Source of the DNA: a virus
Taxonomy: Duplodnaviria > Heunggongvirae > Uroviricota > Caudoviricetes
Reading direction: 5' to 3' (one strand)
Virus record (IMG/VR): IMGVR_UViG_2925939204_000001
DNA: 64,000 nt
Positions within the stretch are counted from its first letter, which is position 1. Every line of letters starts with the position of its first letter. Below, piece after piece: positions 1-64,000 of this stretch. The translations under genes and the position numbers were made by a program. The notes beneath the pieces are model-generated. The model did no database searches. It saw nothing but the letters and a program-made list of their open reading frames with translations, and was not told the origin of the DNA.

Positions 1-64
1 GGCATTTGAAAGTGAATCCAGCTCAGGCAGTCGGCTTCTTTCTTGTGTGAGATGTAGCGTATTT

Positions 65-88
65 GCCCATCTTCGGGTGGGCTTTTTT
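65..88 (+). terminator. Rho-independent terminator-like hairpin
   Basis: GC stem GCCCATCTTCGGGTGGGC followed by a T run. Confidence 0.5.
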
Positions 89-548
89 AGGGTTTTCGTC
101 ATGGTTAGCGACTTTGCGGCGGTTTAGAAACCGACCATTAAAGTAAATGCAAACGATGATCTGATGATGGTAGCGGCCTAAGAAGCCTGACGCCACGGGG
201 TATGAGTCGTCCCCCGTCGAAAAATCGACCGCAGAGTGTCCCCGTCTGTGTATTAGGGAACGGGGAGGCATAACAGGCAAGGGCGCTGGTGTGATTAACC
301 AGATGAATGAGAAGGGTCAGGTCTTTCTGGTCAGCGCCCTTACCTGTTACGTCCCTCCCGCGTAACAGCCATTGGTTAATGGCTTTCTGGGATAATGTCT
401 TGTAACGGGTATATCCCGTCATGCTGAAGGCGCTAATCACGCTGGAAGCCAGGGTTGTGCATCCCCTGTTACCGAATTGCAGCCAGGGCGCGGTGCGCCG
501 AAAAGCATACGGAGGTGGAAGCCCTCGCCGGAGACGTACCCGGCAAGT

Positions 549-625
549 GATGGTGTAGCTCAGTAGGATAGAGCAGCAGCCTTCTAAGCTGTCGGTCGGT
601 GGTTCGAATCCACCCACCATCGCCA
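549..625 (+). tRNA. tRNA-Arg (anticodon TCT)
   Basis: Cloverleaf readable by eye: acceptor GATGGTG/CACCATC, D arm TAGCTCAGTAGGATAGAGCA, anticodon loop CTTCTAA, T loop TTCGAAT, encoded CCA. Confidence 0.8.
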
Positions 626-630
626 ATTTA

Positions 631-717
631 GGGGAGTTAGTCCGTAGGGGTAGCGGGGTAGACTGTAAATCTACTGTCATTGCGACTCGGGTGGTTCGAC
701 TCCATCACTCCCCACCA
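631..717 (+). tRNA. tRNA-Tyr (anticodon GTA), type II with long variable arm
   Basis: Acceptor GGGGAGT/ACTCCCC, anticodon stem-loop GTAGA-CTGTAAA-TCTAC, ~15-nt variable arm, T loop TTCGACT, encoded CCA. Confidence 0.75.
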
Positions 718-721
718 AATT

Positions 722-797
722 GCCGGTTTAGCTCAGTTGGTAGAGCAGTCGCTTTGTAAGCGAATGGTCAGCGGTTCGATCCCGTTAACCGGCACCA
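722..797 (+). tRNA. tRNA-Thr (anticodon TGT)
   Basis: Acceptor GCCGGTT/AACCGGC, D arm TAGCTCAGTTGGTAGAGCA, anticodon loop TTTGTAA, T loop TTCGATC, encoded CCA. Confidence 0.8.
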
Positions 798-1252
798 ACA
801 CAACAGGTAAGAGCATTTGTAGAGTTCGACTCTCTACCGTGGGCTTTTTCCCGCGATGCGAGCCATAAATGCTCTTACCGTTGTGATGAAGTGCAGCTCT
901 TTGAAGCAACCAGAAGATAAGCATCTGGCTTCACAACATAAACCGCAGGAACGACCAATAAACGGTAGTCCGTATGGAGAACACCCCGTTGAGGAAGAGG
1001 CCTGGCCGGAACCGTAACCGGCACTACAACGTTGAGAACACTGGCGTAACGGGGTCATATCCCAATCTACGAATAAATGTTGCGTTGCAGCGTGACAACC
1101 AGTGTTCTCAACATTGTGGTGAATGCGCAGGCTGATGCGCGAAAGACATTGCAGCTATTGCGGAAAAGAGCTGTTCGGCGGGGCAATTAAACGCCCGTGA
1201 GAGTCTGAAATAACCGCAAGCCGGAGATCAGCACCGGTCGCCACAATAACGG

Positions 1253-1339
1253 GAGAGTAGGGAGCATGGTGCTCAAGCGGTCTTGAAAACCGTCCCATTG
1301 CGCAAGCGATGATGGTTCGATTCCATTACTCTCCGCCAG
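1253..1339 (+). tRNA. tRNA-Ser (anticodon TGA), type II; atypical D arm
   Basis: Acceptor GGAGAGT/ACTCTCC, anticodon stem-loop GCGGT-CTTGAAA-ACCGT, long variable arm, T arm GATGG-TTCGATT-CCATT, discriminator G, CCA; D stem imperfect. Confidence 0.55.
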
Positions 1340-1498
1340 TGCAACGTTAAGAGTATTTGGCTAATTAAGCGAATGCCGGAAGCAGAACCGGATCACCAAA
1401 TGCGTACAGGCGTCATCGCCGCCCAGCCAGCCAAGTGCTCTTACCATTGCGGTGAATGCGGCTAAGCGCACGCGGAACAGTTAAAACAATCCTCCTTA

Positions 1499-1822
1499 GT
1501 GGTTAAGTCAAACATCCCGGCGTTAATTGTTAACTGGTTAACGTCACCTGGAGGCACCAGGCACCGCAATCTAATAAAGTTTCAAGCAATGGAGTTTTTG
1601 TTGTCAGACTTCAGATATAGATGGTTGTGGAAGGAGAGCCTGTGCATAGTGCAGTTATTTCTTCCGCTATTTGTCTGCTTTGTCATGCTTCCTGAGCTGA
1701 AATACGCAATTTCAGACACTTTAAGCACTATCGTTACTTTTGTGTTTTATCTTTACTTTGATTACTTATTGAGCACTAAAATCAATGAATTATCCGAGGA
1801 AATTCAAGGTGGCTGTAAGTGA
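1499..1822 (+). CDS. hypothetical hydrophobic protein (107 aa)
   Basis: Complete ORF between tRNA genes; hydrophobic stretches; no recognisable motif. Confidence 0.3.
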   Translation: MVKSNIPALIVNWLTSPGGTRHRNLIKFQAMEFLLSDFRYRWLWKESLCIVQLFLPLFVCFVMLPELKYAISDTLSTIVTFVFYLYFDYLLSTKINELSEEIQGGCK

Positions 1823-1950
1823 TGAATTTTTGGGCGTTTGCCGATAAGAACCCTGGTTGGACATTTTTATTTTTGCTGGTGGTTGCATATGGGGTCGAGC
1901 AAGCGGCAAAAGCCTTACGCGGTTCTGGCAAAAAGCGTAAGCGGAATTAA
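1822..1950 (+). CDS. small membrane peptide (42 aa, MNFWAFADKNPGWTFLFLLVVAYGV...)
   Basis: ATG overlaps the stop of the upstream ORF; one predicted TM helix followed by a basic tail; below the ORF-track size cutoff. Confidence 0.3.
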   Translation: MNFWAFADKNPGWTFLFLLVVAYGVEQAAKALRGSGKKRKRN

Positions 1951-1959
1951 CAGTAATCT

Positions 1960-2035
1960 GGCCCTTTAGCTCAGTGGTTAGAGCTGGCGACTCATAATCG
2001 CACGGTCACCGGTTCAAGTCCGGTAGGGGCCACCA
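1960..2035 (+). tRNA. tRNA-Met or tRNA-Ile2 (anticodon CAT)
   Basis: Acceptor GGCCCTT/AGGGGCC, D arm TAGCTCAGTGGTTAGAGCT, anticodon loop CTCATAA, T loop TTCAAGT, CCA; differs from host elongator tRNA-Met. Confidence 0.8.
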
Positions 2036-2488
2036 TATTTGGTTGTAACACGGCGTCTGGCACATGCGTCGTTAGCGGTCTGGTGACGTTAAAGGGGTTA
2101 CCTTTTCCCCTAGCTCAGGCAACAAACCAGGTAGCCGGAATGTGCAAGCCCCGTTCATATGTCGGACCGAGGACTCACCATCCTGGCGATTCGGTGTGAC
2201 AGCCGGAAGAGTACGGCGCACAACAGGAAAAGGCGTTTAATTAACGCGAGCGCCGTTTCCGTTGTGGTAATTGCGGCTATGCGCTCGTGACGAAGCCATT
2301 TTCATTCATTGAGGTTCTGATAAGTGTCGTCGCCGGGCGTGGCTGACCTGGCAGGTGGAGGCACCACCGCCACAACTCCTTTCAATTCATCATATAGCCG
2401 CTCAGGCTGTAACCCTTAATTAATACGAAGTTTCGACATCTCTATCGGTTTAACCGAGAGATGGTCGCGCGTGTAAAAAGGAGACGTT

Positions 2489-3064
2489 ATGTTAATGGCG
2501 AACGATAACGCATATGCAGAAGAAGATCTCATTTTGAGTGACTTCATAGGGAAGCGGGAACGCTGGACCCAAAAGCGAGAGGAACTTTACGCCTCATTAG
2601 TTCGCAAAGGCGTCAATATCGAAACCGCACAGAGCGGCGATATGACAGTGGTAAGCGTTGGATTGCACGGTGTAAGCGTGTCAGCAATCAATCATGAGCC
2701 ATACGTTGCGTTATCCGAGTCAATGGTAAGGTTAGTTAAGTTCCTGAAGTACACAGAAGCGAATAATGTAATCATTGGCAAAAAGAATATCCCTTTTTCC
2801 TCGGCTTTTTACTGGATGATGAAAGGGCTTGATGCCCGGCGGACATCATGGCCTAAAGGGAGCTATATATCGATGTTCCGTGGCAGCATTGGCAGCAAAG
2901 AAAAGCTCTTCGAATTCTTGCCGGAAGAGGCATTCGATATTGTGGAAGGGTGCGATGTGATGGTGATGCCTCGCCTGGTAATGATGAATGGGGATTTACA
3001 GGCGCAGACAGACTGGTTTGCAACTGGTGTGGATATAATCGCGACTGACTGGGAGGCTTTCTGA
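2489..3064 (+). CDS. hypothetical protein (191 aa)
   Basis: Complete ORF with RBS-like AAAAAGGAGA upstream; translationally coupled to the next ORF. Confidence 0.55.
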   Translation: MLMANDNAYAEEDLILSDFIGKRERWTQKREELYASLVRKGVNIETAQSGDMTVVSVGLHGVSVSAINHEPYVALSESMVRLVKFLKYTEANNVIIGKKNIPFSSAFYWMMKGLDARRTSWPKGSYISMFRGSIGSKEKLFEFLPEEAFDIVEGCDVMVMPRLVMMNGDLQAQTDWFATGVDIIATDWEAF

Positions 3065-3456
3065 TGTACGGGACTACCAAATTAAGCACTCAACAGGCCA
3101 CCAATATGGAGTGGTCTATCGCTAACTGTAAGATCGTGTCATGCAATGCCACGCGTACTGATGTGGGCCATAAAAGCACTATAACAGGCTATCTAGTAAT
3201 GACCACCAGGGGGATGAGGGTTAGATTTCGCTGGAAAGCAGAGCAAGTAACGCCATTCAGAGAGCCATCAATGCCGCTGCAGGTTGAGCAGGATTATCTA
3301 TGTTTACCAGAAATAGATGGAGGAATGCTGGTGGAGTCTGATGGTAGTAAGGCTGATTTTGAAGCCAATTTGAAGCTGGCACAGGCCGTAATCAATAGTT
3401 ATCGCGGAAAGTGGATCGCAAAAGTGAAACATGTTGTTCGTTTGTCTCGCTGGTAG
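3064..3456 (+). CDS. hypothetical protein (130 aa)
   Basis: ORF start overlaps upstream stop (TGATG). Confidence 0.5.
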   Translation: MYGTTKLSTQQATNMEWSIANCKIVSCNATRTDVGHKSTITGYLVMTTRGMRVRFRWKAEQVTPFREPSMPLQVEQDYLCLPEIDGGMLVESDGSKADFEANLKLAQAVINSYRGKWIAKVKHVVRLSRW

Positions 3457-3474
3457 CGTTAGGTATTTAATATT

Positions 3475-3490
3475 AATTTTCTAATATAAT
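3475..3490. promoter_or_regulatory. operator-like site (weak copy, TTTTCTAATAT)
   Basis: Variant of the recurring TTTTCTAACA motif, upstream of the 3565 gene. Confidence 0.3.
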
Positions 3491-3564
3491 CATCTTTTTA
3501 CCAGTCTATACAGTTTTAACATTCTCATTATCATCCCCTCGGTCATTTCCTGCCCGGGGGATTA

Positions 3565-3957
3565 ATGGAACAAATCAGCAGCGCAGAAATTGCGGATATC
3601 ATGATCAGGGCTGACTGCTATCTGACAGTCACTGAAATTACCACTCTCGCCAAAGAAAAATACCCTCATCTCCATGTTTCACGAGTAAGTGTAACTAACA
3701 TCATTCGTCATTTTGTTCGTTCAAGCAGGGCAATCTGTGAGCTGGATGATCGTGTGTATCCACGAAAATACTGGCTACATGGTCTAAACGGATATCAGTT
3801 CAAGGTGCGCGGGCGCACGCCTGAATACGGTAGCTTACTGGTTAAAAACTGTAGCAGGAAATCAGTCGAACAGGCGCGAAAAGAGCAACGAGAGCTGGTG
3901 GACATGGCGAATAAGCTGTGGAATGCCGCCGTTAAAAAGCGTGGTGTTGCTTTATGA
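3565..3957 (+). CDS. putative HTH regulator immediately upstream of pacA (Lpa-like by position)
   Basis: 130-aa ORF with HTH-like segment LTVTEITTLAKEKY; position corresponds to the late-promoter activator gene of P1-type phages; preceded by an operator-like site. Confidence 0.4.
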   Translation: MEQISSAEIADIMIRADCYLTVTEITTLAKEKYPHLHVSRVSVTNIIRHFVRSSRAICELDDRVYPRKYWLHGLNGYQFKVRGRTPEYGSLLVKNCSRKSVEQARKEQRELVDMANKLWNAAVKKRGVAL

Positions 3958-5318
3958 GTCTGGTTAATTGGGAGGAGCACCGCGCCCGCTTTATAGCGTT
4001 GCGTGAAGAAAAAGGGATCACTGTAAAGGAATACTGTGAGGAGCATGGCCTTAGCTTCAATACAGCCAGAAAGCATCTCAATATGAAAAAAAATGAGGTG
4101 CGGTCGCAGGTAAAGACAACAAAAAAAAGCACCAAATCACCTGAAAAAAAACGGGCGGGAAGAGCAACAAAAAAGCTGGAAGAGGGTGCAGAAAAAACAA
4201 AATTTACAGAAATTGACAATTCGCAGGGCGCAGGTTCTTTCCGAAGTATGCCGAGAAAGAAAACTTCGGATCATGAAAATAATGCGAATAATAACAATGA
4301 GATAAAAGAATCTGTCAGGAGATCATTGCGCGAAAAAATGGCGAAAATGATCCCCGAAGAAGATAAAAGCGCCCCAAAAATTGAGGGATCTTCTGCAATG
4401 ATCCCCGACGGTGCTGTGCAGCGTGCCACATTGCCCACTACGAATGTGGCTCGCGATATGATGAAGAACGGCGCAGAAGAACACCTGCGGTTAGCAATTC
4501 AAATGGCGCAAGAGCGCGCACTTCAGTATCAAAGCATTGTTGATCAGGAGGCCGAACGTCTACAGGCGGAAATAGACGCCTTGGGCGATAAAGAGCCAGA
4601 AGGAATGCACCCTGGGCAGCGCCTTCTCGGTCTAATCAGTGGCGCGGCCTACTACATGAATGATTTTATCAGTAGGTTGGCAGCTATATATCAGTCCGAA
4701 CAAAAGCTGCGACAGGGGGATGAAAAGCTTCGTCAGAGCGCTCGCCAGCAAGCATTCAAAGAGGCTGAGGCCAGAGAAAAACTCGAATTAGCACGCCTAC
4801 AGGCCGAACAGCGTGGCAAAGAGATTGAATATCGCATTGGCGCTGACGCACGCGCAGCCAGAGTTATCGCCGCCGCTATACGTATGCGTGAGCGCGAGGA
4901 ACTGGATGATATCGGTGTTGCTGAATACATCGAGCGCCAGGGTGTCAGCGTCCCGGCTATCCTCGCGGCGCGCGCGGCGAAAGCTATCACTCTTCTCGAA
5001 CCACCTGTTTCTGACGTCAATGATGTTGATGATGAACAGCTGGACAAAGAGGCAAGGGAGTTTGCAACGCTTCAGGCTAACCATCCGCAATGGCTGGCAG
5101 AGCGCCGGGCGGATGTGGCAACCATTGTTGAAGAATTGGGGTGCGGAGATTACGACCGCAATGGCGAGCGTAAAGCTGGAGAATTCGAGGCCAACGACGA
5201 AGAGCTGGATATTGACCCTTCGGCAACGGCTGAAATTTACGGTGATTATGATGTATCTGATGCAGGGTATGACGCCGGAGATGATGATATCGCGATAGAA
5301 CCGCCGGAGGATGATTAA
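3954..5318 (+). CDS. pacA: terminase small subunit PacA-like
   Basis: 454-aa ORF, N-terminus MSLVNWEEHRARFIALREEKGITVKEYCEEHGL (HTH-like), coupled to the large subunit; GATC-rich cluster inside 5' part. Confidence 0.7.
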   Translation: MSLVNWEEHRARFIALREEKGITVKEYCEEHGLSFNTARKHLNMKKNEVRSQVKTTKKSTKSPEKKRAGRATKKLEEGAEKTKFTEIDNSQGAGSFRSMPRKKTSDHENNANNNNEIKESVRRSLREKMAKMIPEEDKSAPKIEGSSAMIPDGAVQRATLPTTNVARDMMKNGAEEHLRLAIQMAQERALQYQSIVDQEAERLQAEIDALGDKEPEGMHPGQRLLGLISGAAYYMNDFISRLAAIYQSEQKLRQGDEKLRQSARQQAFKEAEAREKLELARLQAEQRGKEIEYRIGADARAARVIAAAIRMREREELDDIGVAEYIERQGVSVPAILAARAAKAITLLEPPVSDVNDVDDEQLDKEAREFATLQANHPQWLAERRADVATIVEELGCGDYDRNGERKAGEFEANDEELDIDPSATAEIYGDYDVSDAGYDAGDDDIAIEPPEDD

Positions 5319-6826
5319 TGGCTGGCGGGCGCAAGATTAAATGCGTCACCAGCGATCCACGCTGGCGCGATATGGTAATCAAATACCGCTACAACTTTAC
5401 CCAGGCTGTTGTCGATATTTTTGGGATGTTCCCCTCCCACCAGCAGCAGCAGATCATTCAGTCAGTGCAGGAAACGGGGAGTAGGACTACCGTCACGTCC
5501 GGACACGGAACGGGGAAGTCGTCCCTTACCGCGATGTTGCTGTTGATTTTTATGATCCTGTTCCCCGATGCCCGTGTCATCATTGTTGCTAACAAGATAG
5601 GCCAGGTAAAAACAGGCGTATTCAAATACGTTAAACAGTATTGGGCGAATGCAGTTAAGCGTCATGGGTGGTTGCAGACCTATTTTGTCCTCTCTGACAC
5701 CATGTTTTATGAGCGCTCCCGTAAGGGGATTTGGGAAGTTCTCTGCAAAGGTTATCGACTCGGCAACGAAGAAGCGCTGGCGGGGGAACACGCGGCACAT
5801 TTGCTTCTAATTCTGGATGAAGCATCTGGTATATCTGATAAGGCGATCGGCGTAATGACCGGTGCTCTTACTGAAGAAGATAACCGGATGTTGATGCTAT
5901 CCCAGCCAACAAGGCCAAGTGGTTATTTCTACGATTCGCACCATTCTCGAGCAAAAACCCCAGACAACCCGAAAGGGATCTGGACAGCAATTGTTCTTAA
6001 CTCGGAAGAATCACCGTTCGTCACACCACAATTCATCAAGCAGAAGCTTCTGGAATATGGCGGGCGCGATTCTATTGAGTACATGGTCAAGGTGCTTGGT
6101 CAGTTCCCACGAGAAATTAACGGCTATTTGCTTGGTCGTGATGAATGCGATCGCGCTGCTCGCCGCAAGGTGTTGTTGGAGAAAAACTGGGGATGGGTGG
6201 CAACGGCTGACGTTGGTAATGGGCGAGATAAGTCGGTCCTCAACATCTGCAAGGTATCTGGTCACAGGGATAAGCGGCGCGTTGTTAACTTTAAGGTAAT
6301 GGAGATGCCTGGCACTATGGACCCATTGGCCTTTGCTGACTTCATATATAACGAATGTACGCCGGAAAAATACCCGAATATAACAATCGCGGTTGATGCT
6401 GATGGTTTTGGTTCTGATACGTGTGCGCAGTTGGTGCGTCGTGGTGCGAACCCGGTACGTATTCGGTGGGGAAAACCCATGTTTGCGAACAAAGACAGGG
6501 AGCGATTTGTTAATCAGCGTGCCTACGCAAATATTATGGCGCGTGATGCCATAAAGTCAGGGCGTATGCGGATAGACAGTGACCCTAAAACGGCAGAGCA
6601 AGCGTCAAAAATCCCCTTTTTACTGAATGAAGAGGGGAAAATGGCGATGATGCGCAAAGAGCACATGCGGCAAAAGCTAAACATCAAATCGCCTGACCGA
6701 TGGGATACCTACTGCTTCACTATGCTGGTGGACTATGTGCCTGCTAATGAAGATATTGGTGCCGAAATGGCAACTTTCCGAGATCAGGTTCTGGCGGATA
6801 TCGAAATGCCGGCTCTGGATATATAA
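5318..6826 (+). CDS. pacB: terminase large subunit PacB-like (ATPase/nuclease)
   Basis: Walker A SGHGTGKS and Walker B LLLILDEAS motifs; 502 aa; overlaps pacA stop. Confidence 0.85.
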   Translation: MAGGRKIKCVTSDPRWRDMVIKYRYNFTQAVVDIFGMFPSHQQQQIIQSVQETGSRTTVTSGHGTGKSSLTAMLLLIFMILFPDARVIIVANKIGQVKTGVFKYVKQYWANAVKRHGWLQTYFVLSDTMFYERSRKGIWEVLCKGYRLGNEEALAGEHAAHLLLILDEASGISDKAIGVMTGALTEEDNRMLMLSQPTRPSGYFYDSHHSRAKTPDNPKGIWTAIVLNSEESPFVTPQFIKQKLLEYGGRDSIEYMVKVLGQFPREINGYLLGRDECDRAARRKVLLEKNWGWVATADVGNGRDKSVLNICKVSGHRDKRRVVNFKVMEMPGTMDPLAFADFIYNECTPEKYPNITIAVDADGFGSDTCAQLVRRGANPVRIRWGKPMFANKDRERFVNQRAYANIMARDAIKSGRMRIDSDPKTAEQASKIPFLLNEEGKMAMMRKEHMRQKLNIKSPDRWDTYCFTMLVDYVPANEDIGAEMATFRDQVLADIEMPALDI

Positions 6827-6853
6827 AGCCCCGCGATGCGGGGCCGGTTGTGA

Positions 6854-7891
6854 TTACCAGAGCTTCGCGGCGTACTGCGTTTGGGGGAATGTGTATCCGT
6901 AACGTTCTTCGATTGCTTTGCCGTATTTTTTACGAGCTTCATTCAGTTTAATGCCGGTCAGGTCGTCTCCAGAGGCCATCATTACGTCTAACAATTCCAG
7001 ATCCATTTTATCCAGCCTTGCCATTGCTTCACGTGATGTACGTATCTTACGCTCAATGATATGGCGAATAGCCGGATCGGCATCCTCCAGCATCTTAGCG
7101 GATTTCTGCTTAAGGCTTTCATTGCGAATATCGATGTTCCTTAAGATGTACGACTTCGCAACATAGCTTGGCTGGTGTTTTTCCAGGTCACGAACACGAT
7201 ATAAGTTAAAATCGCCGAGAAGGCTGCAAGGTACCGATTCGACGCCAGAATAAATTGTAATGCTCCGGCGTTCACCAACATTATTGACAACGGGGATCGT
7301 TGTCTTCGGTAGTCTTGCGAAAACCAATGCACCATGTGCGCCAACTCTAAAGCGAGAAAGGGCATTGCTGCCTTCGATGTTTGTTGTCAGCACAACATCT
7401 GTATATGCCTCTTTACGCGCCCGGTAGATCTCGCCTTCAGGCTCAGCTTCAAAGAAGCGCTGTTCTTCTTCAAGAGCACCTACGATTTGAGAAAAAACCC
7501 TATTTTTCAGGCTTTTCTTTATGATTTTGTCGTATTTTTTGAGCAATTGTTCACGTGTAAATGTACGTGTTGTTGTAGCGCTTTGCACAACAACATGCGT
7601 GCTTTGATTGGTGTCCTCAATGATGAATGGGATCGGAGAATATACAGACTCAACAATGTTCGACGCTTTGCCGTCGGCATCGCGACACATGTCAACGAAG
7701 GCTTTCCATTCAGCAAGACATTTTTCAGCTTCTTCTAATATGTTTTGGTCATGCGTTAATGCAACATGGCGGAATTCCTCGCCAGCATAACTGGTATCAT
7801 GGAAAACAGAGTTTGCGACCACCAGCTCTTTCCACCGTTCAGCGGTTTGCAGGAACCGTTTGTACTCTTTCTCGATCGACTTCTTACTCAT
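6854..7891 (-). CDS. hypothetical 345-aa protein in the position occupied by the c1 repressor gene in P1
   Basis: Complete ORF convergent with pacB, divergent from rox-dre; operator-like motif just upstream of its start; sequence itself not recognised. Confidence 0.5.
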   Translation of the reverse strand: MSKKSIEKEYKRFLQTAERWKELVVANSVFHDTSYAGEEFRHVALTHDQNILEEAEKCLAEWKAFVDMCRDADGKASNIVESVYSPIPFIIEDTNQSTHVVVQSATTTRTFTREQLLKKYDKIIKKSLKNRVFSQIVGALEEEQRFFEAEPEGEIYRARKEAYTDVVLTTNIEGSNALSRFRVGAHGALVFARLPKTTIPVVNNVGERRSITIYSGVESVPCSLLGDFNLYRVRDLEKHQPSYVAKSYILRNIDIRNESLKQKSAKMLEDADPAIRHIIERKIRTSREAMARLDKMDLELLDVMMASGDDLTGIKLNEARKKYGKAIEERYGYTFPQTQYAAKLW

Positions 7892-7906
7892 TATTCCTAC
7901 TCGATT

Positions 7907-7920
7907 TAGTTTTCTAACAT
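7907..7920. promoter_or_regulatory. operator-like site TAGTTTTCTAACAT
   Basis: Copy of the recurring motif, 16 bp upstream of the 6854..7891 start codon. Confidence 0.4.
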
Positions 7921-8101
7921 AAAATTACTATGACAAATTTATGTCGAATAACAGAGTGAGTAAAGGATAGAACTGTGATTTTTTGTCATCAATTTTAGAA
8001 AACCAACTGTATAAACCACACTTCGCAAATTAAAGACCATGAAGGCAACGTGTTACTGGTCAGAATCAATCTGTGATGGATTAAAAAAAATCGCCATTTT
8101 A

Positions 8102-8133
8102 TAACTTTAAATAATTGGCATTATTTAAAGTTA
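8102..8133. other. rox site-specific recombination target (Dre target)
   Basis: 14-bp inverted repeats TAACTTTAAATAAT / ATTATTTAAAGTTA around a 4-bp spacer TGGC; matches the published rox sequence in reverse orientation. Confidence 0.85.
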
Positions 8134-8285
8134 GGCTATAATCATGGGTGGATGATCAGTGTTGACATCACTGAAAATACGTGCCTCGAATCAAAGGTTT
8201 GAATCTTGAAAATTAACTTATAGCTACCCTGTCATTTTTATATTTTTCGCGTAGCGTCATCTGTATATAGAGGTTAAATAGTTTC

Positions 8286-9314
8286 ATGAGTGAATTAATT
8301 ATCTCTGGCAGCTCCAGTGGTTTTCTGCGCAACATTGGCAAAGAGTACCAGGAGGCCGCAGAAAACTTTATGCGGTTCATGAATGACCAGGGGGCTTATG
8401 CGCCGAATACTCTGCGCGACCTCCGGTTGGTGTTTCATTCCTGGGCGCGCTGGTGTCACGCTCGCCAGCTTGCCTGGTTTCCGATCTCACCAGAAATGGC
8501 CCGCGAGTATTTTCTTCAGTTGCATGATGCCGATCTGGCTTCGACCACCATTGATAAGCACTATGCCATGCTTAACATGCTGCTTTCGCAATGTGGCCTC
8601 CCGCCGCTGTCGGACGATAAAAGTGTGTCTCTGGCCATGCGGCGCATCCGGCGCGAAGCGGCAACTGAAAAAGGCGAACGAACAGGCCAGGCTATACCGC
8701 TGCGGTGGGACGATCTGAAACTGCTCGACGTCCTGTTGTCCAGGTCAGAACGGCTGGTGGACCTGCGCAACCGGGCTTTTCTCTTTGTTGCATACAATAC
8801 CCTGTTGCGTATGGCTGAAATGTCCCGCGTGCGTGTTCGCGATCTGGAACAGACTGGTGACACTGTCACGCTACATATTTCACACACGAAGACAATAACG
8901 ACCGCCGCCGGGCTTGATAAGGTGCTTTCCCGTCGCACTACCGCTGTGCTGAATGACTGGCTGGATGTTTCCGGGCTTCGCGAACATCCTGACGCAGTGC
9001 TGTTCCCGCCGATACACCGTAGCAATAAGGCCAGGATCACGACAACGCCCCTTACTGCACCTGCAATGGAGAAAATATTCAGCGACGCCTGGGTGTTGCT
9101 GAATAAAAGAGATGCTACGCCAAACAAAGGAAGATACCGGACGTGGACCGGGCATAGTGCACGCGTCGGGGCCGCTATTGATATGGCTGAAAAGCAGGTG
9201 TCTATGGTGGAGATCATGCAGGAAGGAACCTGGAAGAAACCGGAAACACTTATGCGGTATCTTCGCCGTGGCGGCGTGTCTGTGGGGGCTAATAGCCGCC
9301 TGATGGATTCGTAA
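8286..9314 (+). CDS. dre: Dre tyrosine site-specific recombinase (Cre homologue)
   Basis: 342 aa, N-terminus MSELIISGSS...; Cre-family catalytic region with GHSARVGAA; adjacent rox site. Confidence 0.9.
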   Translation: MSELIISGSSSGFLRNIGKEYQEAAENFMRFMNDQGAYAPNTLRDLRLVFHSWARWCHARQLAWFPISPEMAREYFLQLHDADLASTTIDKHYAMLNMLLSQCGLPPLSDDKSVSLAMRRIRREAATEKGERTGQAIPLRWDDLKLLDVLLSRSERLVDLRNRAFLFVAYNTLLRMAEMSRVRVRDLEQTGDTVTLHISHTKTITTAAGLDKVLSRRTTAVLNDWLDVSGLREHPDAVLFPPIHRSNKARITTTPLTAPAMEKIFSDAWVLLNKRDATPNKGRYRTWTGHSARVGAAIDMAEKQVSMVEIMQEGTWKKPETLMRYLRRGGVSVGANSRLMDS

Positions 9315-9317
9315 ATT

Positions 9318-9331
9318 AAATTTCTAACACA
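9318..9331. promoter_or_regulatory. operator-like site AAATTTCTAACACA
   Basis: Copy of the recurring motif between dre and the next ORF. Confidence 0.4.
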
Positions 9332-9387
9332 TCTTTTTAGATTAACTCCTTTGATGTAAAGTACCCTCGCCTATTTAGGAGGGTGCT

Positions 9388-9732
9388 TTGCAGAGTCAAA
9401 TCACGGAATCAAGACGCTTCAAGGTGGATGGTTACACCGTAACCTTCGCCGCTGGTGTTAAGAACAGTCATGCTGTCGTTGTGTTCGGCATCATGACCGG
9501 GCTTGAGGCCGTTCCTGTGTTTACCCTCGAAAAAAACTGGCGAAATCTGGAGGAAGCAGAAAGCTACGTCCGGAAAGTAACCATCATTGCCGCCGAAAAA
9601 CTCCTGGCCCACTATCAGGAAAATTATCGCACTATGGTCGAGAAGATTAATCTCGCTTTCACTCGCCCCACTACCGGCTTTATTGCACCGGATACTAATG
9701 CAGGTCGATATCCGGCAAGGGGGCGTCGGTGA
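9388..9732 (+). CDS. hypothetical protein (114 aa)
   Basis: Complete ORF downstream of dre. Confidence 0.5.
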   Translation: MQSQITESRRFKVDGYTVTFAAGVKNSHAVVVFGIMTGLEAVPVFTLEKNWRNLEEAESYVRKVTIIAAEKLLAHYQENYRTMVEKINLAFTRPTTGFIAPDTNAGRYPARGRR

Positions 9733-10205
9733 AAACTTATTACACATCTCTGAATTGTTACCCGTCTTCCTATCCAGAATTATCAGGGAAGCTGTTAGCT
9801 CTATTAGCTAAAGCACCTACGGAATGGTTTAAGCCAGTCGTTATCAATCCACACTTCCTGGATTACGGATCTGTTCGCACTCGTAACGAACTCAAAAACC
9901 TACTGGCGCATGGATTCATTCGACACCGTGCCGGGAAAGGCTATCAGTTAGCGATTGCGCCAGAGGAGGCCGTGCGGCTATTCGCATATCGTGACAGCCA
10001 GACAAAAGCTCGGGTAATAGCTCAAATACTTCATAACGGCAGCACCTATGCCCGCCAGTTTGGCGGCGACACGTCGCAGTTCTTGCGGGCGGTGCGATCG
10101 CTGGAGGAGCAAGGAGTTATTGAAAGTTCCTGTCTTCCTGTTCCTACCGTTCCACATATCAAACGTCGGGTTTACACCTTCACGCAGAGAGCTAAAAAAC
10201 AATGA
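9729..10205 (+). CDS. hypothetical protein (158 aa)
   Basis: ORF overlapping upstream stop. Confidence 0.5.
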   Translation: MKTYYTSLNCYPSSYPELSGKLLALLAKAPTEWFKPVVINPHFLDYGSVRTRNELKNLLAHGFIRHRAGKGYQLAIAPEEAVRLFAYRDSQTKARVIAQILHNGSTYARQFGGDTSQFLRAVRSLEEQGVIESSCLPVPTVPHIKRRVYTFTQRAKKQ

Positions 10206-10696
10206 TTTACGTAAAAGTGAAACGCCTACATCCGGCAGCAAAACTTCCAGCTTATGCCACCTCCGGATCGGCGGCGATGGATTTTGAGGCTGTTGAAATA
10301 AAACCATGCGTCGATAGCAATGGTGCAATTTCCTCAAGCTGGTGGGTGTATACCGGACTGGCTATGGAGATCCCGCCCGGCTGGTGTCTGAAACTCTATC
10401 CGCGATCCGGATTGGGCTGCAAAAAACATACTCGCCTGGCTAACTGCGTAGGAATTATCGACTCCGATTATCGCGGCGAAATCATGGCAAAACTGATTAC
10501 TGATCCCGGCGGGGAAGGCGTTTGTCTCAAGCCTGGAATGGCTGTCATGCAAGGAATTTTTGAACGTGTTGAACAAGTCTCACTAGTCGAGGTTGAGGAA
10601 CTCAACGAAACGGAACGTGGTGCTGGTGGCTTTGGTAGCACATCGGAAGGCCACTTTGAAATTAAGCGTTCACCGCTTCAGTACGAAAAGTTATAA
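10202..10696 (+). CDS. dut: dUTP diphosphatase (dUTPase)
   Basis: Trimeric dUTPase motifs RSGLG, GIIDSDYRGE and a C-terminal RG.GGFGSTS-type motif. Confidence 0.85.
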   Translation: MIYVKVKRLHPAAKLPAYATSGSAAMDFEAVEIKPCVDSNGAISSSWWVYTGLAMEIPPGWCLKLYPRSGLGCKKHTRLANCVGIIDSDYRGEIMAKLITDPGGEGVCLKPGMAVMQGIFERVEQVSLVEVEELNETERGAGGFGSTSEGHFEIKRSPLQYEKL

Positions 10697-10710
10697 GCAG
10701 AGAAAAGACT

Positions 10711-11388
10711 ATGAATAACATGGCAACGAAAGAGCTTTTTAAGTTCCTTCCCAAATACAAAGCTCACAAAAACGTTAGTGCATCGAAAATCAAAAATGTT
10801 GTTATTTTCGGAGTAACTGATGCCCCACTTTGGGGCTGCATCGAACTCGTTGAACCAAAAGGGGCAACAGTTTGTGTTGACGCAATGTTTTTACAAAAAC
10901 ACCGACCAAAAACTGGCGGATATCTGATCGTTTATGAAAACGGTTATCTGTTCTATGCCCCGGAGAAACCATTTGAGGAACGCTATGGCCTGGTTAACGA
11001 CGCCTCCAAAAATGGAACCACGGTCATCATTACGGATGACAACGGCGTGATGATTAATCTTACCGGGAGCGTAACTATTTCTGCTGGTGGCATCACCACC
11101 CAGCAAGAAGAAATCGACCTTGAAGCAGCCGACTTTTCTGACGCGCTGATGTGGCTGAAGGATGGCAAGAAAGTTGCTCGACGCGGGTGGAACGGCGAAA
11201 ACCAATTCTGCTGGCTGGTTCCTGAAGGACAGTACCCGGCACGAATGGAAGCCATTAAGGGATATTTCCCCGGCGACCTCGTTCCGTATGGTGCTTATTT
11301 CGCCTTAAAAAATGCACAAGGTGTAGTTGTTCAGTGGGTTCCTTCTGTAGGCGACTTACTGGCATGTGACTGGTTTGTAGTGGAGTGA
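10711..11388 (+). CDS. DUF2829-like phage protein
   Basis: C-terminal segment ALMWLKDGKKVARRGWNG...CDWFVVE resembles the DUF2829 fold as I recall it. Confidence 0.45.
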   Translation: MNNMATKELFKFLPKYKAHKNVSASKIKNVVIFGVTDAPLWGCIELVEPKGATVCVDAMFLQKHRPKTGGYLIVYENGYLFYAPEKPFEERYGLVNDASKNGTTVIITDDNGVMINLTGSVTISAGGITTQQEEIDLEAADFSDALMWLKDGKKVARRGWNGENQFCWLVPEGQYPARMEAIKGYFPGDLVPYGAYFALKNAQGVVVQWVPSVGDLLACDWFVVE

Positions 11389-11394
11389 TTTAAC

Positions 11395-12195
11395 GTGGAA
11401 AATACTAAAACAATTCAATACCGCTTGCGTAATGGCCTGCTGGTGGCTGTTAACGCCGACATGTCACTGCCGTTTGACACGATTGAACGTACTATCATGA
11501 CGTATCTCGGCTTTAATGAAGAGCTGAATGAAGAGCATGGCGTAGCTATATGGAGTGATGCAGAAAGCGGCGTTCATCGTTACATCACCGCCAGGGGTAA
11601 AGACTACTCTCTGGAAGAACTGTTTACCCTTGCACAGTCTTTCGAATGTGTAGCATTAGACATGTTTAATGATCCTGCTATAGCGCAACGACTTATACGC
11701 GAGCTTGGGCTATCCGTTACACCAATTATCTTTAAGAATGGCAGCCTGACTGGCACATGGCGCGTAGAACGCATCTCAAACTACCTTCCATATAACCGAC
11801 AGTTAAATGGAGTAATCTCCGGCGTTAATCAGCCCGTAGCGTGTGAAAATGTAAACCTGGTTGCCGCTGTTTTGGCAACCGCATGTCGTGTTATCGGTTT
11901 GGCTAAACAGGCTTTTATTCATTTCCCAAATGGTGCAGAAGGTAGCGCAGAGATTATCGCGTGTGATTTCGAATTTACCTGGATGCTACGCGAATATCTG
12001 GACCAAACAGTGTTCCGCGCCGAAGAACTGGATATGTATATCACGTCAACGATTCCTGATGATGTGCGTGCTGAAGCAATCGCCACAGCAAGGGCCAAAT
12101 GCCGTGCGGCGATTGCAGAGCAGGCCAAAGAAGAACCGTCCGATGAAGCCGTGGCTGATGTTGAAGCAGAGGTAGCGGAGGATGCTGACGCCTAA
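11395..12195 (+). CDS. hypothetical protein with acidic C-terminus (266 aa)
   Basis: Complete ORF; C-terminal Glu/Asp/Ala-rich tail. Confidence 0.5.
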   Translation: MENTKTIQYRLRNGLLVAVNADMSLPFDTIERTIMTYLGFNEELNEEHGVAIWSDAESGVHRYITARGKDYSLEELFTLAQSFECVALDMFNDPAIAQRLIRELGLSVTPIIFKNGSLTGTWRVERISNYLPYNRQLNGVISGVNQPVACENVNLVAAVLATACRVIGLAKQAFIHFPNGAEGSAEIIACDFEFTWMLREYLDQTVFRAEELDMYITSTIPDDVRAEAIATARAKCRAAIAEQAKEEPSDEAVADVEAEVAEDADA

Positions 12196-12249
12196 AAACA
12201 TCACCGAATTAGCTGGCTGACAGCAGAAAAAATCATTGAGTGATAGTAG

Positions 12250-12280
12250 GAAGCCCGCCTGGTTGAGCGGGCTTCTTTTC
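12250..12280. terminator. bidirectional terminator hairpin between 11395..12195 and doc
   Basis: GAAGCCCGC-CTGGTTGA-GCGGGCTTC stem-loop followed by TTTTC. Confidence 0.55.
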
Positions 12281-12659
12281 AAATATTGGAACCAAATAAT
12301 TCACGTAGTTTTTCCGCTACTGAAGATACGGGGATTTCACCAGTTGCGGCCCCCACCGCAAGTTCCACCAGCACGGGAGAATCATATACCTGTATGCCGT
12401 TACGGCGTAGAAATAGCAGCGCACTGTTTAGCGCGGTACGCTTATTGGCATCATTGAATATATGCCCTCTCGCCGTAGCTACCAGGTAGGTGGCGGAGAC
12501 TTCGAAAAGGTCGGTGATCTCTTCGTAGGCAACTCTGGCCTGAACTCTCCCGATAATGGCCTCTGCCCTACCCGGATCAGACATTCCCGGCAGGCCGCCG
12601 TAGCGGTTTATATTCGCATCATGAAGCGCAATAAGTTCTTCTGGTGATATATGCCTCAT
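12279..12659 (-). CDS. doc: Doc toxin (Fic-fold kinase of the phd-doc addiction module)
   Basis: 126 aa; [17 protein letters not shown]...[13 protein letters not shown] matches P1 Doc as I recall it. Confidence 0.9.
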
Positions 12660-12880
12660 TATCGGTTAACCAGTTCCTTGTTGGTGGAGTCCAGGGTGTC
12701 AAACAGGGATGCAAATTCAGCATCCAGCGCCGCTTTTTTGTAGGCTTCAAAAGTAGCCTTGCTGACAATTACTGCTGGCTCTCGGCCTCTGCGGGTGATT
12801 TCAACCTCTTCCCCGGCTTCAACATTGTTGAGCACTTCAGAAAGGTTGCCGCGCGCGGTACGGAAGTTAATGGATTGCAT
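12659..12880 (-). CDS. phd: Phd antitoxin
   Basis: [39 protein letters not shown]; start overlaps doc; real start taken at the internal Met. Confidence 0.9.
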
Positions 12881-12952
12881 AAACACCTCATGTACTCGTT
12901 ATGTGTACACAACTATAAACTTCACAGGTATAAAGCACCAGCACTTTGCAGC

Positions 12953-13342
12953 TTAAATCACCGGACAATCATCAAATTCCCCACTTCGGGCATCATTGAT
13001 GGCATGAGTGATCACACCAAAAACAGCATTACTGCCCGTGTATCCATCGTCATCTACTGGTAACGCCTCTTTCTTCCCGGTGCTTAAGTCCTCCAGGTGC
13101 TGGCGCGGATACTTCCTGTATCTCTTTATGCGATATTCACCCTCCATAGCGCACACAAGCAGAGAACCATCAACCGGAGTAAGCGAGGAATCAACCACCA
13201 GCAAAGCACCCTGCAATATTCCCTCACGGTGATGGCTGTCTGCCGCCCGCATGAAGTAGGTCGCTGATGGATGCCTGATTAGTTGCTGATCAAGAGAAAT
13301 TCGGCTTTCAACATAATCCGCCGCAGGAGAAGGGAAGCCCAT
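12953..13342 (-). CDS. humD: HumD, UmuD'-like translesion synthesis accessory protein
   Basis: GFPSPAADYVE.RI.L.Q.LI.HPSATYF matches the UmuD core; lacks the UmuD N-terminal extension. Confidence 0.88.
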   Translation of the reverse strand: MGFPSPAADYVESRISLDQQLIRHPSATYFMRAADSHHREGILQGALLVVDSSLTPVDGSLLVCAMEGEYRIKRYRKYPRQHLEDLSTGKKEALPVDDDGYTGSNAVFGVITHAINDARSGEFDDCPVI

Positions 13343-13362
13343 AGCGTTTTACCTCAATGATA

Positions 13363-13378
13363 CTGTTTATTCATACAG
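13363..13378. promoter_or_regulatory. LexA box (SOS operator) upstream of humD
   Basis: CTGT-ttattcat-ACAG matches CTGT-N8-ACAG; 21 nt upstream of the humD start codon. Confidence 0.6.
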
Positions 13379-13379
13379 T

Positions 13380-15300
13380 GTGCGCCGGGAGACCGGTAGA
13401 GATCAAGGGGTGAAAGTCCCCGACCATTGAAGGACCAGCAATCCACAAGGTCCCCGAGTCATGCGTTGCATACCGCGAGGTATGGGGCGAAGCGTTGACA
13501 GGGGTGTTGACAGGCCAGCCATTGAGCCACGAAATGTATATTAAATTACCGGGTGCCGACGTTGTACTGTTAACGGAAGGCAACATCATAGGGTGCGATA
13601 CTGCGAGTGCCACATGGACCCGGCGGGGTCTGAGACCCTGGCATGTCAATACGATCTCTACGCGGGAACCGGGAGATCTCCCCTCTGACCATCTGCCAGT
13701 GTCGGAGATGGCCCGCACCGGGAAGACGAGGAGTCATAGCCGGTGATGTACGGAGAGGAGAAGTCGGACTCGCTCATAGTAGCGGCGAAGCAGGCGAACA
13801 ACCCGAAAGGAGCGGAGTCAGTGGAGCGAAGGAGCGGGGCCAAGGGGAACGCGGAACAGCCACACATGCGCCGGACACAGAGCCGGGAAAGCATGTCACA
13901 GAGGCTGTCACGCGTGCGGGAAGCTGCGAAGCAGCAGAAGAAAGAACGGTTTACAGCATTGTTCCACCTGCTGACAGTCGAAGCACTGGAAGCCGCATTC
14001 CTCTCCCTGAGCAGGAAAGCGGCCGCGGGAGTGGATGGCATCAGGTGGATGGACTACGCCGGAAACATGAAGAACAACATAACAGATCTGCACCGGAGGC
14101 TACATCAGGGCAGCTACAGGGCGCAGCCCGGCAGGCGTCACTACATCCCAAAAGCGGATGGAAAACAACGCCCGCTCGGCATCGCCTCGCTGGAGGACAA
14201 GATCGTCCAGTATGCGCTGGTGAAAATCCTGAACGCAGTCTATGAAAACGACTTTATGGGGTTCTCATACGGGTTCAGACCCGGGCGAAACCAGCACGAT
14301 GCACTGGACGCACTGGCCACAGGGCTGGTACGCACTAACGTAAACTGGGTACTGGATGCCGACATCAGTCAGTTCTTCGACAGGGTGAGCCACGAATGGC
14401 TGATCAGGTTCACAGAGCATCGGATCGGCGACCGGAGGGTAATCAGGCTCATACGTAAGTGGCTCACAGCCGGGACGTCGGAGGAGGGTCAATGGCGAGC
14501 AACGGAGGAAGGCACCCCACAGGGTGCGGTCATCTCACCGCTGCTGGCAAACATATACCTCCACTACGTCTTCGATCTGTGGGCGCATCAGTGGCGACGT
14601 CGCTATGCCACAGGCAATGTGGTAATGGTCAGATACGCCGATGACATCGTCATCGGGTTCGACAAACGATACGATGCCCGGCGCTTCCGTATAGCCATGC
14701 AGCGCAGACTGAGGGAGTTCGGACTCACGGTTCACCCGGAGAAAACCCGTCTGATGGAGTTCGGCCGCTTCGCTGCCGAAAACCGTGCCATCAGGGGAAA
14801 AGGCAAACCAGAAACGTTCAACTTCCTCGGGTTCACGCACATCAGCGGGAAAGATCGCAACGGCAGGTTCATGCTGATACGAAAGACCCGCCGGGATCGG
14901 ATGACGGCAACTCTGAAAGCCATCAAAGACGGTCTGCGAAGGCGCTGGCATTACTCAATCCCCGAACAGGGAAAATGGCTCAGGAGAGTGGTTCAGGGAT
15001 ACCTGAACTATCACTCGGTACCGGGCAACTTCCCCACCATGCAGAAGTTCAGGACACACGTAACAAACCTCTGGCGCCGGGCGCTCAGGCGCAGGAGCCA
15101 GAAGGATGATACGACCTGGACGAAAGCAAACAAACTGGCAGCCGCATGGCTACCAAGGGTTCGGGTTCTTCATCCATGGCCTGTGGAGCGGTTCACCGCC
15201 AGACACCCGAGGCAGGAGCCCGGTGCGTAAATCGCGCACGCCGGGATCTGTGCGGGGGGTATCCGGTAACGGGTATCCCTACCGCGACATACATTGAAAA
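13380..15300 (+). mobile_element. group II intron (bacterial, ORF in domain IV); 3' boundary approximate
   Basis: 5' end GTGCGCC; internal RT/maturase ORF; 34-nt domain V-like hairpin with GUAA tetraloop and 2-nt bulge at 15252-15285 after the ORF. Confidence 0.7.
13743..15230 (+). CDS. group II intron-encoded reverse transcriptase/maturase
   Basis: RT motifs including GTPQGAVISPLLANIYL and YADD; C-terminal maturase region; no Cys-rich HNH endonuclease domain visible. Confidence 0.9.
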   Translation: MMYGEEKSDSLIVAAKQANNPKGAESVERRSGAKGNAEQPHMRRTQSRESMSQRLSRVREAAKQQKKERFTALFHLLTVEALEAAFLSLSRKAAAGVDGIRWMDYAGNMKNNITDLHRRLHQGSYRAQPGRRHYIPKADGKQRPLGIASLEDKIVQYALVKILNAVYENDFMGFSYGFRPGRNQHDALDALATGLVRTNVNWVLDADISQFFDRVSHEWLIRFTEHRIGDRRVIRLIRKWLTAGTSEEGQWRATEEGTPQGAVISPLLANIYLHYVFDLWAHQWRRRYATGNVVMVRYADDIVIGFDKRYDARRFRIAMQRRLREFGLTVHPEKTRLMEFGRFAAENRAIRGKGKPETFNFLGFTHISGKDRNGRFMLIRKTRRDRMTATLKAIKDGLRRRWHYSIPEQGKWLRRVVQGYLNYHSVPGNFPTMQKFRTHVTNLWRRALRRRSQKDDTTWTKANKLAAAWLPRVRVLHPWPVERFTARHPRQEPGA

Positions 15301-15374
15301 GGCATAGTTTGTGAAAGCGGGGTTTGTAGGCGCGCCACGCTGGGGGCTAATCACATTTCTCCCCCATCTTGCCG

Positions 15375-15647
15375 TTATTTTTTTGGTGCATCCTCGTTCT
15401 GATACACCGGATCGCTCCCTTTTGGCAACTGGAGGCTTAACTGCCGATAGTGCCGTAACCGTTCCATGAAATAGGTGCGCAGATTCTCTGGTTGCTCGCG
15501 GGCTACCTGTTCAGCTATGACAGGTATGTTCAATCGCTCTTTGTACGCCACACCGCTGGCAGCCAGATCAACGTTAACCTTATCCCGTTCTTCCTGACTT
15601 TTAGCTGCAATATTCCAATCGTGCATATCAAATCCCATCCAGAACAA
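15375..15647 (-). CDS. hot: Hot, homologue of DNA polymerase III theta subunit (HolE)
   Basis: [33 protein letters not shown] aligns with the HolE core. Confidence 0.8.
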
Positions 15648-16075
15648 TTGCGTAACGACTATTATTTAACCAGCAAAGTAACTTTTAATTTTTTTTCTTT
15701 TCCCATTGATTTTTGTGCACAGCTTATCTGCCTTGCCGTGCGCAGAATCAACTTTTTTCTTCCTGATTTATCCACAAAGTTATGCACTTGCAAGAGGGCC
15801 ATTTTCTAAATATTGTGATGTTTCACAAATGAAATGAATTTTGATTAATGAAGATAAGGAGAAAATTTGAGATGCAATCATGACGTTAATAGATAGGGTC
15901 TGCATTACAGACCCCATCCGCATCAAGGAATTAGCCGTTCCCTGATGTTGTTCCGAAAACATGTGCCGTAAGCTCACGTTAACGACTTTCTTTCACCGAA
16001 TCCAACTATATAGGGGTTGGGTTTCTACGTCAACGTGAGCAAGTGCTCCTTTACATTTGACAAGGAACCACCTTA

Positions 16076-16213
16076 ATGACTGCTTTTTTTCAGTTCCTGA
16101 GTGCATTTTTAGATGCGCCTGTTATTAGCCAGATTCTGGCGATCATCCTCATCATCGTTTTGATTTTGCTTTTAAGGTCAGTAAAAAATGGAATTATGCA
16201 CTGGCTTACTTAA
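16076..16213 (+). CDS. small hydrophobic peptide (45 aa, MTAFFQFLSAFLDAPVISQILAIILIIVLILLL...)
   Basis: Short ORF in the gap between hot and the pmg operon; one TM helix; weak RBS; below the ORF-track cutoff. Confidence 0.25.
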   Translation: MTAFFQFLSAFLDAPVISQILAIILIIVLILLLRSVKNGIMHWLT

Positions 16214-16287
16214 TGTTCAGTGAAACATTAAAATCTCCTTGATGTGGAAACAATCATTTTCTGTATGTGCTGGTGGGTACCTGTAGT

Positions 16288-16650
16288 TCAGCTTTCGTTG
16301 GCATTTAACTTCGTCTTTGCTTTCTCCACCAGCAACTTCCAGATGCCTATTTCATTAGCAGCCGCCTTGATGGCGGCATAAAAAGCATCTTGCTGATCGT
16401 AACGCTGAATCTGTTTTTTCAGTTTTGCCTCCACCAATTTAATTTCATTACGTGCTTTCTGAAGCCGCAGCGCCGCCCGGTTACGTCTGTTCTTGTATAG
16501 CGCGTTAATCTCTGATAATTGCTTTAATTTACCAGCCTGACTGCGGATTATCGCCTCTCTGACTTCTGCCGTGCGTCTCATCTGATCTCTTAAGAGTTCA
16601 CCGTTTTCGATAATTCTTTCAAGGTGTTTGATGTGATCTGCAACTCTCAT
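16288..16650 (-). CDS. hypothetical coiled-coil protein (120 aa)
   Basis: Last gene of the leftward operon; start overlaps upstream stop. Confidence 0.5.
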   Translation of the reverse strand: MRVADHIKHLERIIENGELLRDQMRRTAEVREAIIRSQAGKLKQLSEINALYKNRRNRAALRLQKARNEIKLVEAKLKKQIQRYDQQDAFYAAIKAAANEIGIWKLLVEKAKTKLNANES

Positions 16651-17579
16651 ACTTCACCCTCGCTTGTATCGCCAGCATCCACCAGCGGCAATAAAGCCCT
16701 GGCCATCTTATGAACCAATAGTGCATCAATAATGCCAAGCGTATGCCCCGGCTTAATGTTTAATGCCGCCTCAAGGTGACACCTTTCCAGGCCACTTTTC
16801 TCGGCTTGTTTATGATGATCTGGTGTAATAACGTCGCCCAAAACACGGCTAATTCTTTCTCGTAATTGCTGGGTGCCAGCACACTTGATCGCTGTATCGT
16901 GGAGACGGTTAACCAGTTCGCGATAAACATGCGGCTTAATTCGGATACGTTCACCGGTGACGCCCTTTCCTGGTGCTGGCACCGAACTATCCGGAATATC
17001 CGGATAGTTGCCAGCCTCGTAAGCTACCCGCAGCCAGTGCATGAATGTTTCAGTGGACACACAACCACAGTCCACATCGATTTTCCCGCGTTGCTGTTCC
17101 AGCCATTGCCCAAAATCCAACCTGTAAGTCTTACTTTCAAGTTCATCACCATTGAACTCGACTTTCTGCGACGCTATGAGAGCTGATTCGTATTGTTCGC
17201 GAGTGACAACTGACTGGTATTCATCGCTATCAAGGTCACCAATTGGAAGCTCAATCTCACAACAAAAATTGCGCCCAAAGAAAGTGTCTTTTTTGTGGTC
17301 TGAGCCAAAAGCAAAAGTCGCGCATGGTGCCATTAAATTGACACTGGGTAGGTAACAATAACTCATTCCATCAGGCCACCCGCCGCACTTAGGCAGTTCC
17401 TTCACTAACAAGTCGATAAACTTCATTTTTTTATCATCTTTGCAAGCCGCCAAAGCCATTTGGGCAAGTGCCAATACTTCATCTGCCGTATATCCAGCAC
17501 CGTGACCATACATTTCGATACGGGAAATAATCTCTGATATGCGCTCTTCAGTGATTCTGGTCATTTCTTTTTGCGCCAT
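16647..17579 (-). CDS. hypothetical protein (310 aa); segment PHVYRELVNRLHD...QQLRERISRVLG resembles the C-terminus of 28390..29001
   Basis: Complete ORF, translationally coupled; internal paralogous segment. Confidence 0.55.
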   Translation of the reverse strand: MAQKEMTRITEERISEIISRIEMYGHGAGYTADEVLALAQMALAACKDDKKMKFIDLLVKELPKCGGWPDGMSYCYLPSVNLMAPCATFAFGSDHKKDTFFGRNFCCEIELPIGDLDSDEYQSVVTREQYESALIASQKVEFNGDELESKTYRLDFGQWLEQQRGKIDVDCGCVSTETFMHWLRVAYEAGNYPDIPDSSVPAPGKGVTGERIRIKPHVYRELVNRLHDTAIKCAGTQQLRERISRVLGDVITPDHHKQAEKSGLERCHLEAALNIKPGHTLGIIDALLVHKMARALLPLVDAGDTSEGEV

Positions 17580-17935
17580 TTCTTTTCACATTCCTTAGTC
17601 CATTCTTCAATGTTCATTTTGGCAATATCAGTCATTCCATCACCTAAGAAATACTTTTTCCGGTATGTCTTGCACTTAAACCACACTACAACAGCCACCA
17701 GCCAGAAAATAAAAGGCCATACAGCAATACCAACGACAGCCGCGATAAAGCCCAATAGCCATAAATGAAGCTCTCCAACTTCTGTTTCCGGCAATATTCT
17801 TAAAGAATTAAACAGCAGGATGAACGAATGGTCGTATGCATTGGCAGTATAAGACATGCAATCCATATAATTAAAGTCATAGCCTGCGGCTGCCGCCCAT
17901 AATGGGCGGTCAAGAAAATGTTTTAGTGTCATCAT
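17561..17935 (-). CDS. small membrane protein (124 aa)
   Basis: Two hydrophobic helices (LWLLGFIAAVVGIAVWPFIFWLVAVVVWF). Confidence 0.5.
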   Translation of the reverse strand: MMTLKHFLDRPLWAAAAGYDFNYMDCMSYTANAYDHSFILLFNSLRILPETEVGELHLWLLGFIAAVVGIAVWPFIFWLVAVVVWFKCKTYRKKYFLGDGMTDIAKMNIEEWTKECEKKWRKKK

Positions 17936-17941
17936 ATAAAT

Positions 17942-18331
17942 TTAAGGTTCAGACCAGTTATCTTCAATAGCAATGCTTAATCTTTGTAGCCATTCTGCTA
18001 ATTTCAGCATTGCTTCTCTTTCGCTTAAACCACGAGGAAAATCATCAAGCGAAATTGTTGGCTTGAAGCCCCCGTAATTATCCATTTCAACAGTCAGATT
18101 TTGCTCCAGCACGGTATTCCTTACGCGGCTATTGTGCCGAAGCAAATATACTGAACGTGATTTATTGGTTTTATGGTCAAACTGATATTCGGTAAGTATC
18201 ATCTGGCTTTTGCCATGACTATTACCTCTCCACATACTTACCTCACTTAATAAAACAACTCCATGCGTAGTTGATGATTTTTTCCCACGTAATATAAATC
18301 TGCACTCCGGCAGTAAAACCAAAGCCAACAA
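17942..18331 (-). CDS. hypothetical protein (129 aa)
   Basis: Complete ORF in operon. Confidence 0.5.
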   Translation of the reverse strand: MLALVLLPECRFILRGKKSSTTHGVVLLSEVSMWRGNSHGKSQMILTEYQFDHKTNKSRSVYLLRHNSRVRNTVLEQNLTVEMDNYGGFKPTISLDDFPRGLSEREAMLKLAEWLQRLSIAIEDNWSEP

Positions 18332-18413
18332 TTGCTGAAAAAATCAAAACATTTACTTTTGACATTATAAATTTTCTCTCGGCGTCGTAGGTGATAGCAC
18401 CATAATTGATAAT

Positions 18414-18647
18414 TTAGTGAGTTAGCAGCTCCATTTTTTGGATGATTTCCGCATGAGCATCATCGTTATCAACACTTAACTCGTTTAATGCCTCTCGCAC
18501 TACATCAACTTCTTCTGGTTGGAAGAAGTCATCTCGGTAGTCACCAAATAGAACCGAAACAAGCCTGCCACCAGCAACATCAAGATTGGCGCTAACAGGT
18601 GGCTCTTTGCCATCCTCAAATTCGACTACAAAAGTTAATTTTCCCAT
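18414..18647 (-). CDS. hypothetical acidic protein (77 aa)
   Basis: Complete ORF in operon. Confidence 0.45.
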   Translation of the reverse strand: MGKLTFVVEFEDGKEPPVSANLDVAGGRLVSVLFGDYRDDFFQPEEVDVVREALNELSVDNDDAHAEIIQKMELLTH

Positions 18648-18723
18648 CGTTACCCCCAGAAGATAAAAATAGCGGCAATCGCCATAGCTACGCCTACAAT
18701 CGCAAATGCTTCAGGCCAGCTTA

Positions 18724-18984
18724 TTACCTCACCTCCAGTCTCCATACCGCCTGACCAATCCGGCTGGCATGGGTATCTTTGGATACTGTTCCATCTTTAG
18801 CCATCTCCATAAGAATTTTGCGCAAATCTGCCGAACGCCATTCTTCATCAGGAAATTCCTTCTCCATTGCCAACCGCAGATTCCAGGTTGCCATCCTGAA
18901 TGGATATTTCCCGCCGAGAGCTTTATCTTGCAGGGCAGCCCGGGAACGCATCACCTGCAAAACCTTCTCTTTTACATCCATCAT
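18724..18984 (-). CDS. hypothetical protein (86 aa)
   Basis: Complete ORF; start overlaps upstream stop. Confidence 0.45.
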   Translation of the reverse strand: MMDVKEKVLQVMRSRAALQDKALGGKYPFRMATWNLRLAMEKEFPDEEWRSADLRKILMEMAKDGTVSKDTHASRIGQAVWRLEVR

Positions 18985-19856
18985 TTCGCCTCCTGCGGCG
19001 GTTCTGGTAGAGGCATCCAGTGGGTTACACCGCCAATTGGCTCATCGTCGTCGTACTCCAATGCGGCTATATAGAACCCGTCACGACGAGAATAAGAAAT
19101 CCCGGACATTACAATGCCATCCGAAACAACAATAATGTCACCCGTTTCTTTCGGCATTCGCTCACTACAGCTTATCCAACCATCCGGAGTTACCGGAGAG
19201 TTGCCCGATAGTGCATTCTGCTCCAGTGATGCTTTTACAAACCACGCTGCCTGAACTATAACGCCATGAATCCAGCGCAAATCAGCATCGCGATCTTTCT
19301 TTTTCATCTTTTCGCCACTTAAGGCCTTGCTTATGTGGCTGCGTACCAGGTCTTCATGTAATTCCTTCGCCTCCTCAATGGTGAAACCACCAGGCAGAAG
19401 AGCCGGAGTTACCGGAGAGCTGGTTGACGCTTCCGGGATTTCCCGAAAATTATTGGTTGACGAATCTTTATTTTCCCGAAAGTTTCCGGACTGAAGCATG
19501 GCTTCGCGGCAATCGTTCCAGCCTGTAGCGTATGCAGCCGCTTTGCTGCTGCCTTCAACTGGCGCATCCTGCCAATACATTTCTTCCGGCACTATCGGCG
19601 CTGGAGGGGCGGCAAATAGATATCCGCCAAAGTCAGGAAGCTCTCTAATGGCCTGTACGAATTTTTGTTTGCCTACGTCAACTCCTAATGGGTAATGAGC
19701 TATAATCTTTGCCACCGGCTCTGCTGCCAGTGATGCCAGAGCAATTCGTGCCAGTTCTTCCGCTTCTTCTGCTGGCAGTACAACGTTGCTACCCGGTCCG
19801 TATGTTTCGCGCCACTGCTTGATTGTCAGTAGTCGATCTTTGGCAATAGTGGTCAT
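18981..19856 (-). CDS. hypothetical protein with DUF551-like C-terminus (291 aa)
   Basis: C-terminal ...WISCSERMPKE...HWMPLPEPP pattern; N-terminal region similar to the N-terminus of 21139..21591. Confidence 0.5.
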   Translation of the reverse strand: MTTIAKDRLLTIKQWRETYGPGSNVVLPAEEAEELARIALASLAAEPVAKIIAHYPLGVDVGKQKFVQAIRELPDFGGYLFAAPPAPIVPEEMYWQDAPVEGSSKAAAYATGWNDCREAMLQSGNFRENKDSSTNNFREIPEASTSSPVTPALLPGGFTIEEAKELHEDLVRSHISKALSGEKMKKKDRDADLRWIHGVIVQAAWFVKASLEQNALSGNSPVTPDGWISCSERMPKETGDIIVVSDGIVMSGISYSRRDGFYIAALEYDDDEPIGGVTHWMPLPEPPQEAK

Positions 19857-20368
19857 GCCGCGTTTCCTTCTTTCTTATTAACAATTACACCGTCATATAT
19901 TTCATTAAGGTGCCCTCTCAACTCCATACGCCTTAATGCAGATAACATGTAATCGCATTCAACCTGCTTATTTCCAGTAAATGGCTTATCGTCAGGATTA
20001 CCCCAACAGCAATTACCCTTGGGCCACCCATGTACTTTCCGTACTCTTCCGTTAACAACGTGAAGTAATCCCCAGCCAGGTGGTAAATCCTCAATTGAAA
20101 TAATTCCCGGCTCACTAATAAAGAATCGCCAGTCGCCCATTCCAAGAGACGGATTTTTACGAAAACGCTTTTTTCTATCTGCCAACAAGTCAGCACGAGA
20201 ACATTTCGCCTCTATCAGGCATGATGCTGAATTTCTGAATCCCATAGCATCTGGCTGTTCTCCGGTACTGGTTACAGCTATAAAGCGGTCATGAAAACAA
20301 ACCTTGAACCCGTTGCGCTTAAGGAACTTGTACGCAATCTGACAGAGTTCGCGGTGTGTTAACGCCAT
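19853..20368 (-). CDS. putative PD-(D/E)xK-type nuclease-like protein
   Basis: Segment TGEQPDAMGF...SCLIEAKCS fits a PD...(D/E)xK core; start taken at internal Met after the overlapping upstream ORF. Confidence 0.45.
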   Translation of the reverse strand: MALTHRELCQIAYKFLKRNGFKVCFHDRFIAVTSTGEQPDAMGFRNSASCLIEAKCSRADLLADRKKRFRKNPSLGMGDWRFFISEPGIISIEDLPPGWGLLHVVNGRVRKVHGWPKGNCCWGNPDDKPFTGNKQVECDYMLSALRRMELRGHLNEIYDGVIVNKKEGNAA

Positions 20369-20369
20369 A

Positions 20370-20558
20370 TCACTCTCCTTTAGTGCGCAAGTGGTTTTTC
20401 CAGCGGTTTTGCGCCGCGCTGGGCTTTTTGCAAAAACCACAATCCATCATCCCGTAATATTTCATCAACCCCATCCGTCGGTTGCTGAGTCTCACCCACT
20501 GCCAGACGCCAGGAGCGTTTCTACGAACTAACAGAATCTTTGCTTTACGGTTTTTCAT
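20370..20558 (-). CDS. small basic protein (62 aa, MKNRKAK...)
   Basis: Complete ORF; a second MKNRKAK-initiated short ORF lies at about 20570-20740 on the same strand. Confidence 0.35.
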   Translation of the reverse strand: MKNRKAKILLVRRNAPGVWQWVRLSNRRMGLMKYYGMMDCGFCKKPSAAQNRWKNHLRTKGE

Positions 20559-20891
20559 CTTACAGCGTACCCTTTCTTCCGCCTGTTCTGTGACGCAGTA
20601 GGCTTACGCTTTGCGGCAAAAGCCACCTGACCAAATGGATGGAGTACCGCTATCTTATGGTTGCTAATAACCAGCTCCACCACACGCACAGGTCGCTGTA
20701 AAAAAAGTCGTTTTGCCTTACGGTTTTTCATCGCTTTGCTCTCCTGCGTTTCTTTGCTGCACGCCGAGCCGCCGCGATACCAGTACGACGCTTTGATGCA
20801 GGAATACCGGTTCCATCAGAAAAGACATGCGACTTTATGAGTGATGTTGACGCCCAAAGGCGAATTGGGTGTGGAAGCAAGCCGAAGAACA

Positions 20892-21137
20892 CTATCTGCA
20901 TTTCACACCACCATTTGTATTCGGTGAGCTATTTACTTCTTTCGCGTTAGCTTTGCGCTCAGCTTCACGAATGGTATAAGCAATGTCATTTAGCATTATG
21001 ACCGACGCGAGGATGTTGCTATGCAGTTGTTCTTCAACGCGGTGCAGCACCACTATTAAATCAGGATGCTCTCTTTCAAACTTTGCACGCTCAATCTGCC
21101 ACAGATTGGCAGCTTCTAACGTTTTATTAGTCGCCAT
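20892..21137 (-). CDS. hypothetical protein (about 81 aa)
   Basis: ORF in operon; start set at internal Met (MATNKTLEAANLW). Confidence 0.4.
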   Translation of the reverse strand: MATNKTLEAANLWQIERAKFEREHPDLIVVLHRVEEQLHSNILASVIMLNDIAYTIREAERKANAKEVNSSPNTNGGVKCR

Positions 21138-21138
21138 A

Positions 21139-21591
21139 TTATTCTCCTTTTTCTTTAAGCATGGCCGCGCGGCAGGCATTCCACCCCTTCACATAACCGA
21201 ACGCCATCAACTGATCACTCATGGCGGGCAGCATTGTGTGGGTCGTACTGATTTCTTCCGGCACTACCGGCGCTGGCGGGGCGATGCGTCCAAGCAACTT
21301 ATTTACCTCTTTCGCCATCGCGTCATATTTATCTAAATGGCGATTAGCTTCTAAGCAGACTCGGCGCATCTGATCTGAGTTAACTCGTTTAACTGGATCT
21401 GCTTCCAGCGATGCCAGCGCCAACTTGAACGCCTGAAGCTCAATGGCACTGTTGGTATCCAGTCCAAACGGTAATTCATCACGATTGGCTTCGTATTCAG
21501 CGATAGTTTGCTTCAGCCATTCTTTGGTTAGTTCAGCCATATCCCTAATTCCCCTTGATGCTGACTTTGACGCCAACCTTGCGAATCTCAT
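21139..21591 (-). CDS. hypothetical protein (150 aa)
   Basis: Complete ORF in operon. Confidence 0.5.
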   Translation of the reverse strand: MRFARLASKSASRGIRDMAELTKEWLKQTIAEYEANRDELPFGLDTNSAIELQAFKLALASLEADPVKRVNSDQMRRVCLEANRHLDKYDAMAKEVNKLLGRIAPPAPVVPEEISTTHTMLPAMSDQLMAFGYVKGWNACRAAMLKEKGE

Positions 21592-22204
21592 CGGCGCATC
21601 TGTTCACGATACTCCGGTGAAACTCACAAAAAATTTTCGCCGACTGCGGCCCTAATGGGTGAACATCGTGCGCACGCGGCAGTACAACCTCCCGTGCTTC
21701 CAGTTCTGCTATGCGATTCTCTGCGGATTCCAGCTTCTCGCGCATATCGTCAACGTACTCGACCAGAGATCCGCCAGCAGGAATTTCGCACTCCTCGACC
21801 AGTTGGAAGTAGATATCAGCTGCGGCCCGTGTGTTGCTATGCCTAGCGTCGCCCATCTCACCTTCACGAAGAGCATCGCGTTCGGCGGTAAGATTGGCTA
21901 TTTTGCTGTCTTTGCCTTCCAGCTCAACGCGCAGCTTCCCTACCGTTAGCGCAATATCCTCGTTCTCCTGGTCGCGGCATTTTATGTATTGCTGGTTTCT
22001 TTCCCATTCATCCAGTAGTGCCAGCACGGTTTCTGGTCCGGTCAGAAATTTGAAGGCGTTGAGCGCATCAATATCCACACCGTAATCCTTAAGTTCCTGT
22101 TCAGTTAACAAATCATCATCAGCTGGCAACATTAACAGGCGTTCCATTGCTGGAATTGCACGTTCCGCCACCTCACGCAGTGCCTGGTAATTAATTTCGC
22201 TCAC
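21545..22204 (-). CDS. hypothetical protein, paralogue family A ([26 protein letters not shown]...)
   Basis: 219 aa; N-terminal ~90 aa near-identical to 27107..27592. Confidence 0.55.
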   Translation of the reverse strand: MSEINYQALREVAERAIPAMERLLMLPADDDLLTEQELKDYGVDIDALNAFKFLTGPETVLALLDEWERNQQYIKCRDQENEDIALTVGKLRVELEGKDSKIANLTAERDALREGEMGDARHSNTRAAADIYFQLVEECEIPAGGSLVEYVDDMREKLESAENRIAELEAREVVLPRAHDVHPLGPQSAKIFCEFHRSIVNRCADEIRKVGVKVSIKGN

Positions 22205-22613
22205 TGGATGACTCCTTTACGAAGCTGTTCAGCGATATCTTCGAGAACGCCATCAGAGAATGAGCGGTCAAAATCTCCTTCCGGCGCATTAGCCATAAAC
22301 TCAGTAGAGGTAAGAATCATCCTGGCAATATCCGCGGCGTTCTTCGCAGTATCATCAATAAAACCAGCTACCCAGGCAGCCAGCATTCTGTTCGCCACAA
22401 AGTAGGCGCCTTCCTTGCGTGCTTCAGTCTTCACTTCAGCCAGGAAAGCGTCGGTGGCTGACATATTTCCTGTTGCCTTCATGGCCTTCAAAATAACCAG
22501 AACGCCATCTTGCCCTACCAACTCGGAGATAATCTCAGTGTTGTCGCCAACAACCTCACAGAATGCCTGAACAGCTTTACGAGCAAGTGCATTCTCCGCC
22601 GCCAGCGCCGCGC
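21916..22613. repeat. ~700-bp direct repeat, copy 1 (partner at 27304..28002)
   Basis: Long near-identical runs visible by eye, e.g. CTGGATGACTCCTTTACGAAGCTGTTCAGCGATATCTTCGAGAACGCC at 22204 and 27592. Confidence 0.8.
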
Positions 22614-22860
22614 ACTTGGCCTCAAGAGCGGCAACCACTTCCTGATGGTCTTTGTACTTAACGTATGAGCCGGAGATGTCATCACCTTCGGTGTTTAGCC
22701 ATGCGTCATTGCAATTCACTGCGTAGGTTCTGATGCTCATGCTGATGCTCTCCCGCCCCTGACAGACGCCAGGCCAGTCAATAAAGTATCCGCAATGCCT
22801 ACCCTCAGACGTGCGCGCAGGATAAATGCCGTTATGACCGGCAAAATATATGCTACCCAT
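22201..22860 (-). CDS. hypothetical protein, paralogue family B
   Basis: 219 aa; C-terminal ~115 aa near-identical to 27589..28086. Confidence 0.55.
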   Translation of the reverse strand: MGSIYFAGHNGIYPARTSEGRHCGYFIDWPGVCQGRESISMSIRTYAVNCNDAWLNTEGDDISGSYVKYKDHQEVVAALEAKCAALAAENALARKAVQAFCEVVGDNTEIISELVGQDGVLVILKAMKATGNMSATDAFLAEVKTEARKEGAYFVANRMLAAWVAGFIDDTAKNAADIARMILTSTEFMANAPEGDFDRSFSDGVLEDIAEQLRKGVIQ

Positions 22861-22905
22861 TCATCTTGCGTTGCCTGGTCCGCCGCCTCGCGCAGTTCTT
22901 GATAG

Positions 22906-23502
22906 TTAATTTTGCTCACTGGTTGCCCCCTGAATACGCTTAAACTCGATTACCCATACCCACGGGTTAGATAGCCAGTTATCCTGCCCGTAAATACTGC
23001 GCCAGATATCACCAAAACCAACGCGATAAACAGCTTCAGGTGGCGTAATCTTGTACGTCGCCGGAGTTGCGCCTTCTGCTTTAGCATCTGCCTCGCTCAT
23101 GTCACGCAGCCGTTCCACACGCACGTCGGTAATTTCCAGAAGAATGCGCGATGCCCAGCGCGGCATGTGAATTGATGGCGTCCACTTTTCTGATACTGGT
23201 TTATTACAAACATCGACCGGAACCCGGTGCGTTTGTTCTGTCCAGGAGTTACGCACGCTTGCGCGATAAACCAGCGTTGCGACGTCCGTCGCTTTGCCAT
23301 GTACCCGGTAGGTTTCGCGAACCCAAATACGATCGCCCGGTTGACCATATGGACAATGCTTGGCAAACAACTCTGCGGCAACTGCTCGTCCATAGAATTT
23401 TTCTTCAACAATCCTGCGAGTCTGTGTTTTATTCCCGCCAAGAATTGCCCGGACCATCTCATCGTTAAAAATCATCCCGCGTTCTTTCATTTTTTGATCC
23501 AC
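22906..23502 (-). CDS. hypothetical protein (198 aa)
   Basis: Complete ORF in operon. Confidence 0.5.
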   Translation of the reverse strand: MDQKMKERGMIFNDEMVRAILGGNKTQTRRIVEEKFYGRAVAAELFAKHCPYGQPGDRIWVRETYRVHGKATDVATLVYRASVRNSWTEQTHRVPVDVCNKPVSEKWTPSIHMPRWASRILLEITDVRVERLRDMSEADAKAEGATPATYKITPPEAVYRVGFGDIWRSIYGQDNWLSNPWVWVIEFKRIQGATSEQN

Positions 23503-23506
23503 TCCA

Positions 23507-24502
23507 TCAGTTATTGAACGTGATCACTCCGCGCTCGATGGCGAAGTCGAAAAGCTGGTTGGCGGCTACGTAAAGGCGTATGCCATGTGCTTTTTCCCAT
23601 GCCCGGACATCGTTTTCTGCGCTTCTGGCGCATTCATCGCAAAGAGGAACGGCCCAGCGATCGTGTTCGTTTAACGAGCGGGCGCGGTACATGAACGGGT
23701 GATTAACTTTGCCTCCGCATCCGATGCACGGACGAGAAATCACAAACCGGAGATAAGCCGGGCTTTTACCGAGAACCGCTTTTGGTCGGCGCATATACAG
23801 CAGGCCGGAATCCTCATCTACAGACAGGTTGACGATCTGCTCTGCGGTTATGTCCACCAGCTCACGGGTGCTGTGCTCCCAGGTGATATCCGATTCTTTC
23901 AGTGTGCCGGTAGGGATTTCCTGTTTTGGCTGACAAAATGCAATGCGACCGGCTTCATCTGGCAGCTCGTCTTTCAGATTCCGGCGAATGGCCCAAAAAG
24001 TGAGTTCAACCATGCTCAGATCGCGTTCTGGCGGTAGTTTTAACTCGCTCGCAGCCCAGTTCATAACCCAGTTGGCACGATTCAGGGATAACTGGTCATC
24101 CAGCTTGCCGTACCCCTTCATCATGTATTCCGCATCATGCTTCCAGCACAGGCGAACGGCAGAGCCGTTATAGAAATGAGTGGTTAGCTGGTGGCTGCAA
24201 TCGCGCTTATCGTGCGCCTGGCAATCGTGGATATTGGAACTTACCCAATGAACAAGCGAATCTTCACCGCCTAATGCGTTAAATACGCGCTCGCTTTGAA
24301 AAAATGCTTTCAGAGACTGGTTGGCAACCAGCGAATAGTTCAGATCCACTACGCCATCTGGCGTGTTTTCAGCCTGTTCGCGCGGAAGTGGAGAGATAAT
24401 GAAACGGCGACCTGCGCCAATGTAGTTGCTGGTGGGCTTGTCTACCGGAAAGACAGCCACACCAGCTCCGTTTACGAAATGAGGTGTGATTATTGCACTC
24501 AT
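23507..24502 (-). CDS. hypothetical protein with C-terminal Cys cluster (331 aa)
   Basis: CIGCGG...CDEC pattern near C-terminus suggests a zinc-binding module. Confidence 0.5.
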   Translation of the reverse strand: MSAIITPHFVNGAGVAVFPVDKPTSNYIGAGRRFIISPLPREQAENTPDGVVDLNYSLVANQSLKAFFQSERVFNALGGEDSLVHWVSSNIHDCQAHDKRDCSHQLTTHFYNGSAVRLCWKHDAEYMMKGYGKLDDQLSLNRANWVMNWAASELKLPPERDLSMVELTFWAIRRNLKDELPDEAGRIAFCQPKQEIPTGTLKESDITWEHSTRELVDITAEQIVNLSVDEDSGLLYMRRPKAVLGKSPAYLRFVISRPCIGCGGKVNHPFMYRARSLNEHDRWAVPLCDECARSAENDVRAWEKAHGIRLYVAANQLFDFAIERGVITFNN

Positions 24503-24542
24503 AATGTATACCGACTCTGTTTTGTTCCGAGCGGTACAATAA

Positions 24543-24576
24543 TATGTTAGAAAACTAAAATCAATGTTCTAACACG
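24543..24576. promoter_or_regulatory. paired operator-like sites (TATGTTAGAAAACTAAAAT and TGTTCTAACAC)
   Basis: Two copies of the recurring motif in opposite orientation, upstream of the 23507..24502 gene. Confidence 0.4.
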
Positions 24577-24599
24577 TATTGAGTGCGTAAATGATTTGA

Positions 24600-25292
24600 T
24601 CAGACTTTAAGCTGCCCTCCCTTCACATGCATTAGCGTCAGATTTCCGCAAAAAACCGCGCCCGTGTCTATGTAGTGCTGATTCCAGTATGCTTTTGGTC
24701 TTCGTACCGGTGTGTGCCCAAAGATAAAGCGATCTGCGCCTGTGATTTCTCCACCAATGCCATCTATCGAATCACCGACGCGACTGCGCGACCAGACAAC
24801 ATCAAAAAGCGACACATCCTTACCGAACTGGTACTCTCCACCTGGATAGTCGGCATGGGCTATAACGATAGTTTCATGCCCGGTGTTCAGCTCAATGATA
24901 TAGGGCAGACGCTTTACCAGCTCCACCAGCGCCCTGGCTAATATTTCCTGATCAGTGTCCAGCATGAAGAACCATTGACCGCCATTCATTAGCCAGTTAT
25001 TCACATTGCCTGCGGGACTTAACGCATCGATCATTAATCGCTCGTGGTTTCCCATAACCGACCGAAACCAGGGCATCTGCAATAGCTCTAGGCATTCAAC
25101 ATTTTCGGTGCCGCGATCGATAAGGTCGCCAACCGATATCAGTAAATCCTGTGTCGGGTCAAAATCCACACGATGGAGTTCATTCATAAGTAGGGTGCAG
25201 CAACCGTGCAAATCACCAACAACCCATATGTTTCTGTAGCCTGAACCATCAATACGGCTATATAAATTCACTTCATGCAGCGCCTGATTCAT
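24600..25292 (-). CDS. Ser/Thr protein phosphatase (lambda-PPase / PrpA-like metallophosphatase)
   Basis: Metallophosphatase motifs GDLHG, GDLIDRG, GNHE. Confidence 0.8.
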
Positions 25293-25600
25293 GCGGCAAC
25301 CTTCTCCCGCAGCCAGATACAAACCGGGCCATCTTCAGTGTCATGAATAGAGCCTACAAACCATCCTTCGCCCTCTGGTCGCTCTGGTTCCCAGGCGGCA
25401 ATATCGGGACCATCTGCGTCCAGATTAAAATCATCTTCATCCATACTGCGAATAGTCCACTGAAGATTATTTTCCTTCATCCAGGCGTCAAATTCCTCAG
25501 TGGATATATATTCACGACCTGCGCAAAACTTTTCATACTCCGGATGTGTCCAGCAGCCATATTCATCACGTTCTACCGGCATTTCTTTAATTGTGTTCAC
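25289..25600 (-). CDS. hypothetical protein (103 aa)
   Basis: Complete ORF; coupled. Confidence 0.5.
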
Positions 25601-25821
25601 TCTTCATCCTCCAAATCAGCAACCGCGTCCATCACATCAGAACCGCGAATAACTTCAAAAGCGCGGCAGGCCATTTGAAATACCCGTTGCTCTTGCGGGT
25701 GCGGAGACTCCCAATATTTGAAGCCTGGGCGATGCGTGTACCCCATCATGGAATAAAAATCGCCAGCAAGTTCAATCGCGGCATCAACAAGTTCGCGATT
25801 TGTCATCGTCTGTTCTGTCAT
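25597..25821 (-). CDS. hypothetical protein (74 aa)
   Basis: Complete ORF; coupled. Confidence 0.45.
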   Translation of the reverse strand: MTEQTMTNRELVDAAIELAGDFYSMMGYTHRPGFKYWESPHPQEQRVFQMACRAFEVIRGSDVMDAVADLEDEE

Positions 25822-26093
25822 TTGGTTTTATCCTGTCTGAACATCACTATCATCAGGTCGCCTTTTGTCGCTATCCTCGCTGTTGTGCCTGGTTCAATGC
25901 TGCCAAGTTCAAATGCGTCATAGAACGCTTCTAATGCCTTCTGGCGTAGTTCCTGTTTGCGCCGTTTTTTCCACTGTTTCAGGAAAATGGAACCCAGCCA
26001 TCGCCATGTACGGGACATGATGTAAAGCCAACCGAGAAGTGCCAGACCGGAATTTAGGAGCGTATCGATCGTTATTGTCGTGTCGATATTCAC
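25818..26093 (-). CDS. small membrane protein (91 aa)
   Basis: Hydrophobic helix LLNSGLALLGWLYIM. Confidence 0.45.
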   Translation of the reverse strand: MNIDTTITIDTLLNSGLALLGWLYIMSRTWRWLGSIFLKQWKKRRKQELRQKALEAFYDAFELGSIEPGTTARIATKGDLMIVMFRQDKTK

Positions 26094-26785
26094 TGGCTGC
26101 CTCCTCTTCGAAGCTCATCGGCAAAGTCAGTTGCATGTTCACCGAGTAGTTTCCAGTTATCGCGTATATCAGATGCAAGCGACTGTTCGGATTTTGAGTT
26201 ACATTTCTGTGCAAACATCTCCAATCCCTGCGCCCGGACTTCAGCCAGGAAAGCATCAGTGGTTGGCGTTTCAGGTATCTGTCTCCTCATCCGTTCTATT
26301 GCATGATTGAACCCGAAGTCTTCCGCGAGAGATACGTCATCCATATTGTCATTGTCATCCTCAATATCCCGTGATTCTGGAATTGCAGACTTTATTCCCG
26401 CATTCTCCGCCGCCAGCGCCGCGCAATTACCCTCCAGCTCTGCAATGCGCTGTTTTGCGGCATCAAGTTCAATCGATAATTTTTCCAACTGCTCTTTATG
26501 CTTCTTGTATTCCTGATATGCGTGCCAGGACTGACCTTTGCGCACACTATCAGTAATATCAGTAATCTGTTCTGGTGTTAGCGTGGTCAGTGGCTGTGCT
26601 GGGAAAATCAGCACTTTCCCGGAATCCCAATCAAAACCAGCGTGAATTGACTGAACCTCAACTGAAGGTGTTGAACCAATGCTGCCAGGCGAATGAACAA
26701 CGATCGTTACATCCATATCGCGACGATGGCTGTGGTTGTTGGACAAAATACGATTCACCAACTCAGAAAATTTGGAAAATTTCAT
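26090..26785 (-). CDS. hypothetical protein with coiled-coil segment
   Basis: Contains the LAAENA motif shared with the paralogue-B family; start set at internal Met overlapping upstream stop. Confidence 0.5.
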
Positions 26786-27138
26786 GCTGATTCCCTTTGA
26801 TCTTCCTGGATAATGTTGTTGCAATCTTTCACGCACTCGTTGCAGATGAAAGCGTTGTCCCCGGCAATTAACTTTTTAACGGTGTGCTGGGATTTGTTGC
26901 AGAAGCTGCAATAAAGCGTTGGACTGGCTGATACGGATGGTGCGCCAGATGTCAGCCGCGCGATGTCGTTCTTGCGACGCAATATCACACGGCTGCACTC
27001 AACCAGCATCTCCGGGGATATACCCTCCTCCGTGGCGAGCGCCTCCAGACGTTCGAGCAAGCGAAATACTTTTTCCTGGGTGATTGCATAATGCGATGTG
27101 GCCATCTCACTCTCCTTTGATGCGAATGCCTGTTGCAA
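26782..27138 (-). CDS. small protein with ClpX-type zinc-binding domain
   Basis: [29 protein letters not shown] closely resembles the ClpX N-terminal C4 zinc-finger (LYCSFCGKSQHEVRKLIAG...ICDECV); no AAA+ module. Confidence 0.6.
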
Positions 27139-27592
27139 TGCTGTTTATGATGCTGTCAGTGCATGGGGTAGAAAGCTGGGCATCTCCAGCAATTTTCATG
27201 ACCTCAACATCTGCATATCGAATACCGAGGTGTATCAGACCGGCTATGCCTGACTTAAGCCGAGCATTTTCCATAAATAGAACTTTTGCCCGCTGTTTTT
27301 CTGCTTCAAGCTCAACGCGCAGCTTCCCTACCGTTAGCGCAATATCCTCGTTCTCCTGATCGCGGAGTTTGATGTATTGCTGGTTTTTTTCCCGTTCATC
27401 CAGTAGTGCCAGCACGGTTTCTGGTCCGGTCAGAAATTTGAAGGCGTTGAGCGCATCAATATCCACACCGTAATCTTTAAGTTCCTGTTCACTTAACAAG
27501 TCATCATCAGCTGGCAACATTAACAGGCGTTCCATTGCTGGAATTGCACGTTCCGCCACCTCACGCAGTGCCTGGTAATTAATTTCGCTCAC
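27107..27592 (-). CDS. hypothetical protein, paralogue family A (second copy)
   Basis: 161 aa; N-terminus near-identical to 21545..22204. Confidence 0.55.
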
Positions 27593-28002
27593 TGGATGAC
27601 TCCTTTACGAAGCTGTTCAGCGATATCTTCGAGAACGCCATCAGAGAATGAGCGGTCAAAATCTCCTTCCGGCGCATTAGCCATAAACTCAGTAGAGGTA
27701 AGAATCATCCTGGCAATATCCGCGGCGTTCTTCGCAGTATCATCAATAAAACCAGCTACCCAGGCAGCCAGCATTCTGTTCGCCACAAAGTAGGCGCCTT
27801 CCTTGCGTGCTTCAGTCTTCACTTCAGCCAAGAAAGCGTCGGTGGCTGGCATATTTCCTGTTGCCTTCATGGCCTCCAAAATAACCAGAACGCCATCTCT
27901 CCCAACCTCCTCACAGATAACCTCAGTGTTGTCGCCAACAACATCGCAGAATGCCTGAACTGCTTTACGAGCCAGCTCATTCTCCGCAGCCAGCGCCGCG
28001 CG
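27304..28002. repeat. ~700-bp direct repeat, copy 2 (partner at 21916..22613)
   Basis: Same near-identical runs as copy 1. Confidence 0.8.
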
Positions 28003-28086
28003 CTCTTTCTCAAGTCGGGAAATTTCCGTTACATACTCAGCGTTACGCTCTGCCAGTTGTGCGGGCGTTAAACCTTCAGACTTCAT
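27589..28086 (-). CDS. hypothetical protein, paralogue family B (second copy)
   Basis: 165 aa; C-terminus near-identical to 22201..22860. Confidence 0.55.
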   Translation of the reverse strand: MKSEGLTPAQLAERNAEYVTEISRLEKERAALAAENELARKAVQAFCDVVGDNTEVICEEVGRDGVLVILEAMKATGNMPATDAFLAEVKTEARKEGAYFVANRMLAAWVAGFIDDTAKNAADIARMILTSTEFMANAPEGDFDRSFSDGVLEDIAEQLRKGVIQ

Positions 28087-28393
28087 ACACTCTCCTTTCG
28101 AAATAAACGTACTGATTAATCATGCCCAGGGGCATTTCGAGTTTTTCCGCGATCTCACGGCGGGGAACACCACACTGATGAAGCTGCCGTGCCAGTTCTA
28201 TATCGCTCTGCCGGTATTTGGTTGACGGATGAAAGTCTCCTTTCAGAATCATGCTGATCCCCAGCTCCCGCGCTTTAGTCCTGACGGCATCACCGGTACG
28301 ACCGATCAGCTTCCCAATACTCTCTACCGTCATAGTTCCGGCGCACTGGCGGAGTATCATGATTTCTGCCCTTCCCCATCCCAGCCAGCTCAC
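28076..28393 (-). CDS. putative HTH DNA-binding protein (105 aa)
   Basis: HTH-like segment ESIGKLIGRTGDAVRTKARELG. Confidence 0.45.
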   Translation of the reverse strand: MSWLGWGRAEIMILRQCAGTMTVESIGKLIGRTGDAVRTKARELGISMILKGDFHPSTKYRQSDIELARQLHQCGVPRREIAEKLEMPLGMINQYVYFERRVYEV

Positions 28394-29001
28394 GCAGAAC
28401 TCCTTCTAACCAAAAGAACGCCATCTTCAGAAACAACGTTGCAGGACTTCAGGTAATTCATTGCCTCTTTCGGTAATGGATTCTTTGGATCGGCGTTTGC
28501 CAGGGATTTCGATAACCTCATGATAAATTTGATCATTACCTTCTGGCGGAGCTTGTGCTCATGAGATAAAGAAAGGTAATAGGAAATGGTATGGGCTAAA
28601 CGCTCACGAAGCTGTTCTGTGCCGTGATATACAGCAGCGATATCACGCAGTGCATTGACCAGTTCCCGGTAAATATGCGGAGCAACCTGGCATTCAATGT
28701 TGGTTGGTGACTCATAAATTACAGTCAGCCCCAGCTTTTCAGCCAGCGCGTGCTCTGCACGAGCACCAACCGAATCTTCCCATCGATTGAGCAAATAGAT
28801 CGCATCAGCAGAACGCACCATTGCCAGGCAAATATCCATGTATTCACTCTGACAAAGGCCACCAGGTAACACAGCTGGATTCAGAACGATATGCCCTTCA
28901 GCCATCAACTCGCTCGCTTTCGCATTAAACGCCGCACGGTTGTAATCTGGATAACCTGTCATCGGCCCCGCGATGTAAATTTTCAAAACACGTTTCACCA
29001 T
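28390..29001 (-). CDS. nucleoside 2-deoxyribosyltransferase-like (Rossmann-like) protein
   Basis: N-terminal KIYIAGPMTGYPDYNRAAF...VLNP pattern; start set at internal Met; first gene of the leftward operon. Confidence 0.45.
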   Translation of the reverse strand: MVKRVLKIYIAGPMTGYPDYNRAAFNAKASELMAEGHIVLNPAVLPGGLCQSEYMDICLAMVRSADAIYLLNRWEDSVGARAEHALAEKLGLTVIYESPTNIECQVAPHIYRELVNALRDIAAVYHGTEQLRERLAHTISYYLSLSHEHKLRQKVMIKFIMRLSKSLANADPKNPLPKEAMNYLKSCNVVSEDGVLLVRRSSA

Positions 29002-29193
29002 CAAAATTTCCCCAGAATCGTGACGCAAAACATAAGCACTGCGAAAAGCTCAATACCAAGCTCAAGTAGCGCCAACGCCCCGAAAACCAACACATAGAAC
29101 AGGCCAATCTCATTCACAGATGGCTGGTGGATCGCACTTAAAGCTATAAGCATCATGTCCTCCAAACATTTATCAGTGATGATATTAATGTTT

Positions 29194-29230
29194 TGTGTTA
29201 GAAAATCAATTTTGAATATCTAACAGTTTT
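29194..29230. promoter_or_regulatory. paired operator-like sites in the divergent promoter region between the pmg operon and ref
   Basis: TGTGTTAGAAAATCAAT and ATATCTAACAG copies of the recurring motif. Confidence 0.4.
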
Positions 29231-29273
29231 GATCAATCATAGAAAAATCGTTGAAAAGTAAGAGACTGCCATC

Positions 29274-29852
29274 ATGCAGAAACAGAGCTATTGGGAGAAA
29301 CAGAGACAAAAAGCCATGCAAAAATTGGCTGACTCAGCCTGGCGAGAGGAACAAAGGGCAAAGCGCCTTCAACAAGCTCAACGCCAGCAGCAGCGAGCGA
29401 GAGAAAAAGCCGCATCGCCTGAATATCGGCAAAAGAAAATTGAAAAAGCAAAGCAATATGAACAGCGGAGAAAAGATAAAGCTGTATCCGCTCCGTCCAA
29501 AAAAACACGCACGTCACGCGGCCTGAAAGGCAGATCACTCACAGCCGATGAACGCCGGATACAGACCGCTATCGGTGCTCTCCCCTGCATTGCCTGCCAT
29601 ATTCACGGGCAACATAGCCCAGTGGTATCCCTGCACCATATCTTCGGGAGAACGGCAGAGAACGCGCATAAATATGTCCTCCCTTTGTGTAAATGGCACC
29701 ACCAGTACGCAGCGCCAGCCGAGGTCAGAGAACAATATCCCTGGCTGGTCCCTGTTCATGCTGACGGAAAAATAGGCGGAAAAGCAGATTTCATGCGGCA
29801 CAATGCCGATGAAATGACGTTGTATCAGATGGCGATTGAGTTGATAAATTAG
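29274..29852 (+). CDS. ref: Ref-like HNH endonuclease (recombination enhancement function)
   Basis: Lys/Arg/Gln-rich N-terminal ~80 aa then Cys/His-rich HNH-like core CIACHIHGQHSPVVSLHHIF...CKWHH; architecture matches P1 Ref. Confidence 0.6.
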   Translation: MQKQSYWEKQRQKAMQKLADSAWREEQRAKRLQQAQRQQQRAREKAASPEYRQKKIEKAKQYEQRRKDKAVSAPSKKTRTSRGLKGRSLTADERRIQTAIGALPCIACHIHGQHSPVVSLHHIFGRTAENAHKYVLPLCKWHHQYAAPAEVREQYPWLVPVHADGKIGGKADFMRHNADEMTLYQMAIELIN

Positions 29853-29863
29853 TTTTCTAACAT
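29850..29863. promoter_or_regulatory. operator-like site TAGTTTTCTAACAT
   Basis: Copy of the recurring motif just downstream of ref. Confidence 0.4.
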
Positions 29864-30456
29864 TTTAAGTTGAATTGAAAAACTCTCCGATGTACATTCA
29901 CTACCGATTGGCACACCGGTCAACTTTTTGAGACAAACTGTTTAGTTTTTCGTATTATTGCCTCCGCCATACCTATGGCGGTGCAATATAGGTGGCTGAA
30001 AAGCCCCCGTTGACTCACGGTGTTCCAGCCTTTATTGCGCCGCCACCAGACCGTGGAACAGTCGATGGCGGCTCCGAAAGCAAGGAGTCACAACACTATG
30101 AACAACTACAGTCTTTTCCCATCACTCGTCGTCCACCACTCACGCGATAATCTGCATTCTTTACTCGCGCTGGGGGTGTCAAAATGACTGTTCGCTACCT
30201 CAACTTTCAAATCAAGAACATTACTGGCGGTTGCTATGACTGGTTTGTCACTCTCGGAAAAGAAGTGATCACCGGGAAGCTGGATGAAGTGAAAGCTAAA
30301 GCAATGGCCTACGCCTGCAAGCAAGCCCGGAAGAAATCCGCCAAAGCATAAAATACTGACTGTTGCGCCCTGGCATTATCGTGGGGTATATTTCTACGGC
30401 ACCTTAGAAAAACGGGTGCCGGGATTGGAACCCCGGATAATGCAAAAGGCGACACA

Positions 30457-30478
30457 GACGCCGAAAGCGTCTTTTTTT
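30457..30478 (+). terminator. Rho-independent terminator
   Basis: GACGCCGAAAGCGTC hairpin followed by TTTTTTT. Confidence 0.6.
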
Positions 30479-30479
30479 G

Positions 30480-30640
30480 TGTCATGCCATCGCACAGCCA
30501 TACGTAGCGTTTAGCTCAGAGATCAATGGTAGTGCTGGCTGGGCTGCCGAAAGGCAGGCCGGTTCCCTTTTGCGCCGGTAGTTCCAACCCAGTCAGTGCT
30601 ACCGCCATTGAGATTGGAACCTCACGCGGTAGCTCCTTAA
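30480..30640 (+). ncRNA. putative c4-like antisense RNA / immI leader region
   Basis: Non-coding leader upstream of an icd-ant pair with short mutually complementary elements (GTTCCAAC at ~30579 and TTGGAAC at ~30613) near the icd RBS; boundaries not determined. Confidence 0.3.
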
Positions 30641-30663
30641 ATTAGCAAAAGGAGGCTGCCATT

Positions 30664-30879
30664 ATGGCTACTACCCCTACCCCAACTCATTCTGAATTTA
30701 TCTGGCGTTTCTATTCCTGCCAAAAACACCTCTATATCTGCGTCATGGCTGCTACCGAAGCAGAAGCGCGCTCATACCTTCCCGAAGAACCCTGCATTTT
30801 TGCTGCTCGCTTCACTCTTGATGCGATGGAGATCCTCAATTACTGGAATCTGCCGATGAACTGCGTGGAGGTGCACTGA
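30664..30879 (+). CDS. Icd-like small protein (71 aa)
   Basis: Small ORF directly upstream of and coupled to the antirepressor gene; paralogue of 51308..51523. Confidence 0.5.
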   Translation: MATTPTPTHSEFIWRFYSCQKHLYICVMAATEAEARSYLPEEPCIFAARFTLDAMEILNYWNLPMNCVEVH

Positions 30880-31820
30880 TGAATCTGTCCATCTCTCAAA
30901 AAGCGACAATGACCAGTATTGAGATCGCGGAACTGGTAGGTAAGCGTCATGATAATGTGAAGCGTACCATTGAAGTATTAACTAAAGGTGGTGTCATTCA
31001 ATTTCCTCAAATTGAGGAAATTGAAAATAAACAATCAGTTGGCCCTCGTCGATTTTCCAAGGCTTACATCTTTGAAGGCGAACAAGGCAAGCGTGACAGT
31101 ATCATTGTCGTCGCACAGCTTTCTCCCGAATTTACCGCCCGGCTGGTGGACCGCTGGCGCGAACTGGAGAATGCCCGGGTACAGTTAAAATCAAAAGCCG
31201 AAATCCTGGCTGAAATGGCGCAAATGCATCTTGAGCATGAACGCCGGATCAACGCCGTAAATGCCCAGGTAGCCGAGGTATCAGCACAAGTATCGATGGT
31301 CGCTGAAACACTCGAGCAAATAAAGAAGGGCAATATTCCGGAAGGCTACATTGGCTACCGCCAGCTGGCTGCGAAATGTGGCCTGACTGAAGCCAAATGC
31401 CGAAACCTGGTCAACGCTTACCGGATTCCCACCGATACGCATGAGTTTTTAACTCCCGATGGTTTGCTTGCGCGACGCTCCATTGTGGCCCTGGCCCCCT
31501 TCCGGAAAGCCTTTAAGCAGGTGATGTCGGAGGCAGAACCACGCAATAAACGCTGGTATCATCCAAAGATGGGGATGTTTCAGGCAATCCACCATCCTGT
31601 GCCTGAAAGCCCAAAGGATAATCTGTCACTACATACCGCCAGAGAGAAGATCAGGACTGGATACGCAACAGTGTGTCGTCGTTCTTCCTGGCCTGAAGGT
31701 ATATGGGTGTGGCCCGAAGGTGGATCACGAAAGCACTGGCGCACCATCCGTGACGGGAAAATCCATGCTATTGATTTAGCTCCAGAGGATGTTATTGCTA
31801 TGGACTGGATTGTTAGTTAA
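30879..31820 (+). CDS. antirepressor-like protein (Rha-type N-terminal domain, shared Ant C-terminal domain)
   Basis: N-terminus TSIEIAELVGKRHDNVKRTIEVL resembles phage Rha regulatory domain; C-terminal ~210 aa near-identical to 51523..52521. Confidence 0.6.
   Translation: MNLSISQKATMTSIEIAELVGKRHDNVKRTIEVLTKGGVIQFPQIEEIENKQSVGPRRFSKAYIFEGEQGKRDSIIVVAQLSPEFTARLVDRWRELENARVQLKSKAEILAEMAQMHLEHERRINAVNAQVAEVSAQVSMVAETLEQIKKGNIPEGYIGYRQLAAKCGLTEAKCRNLVNAYRIPTDTHEFLTPDGLLARRSIVALAPFRKAFKQVMSEAEPRNKRWYHPKMGMFQAIHHPVPESPKDNLSLHTAREKIRTGYATVCRRSSWPEGIWVWPEGGSRKHWRTIRDGKIHAIDLAPEDVIAMDWIVS
31185..31820. repeat. ~635-bp direct repeat, copy 1 (partner at 51887..52521)
   Basis: Near-identical DNA across the 3' two-thirds of both ant genes. 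Confidence 0.85.
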
Positions 31821-31879
31821 ATGCTGCATCCCCGGCGACGCCGGGGATTTAACTGCCAAATAATCGGATTATCCGCACG

Positions 31880-32191
31880 ATGAAAAAAATAGATTTCACT
31901 TATTCTGCCGCCACACTTGAGCGGCGCTTCACCCTCATTAGAGAGTTGGAACTGTCAAAAGTCTGGTATCAAATCCTACTGGATGAAGAGTTTTCACTGA
32001 TGGTTATAGCAGAAAAATTGGCTATGCCTAATGACCGGCACAAGGTCATAGCCAGCCTCGATCTGGTGACAAACAGATACTGGGAAACAGAGGAACTACA
32101 TGAGGCGGGAGTAATTCGTGACCTGATGGAGAATTCCGTTCCCCGCCGCTATCGTGCAGGGAACGGCATCTCCGTGGTTAAAGGTGTTTAA
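31880..32191 (+). CDS. hypothetical protein (103 aa)
   Basis: Complete ORF after terminator hairpin CCCCGGCGACGCCGGGG. Confidence 0.45.
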   Translation: MKKIDFTYSAATLERRFTLIRELELSKVWYQILLDEEFSLMVIAEKLAMPNDRHKVIASLDLVTNRYWETEELHEAGVIRDLMENSVPRRYRAGNGISVVKGV

Positions 32192-32580
32192 AGCTCACCT
32201 GCGCGCTGTTTTTCAAGCACAGATTTAACATTTGGCGCTTTCCCTTTAAAAGAATGGAAAGTGCCACATTTTTCTGTTTTAACCTCGCGCAGAGCTTCGC
32301 CATCGGCGTTCTGCCATTGATGGGATAATGTCATATCACCGCGAGAAGGAACATCCAGCGAGTACAGCGTGTAAGTTCCCCCCATCTCCGCATACTCCTG
32401 GAACACATAGCTCATTACGTCAGATTCAGTTTTTCGGTGTGCGTTATCAACCTTATTCCCATTCAGAAATATGGCATCTGGATAGATTTTTATATCAAAC
32501 CTACCGCACTTAACTTGTAAATTTCCGGCGCTCGCGATCAAAGGGAAAGACGCCAGTAAAGCAATAGCCAATCTTTTCAA
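32188..32580 (-). CDS. secreted protein with N-terminal signal peptide (130 aa)
   Basis: MKRLAIALLASFPLIASA signal-peptide-like N-terminus. Confidence 0.5.
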   Translation of the reverse strand: MKRLAIALLASFPLIASAGNLQVKCGRFDIKIYPDAIFLNGNKVDNAHRKTESDVMSYVFQEYAEMGGTYTLYSLDVPSRGDMTLSHQWQNADGEALREVKTEKCGTFHSFKGKAPNVKSVLEKQRAGEL

Positions 32581-32600
32581 TTCTGCCTCCGCTGCGTAAC

Positions 32601-33224
32601 TTATTGCCCGTATTTTTTACACCATTGCTCTGCCATTTGTTTGGCTAAAGGCCCGGCTACTGCACTGTATTCTGCTGTTTTACTTTGCACACATGAAGCA
32701 GATGGTTTTTTATTTCGCTGCTCGGTTAGTTTGCGCTCATAAGCCATCATGCTATCGAACCCGGCAATATCACTTTGGCGAAGCATTCCCTTTTTAACCA
32801 AAAATTGCTGCCCCTCGGGCACCAGCGCAAGCATAAAAAGTGGTTGTAATAACTCACCTAATCCTTGCTGGCGATACACTTCGAATTGCTGCCATCCCTG
32901 ACTTAATCTGGAAAGAGTATCTTTGGTTGAATAACCTGTTTTTGTTATAGCTTTGTCCGTCAGATATGCTGTATATGCAAAAACGCAAAAGTCAGTTTTA
33001 CCAATAAACTGAGTTCCAACAGGCCGTAATGGAATGCCCTCTCTCTTGCAAAAGTCCATAATTGCCGCTTGTGAATGATCCCCACCAGCGTTATTCATAA
33101 CCTGCTGCCCTGCCCTGAATTGTGCAGGTAACGCAGTTGCATTGGCTGTATTAACAGATACGCATCCCAACATAGCCGCGAGCGCGGTCCCTAAAACCCT
33201 TAACTTCACTACACCGTCCTTCAT
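32601..33224 (-). CDS. secreted/periplasmic protein with signal peptide (207 aa)
   Basis: N-terminal hydrophobic region ending ...VNTANA. Confidence 0.5.
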   Translation of the reverse strand: MKDGVVKLRVLGTALAAMLGCVSVNTANATALPAQFRAGQQVMNNAGGDHSQAAIMDFCKREGIPLRPVGTQFIGKTDFCVFAYTAYLTDKAITKTGYSTKDTLSRLSQGWQQFEVYRQQGLGELLQPLFMLALVPEGQQFLVKKGMLRQSDIAGFDSMMAYERKLTEQRNKKPSASCVQSKTAEYSAVAGPLAKQMAEQWCKKYGQ

Positions 33225-33492
33225 GTAAACAAAATGAAGTTTTATGTTACAAAAACAATCAACTACATCAACATGATTTAGGCCAAATTTCGGTCAAAAA
33301 ATAAAATCCACAAAAAGTGGTTGACACTATTTTGGAAATCACAAACTGCACATAATCCATCGCGCTAACGGCTCCCGTTGAAGGTTCTTTTGACGATTAA
33401 CTTTCAGCCGAAGCGCGGTAGGGAGTCATAACGCCAAAGCAGGCCGCCATGTGCGGCCTTTTTTTGTATCCGTCATCCGTGGAGGAAGGACA

Positions 33493-34146
33493 ATGGAAAA
33501 GATCGCAATATTCAGCCTGACCACCAGCAAGCCTCAAATGCTCACTGCAATACTGAAAGACGGTGCTCTCATTATTAACGAAGTAAAACCCCTTCCCGCG
33601 TCAGCATTGGAGCAAAAGCAAAAAATTCCTCCAGCCATAGCAGCCCTGCGGAAAAGCAAATTTAAGGTACTGGTAGACGAAATTACGCCAACGATCTCCG
33701 CTGGCACCGGAGCAAGCCAGGTGACTCTCAAGACCCGTCATGCCGATGGCAGAGCAGCAATCATCGTCGGGATGGAAAGATACAGAGAGTTAAAACTCCA
33801 GAAGCTATTATCCCTGCCGCAAAATAACAAAGGTGCTTTCGAAATCCCCGACTCTATCGTTGATACCGAATACAACGGTAACGGAGAAGAAGTCTACAGG
33901 GTGAACTGGCAGGATATCAGGCCGGAGCATATTCTGATGATCCTGTGTTGCTACGCGACCGTATACCACAACGTTGCCAGTGCGGATTACGTAGAGCAGA
34001 TGACCGGTACAGTCGATAAAGAGCAAAAAACAGGCATACTCGCTTCGTTCCTTTCCATTATTGGGCATGAAAAAGTTAAAGCAGGCACCTCCCAGCCAAA
34101 GTCACTGGCTGGGAAAGAAGTTGATGAAGATACCGTGATACTTTGA
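33493..34146 (+). CDS. hypothetical protein
   Basis: ORF with GGAGGAAGG RBS before the ATG at 33493. Confidence 0.5.
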   Translation: MEKIAIFSLTTSKPQMLTAILKDGALIINEVKPLPASALEQKQKIPPAIAALRKSKFKVLVDEITPTISAGTGASQVTLKTRHADGRAAIIVGMERYRELKLQKLLSLPQNNKGAFEIPDSIVDTEYNGNGEEVYRVNWQDIRPEHILMILCCYATVYHNVASADYVEQMTGTVDKEQKTGILASFLSIIGHEKVKAGTSQPKSLAGKEVDEDTVIL

Positions 34147-34474
34147 TCACATTAGTAGCTTTGTTAACTCCCTCAATACCAGGTAGAAGAGTAACAAAAA
34201 TATTGACGCGAGTATTTGAGTGGTCAATGAAGCGTTCATAAACAGATCAATTAGCATTAATAATTCGAAGATAACATCCATGTCATTCACTCCGTTTAAT
34301 TTTTAATCTAATGCCAGCAAATGAAGCTGGCCCCCGCATAAAGATTAATGAAAGTCACTTGTCACCAGTGAGGGGATTTATGAACCACATCCCCCTGAAC
34401 TGGTGGCCTGTCTGTTTCTCGCATTTCACACCCTGCATACAGTTTCCCCCAGGTTATGACTGAGAGGCTTTGTT

Positions 34475-34804
34475 ATGGGCTATAGCAGACTCGACGATAG
34501 GTACATTGAAGACGATATTTTTCGTGCGCTGTTTCACCAGGAAATGATTAAGCGGGTATCGGAGTATCACTCTGATAATTTCCAGTACACGATAAAGATT
34601 GATGAAGTATATCGTTCAGACCTTGCAGCCTACAGGGCGTATGGCAATGCAGATTTGCGCTGGGTATTCCGGGTGCTGGTGGGCCATGAGTCAGAAATGG
34701 AAGAAATGCCCGCCGGGACCACGTTAACTCTTCCTGATGTGGCATGGCTGAGGAACAAGATCCGTGATTACGCGAGCGCGGAACCGGAGATAGAAAATGC
34801 CTGA
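34475..34804 (+). CDS. hypothetical protein (109 aa)
   Basis: Complete ORF, coupled to the next. Confidence 0.45.
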   Translation: MGYSRLDDRYIEDDIFRALFHQEMIKRVSEYHSDNFQYTIKIDEVYRSDLAAYRAYGNADLRWVFRVLVGHESEMEEMPAGTTLTLPDVAWLRNKIRDYASAEPEIENA

Positions 34805-35990
34805 TTTCCTGAAAAACCAGGACGGGCGCTATATCACTGACGGCCTGTCCTCTAAGGACTTCACGCGTTTATTCGAGCTTATCAGGAAAGAACAAACCCG
34901 TAAGCGCCGACAAGCTCACCGGACGCTGACGCCAGGTAGACTGAGGAACAAATCCGCCGAAGATATTCTCAAGTTAGGGAAGAAAAAAGGCGGCACGTTC
35001 TTCACGCGAGACGACCTGAAAGGTTTCGAAAAGCTACGGAGTAAAACGCGCGAAAAATATGACAGCAAGACGGCTGGCATCACATACGCCCAGCTGGTGG
35101 CATCCAGCCAGGCAATCGATATTAAGCGTGCAAATAACGCCGTGGATGACGGATCTGGTATCAAAAGAGCTACACCCGTATCTCTTCGCCACAACGTGAT
35201 TAATATCCGCGTAGAAGCATCGGATATATCCGTCCACCAGCACCATATCGTCCGGATACGCTTTGAAGAATGGGATCAGATGGTCGATAACATCGCAGAA
35301 GACGATAAATCAGCTCTGAAAATCACTAAATCACTGTGCGCCGGGCGGGTGTCTTTCGATTGTGACTGTGGTCGTCATCAATACTGGTATCGTTACATCG
35401 CTACTGCGGGTAACTTTGCCCTGGCCCCGCCAAAAGAATACGCCTATCCAAAAGTTCGCAACCCGAAGCTGCAAGGCGTCGCCTGTAAACACGTGATCCA
35501 CTCAATGACGCGGTTACAGTCCGCCAGTTGGCAAATGAGTATTGCTCGTGCGCTACAAAAGGCTGCAACGCAAATTGCATTTGGTGACGATCGCCGCCGT
35601 ACAACCAAACACTTCTCAAAAGAAGACGAGAAGGAGTTTAATCGCAATCGTAGCAGTAAAACGAACGTTGAAGCCGCCAAACGCGAATGGAGGCTCTATC
35701 AGAAGCGCCAGGCAGCTTTAAGTACAAAACTGGCAAAGGACAACGGCAAGATCGACAAACTACGTGACCAATTGACCAAGGCCAGAAAGTTGTCAGATGC
35801 ACAGAAAAAACGGGCGGCAGCAAAAGAAGCGGCCTTGCAACGTGAGAAACAGAAAAACAAGGAGCTTCAGCAACGCCTTGCCGATCAGTTCGCACTGAAG
35901 AAGCAGGCGTTCATTGATGCGCTTGTCATGGCTGGAACACCACCAGCACAAGCTGAAAAAATGTTCATGGAGTATGTAAAAAAAGCATAA
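34797..35990 (+). CDS. hypothetical protein with Lys/Arg/Glu-rich coiled-coil C-terminus (397 aa)
   Basis: Complete ORF; Cys/His cluster CDCGRHQYW...CKHVIH mid-protein. Confidence 0.55.
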   Translation: MPDFLKNQDGRYITDGLSSKDFTRLFELIRKEQTRKRRQAHRTLTPGRLRNKSAEDILKLGKKKGGTFFTRDDLKGFEKLRSKTREKYDSKTAGITYAQLVASSQAIDIKRANNAVDDGSGIKRATPVSLRHNVINIRVEASDISVHQHHIVRIRFEEWDQMVDNIAEDDKSALKITKSLCAGRVSFDCDCGRHQYWYRYIATAGNFALAPPKEYAYPKVRNPKLQGVACKHVIHSMTRLQSASWQMSIARALQKAATQIAFGDDRRRTTKHFSKEDEKEFNRNRSSKTNVEAAKREWRLYQKRQAALSTKLAKDNGKIDKLRDQLTKARKLSDAQKKRAAAKEAALQREKQKNKELQQRLADQFALKKQAFIDALVMAGTPPAQAEKMFMEYVKKA

Positions 35991-36023
35991 ACCACACATA
36001 GCCTAGCTGCCTAGGCTAGGCTT

Positions 36024-36752
36024 TCATCTTTTTGAAAAATCAATTTCCGTTTTATCAAATAAATTTGAAATATCAGCAACCAATTTATTAAAATCATGAT
36101 CGCCATTATAAAGCGAAGTCTTCTTTATTGCCATTACAAAATCATATAACTTTTCTGGGGAGTCAATACCAACCCCTCTACTTTTAAAAAGCTCAATGAT
36201 AACTCCAACATCATCATATAATAACTTTATTGCCGCCATAATCTCTTTTTGCTGCCTAAGCAATCTCTCAAGTTCATTTTTATTTTCATCCATAATTCTT
36301 TTGTTGAATTGTGTATCATTAATACTTTTTATTATTTCAGCCTCTTTTATTTGCAACGCCTTTCTTTTATTTTGATCCATGTCAGCATCCAAATACCTTA
36401 TCTCTGTGTATATTTTACTTGTTAGCTTTGATACGCAAAGAGTGACAATCGGAGCTGCAATTGATGCAATAATTCCAAAAATAAATGGCAAGAAAAAATG
36501 ATAAAACCAAGGAGACAAAACGCCTTCATAAACTAGAGGAATCTTACCTCCAACAAATGTTACAGATAAAGTATATAGGATATCATCCTTTGACTTCATC
36601 AATATTAGTATATCTTTCCAATTAATAATTAGAAAAGAAATTAATATATATGCAAACACTTTATTAAAAAGCTTGTCTTTTATGGCATCTCCAAAAGATA
36701 CTTTGATTAGATCATTTTCAGTCAATTTTTCTGTTGATGAATCTGTATTCAT
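36024..36752 (-). CDS. AT-rich membrane protein, candidate defence/abortive-infection effector
   Basis: 242 aa; two hydrophobic helices then coiled-coil region; gene visibly much more AT-rich than neighbours; last gene of a minus-strand cluster. Confidence 0.55.
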   Translation of the reverse strand: MNTDSSTEKLTENDLIKVSFGDAIKDKLFNKVFAYILISFLIINWKDILILMKSKDDILYTLSVTFVGGKIPLVYEGVLSPWFYHFFLPFIFGIIASIAAPIVTLCVSKLTSKIYTEIRYLDADMDQNKRKALQIKEAEIIKSINDTQFNKRIMDENKNELERLLRQQKEIMAAIKLLYDDVGVIIELFKSRGVGIDSPEKLYDFVMAIKKTSLYNGDHDFNKLVADISNLFDKTEIDFSKR

Positions 36753-36814
36753 ATAAACTACCGTGATTTCTAATATCTATTTTATGAAAATAGCTGTCAT
36801 CCAGACCGCCAAAC

Positions 36815-37174
36815 TCAAATACCAACCAAGCTTTCAAGAGGAATGCCAAACTGGGAATGTAAACGGCGAATCATAGGTAACGTCAAATTTCGTGTCCCAT
36901 TTAGCACTTCGTAAACACGATTTGACTTACCAATCGCCGGCTCCAGATCCTTCACGGTCAGCCCTTGCTGTTCCATACGGAATTTAATGGCCTCAATAGG
37001 TGATGGTGGCTCAATTGGGTAATGTTTTTTCTCGTACTCCTCAATGAGAAGACTCATAACCTCAAAGAAATCACCTTCCGGAGTATTCATTTCCGGTTCG
37101 TTATCGAACATCGGTTCGACCGCACGCAGTGCGGCCTCATAATCTTGTTCTGTACGGATAGGTTTAATGTTCAT
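36815..37174 (-). CDS. HigA-family HTH antitoxin-like protein (second copy, C-terminal HTH)
   Basis: C-terminal LTVKDLEPAIGKSNRVYEVLNGTRNLTLPMIRRLHSQFGIPLESL resembles E. coli HigA-type antitoxins; no cognate RelE-like toxin directly upstream. Confidence 0.65.
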   Translation of the reverse strand: MNIKPIRTEQDYEAALRAVEPMFDNEPEMNTPEGDFFEVMSLLIEEYEKKHYPIEPPSPIEAIKFRMEQQGLTVKDLEPAIGKSNRVYEVLNGTRNLTLPMIRRLHSQFGIPLESLVGI

Positions 37175-37230
37175 TAATTACAAAGGAAAGCCCACTTGCT
37201 AAGTGGGCTTTTTGTATGTGTTTTACTATA

Positions 37231-37569
37231 TCAGGCTGCTTTTTTATTCAGGTTCCGCTGAGAAATAAATTTTTCAGCAGTATTGATACGACTTAACTCT
37301 TCCTGGACGCGCATATCATTTTCGACTTCCCACAGATCTACTGCGGTCTGAAGATTAATCCAAAAATCTACAGAAGTATCGAATGCTTTTGCCAGGCGAT
37401 ATGCCATATCCATCGTTAGCTTACGATTGTTATTAACAAGAGCGCTTACGGTGTTACGATGAACATGAAGTATTTCTGCTAACTCGTTGATCTTCAGCTC
37501 TAACGGCTCCAGGTATTCGTACAGCAGGATATCACCTACGGTCGTCGGTTTTCTGGTTGCCTGTTTCAT
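37231..37569 (-). CDS. higA: HigA antitoxin (XRE-family HTH)
   Basis: TVGDILLYEYLEPLELKINELAEILHVHRNTVSALVNNNRKLT; immediately downstream of the higB-type toxin gene. Confidence 0.75.
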   Translation of the reverse strand: MKQATRKPTTVGDILLYEYLEPLELKINELAEILHVHRNTVSALVNNNRKLTMDMAYRLAKAFDTSVDFWINLQTAVDLWEVENDMRVQEELSRINTAEKFISQRNLNKKAA

Positions 37570-37639
37570 TTTTTGCCCTTACTAGCGTGCGTATTAAGTG
37601 GACTCTGGTCAGAACCCGGTCCGTAACCGGGTATCTGTT

Positions 37640-37942
37640 TTAGTATTTGTGAGGGTCGAGATACAAGTCCTCGGCCTTTCCGTTAACCCACTTAAAAATT
37701 AACCTATATTGCTTATTCACCCTTACTGATGAATAGCCATTTAGCTTCCCTGACAGTTCCTCATACCGATTACCTGGTGGTGATCTTAAATCCTTACAGG
37801 TAGTTGCGGCATTGATAATGTCCAACTTCCGTGACAATGTCATATGAATATCAGGAGGTATCTTTCTATGTGGTGTTGAAAATTCAAAAAAATCATCAAG
37901 CCACGCATCCCTGAAATCCTTTATGTTAATTTTTTTGGTCAT
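37640..37942 (-). CDS. higB: HigB toxin (RelE/ParE superfamily)
   Basis: 100 aa; C-terminal YRLIFKWVNGKAEDLYLDPHKY resembles the HigB killer-protein core; toxin-first gene order. Confidence 0.75.
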   Translation of the reverse strand: MTKKINIKDFRDAWLDDFFEFSTPHRKIPPDIHMTLSRKLDIINAATTCKDLRSPPGNRYEELSGKLNGYSSVRVNKQYRLIFKWVNGKAEDLYLDPHKY

Positions 37943-38104
37943 TAGTCATTTGATCCTCCGTGATGATTACCGAATGCCATAACTATAGCGCACCGTTGCA
38001 CTGTGCGCAAGTGCATTTTATGAATTCCCCCTCCTTCATCCAAAATCACAATCTCCCGAAAATCTTCCTTTCGATACCTGACAGATCGACCTTTGAGGAT
38101 GCTT

Positions 38105-38896
38105 ATGGGCCGTTTTGACGAATGGTTTGCTGACGATGCAAACCTGGCAAGTAAGGAGTCAGAACATGACAGCACGCAGAGAGAAACGCCAGCGCCGATT
38201 GAAGCGAATGCAGGAGGCGCGCCGGAACATGGCAATACCGGTTCGGATTCATTCAGCATTCTGGAAGAGCAACCCGCCGCCAAAGCTGATAGCCATGATA
38301 ATTTTGCTGATAGCAACGGTGGCCTTACTCCGGATGCTGGCGAATCAGATATAGCCATACTTCCATCTTCCCTGGCTGGCAGAGAACCGACTCCACAGTT
38401 AAAAGCACGCTATAACGGGCATAAAGCCTTTAACGACCAAATCCGCGCAGACTGGATGCTGATTATTGAATCCAGCCCAGACGCGTTTCAGGCTCTCTTA
38501 TATCGACCAGATGTTGGCACATATGGGGTAGTCAGCGACGAAACAGGAGAAGAGTCATTCACTGAACTGGATAACAACCAACGCGAACTGACTTACCAGG
38601 AACCTGAAATCGTTTATGTGCTGGATAACCCTGACGGGCGTGACTCTTTCCATGCGATTGACGCAGACGGTGAGCAGGATGGCTTAACCGATGATGTTCT
38701 GATTCTGCGTATTGCAGCAAATAACGTCCCCGTCGGCTCAATTCTTGAATGGAATGAAGAGATGGTAAACGGCGTAGCGCGCCGCTGGTGGTACGTGCAC
38801 CGTATTTTTAGCTACGGCACACAGCATGTTGGTTCGCTTTACTACTGCATACCTGCCAGGAATTTTGATACGACTCAAAACGGAGTGATCGAATGA
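38105..38896 (+). CDS. putative virion/baseplate protein; true start uncertain
   Basis: Long ORF with ordered C-terminal half; N-terminal ~100 aa low-complexity and overlapped out of frame by a strongly-initiated small ORF (38166..38354). Confidence 0.45.
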   Translation: MGRFDEWFADDANLASKESEHDSTQRETPAPIEANAGGAPEHGNTGSDSFSILEEQPAAKADSHDNFADSNGGLTPDAGESDIAILPSSLAGREPTPQLKARYNGHKAFNDQIRADWMLIIESSPDAFQALLYRPDVGTYGVVSDETGEESFTELDNNQRELTYQEPEIVYVLDNPDGRDSFHAIDADGEQDGLTDDVLILRIAANNVPVGSILEWNEEMVNGVARRWWYVHRIFSYGTQHVGSLYYCIPARNFDTTQNGVIE

Positions 38897-39660
38897 CTTC
38901 AAATAAAACCCTCCTGGCGCGAACAGGTGAATGGCAAACCTCACGTACAGGAAAATTCCAGACCACGGGCTTTGAAAACGTGGATAACGCGTTTGCGACG
39001 CTAATCAGCAACATTTTTTCTGATATCTTACTGGTGGCCCCCGCGCCGGAAGAAAAACGCTTTGCGTCATTCCTGAATCGTCCACCAGCAGAGCGTGTCT
39101 ATGTGGCCCGTTTCGACAATGCGATCGAGTTTCTTAAAGCAGTTCGTCGCGCAAATGCCGGGCAAGGGAGAAAACCTGAAAACCAGAACATTAACCGGGA
39201 TGCTCTCCCCCTGGTCAATATCTCACGCACTATGGATATCAATTATATCAACGATGATCAGCAGATTGACCGCAAAAAAGTAGCCAGTTTTTGCGAACCG
39301 GATACCGGAATGCCTTTAGCAGAACTGGAATACACCCAGGCCATTCTGACGTATGACGTTACGTTAATGGCAACTGATAAAGCGACCATGAGTCTGATGT
39401 GTAATTCGCTGGGCGCACGGCTTCGCCTGATGACAGGTACACAATTTGAAGCAACCACTCACCTTGTTCGTGTCCCGGTCCCGCTGATTTGCTCGATACA
39501 GGATGCCAAAGAAGTCGGCTTTACGGATGTTTCAGCACCAATTGGAGAAGAGCGTATTTATGCCACACAAGCGCCGATAAGTGTGATTGCAGACGTGATC
39601 ACAGCATGGGAGTTGGACGCAAAACGTATTATTACCGAAACCTCGATATCTATGGGGTGA
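38893..39660 (+). CDS. putative virion/baseplate protein (255 aa)
   Basis: Coupled ORF in a structural gene cluster. Confidence 0.5.
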   Translation: MTSNKTLLARTGEWQTSRTGKFQTTGFENVDNAFATLISNIFSDILLVAPAPEEKRFASFLNRPPAERVYVARFDNAIEFLKAVRRANAGQGRKPENQNINRDALPLVNISRTMDINYINDDQQIDRKKVASFCEPDTGMPLAELEYTQAILTYDVTLMATDKATMSLMCNSLGARLRLMTGTQFEATTHLVRVPVPLICSIQDAKEVGFTDVSAPIGEERIYATQAPISVIADVITAWELDAKRIITETSISMG

Positions 39661-39663
39661 TAA

Positions 39664-40644
39664 GTGGCCCAGGAGTTACAACAATATTTTCTACAGTCAG
39701 TGCTCATTAACGATAACAAAGTGCCACGAGACTGGATTTTTACCGCAGTATATGTAGAAAAAACCAGCCTCAAAGCCCCTTTGCTAAAACTGGAAATTCA
39801 TGACGCTACCGGCACCGTAATTGATGACTGGAAAGCCAAATACGGTGCATCGCTGGTGGCTGAAATGGGCGATCCAAACGGTAATGCAGGCACTTTTAAA
39901 ACAGATTTCTTTGTTACGTCTGCAATGCTGGCTGGTGATGTTGTTACCGTTATTGCTGTCAGTGAAGACGTGCGCAGGTTTAAGATCCCCTCCCCGCGCA
40001 CAAATTTACATACCAACAAAACACCAGACGCTATATTCAAGGCATATTCCGGCAAACTTAAAATTACCAGCAGCGTGCTAAAACGCGCAGTTACATATCA
40101 TCTGAATGCCGGTGACAAACCGTCAAAAATGCTTTCGGAGATAGCGCGAGACAAAGGTGCATTGTGTTGGGTATGTCGGGGGGAATTTAACTTTTACACC
40201 CTGGCTGATCTGATGAAGCAAACGCCATCATTTACCTACGAGGGGAATAACCCTAAAGCAGAATACACTTTGTCCAAAATGCGCCTACTCCAACAGGAAC
40301 ATGCGACAACAGCAAAGAATCAATATCGTTTTGTTGGGTATTCCATGACCGATGGCTACGTCGAATATGGCGATAGCTCACTCCCAGTGCGTTATATATC
40401 CGACTCTGATATGGAAACTCTTCGCAATATGCAGCTGTCTCTCGTCCCCAAAATGGATATAGAAGTCGCAGGCAATCCTGATATAAAACCGGGGATGGTA
40501 ATAGAGATTATCGTATACCGCTATGACCAGGAAAACCGCATTGATGAATCAATGCCCCGTAAGCTGATAGTAAAAAATGTTGCGCACTTTGAGGACCGCG
40601 TAGGCTACACAACACGAATGATATTGGGAGTGCCTAACAAATGA
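39664..40644 (+). CDS. putative baseplate protein (326 aa)
   Basis: Coupled ORF directly upstream of a gpV-like spike gene. Confidence 0.5.
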   Translation: MAQELQQYFLQSVLINDNKVPRDWIFTAVYVEKTSLKAPLLKLEIHDATGTVIDDWKAKYGASLVAEMGDPNGNAGTFKTDFFVTSAMLAGDVVTVIAVSEDVRRFKIPSPRTNLHTNKTPDAIFKAYSGKLKITSSVLKRAVTYHLNAGDKPSKMLSEIARDKGALCWVCRGEFNFYTLADLMKQTPSFTYEGNNPKAEYTLSKMRLLQQEHATTAKNQYRFVGYSMTDGYVEYGDSSLPVRYISDSDMETLRNMQLSLVPKMDIEVAGNPDIKPGMVIEIIVYRYDQENRIDESMPRKLIVKNVAHFEDRVGYTTRMILGVPNK

Positions 40645-41294
40645 AGCGTAGAGCGCAAATTGTTGGAACTGTGCACCCGGCAGGGCTTATGCGTGCTCAA
40701 GTCCGTGTTTTACCTGACTGGAATGGCGTTCCTGATGACGATCTACCCTGGGCGGAATACCAGTTACCCATCGGGAACGCTTTTGTACCTACAGTCAAAG
40801 GTGACCTGGTCTGGGTAGAGTTTCCTTATTTAGATGTTAACGGTCGAATAGACACCAGACGCCCAATGATAGTTGGTGCCGCTCAGGATGCACCGGGAGG
40901 AATTCCAAACGTTGCACCAGAAGCATCTGGTAAAGGCAACGGCTGGACGCCGCCGGAAGTAGATGGAGCACCTCCCCGCCCCCAAATCTCAGCAACGAAA
41001 GACTTCGTTATTCACCGCAACAATATTCTTGAAGTACGAACTGCTGGTGGCGGCTATGAAATTGCCAATACGGCAGCAGGCTCAAGGATTGGCATGAATG
41101 AGTCCGGGCAGATATATATCATTGGTCCGGCTGATGTAATCGTGAATGCAGGAGGGAGTGTTAACGTCAAATCAGCCAACAACATCAATGTTAATGGGGA
41201 AAATATAGCTGTCACCGCTAACGGAGACATAGCTTTCAAGGCAGGAGGAACCTTTCAGGCCACTGCTGGCAACTTCGATTTCAAGAAAGGATAG
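40641..41294 (+). CDS. baseplate spike/hub protein (gpV-like)
   Basis: Size and Gly-rich repetitive beta-strand C-terminal region typical of gpV/gp5-type spike proteins. Confidence 0.45.
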   Translation: MKRRAQIVGTVHPAGLMRAQVRVLPDWNGVPDDDLPWAEYQLPIGNAFVPTVKGDLVWVEFPYLDVNGRIDTRRPMIVGAAQDAPGGIPNVAPEASGKGNGWTPPEVDGAPPRPQISATKDFVIHRNNILEVRTAGGGYEIANTAAGSRIGMNESGQIYIIGPADVIVNAGGSVNVKSANNINVNGENIAVTANGDIAFKAGGTFQATAGNFDFKKG

Positions 41295-41304
41295 AAAATG
41301 CACC

Positions 41305-41346
41305 CATTTGTGTTAGATAATTAATATGTATTTTCTAACACAAATG
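41305..41346. promoter_or_regulatory. inverted pair of operator-like half-sites (CATTTGTGTTAGA ... TCTAACACAAATG)
   Basis: Perfect 13-bp inverted repeat with 16-bp AT-rich spacer directly upstream of hrdC. Confidence 0.5.
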
Positions 41347-41353
41347 GTGAGAC

Positions 41354-42259
41354 ATGAGATCAGTCGCTTTCAAAAATATCTTCATCTATCGTCTTTCACG
41401 CGAAGTTAGCTGGGATACTGCAGAAGTAAATGCAGCCCTTAGCAAGTTTGTGTTTACCCCATGCGGTTCTCAGGATATGGCTAAAGCTGGTTGGACCTCC
41501 GTTCTTGGTGACAACCTCACCCATGAATACCAGGGTTTTCTTCTGATACAGCATAAACGAGAGGAAAAAATCCTACCTTCTCAAGTGCTCAAAGAAGAGT
41601 TACAGAAAAAAATCCTGACACTTGAAGAAGAGCAAGACAGAAAGCTGAAGAAGACCGAAAAAGATTCGCTGAAGGATGAAGTGCTTCACTCTCTTCTTCC
41701 TCGTGCTTTCACGAGAAAATCACTCGCCAAAATCCTGATCGACCGCAGCAACCATCTGGTATTCGTTGAGGCAAGCAGCGCCAAAAAGGCAGAGGACCAG
41801 CTGGCTTTATTGCGAAAATCGCTCGGCAGCCTGCCTGTCATTCCATTCACACCACGCGAACCGCTGGAAATTACAATGACCGAGTGGTTTAAAAACGGCT
41901 TCCCTGCCGGATTTACAGCAGGTGAAGACGCCACATTAAAGGGTCTGCTCGATAATGGTGGTGCCGTTCGCTGCAACAAAGTTGATCTACAGTCCGACGA
42001 GATTATGTCTCACATTGAGGCGGGGAAAGTAGCTACGACCGTTGCAATTAACTGGATGGACCGCGCGTCGTTCAGAGTCAACGATGATATGAGTATCAAA
42101 GCCCTGACATTCTGTGATGATCTCTATGACCAGAACGACGATATCGACCGGGAGGATGTAGCACAACGATTTGATGCTGATTTCGTGCTCTTTACGGGCG
42201 AATTATCTGCACTGTTTAACGCGCTGGTGGAGGCCATTGGCGGTGAAGCAGAACGTTAA
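41354..42259 (+). CDS. hrdC: RdgC homologue (recombination-associated protein)
   Basis: Collinear similarity to E. coli RdgC, e.g. [60 protein letters not shown]. Confidence 0.85.
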
Positions 42260-44399
42260 CCTTCGATATGGTTCAGTTTGCAGTGGAATTGAAGCCGCGA
42301 GCATTGCCTGGGAACCGTTGGGTATGCGTCCGGCGTGGTTTGCTGAAATTGAGCCTTTTCCATCTGCCGTTCTTGCGCACCGCTGGCCTCATATCGCCAA
42401 CCTTGGCGATATGACAAAACTTGCCAAAAAAGTCCTGGCTGGGGAAATCGAATCCCCTGATGTGCTCGTCGGGGGAACACCTTGTCAGGCATTCAGTATC
42501 GCGGGATTACGTGGTGGGCTTGATGATGAGCGCGGCGCGCTAACTTTGAAGTATGTGGAGCTTGCAAATGCAATTGACGACAAACGGTCTGAGTCCTTCC
42601 TCAAACCGACAGTTATCGTCTGGGAAAATGTCCCAGGAGTCCTGTCATCGGCAGATAACGCCTTCGGATGTTTCCTTGCCGGATTGGCTGGAGAAGATGC
42701 ACCATTTGAACCAGGTGATCGACCTGAATCAGGAAAAAGTAACGCGTTCTGGCGGTGGGATGGCAAAACCGGTTGCCATGCTCCAAAGTGGCCGCAGTGT
42801 GGTTGTATTTATGGACCGCAGCGAAAGGTGGCCTGGAGAATACTTGATGCCCAATACTTCGGAGTGGCACAACGACGCCGACGCGTGTTTGTTGTCGCAA
42901 GTGCTCGAACAGACCTCGATCCCGCAACGGTACTTTTTGAGTTCGAAGGCGTGCGCCGGGATATTGCGCCGAGCAGAGGCGAGGGGAAGGAAGTTGCCGG
43001 AAATGTTGGAAATGGCATTAAAAGCGGGAGCCATTGGGATAACCCTGTAAATCCTCACCCGACACTTGCCCGATCGCACAATACCGGCGGGACGGGTGCA
43101 AGCAACCAGGAGATTTTTTCACAGCGCGGAAGTGGGCTTGTCGGTGCTTACCGGATGGTAGCATTTGGTGAGTATGCGGATGATGAGGCGGCTTCCACGG
43201 TCAAGGCCAGAGATTTTAAGGATGCAACCGACCTGGCTGTTTTTGACAGTGCGAACGTCGGAGTGGCAGTACGTCGCTTAACGCCTGTCGAGTGCGAACG
43301 CCTGCAGGGCTTTCCTGACGGGCACACGTTGATCCCTACGGAAAAGCGTAAAAAAGTTTCTTCAGATGAACTGGCATACCTTCGCAATCACTATCCAGAT
43401 TTAAGCGAAGAAGAGGCCGCGATGCTTGCAGCTGACGGACCGCGTTACAAAGCGATCGGCAACAGCATGGCAGTTCCTGTTATGCAATGGATAGGGTGTC
43501 GCATTCTTGCGACCGTAGCGGATAAACAGCAAAAAACAATAAATACCATTACCTACACAAGAAAACTCCGGACTCCGGATGAATATGAACGCCCAATATT
43601 CAAATGGGTAGGCGGTAAATTCTCAGAGTTGCCTACAGTGCTTGAGCATCTACCACACGGCAAGCGGTTAATAGAACCATTCGTTGGTGGCGGTTCCGTA
43701 TTTACGAATGCAGGATTTCGCCACAACCTGCTTAATGATATTAACGGTGACCTGATTAACTTCTATCAGACATTGCAGCGAGAGGGACATTCGCTCGTCA
43801 CGCTGGCATATAGTTTTTTCAAAAATTACAACAACGCTGACGCTTACCTCGAAGTGCGCGAGGCATTTAACAGAGGAAAGTATGACCAGCTACATCATGC
43901 TGCCGCCTTTTTGTACCTTAATCGGCACTGTTTTAATGGCGTAACGCGGTACAACCAAAATGGCGAGTTCAACGTGGGGTATGGCAAATACAAAGCGCCC
44001 TACTTCCCACATGCAGAGATGGAGGCATTTTTGGCTGATGACGTACTCAAAAACACGTCCTTTGTATCAGGTGACTTTGCTGGCGTCATCGAGGCGGCTG
44101 GTGAAGGCGATGTGATTTTTTGCGATCCGCCGTATGAACCGCTGCCGGATACAGAAGGGTTTACCAGTTATTCAGGAAATAGCTTCCGTTTCGACGAACA
44201 GAAACGGCTGGTATCTCTATTGGTGGAAGCCCACCAGCGCGGCGCTAAGGTAGTGATAACAAATAGTGGTGCGCCAAACATCCGTGAACTATATGAACGA
44301 AACGGGTTTAAAGTACATCATATGGCAGCCAGACGGTCGGTGTCCTGCAAGGCGTCAACACGTGTAGTTGCTAACGATATAATTGCAATAATGAAGTAA
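42171..44399 (+). CDS. dmt: bifunctional DNA methyltransferase Dmt (N-terminal C5-cytosine MTase, C-terminal Dam-like N6-adenine MTase)
   Basis: C5-MTase motifs GTPCQAFS and ENVPG; Dam-type DPPY motif in C-terminal half; real start probably near GTG 42243 just before the hrdC stop. Confidence 0.85.
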
Positions 44400-44404
44400 A
44401 AAAC

Positions 44405-44435
44405 GCCGCAGTAGCGGCGTTTACTTTTTTATGTG
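44405..44435. terminator. bidirectional terminator between dmt and glnS
   Basis: AACGCCGC-AGTA-GCGGCGTT hairpin flanked by A and T runs. Confidence 0.55.
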
Positions 44436-44447
44436 GCGAAATACCTA

Positions 44448-46109
44448 TTAACCTAACTTCGCCCAGGTATCACGCAGCCCAACGGTGCGGTTAAATACCG
44501 GTTTTTCCGCCGTAGAATGGCGGCTGTCGAGGCAGAAATAACCTTCACGCTCAAACTGGAATGCTTTACCCGCTACCGCTTCTTTCAGCGACGGTTCAGC
44601 AAAACCCTGTTTGATCACCAGCGATTCCGGGTTAATCACCGACAGGAAATCATCCGCAGCACCTGGGTTCGGCACGCTGAACAGACGATCGTACAGGCGG
44701 ATTTCAACCGGCAGCGCATGTGCCGCGCTCACCCAGTGAATAACGCCTTTCACTTTACGACCATCTGCCGGATCTTTGCTTAAGGTGTCGGCGTCATAAG
44801 TACAGAAGATGGTGGTGATATTGCCTTCGGCATCTTTCTCCACGCGTTCAGCCTTAATGACGTAAGCATTACGCAGACGCACTTCTTTACCCAGCACCAG
44901 ACGTTTGTACTGCTTGTTAGCTTCTTCGCGGAAATCGGCGCGGTCGATCCAAATCTCACCGCTAAACGGCACCTGACGGCTACCCATTTCCGGTTTGTTT
45001 GGATGGTTCGGCATGGTGACCATTTCGCCTTCGCCCTGGTAGTTTTCGATAACCAGTTTCACCGGATCGATAACCGCCATTGCGCGCGGCGCATTTTCGT
45101 TGAGATCTTCACGGATGCAGGATTCCAGCGACGCCATCTCAATGGTGTTGTCCTGCTTGGTCACGCCGATGCGTTTGCAGAACTCACGAATAGAAGCCGC
45201 AGTGTAACCACGACGACGCAGACCGGAAATGGTCGGCATACGCGGGTCATCCCAGCCTTCAACGTGCTTGTCGGTCACCAGCAGGTTCAGCTTACGCTTG
45301 GACATCACAGTGTATTCCAGATTCAGGCGCGAAAATTCGTACTGGCGCGGGTGAACAGGAATGGTGATGTTGTCCAGTACCCAGTCATACAGACGACGGT
45401 TGTCCTGGAACTCAAGCGTACACAGAGAGTGCGTAATACCTTCCAGCGCATCGCTGATGCAGTGGGTGAAGTCGTACATCGGGTAGATGCACCACTTGTT
45501 GCCAGTCTGGTGATGTTCAGCAAACTTAATGCGGTACAGCACCGGGTCGCGCATCACGATAAACGGCGAAGCCATGTCGATTTTCGCACGCAGGCAGGCT
45601 TTACCTTCTTCAAAACCACCGGCACGCATTTTTTCGAACAGCGCCAGGTTCTCTTCAACGCTGCGGTCGCGGTACGGGCTGTTTTTACCCGGCTGCGTCA
45701 GGGTGCCGCGGTATTCGCGGATCTGTTCCGGCGTCAGTTCGTCAACATACGCCAGGCCTTTGTTGATCAGTTCAACAGCATAGGCATGGAGTTTGTCAAA
45801 ATAATCGGAGGAGTAACGGATGTTGCCAGACCAGTGAAAACCTAACCATTCAACGTCGTTTTTAATCGACTCGACGTACTCGATATCTTCTTTTACCGGG
45901 TTAGTGTCGTCGAAACGCAGGTTGCACTGGCCTTTATAGTCCTGGGCGATCCCGAAGTTCAGGCAGATAGATTTCGCATGACCAATATGCAGATAGCCAT
46001 TCGGTTCCGGCGGGAAACGGGTATGTACTGTGGTGTGCTTACCACTGGCCAGATCTTCATCGATGATCTGACGAATAAAGTTAGTCGGGCGGGCTTCTGC
46101 CTCACTCAT
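44448..46109 (-). CDS. glnS: glutaminyl-tRNA synthetase
   Basis: 553 aa with class I HIGH ([11 protein letters not shown]) and KMSKS (VMSKR) motifs; full-length match to E. coli GlnRS as I recall it. Confidence 0.95.
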
Positions 46110-46377
46110 TGTGGATTCCTCAAAGCGTAAACAACGTATAACAGCGTATGATCTTATAAGCCGAATAGGCTGACAACCACTAGTTGATTAGAAATTACTT
46201 TCTATCGTTATTTCAATAATGAGCTTTTTCATGAAGCCCACTTTTGCGCATAAGTAAATTAATGACAAATGGTACACAATTGGAACCAAAAAGGATGTAA
46301 AGGTGCACCAAATTAGTGGTGTATTGGTGCACCTTTGGTTCAAGACTTTTTAAGTTCTAAAACCAACCTGAAAGACT

Positions 46378-46665
46378 TTATTTTGCTTCCTCAGACTCCG
46401 CTAACATGAGGATAGCATGGCGGATCATATTCAATTTGCTGCGATTATGCTTTTTGCTCAACGCATCAAGTACCTGGTACTCGTATTCATTGAAACCAAC
46501 ACGAATAGATTTAAAATCACGTGGAGCGTCCTTATCGAGCACTTTGTTGTCTTCTGGTTGCTCACCCGGCACCAAATCAGCCTTACTTGCAAAATCCTCA
46601 ATTCGGCGTTCAAGATCGGGGTCTTTTACTTCGGGGGCTTTTACCGATTTACGAGGCTTAATCAC
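46378..46665 (-). CDS. ParG-like centromere-binding protein (ribbon-helix-helix)
   Basis: 95 aa; basic flexible N-terminus and C-terminal RHH-like segment; immediately downstream of, and overlapping, the ParF-like ATPase gene. Confidence 0.5.
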   Translation of the reverse strand: MIKPRKSVKAPEVKDPDLERRIEDFASKADLVPGEQPEDNKVLDKDAPRDFKSIRVGFNEYEYQVLDALSKKHNRSKLNMIRHAILMLAESEEAK

Positions 46666-47329
46666 TTAATAACTCCTTAACCAACATCTGGATTTCACCT
46701 TTAGCTTTCCCGTTGTCCATCTCAACAACGCCCTTCCCTTCAGCCATGCAATCGCGGTAAACCTTACGATCACGAATGATGGTTTTCAGCAACTTCAGTT
46801 GCGGATATTCAGCCAGGTACTCTTTGGCCTCATTGGTTTCATTCACAACCGGATTGGATGGGGCCATTGTTAAGACTGCGAACGCCTTAATGCTAGGATT
46901 AGGCATCAGGTCCAAAGCCTCTTCAAACACTTCAACAAAGTGTGCCAGCGTGTCTAAATCTGGTTGAGATGGTCTGAATGGGACCAACACAATATCTGCA
47001 GCGGTTATGCCTGTACGCATCTCTTTGCTATCGCGCCCGGCTGTATCAACAACAACAAATTCATAACGCTTATCCAGATCGAGAAGTGTTTCTCGAATAT
47101 TACCAAACTTCTGGACACAATGAATTACAGGAGAAACCTCTGCCGTGTTACGGTCAGCTGCCCAGCGGGCAGCTGTTCCTTGCTTGTCTGCATCTAGTAA
47201 CACTACATCCTTATTTGCGCGGGCAAGCTCCGCACAGATGTTTACGCTTGTGGTTGATTTTCCACAGCCACCTTTTTGGCTGACTACCAATATAATCATA
47301 TCCGTTCCTCGGTGTGATTTTGGTATCAA
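46658..47329 (-). CDS. ParA/ParF-family partition ATPase (small type Ib)
   Basis: Deviant Walker A VVSQKGGCGKST; probable real start at internal Met (MIILVV...). Confidence 0.8.
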   Translation of the reverse strand: MIPKSHRGTDMIILVVSQKGGCGKSTTSVNICAELARANKDVVLLDADKQGTAARWAADRNTAEVSPVIHCVQKFGNIRETLLDLDKRYEFVVVDTAGRDSKEMRTGITAADIVLVPFRPSQPDLDTLAHFVEVFEEALDLMPNPSIKAFAVLTMAPSNPVVNETNEAKEYLAEYPQLKLLKTIIRDRKVYRDCMAEGKGVVEMDNGKAKGEIQMLVKELLSD

Positions 47330-47580
47330 AACGGTTCCAGATAAGAGCCTTTTTGATGCGGGACAGGCTCTATAATGGAGTCATGAATGTTTGGCAAAGT
47401 ATAACATCAATCAGACCAAATACACCTTATATTGCATCCTATTTAACACGAAATCAGCCCTAAATTGGAACCAGATACAAAATTGCACCATAACAGCACC
47501 TAAATGGTGCCAGTTCAACACTAATTAGACACCATTAAGGCACAAAAAGGGCTGCAATTTGCAGCCTTAAACCAGCACAT
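47330..47580. repeat. iteron-like repeat cluster upstream of the ParF-like gene (putative centromere/operator)
   Basis: Repeated AAATTGGAACCA / AAATTGCACCAT / AAATGGTGCCAG units; related units also at 46241-46320 and 50255-50300. Confidence 0.4.
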
Positions 47581-47586
47581 CTTCTG

Positions 47587-47931
47587 TCAATCAGGTAGAG
47601 AGTCAGCCAGATTGCGCGCCGACGCGCTTTTGGCAACAACTTGCTCCTTCACTGGCTCAATGGAGGCAGGGCGCTCCTCAACCGCAGCTGGTAGTTCCAG
47701 GAAGGATGCCAGCATTTTTCGGATCAGCTCCGGGTTATTGTCTTCGGTCAGCAGGGAAGCCAGTAATCCTGGAAGCCTGCTATCGACTTCTCCCAGCGCA
47801 AGCCCTGCCAACAATGCAGTTCTTGCCATATCGCTATGTTTTTTTATCTTCTCGCTCGCCGCCTTTTCATTGGCATAAGCCTCTGGGCGAAGATAAATCA
47901 TCACTTTCTTACGTTCCTGAGACATGGACAT
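47587..47931 (-). CDS. ParR/StbB-like partition adaptor (114 aa)
   Basis: Small protein directly downstream of the ParM-like gene; assignment by position and size. Confidence 0.45.
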   Translation of the reverse strand: MSMSQERKKVMIYLRPEAYANEKAASEKIKKHSDMARTALLAGLALGEVDSRLPGLLASLLTEDNNPELIRKMLASFLELPAAVEERPASIEPVKEQVVAKSASARNLADSLPD

Positions 47932-47937
47932 ACCTCG

Positions 47938-48918
47938 TTAACCGATTGCTTTCAGGCCATGAACAAGAGCAAGTTGCGGGTCATCCGCCACGAAGAAACG
48001 GTCATCACGAATATTAACTTGCTCGCGAATTGCATCTGCCACCAGCGGTGCGCCACCACCGATCACCATGACATGCGTATATCCTTTAAAGTCGCCAATC
48101 ACATCAAGAACGCGGGTACGCAGACGGTCAATGCTTGCGGCAATGGCCTTTTTCACATCACCAATCGCTGATGGGTCATTGATATTGTCGTTCAGATAAT
48201 CTTCATCGTGGCGGTTAATAATGAGCTGATCAACATTGTAATTTGACGTTTCGGTATTGGCTCTGGCAAGTGCTTGCCTTACTTCCCTGGTAACCAGAGA
48301 GACGCCAAGATTCGAATCGCCAAAAACACGGGAAACTGCCGTCATTTGCCCGGCGACCATTGAAACATCAAGGGTAGTTCCACCCAAATCGACGATAAGA
48401 ATAGAATGGGCAGGGTTCAGATTGTCGCACAGGCCAATTCCTGCCGGAATAGACTCCGGTCGTACCGTAACTTTCTTAATCGTGAACACATTGCCTTTAT
48501 TCAGCGTGACGGGGCGCATAAGGCTGGCTTTCTTGCGCTCGATGTTATCGAGATTGTATTGCGCGTCGTCGTCGTAAAACTCCGCCAGAGGCAGCGTGAC
48601 CACAATTTCTACTTCCTGCGGCTCAATGCCACTTGTCAGCAGGGCATGGTGAACAGCCAGGACGTTAAGCGGGCTGTATTGCCATTCCACGTTATTCGTC
48701 GGCAGAACATCTGGCGAGATCAAATCATACGAATACTTTTCGTCGTCAATGACATAGTTAAACGGCTTGCCAGCACCAAATGTTGCTGACCATCCGCGCT
48801 TAAAGCTGTTAGGGCTGATGTGAGTGCGAGTTTCCCCGTCGTGCTCCCACAGCATTTTGATATTGGTTGAACCATCATCGATAAAAATGCGCATCTTCTT
48901 GCTCCACTTCTGAGACAC
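47938..48918 (-). CDS. parM: ParM/StbA actin-like partition ATPase
   Basis: Actin-fold phosphate motifs IFIDDGSTNIK and LIVDLGGTTLD, GGGAP near C-terminus. Confidence 0.75.
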   Translation of the reverse strand: MSQKWSKKMRIFIDDGSTNIKMLWEHDGETRTHISPNSFKRGWSATFGAGKPFNYVIDDEKYSYDLISPDVLPTNNVEWQYSPLNVLAVHHALLTSGIEPQEVEIVVTLPLAEFYDDDAQYNLDNIERKKASLMRPVTLNKGNVFTIKKVTVRPESIPAGIGLCDNLNPAHSILIVDLGGTTLDVSMVAGQMTAVSRVFGDSNLGVSLVTREVRQALARANTETSNYNVDQLIINRHDEDYLNDNINDPSAIGDVKKAIAASIDRLRTRVLDVIGDFKGYTHVMVIGGGAPLVADAIREQVNIRDDRFFVADDPQLALVHGLKAIG

Positions 48919-49090
48919 ATTTGAGAATCAAAATGTAATTTTAAAAGAGAAGCACCCAAAAATCCACACCAAACGAGATAAAGAAGAGCGATTGTTGAGT
49001 TTATTTTGAGAATATCTTGATCACCCACCGAATGATGGTCTGACAGTGAGATTTATTTGAGAACGAATTGAGAATGCAAAAATATTCCGA
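48919..49090. repeat. parC-like centromere/promoter repeats upstream of parM
   Basis: Five TTGAGAA(T/C) units between 48920 and 49076. Confidence 0.4.
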
Positions 49091-49160
49091 AATTTAACTC
49101 TCCGTTTGAATGACGAAATAACAAAGTGATGACAATAGGAGGATAACCAGGAGGTGAAGA

Positions 49161-49445
49161 ATGAGCGCAATAGCCACCAGCGACACCCTTTGTTCTGGTC
49201 ACGGAGGATTTCCGCCGCGACTGGTAGCTGAAACCGTTCCCTGGTTCACCGTTAACGGTAAGCCAGTTGTTGTAGATGGTGCCATGTTTCCCAGTCACAC
49301 TGACGGTAACAGTGCACATCCAGGGGCAGCTGTATCGACGCGAGTATGGTTTTCGATAGGTGGAAAGGGAGTTGTCTGTGTAGGCGATCCGCTTTCTTGT
49401 GGTTCTGTTATCGCCAACGGCGAGGATATTTTTCAGGTTGCATAA
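49161..49445 (+). CDS. PAAR-like spike tip protein
   Basis: 94 aa Gly-rich protein with CSGHGG...VNGKPVVVDGA...CVGDPLSCGSV pattern reminiscent of PAAR repeats. Confidence 0.45.
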   Translation: MSAIATSDTLCSGHGGFPPRLVAETVPWFTVNGKPVVVDGAMFPSHTDGNSAHPGAAVSTRVWFSIGGKGVVCVGDPLSCGSVIANGEDIFQVA

Positions 49446-50251
49446 TGCTTGATTCAATAGGTGAAGTTAAAGCCTTCAAAATTCTGTCAGATGCCGGTAT
49501 CTCTACACCAGAATCTATAACCATAAGCCGGGCAGCTTCTGTAAAAGCCTCATCGCTCGCCAGCGCCATACAGGGAATAGTTCACGCCGATAAAACCTAT
49601 CCTGATTCTGTTTCGGCCTGGACTACTCAATTGCTTGGCTTTTCTGAACAGCTCAATGAGGCCAGCAAAGCGTCTTCATCACTGGCTGATTCTCTTTCCC
49701 CATACACCAAGCCATCAGAGCTGTTACAGATGAAGATTGGCTGGGAATGCTACGCAAAAGGTAACGAGCTGACCCCCATACCTGCTTTCGCCCTTGTTGA
49801 GGGAATGGGGAATGTTTCCATTCCGCAATCTCTAACGGACGCATTGACGGCGCTAAAACTTGATGCTCTGAAAACCGCCATGAACGCCATTAACGCAAAA
49901 ATTGAAGCTGCCGGAAGTGCTGGTGGTGGTGATAGCAATGGTGGACAGGGTGGTGCTGGGGGCGCTCAGGCTCCAGTCATTACTCAGGATGAAATTGATG
50001 CTTTACGGGAAGCAGTGACAGCCGCCGAAGCTTTACTCTCCGAAATTAACTCAGCAAGTGAGAGTGTCGTAGCCCTTACAGGTCGCATTAAAACGTCAAC
50101 CACTCAGGCAACCAAAGGTTTAGAGAACGCTGTCGCCATCACGTTAACTGGTTCTCTACTGGATGATGCAGTAATGAGTCCGGCACTCAGTTTAATCATG
50201 CCACAAGGCGTTATCGATGCGCTCCAAAAGAACACCAAAAAGGAACCATAG
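49445..50251 (+). CDS. hypothetical protein (268 aa), Ala/Ser-rich
   Basis: ATG overlaps the stop of the PAAR-like gene (TAATG). Confidence 0.5.
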   Translation: MLDSIGEVKAFKILSDAGISTPESITISRAASVKASSLASAIQGIVHADKTYPDSVSAWTTQLLGFSEQLNEASKASSSLADSLSPYTKPSELLQMKIGWECYAKGNELTPIPAFALVEGMGNVSIPQSLTDALTALKLDALKTAMNAINAKIEAAGSAGGGDSNGGQGGAGGAQAPVITQDEIDALREAVTAAEALLSEINSASESVVALTGRIKTSTTQATKGLENAVAITLTGSLLDDAVMSPALSLIMPQGVIDALQKNTKKEP

Positions 50252-50306
50252 CAACACCACTTAGGCACACAAAAGGATGTAAATTGGCACATGTTTAACA
50301 CCAAAA

Positions 50307-50780
50307 ATGAACCTGAAGAGGATGGTTTTGAAAAAGATAATTTTGATTGTAATTGCGCTTTTAGCCATTTCTGGAATTTACCGAACAACGACGGCAGTTA
50401 TCGAACACATCAGGTATGTCCGATCGCTTGAAGACTCAAAATCACAACTGGAAAGCACGAACAACACGCTTTCTGCCGCATTACAGTTAAGTGAGAACGC
50501 TCGCTCAGCCATGCTGACCGAAAACGAAAGAATTAAAGCACTGGAAAAGGAGTACCAGCGCAAAACAGCAGAACTGAATGCCAACCTAATCAAACAACGA
50601 GAGGAAAGCCAGAATGAAATCACTCGCCTTGAAAATGCGTTACGCCGTGCTGGGATTAACGATGTGCGTGTGCCTGATGACGTTATCAGGATGCAGCGGG
50701 AACGGGCAAAAGCCATCAACCAGCGTGCCAGTGAAAATTACCGTAGAAGCCACCAGCAAGCCGCAGGCAAATCTGATTGA
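50307..50780 (+). CDS. Rz-like i-spanin
   Basis: N-terminal TM anchor then coiled-coil periplasmic domain; contains an embedded out-of-frame lipoprotein ORF. Confidence 0.5.
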   Translation: MNLKRMVLKKIILIVIALLAISGIYRTTTAVIEHIRYVRSLEDSKSQLESTNNTLSAALQLSENARSAMLTENERIKALEKEYQRKTAELNANLIKQREESQNEITRLENALRRAGINDVRVPDDVIRMQRERAKAINQRASENYRRSHQQAAGKSD

Positions 50781-50940
50781 TTACTCCCCTTGTTTAGTGC
50801 CAGAGGACACGCCAGTGCTGTTAAACAAGTATCCGACATACGCTGAACAGTTATTCAGCACGATCGACGAATGCAACCAACGAAACGCACTGAATAACCA
50901 AAGAAACAGGGAGATTTGGGAAGGGAAGGGGCGGCAGTGA
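50614..50940 (+). CDS. Rz1-like o-spanin lipoprotein (overlapped architecture)
   Basis: Lipobox LSGC after signal peptide; starts inside the Rz-like gene in another frame and extends beyond it. Confidence 0.45.
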   Translation: MKSLALKMRYAVLGLTMCVCLMTLSGCSGNGQKPSTSVPVKITVEATSKPQANLIDYSPCLVPEDTPVLLNKYPTYAEQLFSTIDECNQRNALNNQRNREIWEGKGRQ

Positions 50941-50966
50941 GCTTCACAAAATCTATATAGCTATTT

Positions 50967-51003
50967 TATGTTAGAAAAATAATTTGAATTTTCGAACATA
51001 AAC
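50967..51003. promoter_or_regulatory. paired operator-like sites (TATGTTAGAAAAATAAT and variant TTTTCGAACAT)
   Basis: Copies of the recurring motif upstream of the second immI-like module. Confidence 0.35.
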
Positions 51004-51134
51004 AATAAAATAAATCATCAAAAATTTGATGTTGATCTTCCATGTTTTCAGGCTTATATTCACGCCGTTGCAGCAAATTCTGCGACCGGGTTTAGCAGCC
51101 TGAATGTACATGCGGACAACCGCAGATATCCGAT

Positions 51135-51300
51135 ATTGCGGTATTTTTGTGTCCGTAAAACCATGTTACGCCCGAATTATGGTGGGGCGTGATGGGGAGG
51201 CTTCGGCCTGCTGGTTTCATGTACGCCAGTCTGCTAACCCCGTCACGTCCTGCCACCCGTTTAGCAGCGGGTAGCAGGTTGTTAAACCTGTACATGAGGC
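51135..51300 (+). ncRNA. putative c4-like antisense RNA / immI leader region (second copy, different sequence)
   Basis: Same architecture as 30480-30640: hairpin with T run at ~51101-51130, then leader with self-complementary TGTACA-containing elements near the icd RBS. Confidence 0.25.
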
Positions 51301-51307
51301 CGTAACT

Positions 51308-51523
51308 ATGGTTAATGCCAATCCTTGCGCACGCCCGGAATTTATCTGGCGCTTTTATTCCTGCACAAAACACACCTACATCAGCGTAATGGCAGCTACT
51401 GAGGCTGAAGCGCGTTCATTTCTTCCTACAGATCCATGCATTTTTGCCGCTCGCTTTAAACTCGATGCTCTGGACGTTTTGACCTACTGGAACCGCCCAA
51501 TGAACTGCGTGGAGGTGCATTAA
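51308..51523 (+). CDS. Icd-like small protein (71 aa)
   Basis: Paralogue of 30664..30879 (shared EFIWRFYSC...VMAATEAEARS...PCIFAARF...NCVEVH). Confidence 0.5.
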   Translation: MVNANPCARPEFIWRFYSCTKHTYISVMAATEAEARSFLPTDPCIFAARFKLDALDVLTYWNRPMNCVEVH

Positions 51524-52521
51524 TGGACGCAGTAACTATCAATAACAAACCATTCCCGACTCTCGAATATAAAAATCAGCGTGTAGTGACCTTTGAGATG
51601 ATTGATGAGGTGCACGAACGTGTTGATGGGGCAGCCAGGGGAACATTTAAGCGAAACAGAAGTCGTTTCATTGAAGGGGTGGATACTTATGTTATTGATT
51701 ATTCTGAAAAGGGCTTTTTAAGCCCATTTGGAATTGATGTCCCCCCGCGCGGTTTGCGCGTGTTCACTGAGTCCGGCTATCTGATGATTGTTAAGTCATT
51801 CAATGACGATCTGGCCTGGCAAGTGCAACGTGAGCTGGTAAACAGCTATTTTCGTATTAAGCAATTAATACCGGAGCACTCACCGCTAAAATCAAAAGCC
51901 GAAATCCTGGCCGAAATGGCGCAAATGCATCTTGAGCATGAACGCCGGATCAACGCCGTAAATGCCCAGGTAGCCGAGGTATCAGCACAAGTATCGATGG
52001 TCGCTGAAACACTCGAGCAAATCAAGAAAGGCAATATTCCGGAAGGCTACATTGGCTACCGCCAGCTGGCGGCGAAATGTGGCCTGACTGAAGCAAAATG
52101 TCGCAACCTGGTCAACGCTTACCGGATTCCCACCGATACGCATGAGTTTTTAACTCCCGATGGTTTGCTTGCGCGACGCTCCATTGTGGCCCTGGCCCCC
52201 TTCCGGAAAGCCTTTAAGCAGGTGATGTCGGAGGCAGAACCACGCAATAAACGCTGGTATCATCCAAAGATGGGGATGTTTCAGGCAATCCACCATCCTG
52301 TGCCTGAAAGCCCAAAGGATAATCTGTCACTACATACCGTCAGAGAGAAGATCAGGACTGGATACGCAACAGTGTGTCGTCGTTCTTCCTGGCCTGAAGG
52401 TATATGGGTGTGGCCCGAAGGTGGATCACGAAAGCACTGGCGCACTATCCGGGACGGGAAAATCCATGCTATTGATTTAGCGCCAGAGGATATTGTTGCT
52501 ACGGACTGGATTGTTAGTTAA
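51523..52521 (+). CDS. antirepressor-like protein (KilA-N/Bro-N-type N-terminal domain, shared Ant C-terminal domain)
   Basis: N-terminal ~110 aa unrelated to 30879..31820; C-terminal ~210 aa near-identical. Confidence 0.6.
   Translation: MDAVTINNKPFPTLEYKNQRVVTFEMIDEVHERVDGAARGTFKRNRSRFIEGVDTYVIDYSEKGFLSPFGIDVPPRGLRVFTESGYLMIVKSFNDDLAWQVQRELVNSYFRIKQLIPEHSPLKSKAEILAEMAQMHLEHERRINAVNAQVAEVSAQVSMVAETLEQIKKGNIPEGYIGYRQLAAKCGLTEAKCRNLVNAYRIPTDTHEFLTPDGLLARRSIVALAPFRKAFKQVMSEAEPRNKRWYHPKMGMFQAIHHPVPESPKDNLSLHTVREKIRTGYATVCRRSSWPEGIWVWPEGGSRKHWRTIRDGKIHAIDLAPEDIVATDWIVS
51887..52521. repeat. ~635-bp direct repeat, copy 2 (partner at 31185..31820)
   Basis: Near-identical DNA with a handful of substitutions. 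Confidence 0.85.
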
Positions 52522-52556
52522 TTACTGTTGCCCCGGCCTGTCCGGGGCTTTCGTGA

Positions 52557-52961
52557 CTAAAAATCTGTTCGCTGTCGCCATGCGTTTTTTAACTCAGGAA
52601 TATCCGCCATTTCAATTAACTTGCGAAGTCCAGCACTGACTTTCCCATTGCCAACCATAGCAAGCCAATCTCTTACTGCTTTCGGCATGTAGAGCGTTGC
52701 AGTTACCGGCTCTTCAACCCTGGCAGGACATCCGCATACAGGCCATTTAACTGATTCCATAACTTCGGATGCCGGGGTGAGGGCGGGGACATTGAGTATA
52801 TCTCTACCAGAAAACTGGATAACGATCCGTTCAGCGAGCGAGAGTATCTCACTTTCGGCAAGAATTGATGCCAACTGCGCCTCAACAAGAAAGCGACTTG
52901 TTGTGTTCAGAGAGTGGCTCTTAGCGCCATTTTTATACGAAACAAAGATTCGATACGCCAT
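52557..52961 (-). CDS. hypothetical protein (134 aa)
   Basis: Complete ORF; operator-like motif just upstream of its start. Confidence 0.45.
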   Translation of the reverse strand: MAYRIFVSYKNGAKSHSLNTTSRFLVEAQLASILAESEILSLAERIVIQFSGRDILNVPALTPASEVMESVKWPVCGCPARVEEPVTATLYMPKAVRDWLAMVGNGKVSAGLRKLIEMADIPELKNAWRQRTDF

Positions 52962-52974
52962 AACTCTAATGATT

Positions 52975-52993
52975 TGTGTTAGAAAACTAAAAT
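52975..52993. promoter_or_regulatory. operator-like site TGTGTTAGAAAACTAAAAT
   Basis: Copy of the recurring motif in the divergent region between 52557..52961 and 53120..54817. Confidence 0.4.
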
Positions 52994-53119
52994 TAAATCA
53001 CATAACAACATGCGTGTTAATAGATTTTATTTTACTAAACCTATTGACTAAATCACAAAGTAGGTATTGTTAGCCCGTCAAAAGAACCTTCACGCCGCGC
53101 CCGAATTTAGGGCTTAACC

Positions 53120-54817
53120 GTGAATAAAAACATTCAGCCAGCTCGTGATCGCGAGCGCGAGATTATGAATCGGGCGGCAAGCGTCATGGCTATGACCGTC
53201 GATCCGACCACCGATGCAGCAGGCAACATGATTGCTGACCAGGCAGTAATGATGGAAAACCTGGATAAAGCAATCCAGAAAGTGCCTATGTTTGAAGGCG
53301 TAAATCCAGAGGTCGCTCGTCAGATCACTGGTGGGTGGGCTATGTCTCTGCATGAGTATAAACGTCAACATGGTCATTACCCGGCAAGTGACATCCTGGC
53401 GAACGCACACATGGCTCTTGAGCGCCTGATGACTGAATGTGCCAGTGATACCCATGAAGGCACGGGTAAGGCAATGTTTGAGTCTGTCGCGCAATCAATG
53501 CGTAGCTCTGACGGCGTAATGAAAGTTGCTCAATATGCTGCTCTAATTCTGCCTGCCTCTCTGGGCGCTGCTACCAGTGATGCCTGTACTTTTGTTCCTT
53601 GTGATCGTGACGAGTCAAATATTTATGAACTGGTCAACGTAGCAGGCACAAAATTCGGCACCTTCAAACAAGGTGACGAACTGAATATGCAGTCAGCTGG
53701 TGTTTATTCTCAAATGAAGCGCCTGTATACCCTTTCCACTAAAGGGGATGGCAGCACCAAAACCTTCCAGTTCGACATCCAAAATTTTGAGGGACAATCC
53801 TGCCCGCTTCGCGCTGGTTATAACAAACTGCTGATCAACCGCAAACCGTCCAAAGTTGACGACGGCGATGGCAACCTTTATTTCAATGCTAAAGACAGCA
53901 AAGGTAATGCTTTCTCAGCGACTGCCAAAGTTGCCTATGACACTGGTGTCATTGACATTACATTTACCCAGGCTCCGCCAGTAGGTACTGAAATTGCTGT
54001 TCAGGTCGAAATTAACATCGAGCGCAATCCAAGCCTGATTCCGGTGATCAACCAGGCTATGCGTAAGTACGAAGTTCGTCCGTCCCAGTACGTACTTGCT
54101 TCCGAACACACGGTAATGTCCGCATCCGATTTAAGCCGTGAGCACGGCCTTGAATTAGCGGCACTTCAGTTCTCCGCGATGCGTAACTGGATCTCCCATG
54201 AAACCGACATCATGCGTCTGCGCACCCTGGTATTCCATACCGTTTATGGTCGTGAATTTGATGTGGCTCTGCCGGAAGCTCAAAACTATGAGTCCTGGGT
54301 CGGCCTCCTGCGTCACGCAGTAAACGCTCTGTCTCAAGAAATGGCAAATCGTACCCTGACAACGGGTATTCGTGGCGGCTTTGCTGGTAGTGACGCCGCG
54401 AACTTCCTGCGCTCTCTGCCTCCACAGCACTTCCAGATCGCACCAGGTTACGTTCAGTCGCCGTATGTACAGTACATCGGCACCCTGTTTGGCACGATTC
54501 GTATTTACGAAGTGCCGCAACCTGTCTGTGAGCAATTCCTGGCACAGGGATATGACTTCGGGCTGGATGACATCTTCTTCTATGGGCGTGGCGAAGGCAT
54601 CGGTAAAGCCGGTCTGATTGCTGGTGATGCAGTCCCAGCAATCCCTTACGTTCACGAAACCAATCCGTCTCTCGTTAACCGTACCACTCTCTGGGGCAGT
54701 GCCATCAACGAAGTACATCCTCGCAACGGTGAAAACTACTTCACCCGCCTGCGTCTGACTCGTGCCAAAGAAGGTGCTATCGACATGCTGACAGGCAAGG
54801 TTAACGAAAAAAAGTGA
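53120..54817 (+). CDS. large virion structural protein (565 aa; head-protein size class)
   Basis: First gene of a rightward structural cluster; no motif recognised by eye. Confidence 0.45.
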   Translation: MNKNIQPARDREREIMNRAASVMAMTVDPTTDAAGNMIADQAVMMENLDKAIQKVPMFEGVNPEVARQITGGWAMSLHEYKRQHGHYPASDILANAHMALERLMTECASDTHEGTGKAMFESVAQSMRSSDGVMKVAQYAALILPASLGAATSDACTFVPCDRDESNIYELVNVAGTKFGTFKQGDELNMQSAGVYSQMKRLYTLSTKGDGSTKTFQFDIQNFEGQSCPLRAGYNKLLINRKPSKVDDGDGNLYFNAKDSKGNAFSATAKVAYDTGVIDITFTQAPPVGTEIAVQVEINIERNPSLIPVINQAMRKYEVRPSQYVLASEHTVMSASDLSREHGLELAALQFSAMRNWISHETDIMRLRTLVFHTVYGREFDVALPEAQNYESWVGLLRHAVNALSQEMANRTLTTGIRGGFAGSDAANFLRSLPPQHFQIAPGYVQSPYVQYIGTLFGTIRIYEVPQPVCEQFLAQGYDFGLDDIFFYGRGEGIGKAGLIAGDAVPAIPYVHETNPSLVNRTTLWGSAINEVHPRNGENYFTRLRLTRAKEGAIDMLTGKVNEKK

Positions 54818-54964
54818 TGGTGGCGAACGTGTCGGTATCACCAACGTCACTTGACGTAGATGAAGGTGAAACTATCGCCGCGAACACTTCAAAGGCACAG
54901 AAAAAAACAAAGCAGAAGTAAGGCAAAAACACGCCCCTGATTAAGGGGCGGTAAGGAGAAAAAA

Positions 54965-55243
54965 ATGGCAAACATTCAAGTAACTATCACGCCACCTGAC
55001 GCAACAGACAAATCTTTCACTGTTGAGTCAGATCACCCTGATATTGTCCAGGTTGATGGCACTACATGTACCGCTCTTAAGGCCGGGCAGGCAGTGCTGA
55101 CAATCAAAACAAATGACGGCAATAAAACCGCACAGTGCACAGTCACTGTTAGGGAGGCACATAAAAGCGTAAGCACCGTCAGTGTTGAACCAACTACGAA
55201 AGAAGTAACTGTAGGCGATAACTTCACGGTAAGCGAATCCTGA
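54965..55243 (+). CDS. Ig-like (Big_2-type) domain protein, possible decoration protein
   Basis: 92 aa with Thr/Val-rich beta-strand pattern VTITPPDATDKSFTVESDHPDIVQVDG typical of bacterial Ig-like domains. Confidence 0.5.
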   Translation: MANIQVTITPPDATDKSFTVESDHPDIVQVDGTTCTALKAGQAVLTIKTNDGNKTAQCTVTVREAHKSVSTVSVEPTTKEVTVGDNFTVSES

Positions 55244-55310
55244 TCAGAGGCTGCCCATTAACCGTGGGCAGCCTTGCCTCGTTCTCTCGCTTTAGAGGAT
55301 AAGAACCAGC

Positions 55311-56969
55311 ATGAATAAGATTAGTTTTTCGGTAGGGCAGGCAGCTGGCGTTGCTGTAATGTCAGTAAATGCTGACGCTAACCTCACCAATACCAGCGGT
55401 GGCGCATCCGTCTTTGCTGGGCTTGTAATATCGCGTCGTGGCGCACCGGGTAAGGTACTGAAAGTTGACGATACGACTTATCAAAGCGTATTAGGTTCAC
55501 CGATTCACCCTCGCCTGGGCGCGGCATTTGAACCATATCGCCACGTGGAGCGTGCAGTAAAAGGCGGCTCTGGATATGTCGTTCGAGTTTGCGCTAAAGA
55601 CATGAAGGTGCCGGGTATTTCTGTTTCCGTTGTGGGCAAAGCAAAAGCGGCAAAGGCGAGCAAAGAACTTTCCGTTGAACCTACTGAAACCACAGCAAAT
55701 CTAGGTGACACATTAAGCGTTGGTGTTGCTCCAACTGCAACGACTCAATCAGTGACCTTCACACCCAAAGAGACGCCCCAGATTAAAGGTGGAGAGAAGG
55801 CATTATTCTTCATCAAAGATGGTGATGCATCTCAAAATCGCACGTTATCACTAACTCGCGATGATGAAGAAAGCAAACTCTTTACGCTGACGCTGAAAGA
55901 AAAACAAACCGATGGGTCCATTGAGGTGCTGGAAAGCCACCAAGTGTCTTTCAATCCAGAAGGCACCAACGACATGGGCCAACCAGCATGGATTCCGACA
56001 CTGCTTGAAAGCCAGTCCGCTCGCATTGGTGCCGTACTGGCAGATAATGCAGAAGCATCCGCTGCTCAACTCATTTTTGAGGATGTGGCTTTTGAAGGTG
56101 GTACTGATGGAAATCTGTCCGAAATTGCCGCTGCAGACTATCTGGAAGCATTAAAGGTTCTCGAAGCTTCAGAGGTTAATTACACCGCATTGCTGTCATT
56201 GGGTTGTTATGACGCATCCGCCTTAGCCGCAATCAAAAAGCTGGCTGAAGATGTTCGCGTAGACATGTTCTATGACCTGAAGGGCAACCAGACACCTGAA
56301 AACGCTATTTCAGAAGCGAAAAGCCATAGTTTTGGCGGCTCACATCAACCAAGCCGTTACTACTTCCCGCTCTCCTGCCGAGATACTTTCACTGGAATGA
56401 ATGTCGTCTATGGCATTAGCTGCGACGCATTCGTAGCGAAGGCAAAAGGAGTGGCGCTGGTACCGGATGTTGGTGGTTGGCATTACGCACCGGCAGGTAT
56501 ATCACGCGCGATTATTGATCGACAGAACATTGCCCGAATTCCAAATATCGGTGCAGTTGATCGTGAAGCGTTCGTTCTTGCGCGCATTAATCCAGTTTCA
56601 GTTGCTGCTGACGGGTCCGTTTACATTGACGACTCTTTAACAACTTACAGCAAAAACAACTATCTGCGATTCCAGCATGTGTCTTCCTTGATGAACGCCA
56701 TCGCCAGAGATTTCTATGAAGTAGCTCAGGCGATTAAGCACGAACCGGATGGCATTACCAAAGAAGCGCTAATGAAAGCAATGACTGAATTGCTTGACCG
56801 TTACGTTGCAGCCGGTGCGCTGGTTACTCCACGTGACAAGTCCCAGGGTGAAGATCCATATGTTGTTCAGGTTGTCCAAAAGGACATCGATCTGTGGGAA
56901 GTGCCCTGGTCTGTTTGTCCGACCGGTACAGCTCGCCGAATCGCCGGTAAGCCAATTCTGATGCGCTGA
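55311..56969 (+). CDS. putative contractile tail sheath protein
   Basis: 552 aa; N-terminal pattern ...SVFAGLVISRRGAPGKVLKV... resembles sheath N-termini. Confidence 0.45.
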   Translation: MNKISFSVGQAAGVAVMSVNADANLTNTSGGASVFAGLVISRRGAPGKVLKVDDTTYQSVLGSPIHPRLGAAFEPYRHVERAVKGGSGYVVRVCAKDMKVPGISVSVVGKAKAAKASKELSVEPTETTANLGDTLSVGVAPTATTQSVTFTPKETPQIKGGEKALFFIKDGDASQNRTLSLTRDDEESKLFTLTLKEKQTDGSIEVLESHQVSFNPEGTNDMGQPAWIPTLLESQSARIGAVLADNAEASAAQLIFEDVAFEGGTDGNLSEIAAADYLEALKVLEASEVNYTALLSLGCYDASALAAIKKLAEDVRVDMFYDLKGNQTPENAISEAKSHSFGGSHQPSRYYFPLSCRDTFTGMNVVYGISCDAFVAKAKGVALVPDVGGWHYAPAGISRAIIDRQNIARIPNIGAVDREAFVLARINPVSVAADGSVYIDDSLTTYSKNNYLRFQHVSSLMNAIARDFYEVAQAIKHEPDGITKEALMKAMTELLDRYVAAGALVTPRDKSQGEDPYVVQVVQKDIDLWEVPWSVCPTGTARRIAGKPILMR

Positions 56970-57006
56970 TTTATAACCCCCGCTAAATGATGCGGGGGAG
57001 AGAGGT

Positions 57007-57747
57007 TTGAATATGAAAAATTATACTGCTGATCCGTTTATGCGTGCGATTTTCGGTTCTGGCTGCTTTGAAAGCGGTGATAAATCCACTCAGGACAATA
57101 ATGATAACGCCATGCTGGAAAGCGCAGGACAGAAAGGAAAGGACACTCAACCAAAGCCCAAAGACGACATTGAAACCGCGATGATGGAAGCGGTTGAATC
57201 CCGTGCACAAGGTGATATGCGCAGCCTGGCAGCGTCCATGCTTGCTGGTTGGGTTGAAGATGGTGATCCGGAGGCTGACTCATTTGATGCATTAGCAATC
57301 ACTATGGCTGGCCTGGCTGATATCGATGAAGGCACCGATTTCACCGATGAACAAATCGATGCTTATAACGATGCTCTCGCAGCTCTTGCTGATGCAGCTG
57401 TTGCGCTTGGCGCTGATCAGGACGATGTAACCGAAATGATCGACGATGAAGATGACTCAGCTGCCGAACGTGTTTATGACGCTCTTTCCGAAAGCGACAC
57501 CGACATGATGGAAACAGCTATTGCCATTTACACCGTTGCTGGTGGTGATAGCGCAATGCTGGAAGCGGTACGTAAAAAAGTGGTTCGTGATGGCAAGGTT
57601 ACCATCATCCGTAAACGCCCGCGTCCTCGCCGCATGACGTCATTGCAAAAACAGGCGCTGAAAAAAGCACGCCGCAAAGCACATACATCCGTAGCGAATA
57701 TCAACCGCAAAAAATCAATGCGCATTCGCAAAAAACGCGGTTTGTAA
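57007..57747 (+). CDS. acidic protein with basic C-terminal tail (246 aa)
   Basis: Asp/Glu-rich body and KKARRKAH...RKKRGL tail; in structural cluster. Confidence 0.5.
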   Translation: MNMKNYTADPFMRAIFGSGCFESGDKSTQDNNDNAMLESAGQKGKDTQPKPKDDIETAMMEAVESRAQGDMRSLAASMLAGWVEDGDPEADSFDALAITMAGLADIDEGTDFTDEQIDAYNDALAALADAAVALGADQDDVTEMIDDEDDSAAERVYDALSESDTDMMETAIAIYTVAGGDSAMLEAVRKKVVRDGKVTIIRKRPRPRRMTSLQKQALKKARRKAHTSVANINRKKSMRIRKKRGL

Positions 57748-57795
57748 GTGACATAGGCCGCCTGCAAAGGTGGCCTCTACCTGGGAGAAATAGCT

Positions 57796-58392
57796 GTGTA
57801 TTGCGGAGCAAGTTTAGCTGATGGCATAAGCCCTTTTTTAAAGGTTTATATTATAAACGAGTCCAATACAGATATGGTGGTCGGCTATATTGGAGAAGGT
57901 TCGTCGGCGGAATTAGCATCACTATGGCAATCCCCATTTGAAGATAAAGCTATGGGAAGTTTGTTAGGCTCAATTAGTGAAGCAGCGTCATCATTTGCCA
58001 GCATAGTTCAAAATTTAAGTGGACTGACAAGCAAAAGCCGATTCAATTCCACGTTAATCTGGGAAGGACAACAGCCACCAGAGTTCAATCTTGTGCTGGA
58101 TTTCTTAGCAACATCCAATGCAAAAATTGAAGTTAATGACGCAATTACAACCTTATTGAAAATGGCCTCTCCAGAGTTAAATGACGTTGCGCCAATGGGA
58201 AGGATTCCTGAAACAGTCACAATTAATATTGGCAGAAACGTCCTGCTAACTGGCGTTGTTATCAAAAGCGTGAGTTACCAACTGGACGCCCCGCGCACAC
58301 CAGAAGGCTATTTCACTCATAACACGGTAACCCTGCAATGCAGCGGTAATACATCGATCAACCGTAGCAATATCTCATCTGTTTTTGTGTAG
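57796..58392 (+). CDS. putative virion protein
   Basis: ORF in structural cluster; true start possibly at internal Met. Confidence 0.45.
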   Translation: MYCGASLADGISPFLKVYIINESNTDMVVGYIGEGSSAELASLWQSPFEDKAMGSLLGSISEAASSFASIVQNLSGLTSKSRFNSTLIWEGQQPPEFNLVLDFLATSNAKIEVNDAITTLLKMASPELNDVAPMGRIPETVTINIGRNVLLTGVVIKSVSYQLDAPRTPEGYFTHNTVTLQCSGNTSINRSNISSVFV

Positions 58393-58400
58393 GAGTATTT

Positions 58401-58892
58401 ATGTCCGGTTTTGCAAATACAAAAGCCGATATGGCCTTTCTAAAATCCCGGTTTAATAAAAACCTGGCTGCAGGCGAAAAACTTATTGGTTCTGAATATT
58501 GGATGACCATTAAGGGTTACGAACATCTGTCTGTACTTGTTCGTTCCACTCAGTTACCAGAAATGACACGCGAAGATGTGGAGGATTACGCCCCTGGCGG
58601 CATGAAATTCAACCAGCACGGACCATTACGCAACTCTGGTGAATTTCAGGTCACATGCGCGGAAACTATCGAAGGCGCAGTTCTCGCCGCTGTAAAACAG
58701 ATGGTATACGGAAAAGAATATCTGGAAATTACCTTACAGGCGGCGGCTGAATCGAATAGCGGTAACCATAAAGGTCTGATCCGCACATATTCTCATTGCA
58801 AAGTGTATTCCGACGCCGTGGACTTCTCATCCGAAGACGTAACGGCGGTCGTTAAACCTTCCCTGCGCATTGTTTACAACTGGGCGGAATAA
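58401..58892 (+). CDS. putative tail tube-size protein (163 aa)
   Basis: Size and position downstream of the sheath-like gene. Confidence 0.4.
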   Translation: MSGFANTKADMAFLKSRFNKNLAAGEKLIGSEYWMTIKGYEHLSVLVRSTQLPEMTREDVEDYAPGGMKFNQHGPLRNSGEFQVTCAETIEGAVLAAVKQMVYGKEYLEITLQAAAESNSGNHKGLIRTYSHCKVYSDAVDFSSEDVTAVVKPSLRIVYNWAE

Positions 58893-58946
58893 TCCCTATC
58901 CCGCCCTTGTGGCGGGAACATCCTTGTTATTGAGTTGTAGGCAACA

Positions 58947-59498
58947 ATGACACCAATTGAATTATTAGAAAGCGTTAAAGAGCGATTTAATCCGCTGCTT
59001 GTGCGTGAAGAAGAAACGTTGAAAGCATTCCTGATCAAAGCTCTGACCACGTATCAGGACAGGGCAGGGGTAGTGAAAACGTTAAAACTTGAAAAAGCTG
59101 GTGGTACTGCAATCCCGTTGCCAGAAGATTATCTCTCTTTGGTTCATGTTACCGACAACAACGGCTTGTTGGTCTATTCGGATGAATTATCCGGATTTAT
59201 TGAATTAGAACTAACAGGTTCAGAACGCTGGCCTTTTCGAATGCTGTATCTGGTTAATCTACGCGACAGAGAGCTGGATGAATGGCAAGTGCCTCCTGCA
59301 ATCATTGGAATGCTGGAGGAATATCTGGAGGCGCTTATCAATGTAAGAAATGTCGCCCGGCAGCGTAGAGCGTCCATCGACGGGAAATTTGACTACTCCG
59401 ATCTGCCCGATGAAGCCACGCTATATGCCCGCGTGCAGGAGATTGAGGAAAAAATGTCCTCAAACCGGGCCATTATTCCGGGGGCTACCATTTTTTAA
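58947..59498 (+). CDS. putative virion protein (183 aa)
   Basis: ORF in structural cluster. Confidence 0.45.
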   Translation: MTPIELLESVKERFNPLLVREEETLKAFLIKALTTYQDRAGVVKTLKLEKAGGTAIPLPEDYLSLVHVTDNNGLLVYSDELSGFIELELTGSERWPFRMLYLVNLRDRELDEWQVPPAIIGMLEEYLEALINVRNVARQRRASIDGKFDYSDLPDEATLYARVQEIEEKMSSNRAIIPGATIF

Positions 59499-59513
59499 CG
59501 CTGGAGGCGCAGA

Positions 59514-60221
59514 GTGAGTATTTTCAGCAGCGTTGGTAGAACGTTGACCACCGCATTGTCATTTAACACGAAATCATTCACCAGCAACCTCATTAGCGAC
59601 ATTCTTGATAAAGCCATATCAGGCGGCGGGGTAAGCGGGAATTACAGTAGCGATATTGCCTACGGGAAAAATATTGTTGCTGCCGCTATGCGTATCCGTT
59701 ACGCCCAGGGGTGGCAGTGGACCGTTGAAGTGGATGGTCTGAACGGCTTCGATATGTTCGTGAAGGATATCACCTACAGCAGTGGGAACATCGAGACAGA
59801 AAGCAAGGTGATCGGCAGCGTAGAATTCAGCAAGCCAACCTATGTTAGCGCCGGACCGGTCACTATGACCGTGAGGGATACCGAAGATGGCAAGATCATG
59901 GACTGGTTCAAAGAGCGTCGTTCTCGTGTAACAAATCCTGATGGAACAATAAACCTTCCTCCGGAATATCTGATGAAAATCCGTGTCTACCGGGTAACTC
60001 AGGACGGCGGAAAAGAACTGGAAGAAGAAATGCGCGTATTTCCTACTCAACTTGGGGAAATCACCCGCTCACGTGATCAGGTGTCAGAGTTCTTGTCATA
60101 CCCAATCACTTTCCAGAAATACACATCCGCAGGCTCAGGTGTTTCTGCTTTGGTCAACGGTGCCGCTGGCATGGCTACAAGTGCGTTAAAGGGGGCTGTG
60201 AGTGGAGTGATCAAATTCTGA
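59514..60221 (+). CDS. putative virion protein (235 aa)
   Basis: ORF in structural cluster. Confidence 0.45.
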   Translation: MSIFSSVGRTLTTALSFNTKSFTSNLISDILDKAISGGGVSGNYSSDIAYGKNIVAAAMRIRYAQGWQWTVEVDGLNGFDMFVKDITYSSGNIETESKVIGSVEFSKPTYVSAGPVTMTVRDTEDGKIMDWFKERRSRVTNPDGTINLPPEYLMKIRVYRVTQDGGKELEEEMRVFPTQLGEITRSRDQVSEFLSYPITFQKYTSAGSGVSALVNGAAGMATSALKGAVSGVIKF

Positions 60222-60299
60222 ATAGCTTTAATTATGTGTGCTGGAGGGTTGCTCATTTCCCGTCAGCACCCACGACCTCAACGATAGCGGGTAGGGAAG

Positions 60300-60606
60300 G
60301 TAGCGCAATGTTGAGGGCATTTTTTACATCATCAATCCATCAGCAATGAAGGCATTCTTTACATATTTCAATAATATCAATCAGTTAACACAGTGAATGA
60401 TAATAAAAAAGCGCAATAAGAATGCACGATACGCACGATATTGGTTGAGGGCGATTTTTACATAATCCTTACATATCAATATGTTATATAAAAACACAAC
60501 TTGCTAATAACGAGATACATGCAATTAAGATGTAAAAATTGCCCTCAATTGCCGATCGTTAAGGGCAAATTCTACACCTTGAGAGGGGTGTAAAAATTGC
60601 CCTTAA
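60300..60606. repeat. incA-like iteron array downstream of repA
   Basis: About six 19-bp units related to TTGAGGGCAAATCTTACACC in both orientations. Confidence 0.55.
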
Positions 60607-61391
60607 GACTGCTGATAGGTAAATTTTATCCTGGTAACTTTGCCGCCTTCCGTCACCTCTGAGAAGACTATTTTCATTTTTGTATTTTTTTCAATCTCTG
60701 CTACAGCCTTCGTTAAAAAACTTCTCTTAAATTCGGCATACCGCTGATAGCTTTTTGGTAACCCATAACGCTCCCGCATCCATTCGACGCCAAGTATGGC
60801 AAAGCCGCTTCCATCATCCTTCCTGTACTGGCATAAGGACTCATAAAGCCGCATAGAATAAGGATTTGTAAGGCGAGATACTTCGGTAAAATTCAGCCTT
60901 GTGAATCTCTTATCAAGCAGAGTAAAAAACGGCATGAGATATGGATTAAGATGAATAATGTAAGTCCCGCGCCGTGGTGAATAGGCATCCTTAATCATCC
61001 AGGGATAAGACTCATAACTGTCTTCTGATTCGGTCGATTCATCAGGGTTATATATCGTAACTTTCTTCTCGCTAAGACCTGAAATGGCCTTACGAATATC
61101 CTTGCTGGCTTCAGCAGAGGGCAAATTATACATCTCTGCATATTCGTTGACCGTCAACTCACAGGCACCTGAACCAAGAACGCCATCCTTAGAAGCATAG
61201 CGAAGTCTTCCCACCACAATAAACAACAGTCGCTTTTGGTCGCGAGTCAGGTGATAAGCAGCCTCCGTGATCTCATTGGCTTGTGCCAGACTACGACTAA
61301 TAGGTGTCGCTGACTCAATCAGGCTGACGGCTTTTGCTGTTAATTCCGCTCTGTTCATAACCCTGTGTGATCCTTCAAATGGTGAGGGCAA
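60603..61391 (-). CDS. repA: iteron-binding plasmid replication initiator RepA
   Basis: ORF bracketed by iteron arrays on both sides as in the P1 R replicon; probable real start at internal Met (MNRAELTA...) since the first iteron overlaps the upstream codons. Confidence 0.7.
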   Translation of the reverse strand: MPSPFEGSHRVMNRAELTAKAVSLIESATPISRSLAQANEITEAAYHLTRDQKRLLFIVVGRLRYASKDGVLGSGACELTVNEYAEMYNLPSAEASKDIRKAISGLSEKKVTIYNPDESTESEDSYESYPWMIKDAYSPRRGTYIIHLNPYLMPFFTLLDKRFTRLNFTEVSRLTNPYSMRLYESLCQYRKDDGSGFAILGVEWMRERYGLPKSYQRYAEFKRSFLTKAVAEIEKNTKMKIVFSEVTEGGKVTRIKFTYQQS

Positions 61392-61500
61392 TTTTTACAC
61401 CACTTTGAGGGCAATTACTACACCTTTTGAGGGCAAATCTTACACCTTCTGAGGGCAAATCTTACACCGATCGTATTTAATTGAGGGCAAATCTTACACC
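61383..61500. repeat. incC-like iterons (5 direct copies of TGAGGGCAA(A/T)TNTTACACC)
   Basis: Five ~19-bp direct repeats at roughly 22-23 bp spacing immediately upstream of repA. Confidence 0.65.
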
Positions 61501-61660
61501 AGCCTCCTCTACAGCCCGCGCCACTACTGGCCCCAGCGACGCCTAAAAAGGATCTAAAAAGGATTAAAAATGGAAAAAGGTTTATAAAAATACTCTGTGG
61601 ATATGTGAGTAGCGTCACTTAAGGTGTAAAAATCACCCTCAATAATCGCTTCTCGACCGG
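61500..61660. other. putative plasmid origin region (oriR-like)
   Basis: AT-rich segment with GATC sites, DnaA-box-like TGTGGATAT and one inverted iteron, adjacent to incC-like iterons. Confidence 0.4.
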
Positions 61661-61746
61661 CAAAGATCTTCATTCAATCCCCATCGCAAATCACACACTC
61701 CCTATCCTCTGGAAAATGAACAGATACCTGCTTTTCGGAGGAATAA

Positions 61747-62568
61747 TTGAACATTCCAAAATTCCCATTGCCTTCCCGTCCTGAGACAGAAATTCAGTTC
61801 CACGCCCCTACCGTGAAGGATGCGCTGAAATATTCTGACCTGAACCCGGCAGAAGATGAGGCAACGACTACAGAGTACCTTAACTCTATGCAGGATGGTG
61901 AAATTAACGACAGTGCTAACTGGACAGTTCAGGACCGCAGAACTGCTCTTTGGTGGATATTTGTTAATTCGCGCCCCGATGCAGTAATGACCTACTCCTA
62001 TGAGTGCAGTCACTGCGGTAATACGCATCATGCAGATATTAACCTGAGCGACCTGGCCCAAACAGTAGAAATACTCACTGTACCTCCTTACGTGAAAACC
62101 AACGTACCAGTAAATGGAGTACCAACTGACTGGATACTTAAACCATTAACCGGGAAAGGCGCGGAACTCCTTGAACGAATGCGAGCGTCACTTCCTGATA
62201 TGAAAACTCCCGAATACAGTGCTGGCGTAGCACGGATGCGAATTGCTGAACTCGCTTTATGCACGGCGCTTGAAGACGATCCGGAGGACTTCACGCAGGC
62301 CGCTAACCGACGCTTTGACATCATTGAAAGCATGGCGCTTGAAACCGAATTTACCCCGCTTGTGGCTCGCATACAGCTTATGCAAAAAGACCTACGCCAC
62401 GGCCTGAAAATGTCTATTGAGAGAGGCTCAAGCCGACTGATCCTGCCTCCGCAACATTGCAAAAACGCTAAGGAGGGTGCAGATGTGACAACCACACTGT
62501 ACGTCCCCTTTCTCAATAGAGAGTTTATCCCATCAATTAGATCTGAATGGATGGCTAACCATTATTAA
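61747..62568 (+). CDS. hypothetical protein (273 aa)
   Basis: Complete ORF next to the origin. Confidence 0.5.
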   Translation: MNIPKFPLPSRPETEIQFHAPTVKDALKYSDLNPAEDEATTTEYLNSMQDGEINDSANWTVQDRRTALWWIFVNSRPDAVMTYSYECSHCGNTHHADINLSDLAQTVEILTVPPYVKTNVPVNGVPTDWILKPLTGKGAELLERMRASLPDMKTPEYSAGVARMRIAELALCTALEDDPEDFTQAANRRFDIIESMALETEFTPLVARIQLMQKDLRHGLKMSIERGSSRLILPPQHCKNAKEGADVTTTLYVPFLNREFIPSIRSEWMANHY

Positions 62569-62622
62569 CAACCTGACTCTGTATGGATATCAGCCCGTTA
62601 GTGACGTTGAACAATTGCCACA

Positions 62623-64000
62623 ATGGCGAGCACTCCATATGTCAAAAGCCCTGGAAGAAAAATACAAAGCTCAAGCCGGGAAACGTTGATCGCCGCTGGC
62701 AAAAGAGAGGTTATTTTGAAAGAGAATAAAGACCGTATCGCAATAATTGACGCTATTCAGGGGGCGAGCACAAACGAACTTAACGCTCTTGCTGAGATCA
62801 AAGACGCCATTCTCTCTGGTAGAGGGTCTATAACTCAACTTGGTGAAAATCAAGGTAATGTAAGTCAAAGACTATCCCGTAGACTCATAGCAAGCGAACC
62901 CTATGTCTCTGATGATGCCAAGAATACCCAAGCTAACCCATATATAAAACGCCTTCCGATGAAAAAAGGGAGGACGCAGATCAACAACGGAGAAGAACGT
63001 CTCATTGTTGCAACCAACACATCAGAGCGCGTTCATTTTGCGTCATCACGCCAGTCAGCCCAAAAGTTGAAAGGTTCTGTGCCAGTAGCCGCTAATTCTG
63101 CTCCTCTTGAACCACAATCCCCCCAAAGCCAAAAAGGACCGCTTCGGGATAGTAACGGACGCTTTGTATCCCAGAAAAACAACGAAGATATAGCCAGAAA
63201 AAAAGAATGGCAGAAAGCACGTAAGGCTGACGCCAAACTACAAGAAGGCTTCCTCCGAAAATTAGGCTCCATTATAGGGGTAGATGGCAATCAGTCTTCC
63301 AGTGAAGAGTCTTTAACAGATGCCGCAGGTGTTGGCGCTGGTGGTCCGTTGTGGATGGCTGCTCGCGGCATGTACGACATTACTAAAGAGATCACAGGTA
63401 AAGCAGAATCTCTTAAAGAATGGGTAGAAAAGGGGAAAGGTGAGGCTTCACCTTCGAAAGCGACATCTCCAGCTATCACTTATCCGGCGGTGGTGAACAC
63501 TCAAAAAGCAACCTCTGCAACAGCATTTAATACTGCTGTTGAGACAAAATCAGCACAAGCAGTAGAAGAGCAAACAAAAATTCTTCAGACCAATGACAAC
63601 AAAATCATTGATGGTCTGGAAAATGTCTCCGACGAAGTAGTTAAGCTACGCAAATCAGTATCTTCTGGGGATAAGTTCGGCTTAAGTGATCTCTGGAAAA
63701 ATCGAGCAAGCAGAAGAAATAAAATCAATATTGGCGATCAGGCTGGTAAAAATAAACGGAACAAACCGAAAAGGAAAGGTCGCAATCTGGGGAAAAAAGC
63801 CCTTTCTGTTGGTGAAAAAGCCGCTGCCGGAACCGCTGCTGCTGGAGCTGGTGCCGGAGCTGCAAAGGCTGTTAAAACAAAGGTTAGTAAAGCCAAAGAC
63901 ATCAGCACCACAAGCGACGCATCTAAGGGTATTGCTAAAGAAACAAAAAACACAACAAAGGCAGTTAAGCCAGCAGGTGTTGTTGCCGAAGAGGCCACAA
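62623..64000 (+). CDS. hypothetical protein, 3'-truncated by window end (Ala/Gly/Lys-rich C-terminal region)
   Basis: Open frame from ATG 62623 to the window edge with no stop; absent from the ORF track for that reason; antisense ORFs in the track look spurious. Confidence 0.5.
   Translation, partial: MASTPYVKSPGRKIQSSSRETLIAAGKREVILKENKDRIAIIDAIQGASTNELNALAEIKDAILSGRGSITQLGENQGNVSQRLSRRLIASEPYVSDDAKNTQANPYIKRLPMKKGRTQINNGEERLIVATNTSERVHFASSRQSAQKLKGSVPVAANSAPLEPQSPQSQKGPLRDSNGRFVSQKNNEDIARKKEWQKARKADAKLQEGFLRKLGSIIGVDGNQSSSEESLTDAAGVGAGGPLWMAARGMYDITKEITGKAESLKEWVEKGKGEASPSKATSPAITYPAVVNTQKATSATAFNTAVETKSAQAVEEQTKILQTNDNKIIDGLENVSDEVVKLRKSVSSGDKFGLSDLWKNRASRRNKINIGDQAGKNKRNKPKRKGRNLGKKALSVGEKAAAGTAAAGAGAGAAKAVKTKVSKAKDISTTSDASKGIAKETKNTTKAVKPAGVVAEEAT

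Follow-up and report, generated by a model that had tools for sequence, protein, structure and literature searches.

Organization of the replicon cassette

Analysis of a 64,000-nucleotide stretch of viral DNA, hereafter the window, identified a replicon cassette of approximately 1.45 kb lying between two tail genes, tub and pmgB, and antisense to both. Between the end of the repA gene of the cassette and the tub stop codon (60221) lie 382 nt. Iterons were mapped with a position-weight matrix (PWM) built from the five upstream copies. The features of the region are listed below.

59514..60221, + strand: tub, tail tube gene (D6 orf43, "similar to P1 gene tub"), left flank
60233..60274: two facing P1-type iterons, TATGTGTGCTGGAGGGTTG (+) followed after 4 nt by TTTCCCGTCAGCACCCACG
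60312..60605: downstream iteron array, six copies in both orientations (PWM scan)
60587-60605 (-), 60560-60578 (+), 60529-60547 (-), 60446-60464 (+), 60312-60330 (+): strong downstream copies, PWM 17.6-24.5
60347-60365, + strand: weak downstream copy, PWM 10.4, conserved in divergent relatives
60375..60387, + strand: IHF-consensus match TATCAATCAGTTA, beside the weak iteron
60474..60486, + strand: IHF-consensus match TATCAATATGTTA, beside iteron 60446-60464
60603..61358, - strand: repA, 251-aa Rep3-family initiator with WH1 and WH2 domains, sister clade of mini-F RepE
61116..61134, + strand: iteron-like site in repA (codons for EMYNLPS), PWM 18.0
61383..61500, + strand: five direct 19-bp upstream iterons, TGAGGGCAAATCTTACACC as read on +, PWM 26.4-29.7
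61383-61401, 61406-61424, 61428-61446, 61450-61468, 61482-61500, all +: individual upstream copies
61504..61544: GC-rich spacer (71% GC against 48% for the whole window) between the iterons and the AT-rich stretch
61545..61597: AT-rich stretch (77% AT) with three AAAAAGGAT-type repeats phased at 11 nt and one GATC
61596..61604, - strand: DnaA box ATATCCACA, 8/9 match to the TTATCCACA consensus
61623-61641, - strand: distal inverted iteron beyond the AT-rich stretch, PWM 21.2
61747..62568, + strand: pmgB homologue (D6 orf41), right flank

The initial annotation had described five direct repeats of about 19 bp upstream from repA and about six, in both orientations, downstream from it. Both arrays were recovered in the PWM scan, the upstream copies scoring 26-30 bits and the downstream ones comprising five strong copies and a weak one. 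Since the best and second-best matches in the remainder of the 64-kb window score 17.4 and 13.1, the 11-12 strong matches clustered within 1.35 kb are far above chance. The upstream array, which is origin-proximal and the counterpart of F incB or P1 incC, has its copies spaced by 23, 22, 22 and 32 bp and lies 24 bp from the repA start codon. The first copy of the downstream array, the counterpart of P1 incA or F incC, overlaps the repA stop codon, and the outermost one lies 90 nt from the tub stop codon. The replicon does adjoin virion genes, being flanked by tub to the left and pmgB to the right. The distal inverted iteron and the site inside repA are two copies beyond those described initially.

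The segment past the upstream iterons had been called origin-like on account of its AT-richness, a DnaA box and GATC sequences. The AT-richness and the single DnaA box stood; the GATC content is true only in a trivial sense, as there is one such site in the AT-rich stretch and 7 in 1.56 kb, where about 6 are expected. The AT-rich stretch, a probable DNA-unwinding element, is 95% conserved in relatives, the DnaA box is invariant in 6/6 aligned relatives, and the distal inverted iteron is invariant in the alignment and found at the same place in an E. marmotae plasmid.

Conservation sets the iterons apart from the DNA around them. Among relatives with diverged spacers, the upstream copies retain 99% identity. 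All iteron columns taken together are 94-95% identical, against 57-58% for the spacers, in an 85%-identical lineage that includes the most divergent relatives; for the downstream array alone, the values against the divergent lineage are 89-90% and 49-51%. The same 6+1+5+1 arrangement of iterons, including the six downstream copies, occurs in the E. marmotae plasmid. At the IHF-consensus match 60375..60387, the core columns are invariant in the alignment and the surrounding spacer is diverged. The EMYNLPS site is the best-conserved 7-codon window of repA in comparisons with Pantoea and Erwinia plasmids (21/21 and 20/21 nt, against 62% gene-wide); no such site is found inside the F repE gene. 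Plasmid pSa1423-90k, whose many small indels probably reflect a low-quality assembly, was left out of the comparison. An Rfam scan of positions 59800-62000 (E ≤ 1) returned no match; the segment therefore contains no described family of antisense control RNAs.

Affiliation of RepA and nature of the element

RepA matches the Pfam Rep3_N (2.9e-29) and Rep3_C (9e-16) profiles. In blastp comparisons it is 50% identical to F RepE over 228 aa (2e-86), and it matches the RepE crystal structures at about 1e-73 (PDB 1REP, 1.4e-73). Its score against the NCBIfam RepE model NF010305, 280.6 bits, falls below the equivalog cut-off of 342 bits. Together, these comparisons indicate that RepA belongs to a sister clade of RepE and is not the same protein. 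The components of a Rep3-family iteron theta replicon (PF01051 and PF21205) are all present: an initiator with both WH1 and WH2 domains, direct repeats, an AT-rich stretch and a DnaA box. The repA sequence differs from that of the E. marmotae relative at 63 nt and 3 aa (56 synonymous and 3 non-synonymous codon changes), a pattern indicative of strong purifying selection.

In DNA sequence, the region matches phage D6 at 98.7% identity and plasmid CP020051 at 100%; the sequence search brought up about 110 similar plasmids. The protein is 100% identical to D6 RepA, whose gene, orf42, is annotated as "replication initiation protein, pfam01051". Very likely, then, the region serves a D6-like phage-plasmid of E. 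coli as its replicon in the plasmid-prophage (lysogenic) state, and within the Rep3 family it falls in the RepE (IncFIA-like) branch as a theta replicon regulated by iterons. Because the D6 and plasmid matches carry existing annotation or publication, the replicon counts as known: its rep gene, iterons and par genes had all been annotated or published before. MOB-suite types these plasmids as rep_cluster_1704 from this rep alone, and the replicon is common among phage-plasmids of E. coli, Salmonella and Shigella. The searchable literature yielded no experimental work on it. A 36-kb record with this rep was considered as a natural mini-plasmid and rejected, the record being a linear, incomplete contig.

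The tub-pmgB slot and the partition cassettes

Comparison with sister plasmids showed that the interval between tub and pmgB is occupied by any of three alternative replicon cassettes (RepE-like, P1-RepA-type and p0111-like), with homology among the three restarting at about 61690 on the right. In plasmid pB2C_96, a true P1-type replicon lies in exactly this slot, also without parAB; its Rep is 84% identical to P1 RepA and its origin contains five GATC heptamers, as in P1. The two facing iterons at 60233..60274 are leftovers of an earlier cassette of this kind and mark the left junction of the replacement. Under a P1-iteron PWM they score 24.2 and 17.5 (true P1 iterons, 18.7-31.3), TTTCCCGTCAGCACCCACG, read on the opposite strand, is a P1 incC-type copy, and the offset of the first iteron from the tub stop codon is that of the first incA iteron in the P1-type cassette of pB2C_96. 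These relics are no better conserved than the spacer beside them (in pPSS-10_3 about 90%, as counted from the alignment, against 87%), and they are absent from the divergent lineage, which favors a neutral scar over a selected function. Conversely, pNCYU-26-73-5 retains four RepE-type iterons. At the level of typing, P1-like elements have been reported to switch between replicon types (PMC11165635, PMC9603915); the anatomy of the slot and the relic iterons may be new, no description having been found in the searchable literature.

Identification of the Rep of the window with the PlasmidFinder type "p0111" was considered and dropped, as the p0111 type sits at the P1 locus. Plasmids of the P1 subgroup carry there, beside parAB, a 294-aa Rep 40% identical to P1 RepA along with a GIY-YIG gene, in agreement with the published description of p0111 in JL22 (p0111 being identified here by description). 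The rep_cluster_1704 replicon therefore appears distinct from the p0111 type.

The initial annotation had correctly given the P1 order as oriR-repA-incA-parA-parB-parS, noted the lack of a P1-type parAB next to the present array and provisionally assigned partition to ParF/G and ParM/R cassettes some 12 kb away. This part of the description held. Searches with P1 ParA/ParB and F SopA/SopB (tblastn, E ≤ 1) found no type Ia partition gene adjacent to the replicon or anywhere else in the window, and none in the complete sequences of two relatives (D6 and CP020051). The only partition genes found are the two cassettes, 11-14 kb from the replicon:

46378..46665, - strand: candidate ParG-like centromere-binding protein, 95 aa, overlapping the parF-like gene by 8 nt
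46658..47299, - strand: ParF-like small Walker-type (type Ib) ParA; best PDB match ParF of TP228 (4dzz, 1e-18, full length)
47587..47925, - strand: ParR/StbB-like adaptor protein (Pfam Plasmid_stab_B 3.2e-11; PHROG "partition protein" 8.6e-60)
47938..48894, - strand: ParM-like actin-type segregation ATPase (Pfam StbA_N 1.7e-69; ParM C-terminal domain 3.5e-55)
48911..49080: TGAGAA(n) motif repeats, some 11 bp apart, upstream of parM

The repeats upstream of parM are a candidate parC-like centromere; with the actin-like ParM and the small adaptor, they complete the features of a type II (ParMRC) partition system. The ParF-like ATPase scores 162.6 bits against the NCBIfam ParA_partition model (cut-off, 180). 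Its 95-aa partner has no Pfam or NCBIfam match and shows a weak Arc-like ribbon-helix-helix match over residues 53-94 (1.8e-4). Plasmid pB2C_96 has the same par cassettes, with identical protein accessions, despite its different rep cassette. Thus, partition is unlinked to the replicon and the par cassettes belong to the backbone. We infer that partition is supplied by these backbone ParM/ParR-like and ParF/ParG-like cassettes, either of which might be the active one.

A quite unlikely alternative would have stability arise mainly from the phd-doc and higBA systems and Cre-like multimer resolution, or have only one of the par cassettes active. The annotations of D6 and CP020051 do include two toxin-antitoxin systems and a Cre-like recombinase, the ParG-like partner matches no family beyond the weak ribbon-helix-helix resemblance, the centromere sites are only guessed, and two partition systems are unusual in one low-copy plasmid. 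Against this, both cassettes are intact, their proteins are identical across plasmids with different rep cassettes, and the ParM and ParF-like domains are matched from end to end. Moreover, a plasmid of about 90 kb and presumably low copy number normally depends on active partition.

Two further readings concern the replicon itself, and we give hardly any credence to either. In one, the cassette would be a member of the P1 (IncY) RepA family that lost its parABS neighbor, in line with the "P1-type" label of the initial annotation. This would account for the resemblance to P1 in the succession of origin, five iterons, rep and a second array in two orientations, for the lack of room for a promoter outside the iterons and for the P1-related host element; the two P1-type iterons at 60233-60274 and the distant membership of P1 RepA in the Rep3 family (25.7 bits) point the same way. 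However, blastp detected no similarity between RepA and P1 RepA (E = 0.2, 19.6 bits), compared with 50% identity to F RepE. The functional iterons differ in consensus: no P1-consensus iterons (GATGTGTGCTGGAGGGAAA) flank repA, the arrays there being made of TGAGGGCAAATCTTACACC. The five GATC heptamers are missing. The P1-type iterons lie outside the cassette, are conserved no better than the spacer next to them and are lacking in the divergent lineage, and the same slot can be occupied by a true P1-type cassette instead. On these sequence comparisons, the P1 assignment is refuted at the family level. The point about the missing partition neighbor survives this correction, since the layout is equally that of mini-F, in which sopABC follows incC. 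In the other reading, which seems no less improbable, the cassette would be a decaying relic and the element would be maintained by another replicon, repL or an unrecognized origin. Relic iterons do persist in the slot, and experiments on the cassette are missing from the searchable literature. This reading is countered by the purifying selection on RepA, by the conservation of the iterons relative to their spacers and by the identical iteron architecture in a divergent lineage. Apart from the lytic RepL, the D6 annotation contains no other plasmid-type initiator, and typing of these plasmids relies on this rep alone.

Proposed mode of control and comparison with known replicons

In the model that we favor, RepA monomers would bind the five direct iterons (61383-61500). 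RepA and host DnaA at the adjacent box, probably with the participation of the distal inverted iteron, would then open the 53-bp AT-rich stretch, enabling host helicase loading. The six downstream iterons and the two IHF-type bends would keep copy number low, both by titrating RepA and by pairing with the origin iterons ("handcuffing"), like F incC and P1 incA. No F-type inverted-repeat operator is found between the iterons and repA; together with the 24-bp gap, this suggests that the repA promoter lies within the array, with iteron occupancy repressing repA in a P1-like logic. As a sigma-70 consensus scan detected no repA promoter in or near the iterons, it is the geometry that argues for autoregulation. 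The conserved iteron in repA and the distal inverted iteron may provide extra control steps not known from F or P1. Late transcription from tub to pmgB, running antisense through repA, may also shut down plasmid replication during lytic growth; a PWM built from six annotated P1 late promoters gave nothing convincing in the window, even upstream of pmgC, so that pmgB may either have a late promoter of its own or rely on read-through across the replicon.

The main value of this follow-up is corrective, in that it relates the rep_cluster_1704 replicon to RepE and not to P1 RepA, a distinction relevant to replicon typing and to predictions of phage-plasmid coexistence within a cell. It also illustrates a modular organization of this phage-plasmid group, in which replication cassettes are exchanged at one fixed slot, with iteron scars left at each exchange as a trace of its history, and the backbone keeps its partition genes. 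One may speculate, although we consider it unlikely, that the slot is a dedicated replicon-exchange site and that the iterons left from earlier cassettes are not inert. If so, the P1-type iterons of the window would bind the RepA of a co-resident IncY-type P1 or D6 relative, and the RepE-type iterons of pNCYU-26-73-5 would bind RepA of the type found here, resulting in directional incompatibility or exclusion between competing phage-plasmids.

The closest known systems are the D6 orf42 region and D6-like plasmids such as pYU39_89, in which iterons beside the rep gene were noted earlier (PMC6799933). Element type, flanks and par cassettes are common to these and the window; relative to D6 and CP020051, the window differs outside the replicon only, by mosaic segments and a group II intron. 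Large, non-phage plasmids of Pantoea sp. (pAPP145_3) and Erwinia aeris encode Rep proteins 60-63% identical to RepA. Their iterons belong to the same family (TGAGGGCAAtttCTACA), with five copies upstream, and the site within the gene is present as well. Downstream, the arrays extend to 8 and about 24 copies, longer than in the window, and keep to a single orientation. No SopAB/ParAB homologue lies within 6 kb of their rep genes.

With mini-F ori2/RepE (IncFIA), the cassette shares an initiator homologous over its full length, with both winged-helix domains, and the order DnaA box, AT-rich stretch with a single GATC, spacer, direct 19-bp iterons, rep and second array. The iteron half-site TTGCCCTCA is common to the window and F ori2, whereas the other half differs through divergence and a 1-nt shift; the window PWM finds no match of at least 13 bits in F ori2 or incC, whose iterons read TGTGACAAATTGCCCTCAG. 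A separate incompatibility specificity would be expected from this divergence. Since RepA also scores below the RepE cut-off, the behavior of F is not simply transferable. There are five origin iterons and one DnaA box here, compared with four and two in mini-F. Unlike mini-F, the window has downstream iterons in both orientations, an extra distal inverted iteron and a site inside the gene, and its downstream array is not followed by sopABC.

The P1 oriR-repA-incA replicon (IncY) is similar in overall layout, in low-copy control logic and in its mixed-orientation second array, and neither replicon leaves room for a promoter outside the iteron array. It differs in its origin, where five GATC heptamers adjoin the DnaA boxes, compared with a single DnaA box and, in the AT-rich stretch, a single GATC here, in having parABS attached and in its position, between gene 23 and upfA as opposed to tub and pmgB. 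The present cassette, too, is hosted by a myovirus phage-plasmid, one related to P1.

Identity and layout of the replicon region

Over positions 60200-61750, the window matches E. coli plasmid NZ_CP020051.1 (91,291 bp; a complete D6-like plasmid, hereafter CP020051) at 100% identity and Escherichia phage D6 (NC_050154), a P1-related myovirus, at 98.7%. Among PLSDB plasmids, about 110 from E. coli, Salmonella and Shigella carry the replicon region, mostly 80-96 kb in size and non-mobilizable. The 43569-64000 segment is collinear with CP020051 at 99.9% identity, the rest of the window being mosaic with respect to this plasmid. On the strength of these matches, the window is a D6-like phage-plasmid. 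The D6 counterpart of repA, orf42, is flanked by tub (orf43) and a pmgB homologue (orf41), its record reading 'replication initiation protein; similar to P1 gene repA?; pfam01051'. A group II intron at 13413-15230 (Rfam RF02005, 186.6 bits, with a 495-aa reverse-transcriptase ORF) is part of a segment that CP020051 lacks. The intron probably explains why more than 5000 plasmid records, the majority of them Klebsiella, match window 1-25000. RepA is 100% identical to a protein encoded by an 11-kb metagenomic contig labelled 'uncultured Roseburia sp.' (CALWLV010000256.1); the label is probably a binning error and the contig a D6-like element from Enterobacteriaceae.

The replicon was mapped with a weight matrix trained on the five repeats upstream of repA, which score 26-30 bits. 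Downstream of the gene, the matrix identified five more strong iterons, in both orientations (17.6-24.5 bits), along with the weaker or outlying sites listed below.

Features of the replicon (window coordinates)
61358..60603, minus strand: repA, ORF of 251 aa
60347-60365: sixth downstream iteron, weak (10.4 bits) yet conserved
61116-61134: iteron-like site within repA, 18.0 bits
61623-61641: distal inverted iteron, beyond the AT-rich stretch and DnaA box, 21.2 bits
60375-60387 and 60474-60486: IHF-consensus matches, each after one downstream iteron and inside a 41-nt direct repeat

Across the remaining ~62 kb of the window, the top score was 17.4 and the next 13.1. The top match (TGAGTGCAATAATCACACC, 24483-24501, 17.4 bits), which may be due to chance, coincides with the 5' end of a DUF968 ORF (23507-24502). 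On the origin side, reading in the direction of repA, the inverted iteron is followed by a DnaA box (ATATCCACA, 8/9 consensus positions), a 53-bp AT-rich stretch (77% AT, with one GATC and three phased AAAAAGGAT repeats), a 41-bp GC-rich stretch (71% GC) and the five iterons, the last of which ends 24 bp short of the repA ATG. The distal inverted iteron is invariant in all aligned relatives and is without counterpart in F ori2 and P1 oriR. An Rfam search of the replicon region matched no family. Thus, the map bears out the initial annotation in its description of iterons on both sides of repA and of an AT-rich, DnaA box-containing origin segment. The exception is the weight put on GATC: one copy does lie in the AT-rich stretch, but seven in 1.56 kb, against about six expected, do not amount to enrichment.

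Family and functional state of the replicon

The assignment of this replicon to the P1-type family was not upheld. RepA has Rep3_N and Rep3_C domains, matches the mini-F RepE crystal structures (E 1e-73 to 4e-74) and aligns with F RepE at 50% identity across 228 residues (E 2e-86); with the NCBIfam RepE model it reaches 280.6 bits, short of the 342-bit equivalog cut-off. A blastp comparison with P1 RepA, itself a marginal Rep3 member (25.7 bits), revealed no significant similarity (E = 0.2). The window iteron, GGTGTAAGATTTGCCCTCA in the direction of repA, and the F ori2 iteron, TGTGACAAATTGCCCTCAG, have one half in common (TTGCCCTCA); the other half has diverged, with a one-base shift, and the window matrix finds no match in the F iterons. 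PLSDB relatives of RepA comprise 107 records of at least 95% identity and one at 60-80%, followed by F-type RepE at ~50%. Together, the similarity to RepE, the mismatch with P1 RepA, the iteron half-site and the PLSDB clustering place the replicon, by sequence, in a sister clade of IncFIA RepE. Among species-representative genomes, a Pantoea megaplasmid and an Erwinia aeris contig encode a Rep of 60-63% identity; both replicons resemble that of the window in iteron family and in having five upstream copies, whereas their downstream arrays (8 and about 24 copies) run in a single orientation. 'P1-type' fits the layout only, which mini-F shares. One P1-like trait is a space too short for the inverted-repeat operator of F, which would place the repA promoter within the iteron array; a promoter consensus scan did not find it.

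Several lines of evidence indicate that the cassette is a working replicon as opposed to a relic. The window, D6 and four more distant relatives were aligned. The iteron columns of the two most divergent members, pMUB-MIN14-1 and an E. marmotae plasmid, agree with the window at 94-95% identity, as compared to 57-58% for non-iteron, non-coding columns; within the downstream array, the values are 89-90% for iterons and 49-51% for other columns. Sites in the E. marmotae plasmid have the same number and order as in the window (six downstream, one in the gene, five upstream, one distal inverted). The 63 nt differences between the two repA genes (56 synonymous and 3 non-synonymous codon changes) alter 3 residues, and the cores of both IHF-consensus matches are invariant amid otherwise diverged spacer. 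No other seven-codon window of repA is as well conserved relative to the Pantoea and Erwinia homologues as the intragenic site, which spans codons EMYNLPS (21/21 and 20/21 nt, synonymous positions included, against 62% gene-wide); F repE has no equivalent site. RepA may bind this sequence. The match is suggestive of selection on the DNA itself, but no more than that, since the peptide is conserved too.

Partition genes

P1 has, in succession, oriR, repA, incA, Ppar, parA, parB, parS and then gene 23, in agreement with the initial annotation; in F, sopA and sopB come after incC. Searching with P1 ParA/ParB and F SopA/SopB (tblastn, E <= 1) found nothing in the window, in complete D6 or in complete CP020051, and the D6 annotation lists neither P1-type parAB nor F-type sopAB genes. 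The lack of an adjacent P1-type parAB is thus confirmed, and with the complete close relatives also devoid of it, a parAB on the other side, outside the window, is removed as an objection, for those relatives at least. No SopAB or ParAB homologue was found within 6 kb of the Pantoea and Erwinia aeris rep genes. The two partition cassettes, noted initially at ~12 kb from the replicon, lie 11.4-14 kb away.

Partition genes (window coordinates)
47938-48894: ParM of the ParM/ParR-like cassette
47587-47925: Plasmid_stab_B adaptor of the same cassette
46658-47299: ParF-like ParA, 213 aa (closest solved relative ParF of TP228, 1e-18)
After the ParF-like gene, overlapping it: ParG-like 95-aa gene, weak Arc-like ribbon-helix-helix match

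TGAGAA repeats precede the ParM/ParR-like cassette. For the ParG-like protein, candidate binding sites are an inverted repeat directly downstream of its gene (46299-46336; 13 nt, perfect, with GGTGCACC cores) and GGTGC-type repeats upstream of the ParF-like gene (47480-47515). In pB2C_96, a sister plasmid with another replication cassette, the ParM/ParR and ParF/ParG-like genes have protein accessions identical to those of RepE-cassette plasmids. Judging from this identity, partition is a property of the backbone and is not coupled to exchange of the replication cassette. The initial observation is confirmed and its interpretation partly right.

The tub-pmgB slot and its alternative cassettes

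The replicon does adjoin virion genes, lying between tub and pmgB. In P1, these genes are neighbours, 14 bp apart, in the block after late promoter LPsit; in D6-like plasmids, a ~1.45 kb cassette separates them, antisense to both, and some of these plasmids carry different cassettes in this slot. A P1-type cassette (rep_cluster_2221) occupies it in pB2C_96 and pRHB39-C17_3. It encodes a 286-aa RepA, 84% identical to P1 RepA. Its iterons, five in incC and seven in incA, follow the P1 consensus, and the cassette also has a DnaA box and five GGATCTA repeats; neither plasmid has an adjoining parAB. PLSDB holds about 17 records with this cassette versus about 100 with the RepE-like one. A third cassette (rep_cluster_2164), in pNCYU-26-73-5 (CP042620.1, 1000-2400), has its own iterons and a 294-aa Rep, 41% identical to P1 RepA. 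This rep shares 77% DNA identity with the rep of about 400 plasmids, probably the published 'p0111' type, which in P1-subgroup elements occupies the P1 locus next to parA and parB. In one P1-subgroup plasmid with a p0111-like rep (NZ_CP058773.1, 7141-8333), the P1-type parA match is split into two overlapping segments in different frames, reflecting either a frameshift or a sequencing error. In NZ_CP061103.1 (5310-6957), an IS200/IS605 element (tnpA and tnpB) separates tub from the downstream iteron array; the slot therefore gathers insertions too.

The interval from the tub stop codon to the first RepE-type iteron contains two P1-type iterons, facing each other 4 nt apart.

60233-60251: score 24.2 with the P1 iteron matrix; exact 16-nt match to one P1 incA iteron
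60256-60274: score 17.5 (true P1 iterons, 18.7-31.3)

The offset of the former from tub equals that of the first incA iteron of pB2C_96, and homology among cassette types ends near 60248, to restart near 61690. The pair looks like the scar of an earlier P1-type cassette. In pNCYU-26-73-5 (660-980), a clear P1-type relic, with a second copy in degraded form, precedes four RepE-type iterons and then the plasmid's own array; scanning pB2C_96 revealed no RepE-type relics. The layering reads as a record of successive replacement, in which a P1-type cassette would have given way to a RepE-like and then to a p0111-like one. The direction is not proven, because the divergent RepE-like lineage (pMUB-MIN14-1 and the E. 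marmotae plasmid) lacks the P1 relic. In the cassette alignment, the relics are no better conserved than neighbouring spacer, which favours neutral scars.

Public sources (D6 record, PGAP annotations, pYU39_89 paper) already document the replicon with its rep family and iterons, and the partition genes apart from it; for D6-like pYU39_89, 'repB associated with iteron sequences' was described together with cop, parA, stbB and parM genes (PMC6799933). No account of the slot's anatomy or of its relic iterons was found in the searchable literature, outside which the D6 genome paper falls. As a side finding, the record of cassette swaps is modest; replicon-type switching among P1-like phage-plasmids has been reported (PMC9603915), with 17 switches inferred (PMC11165635).
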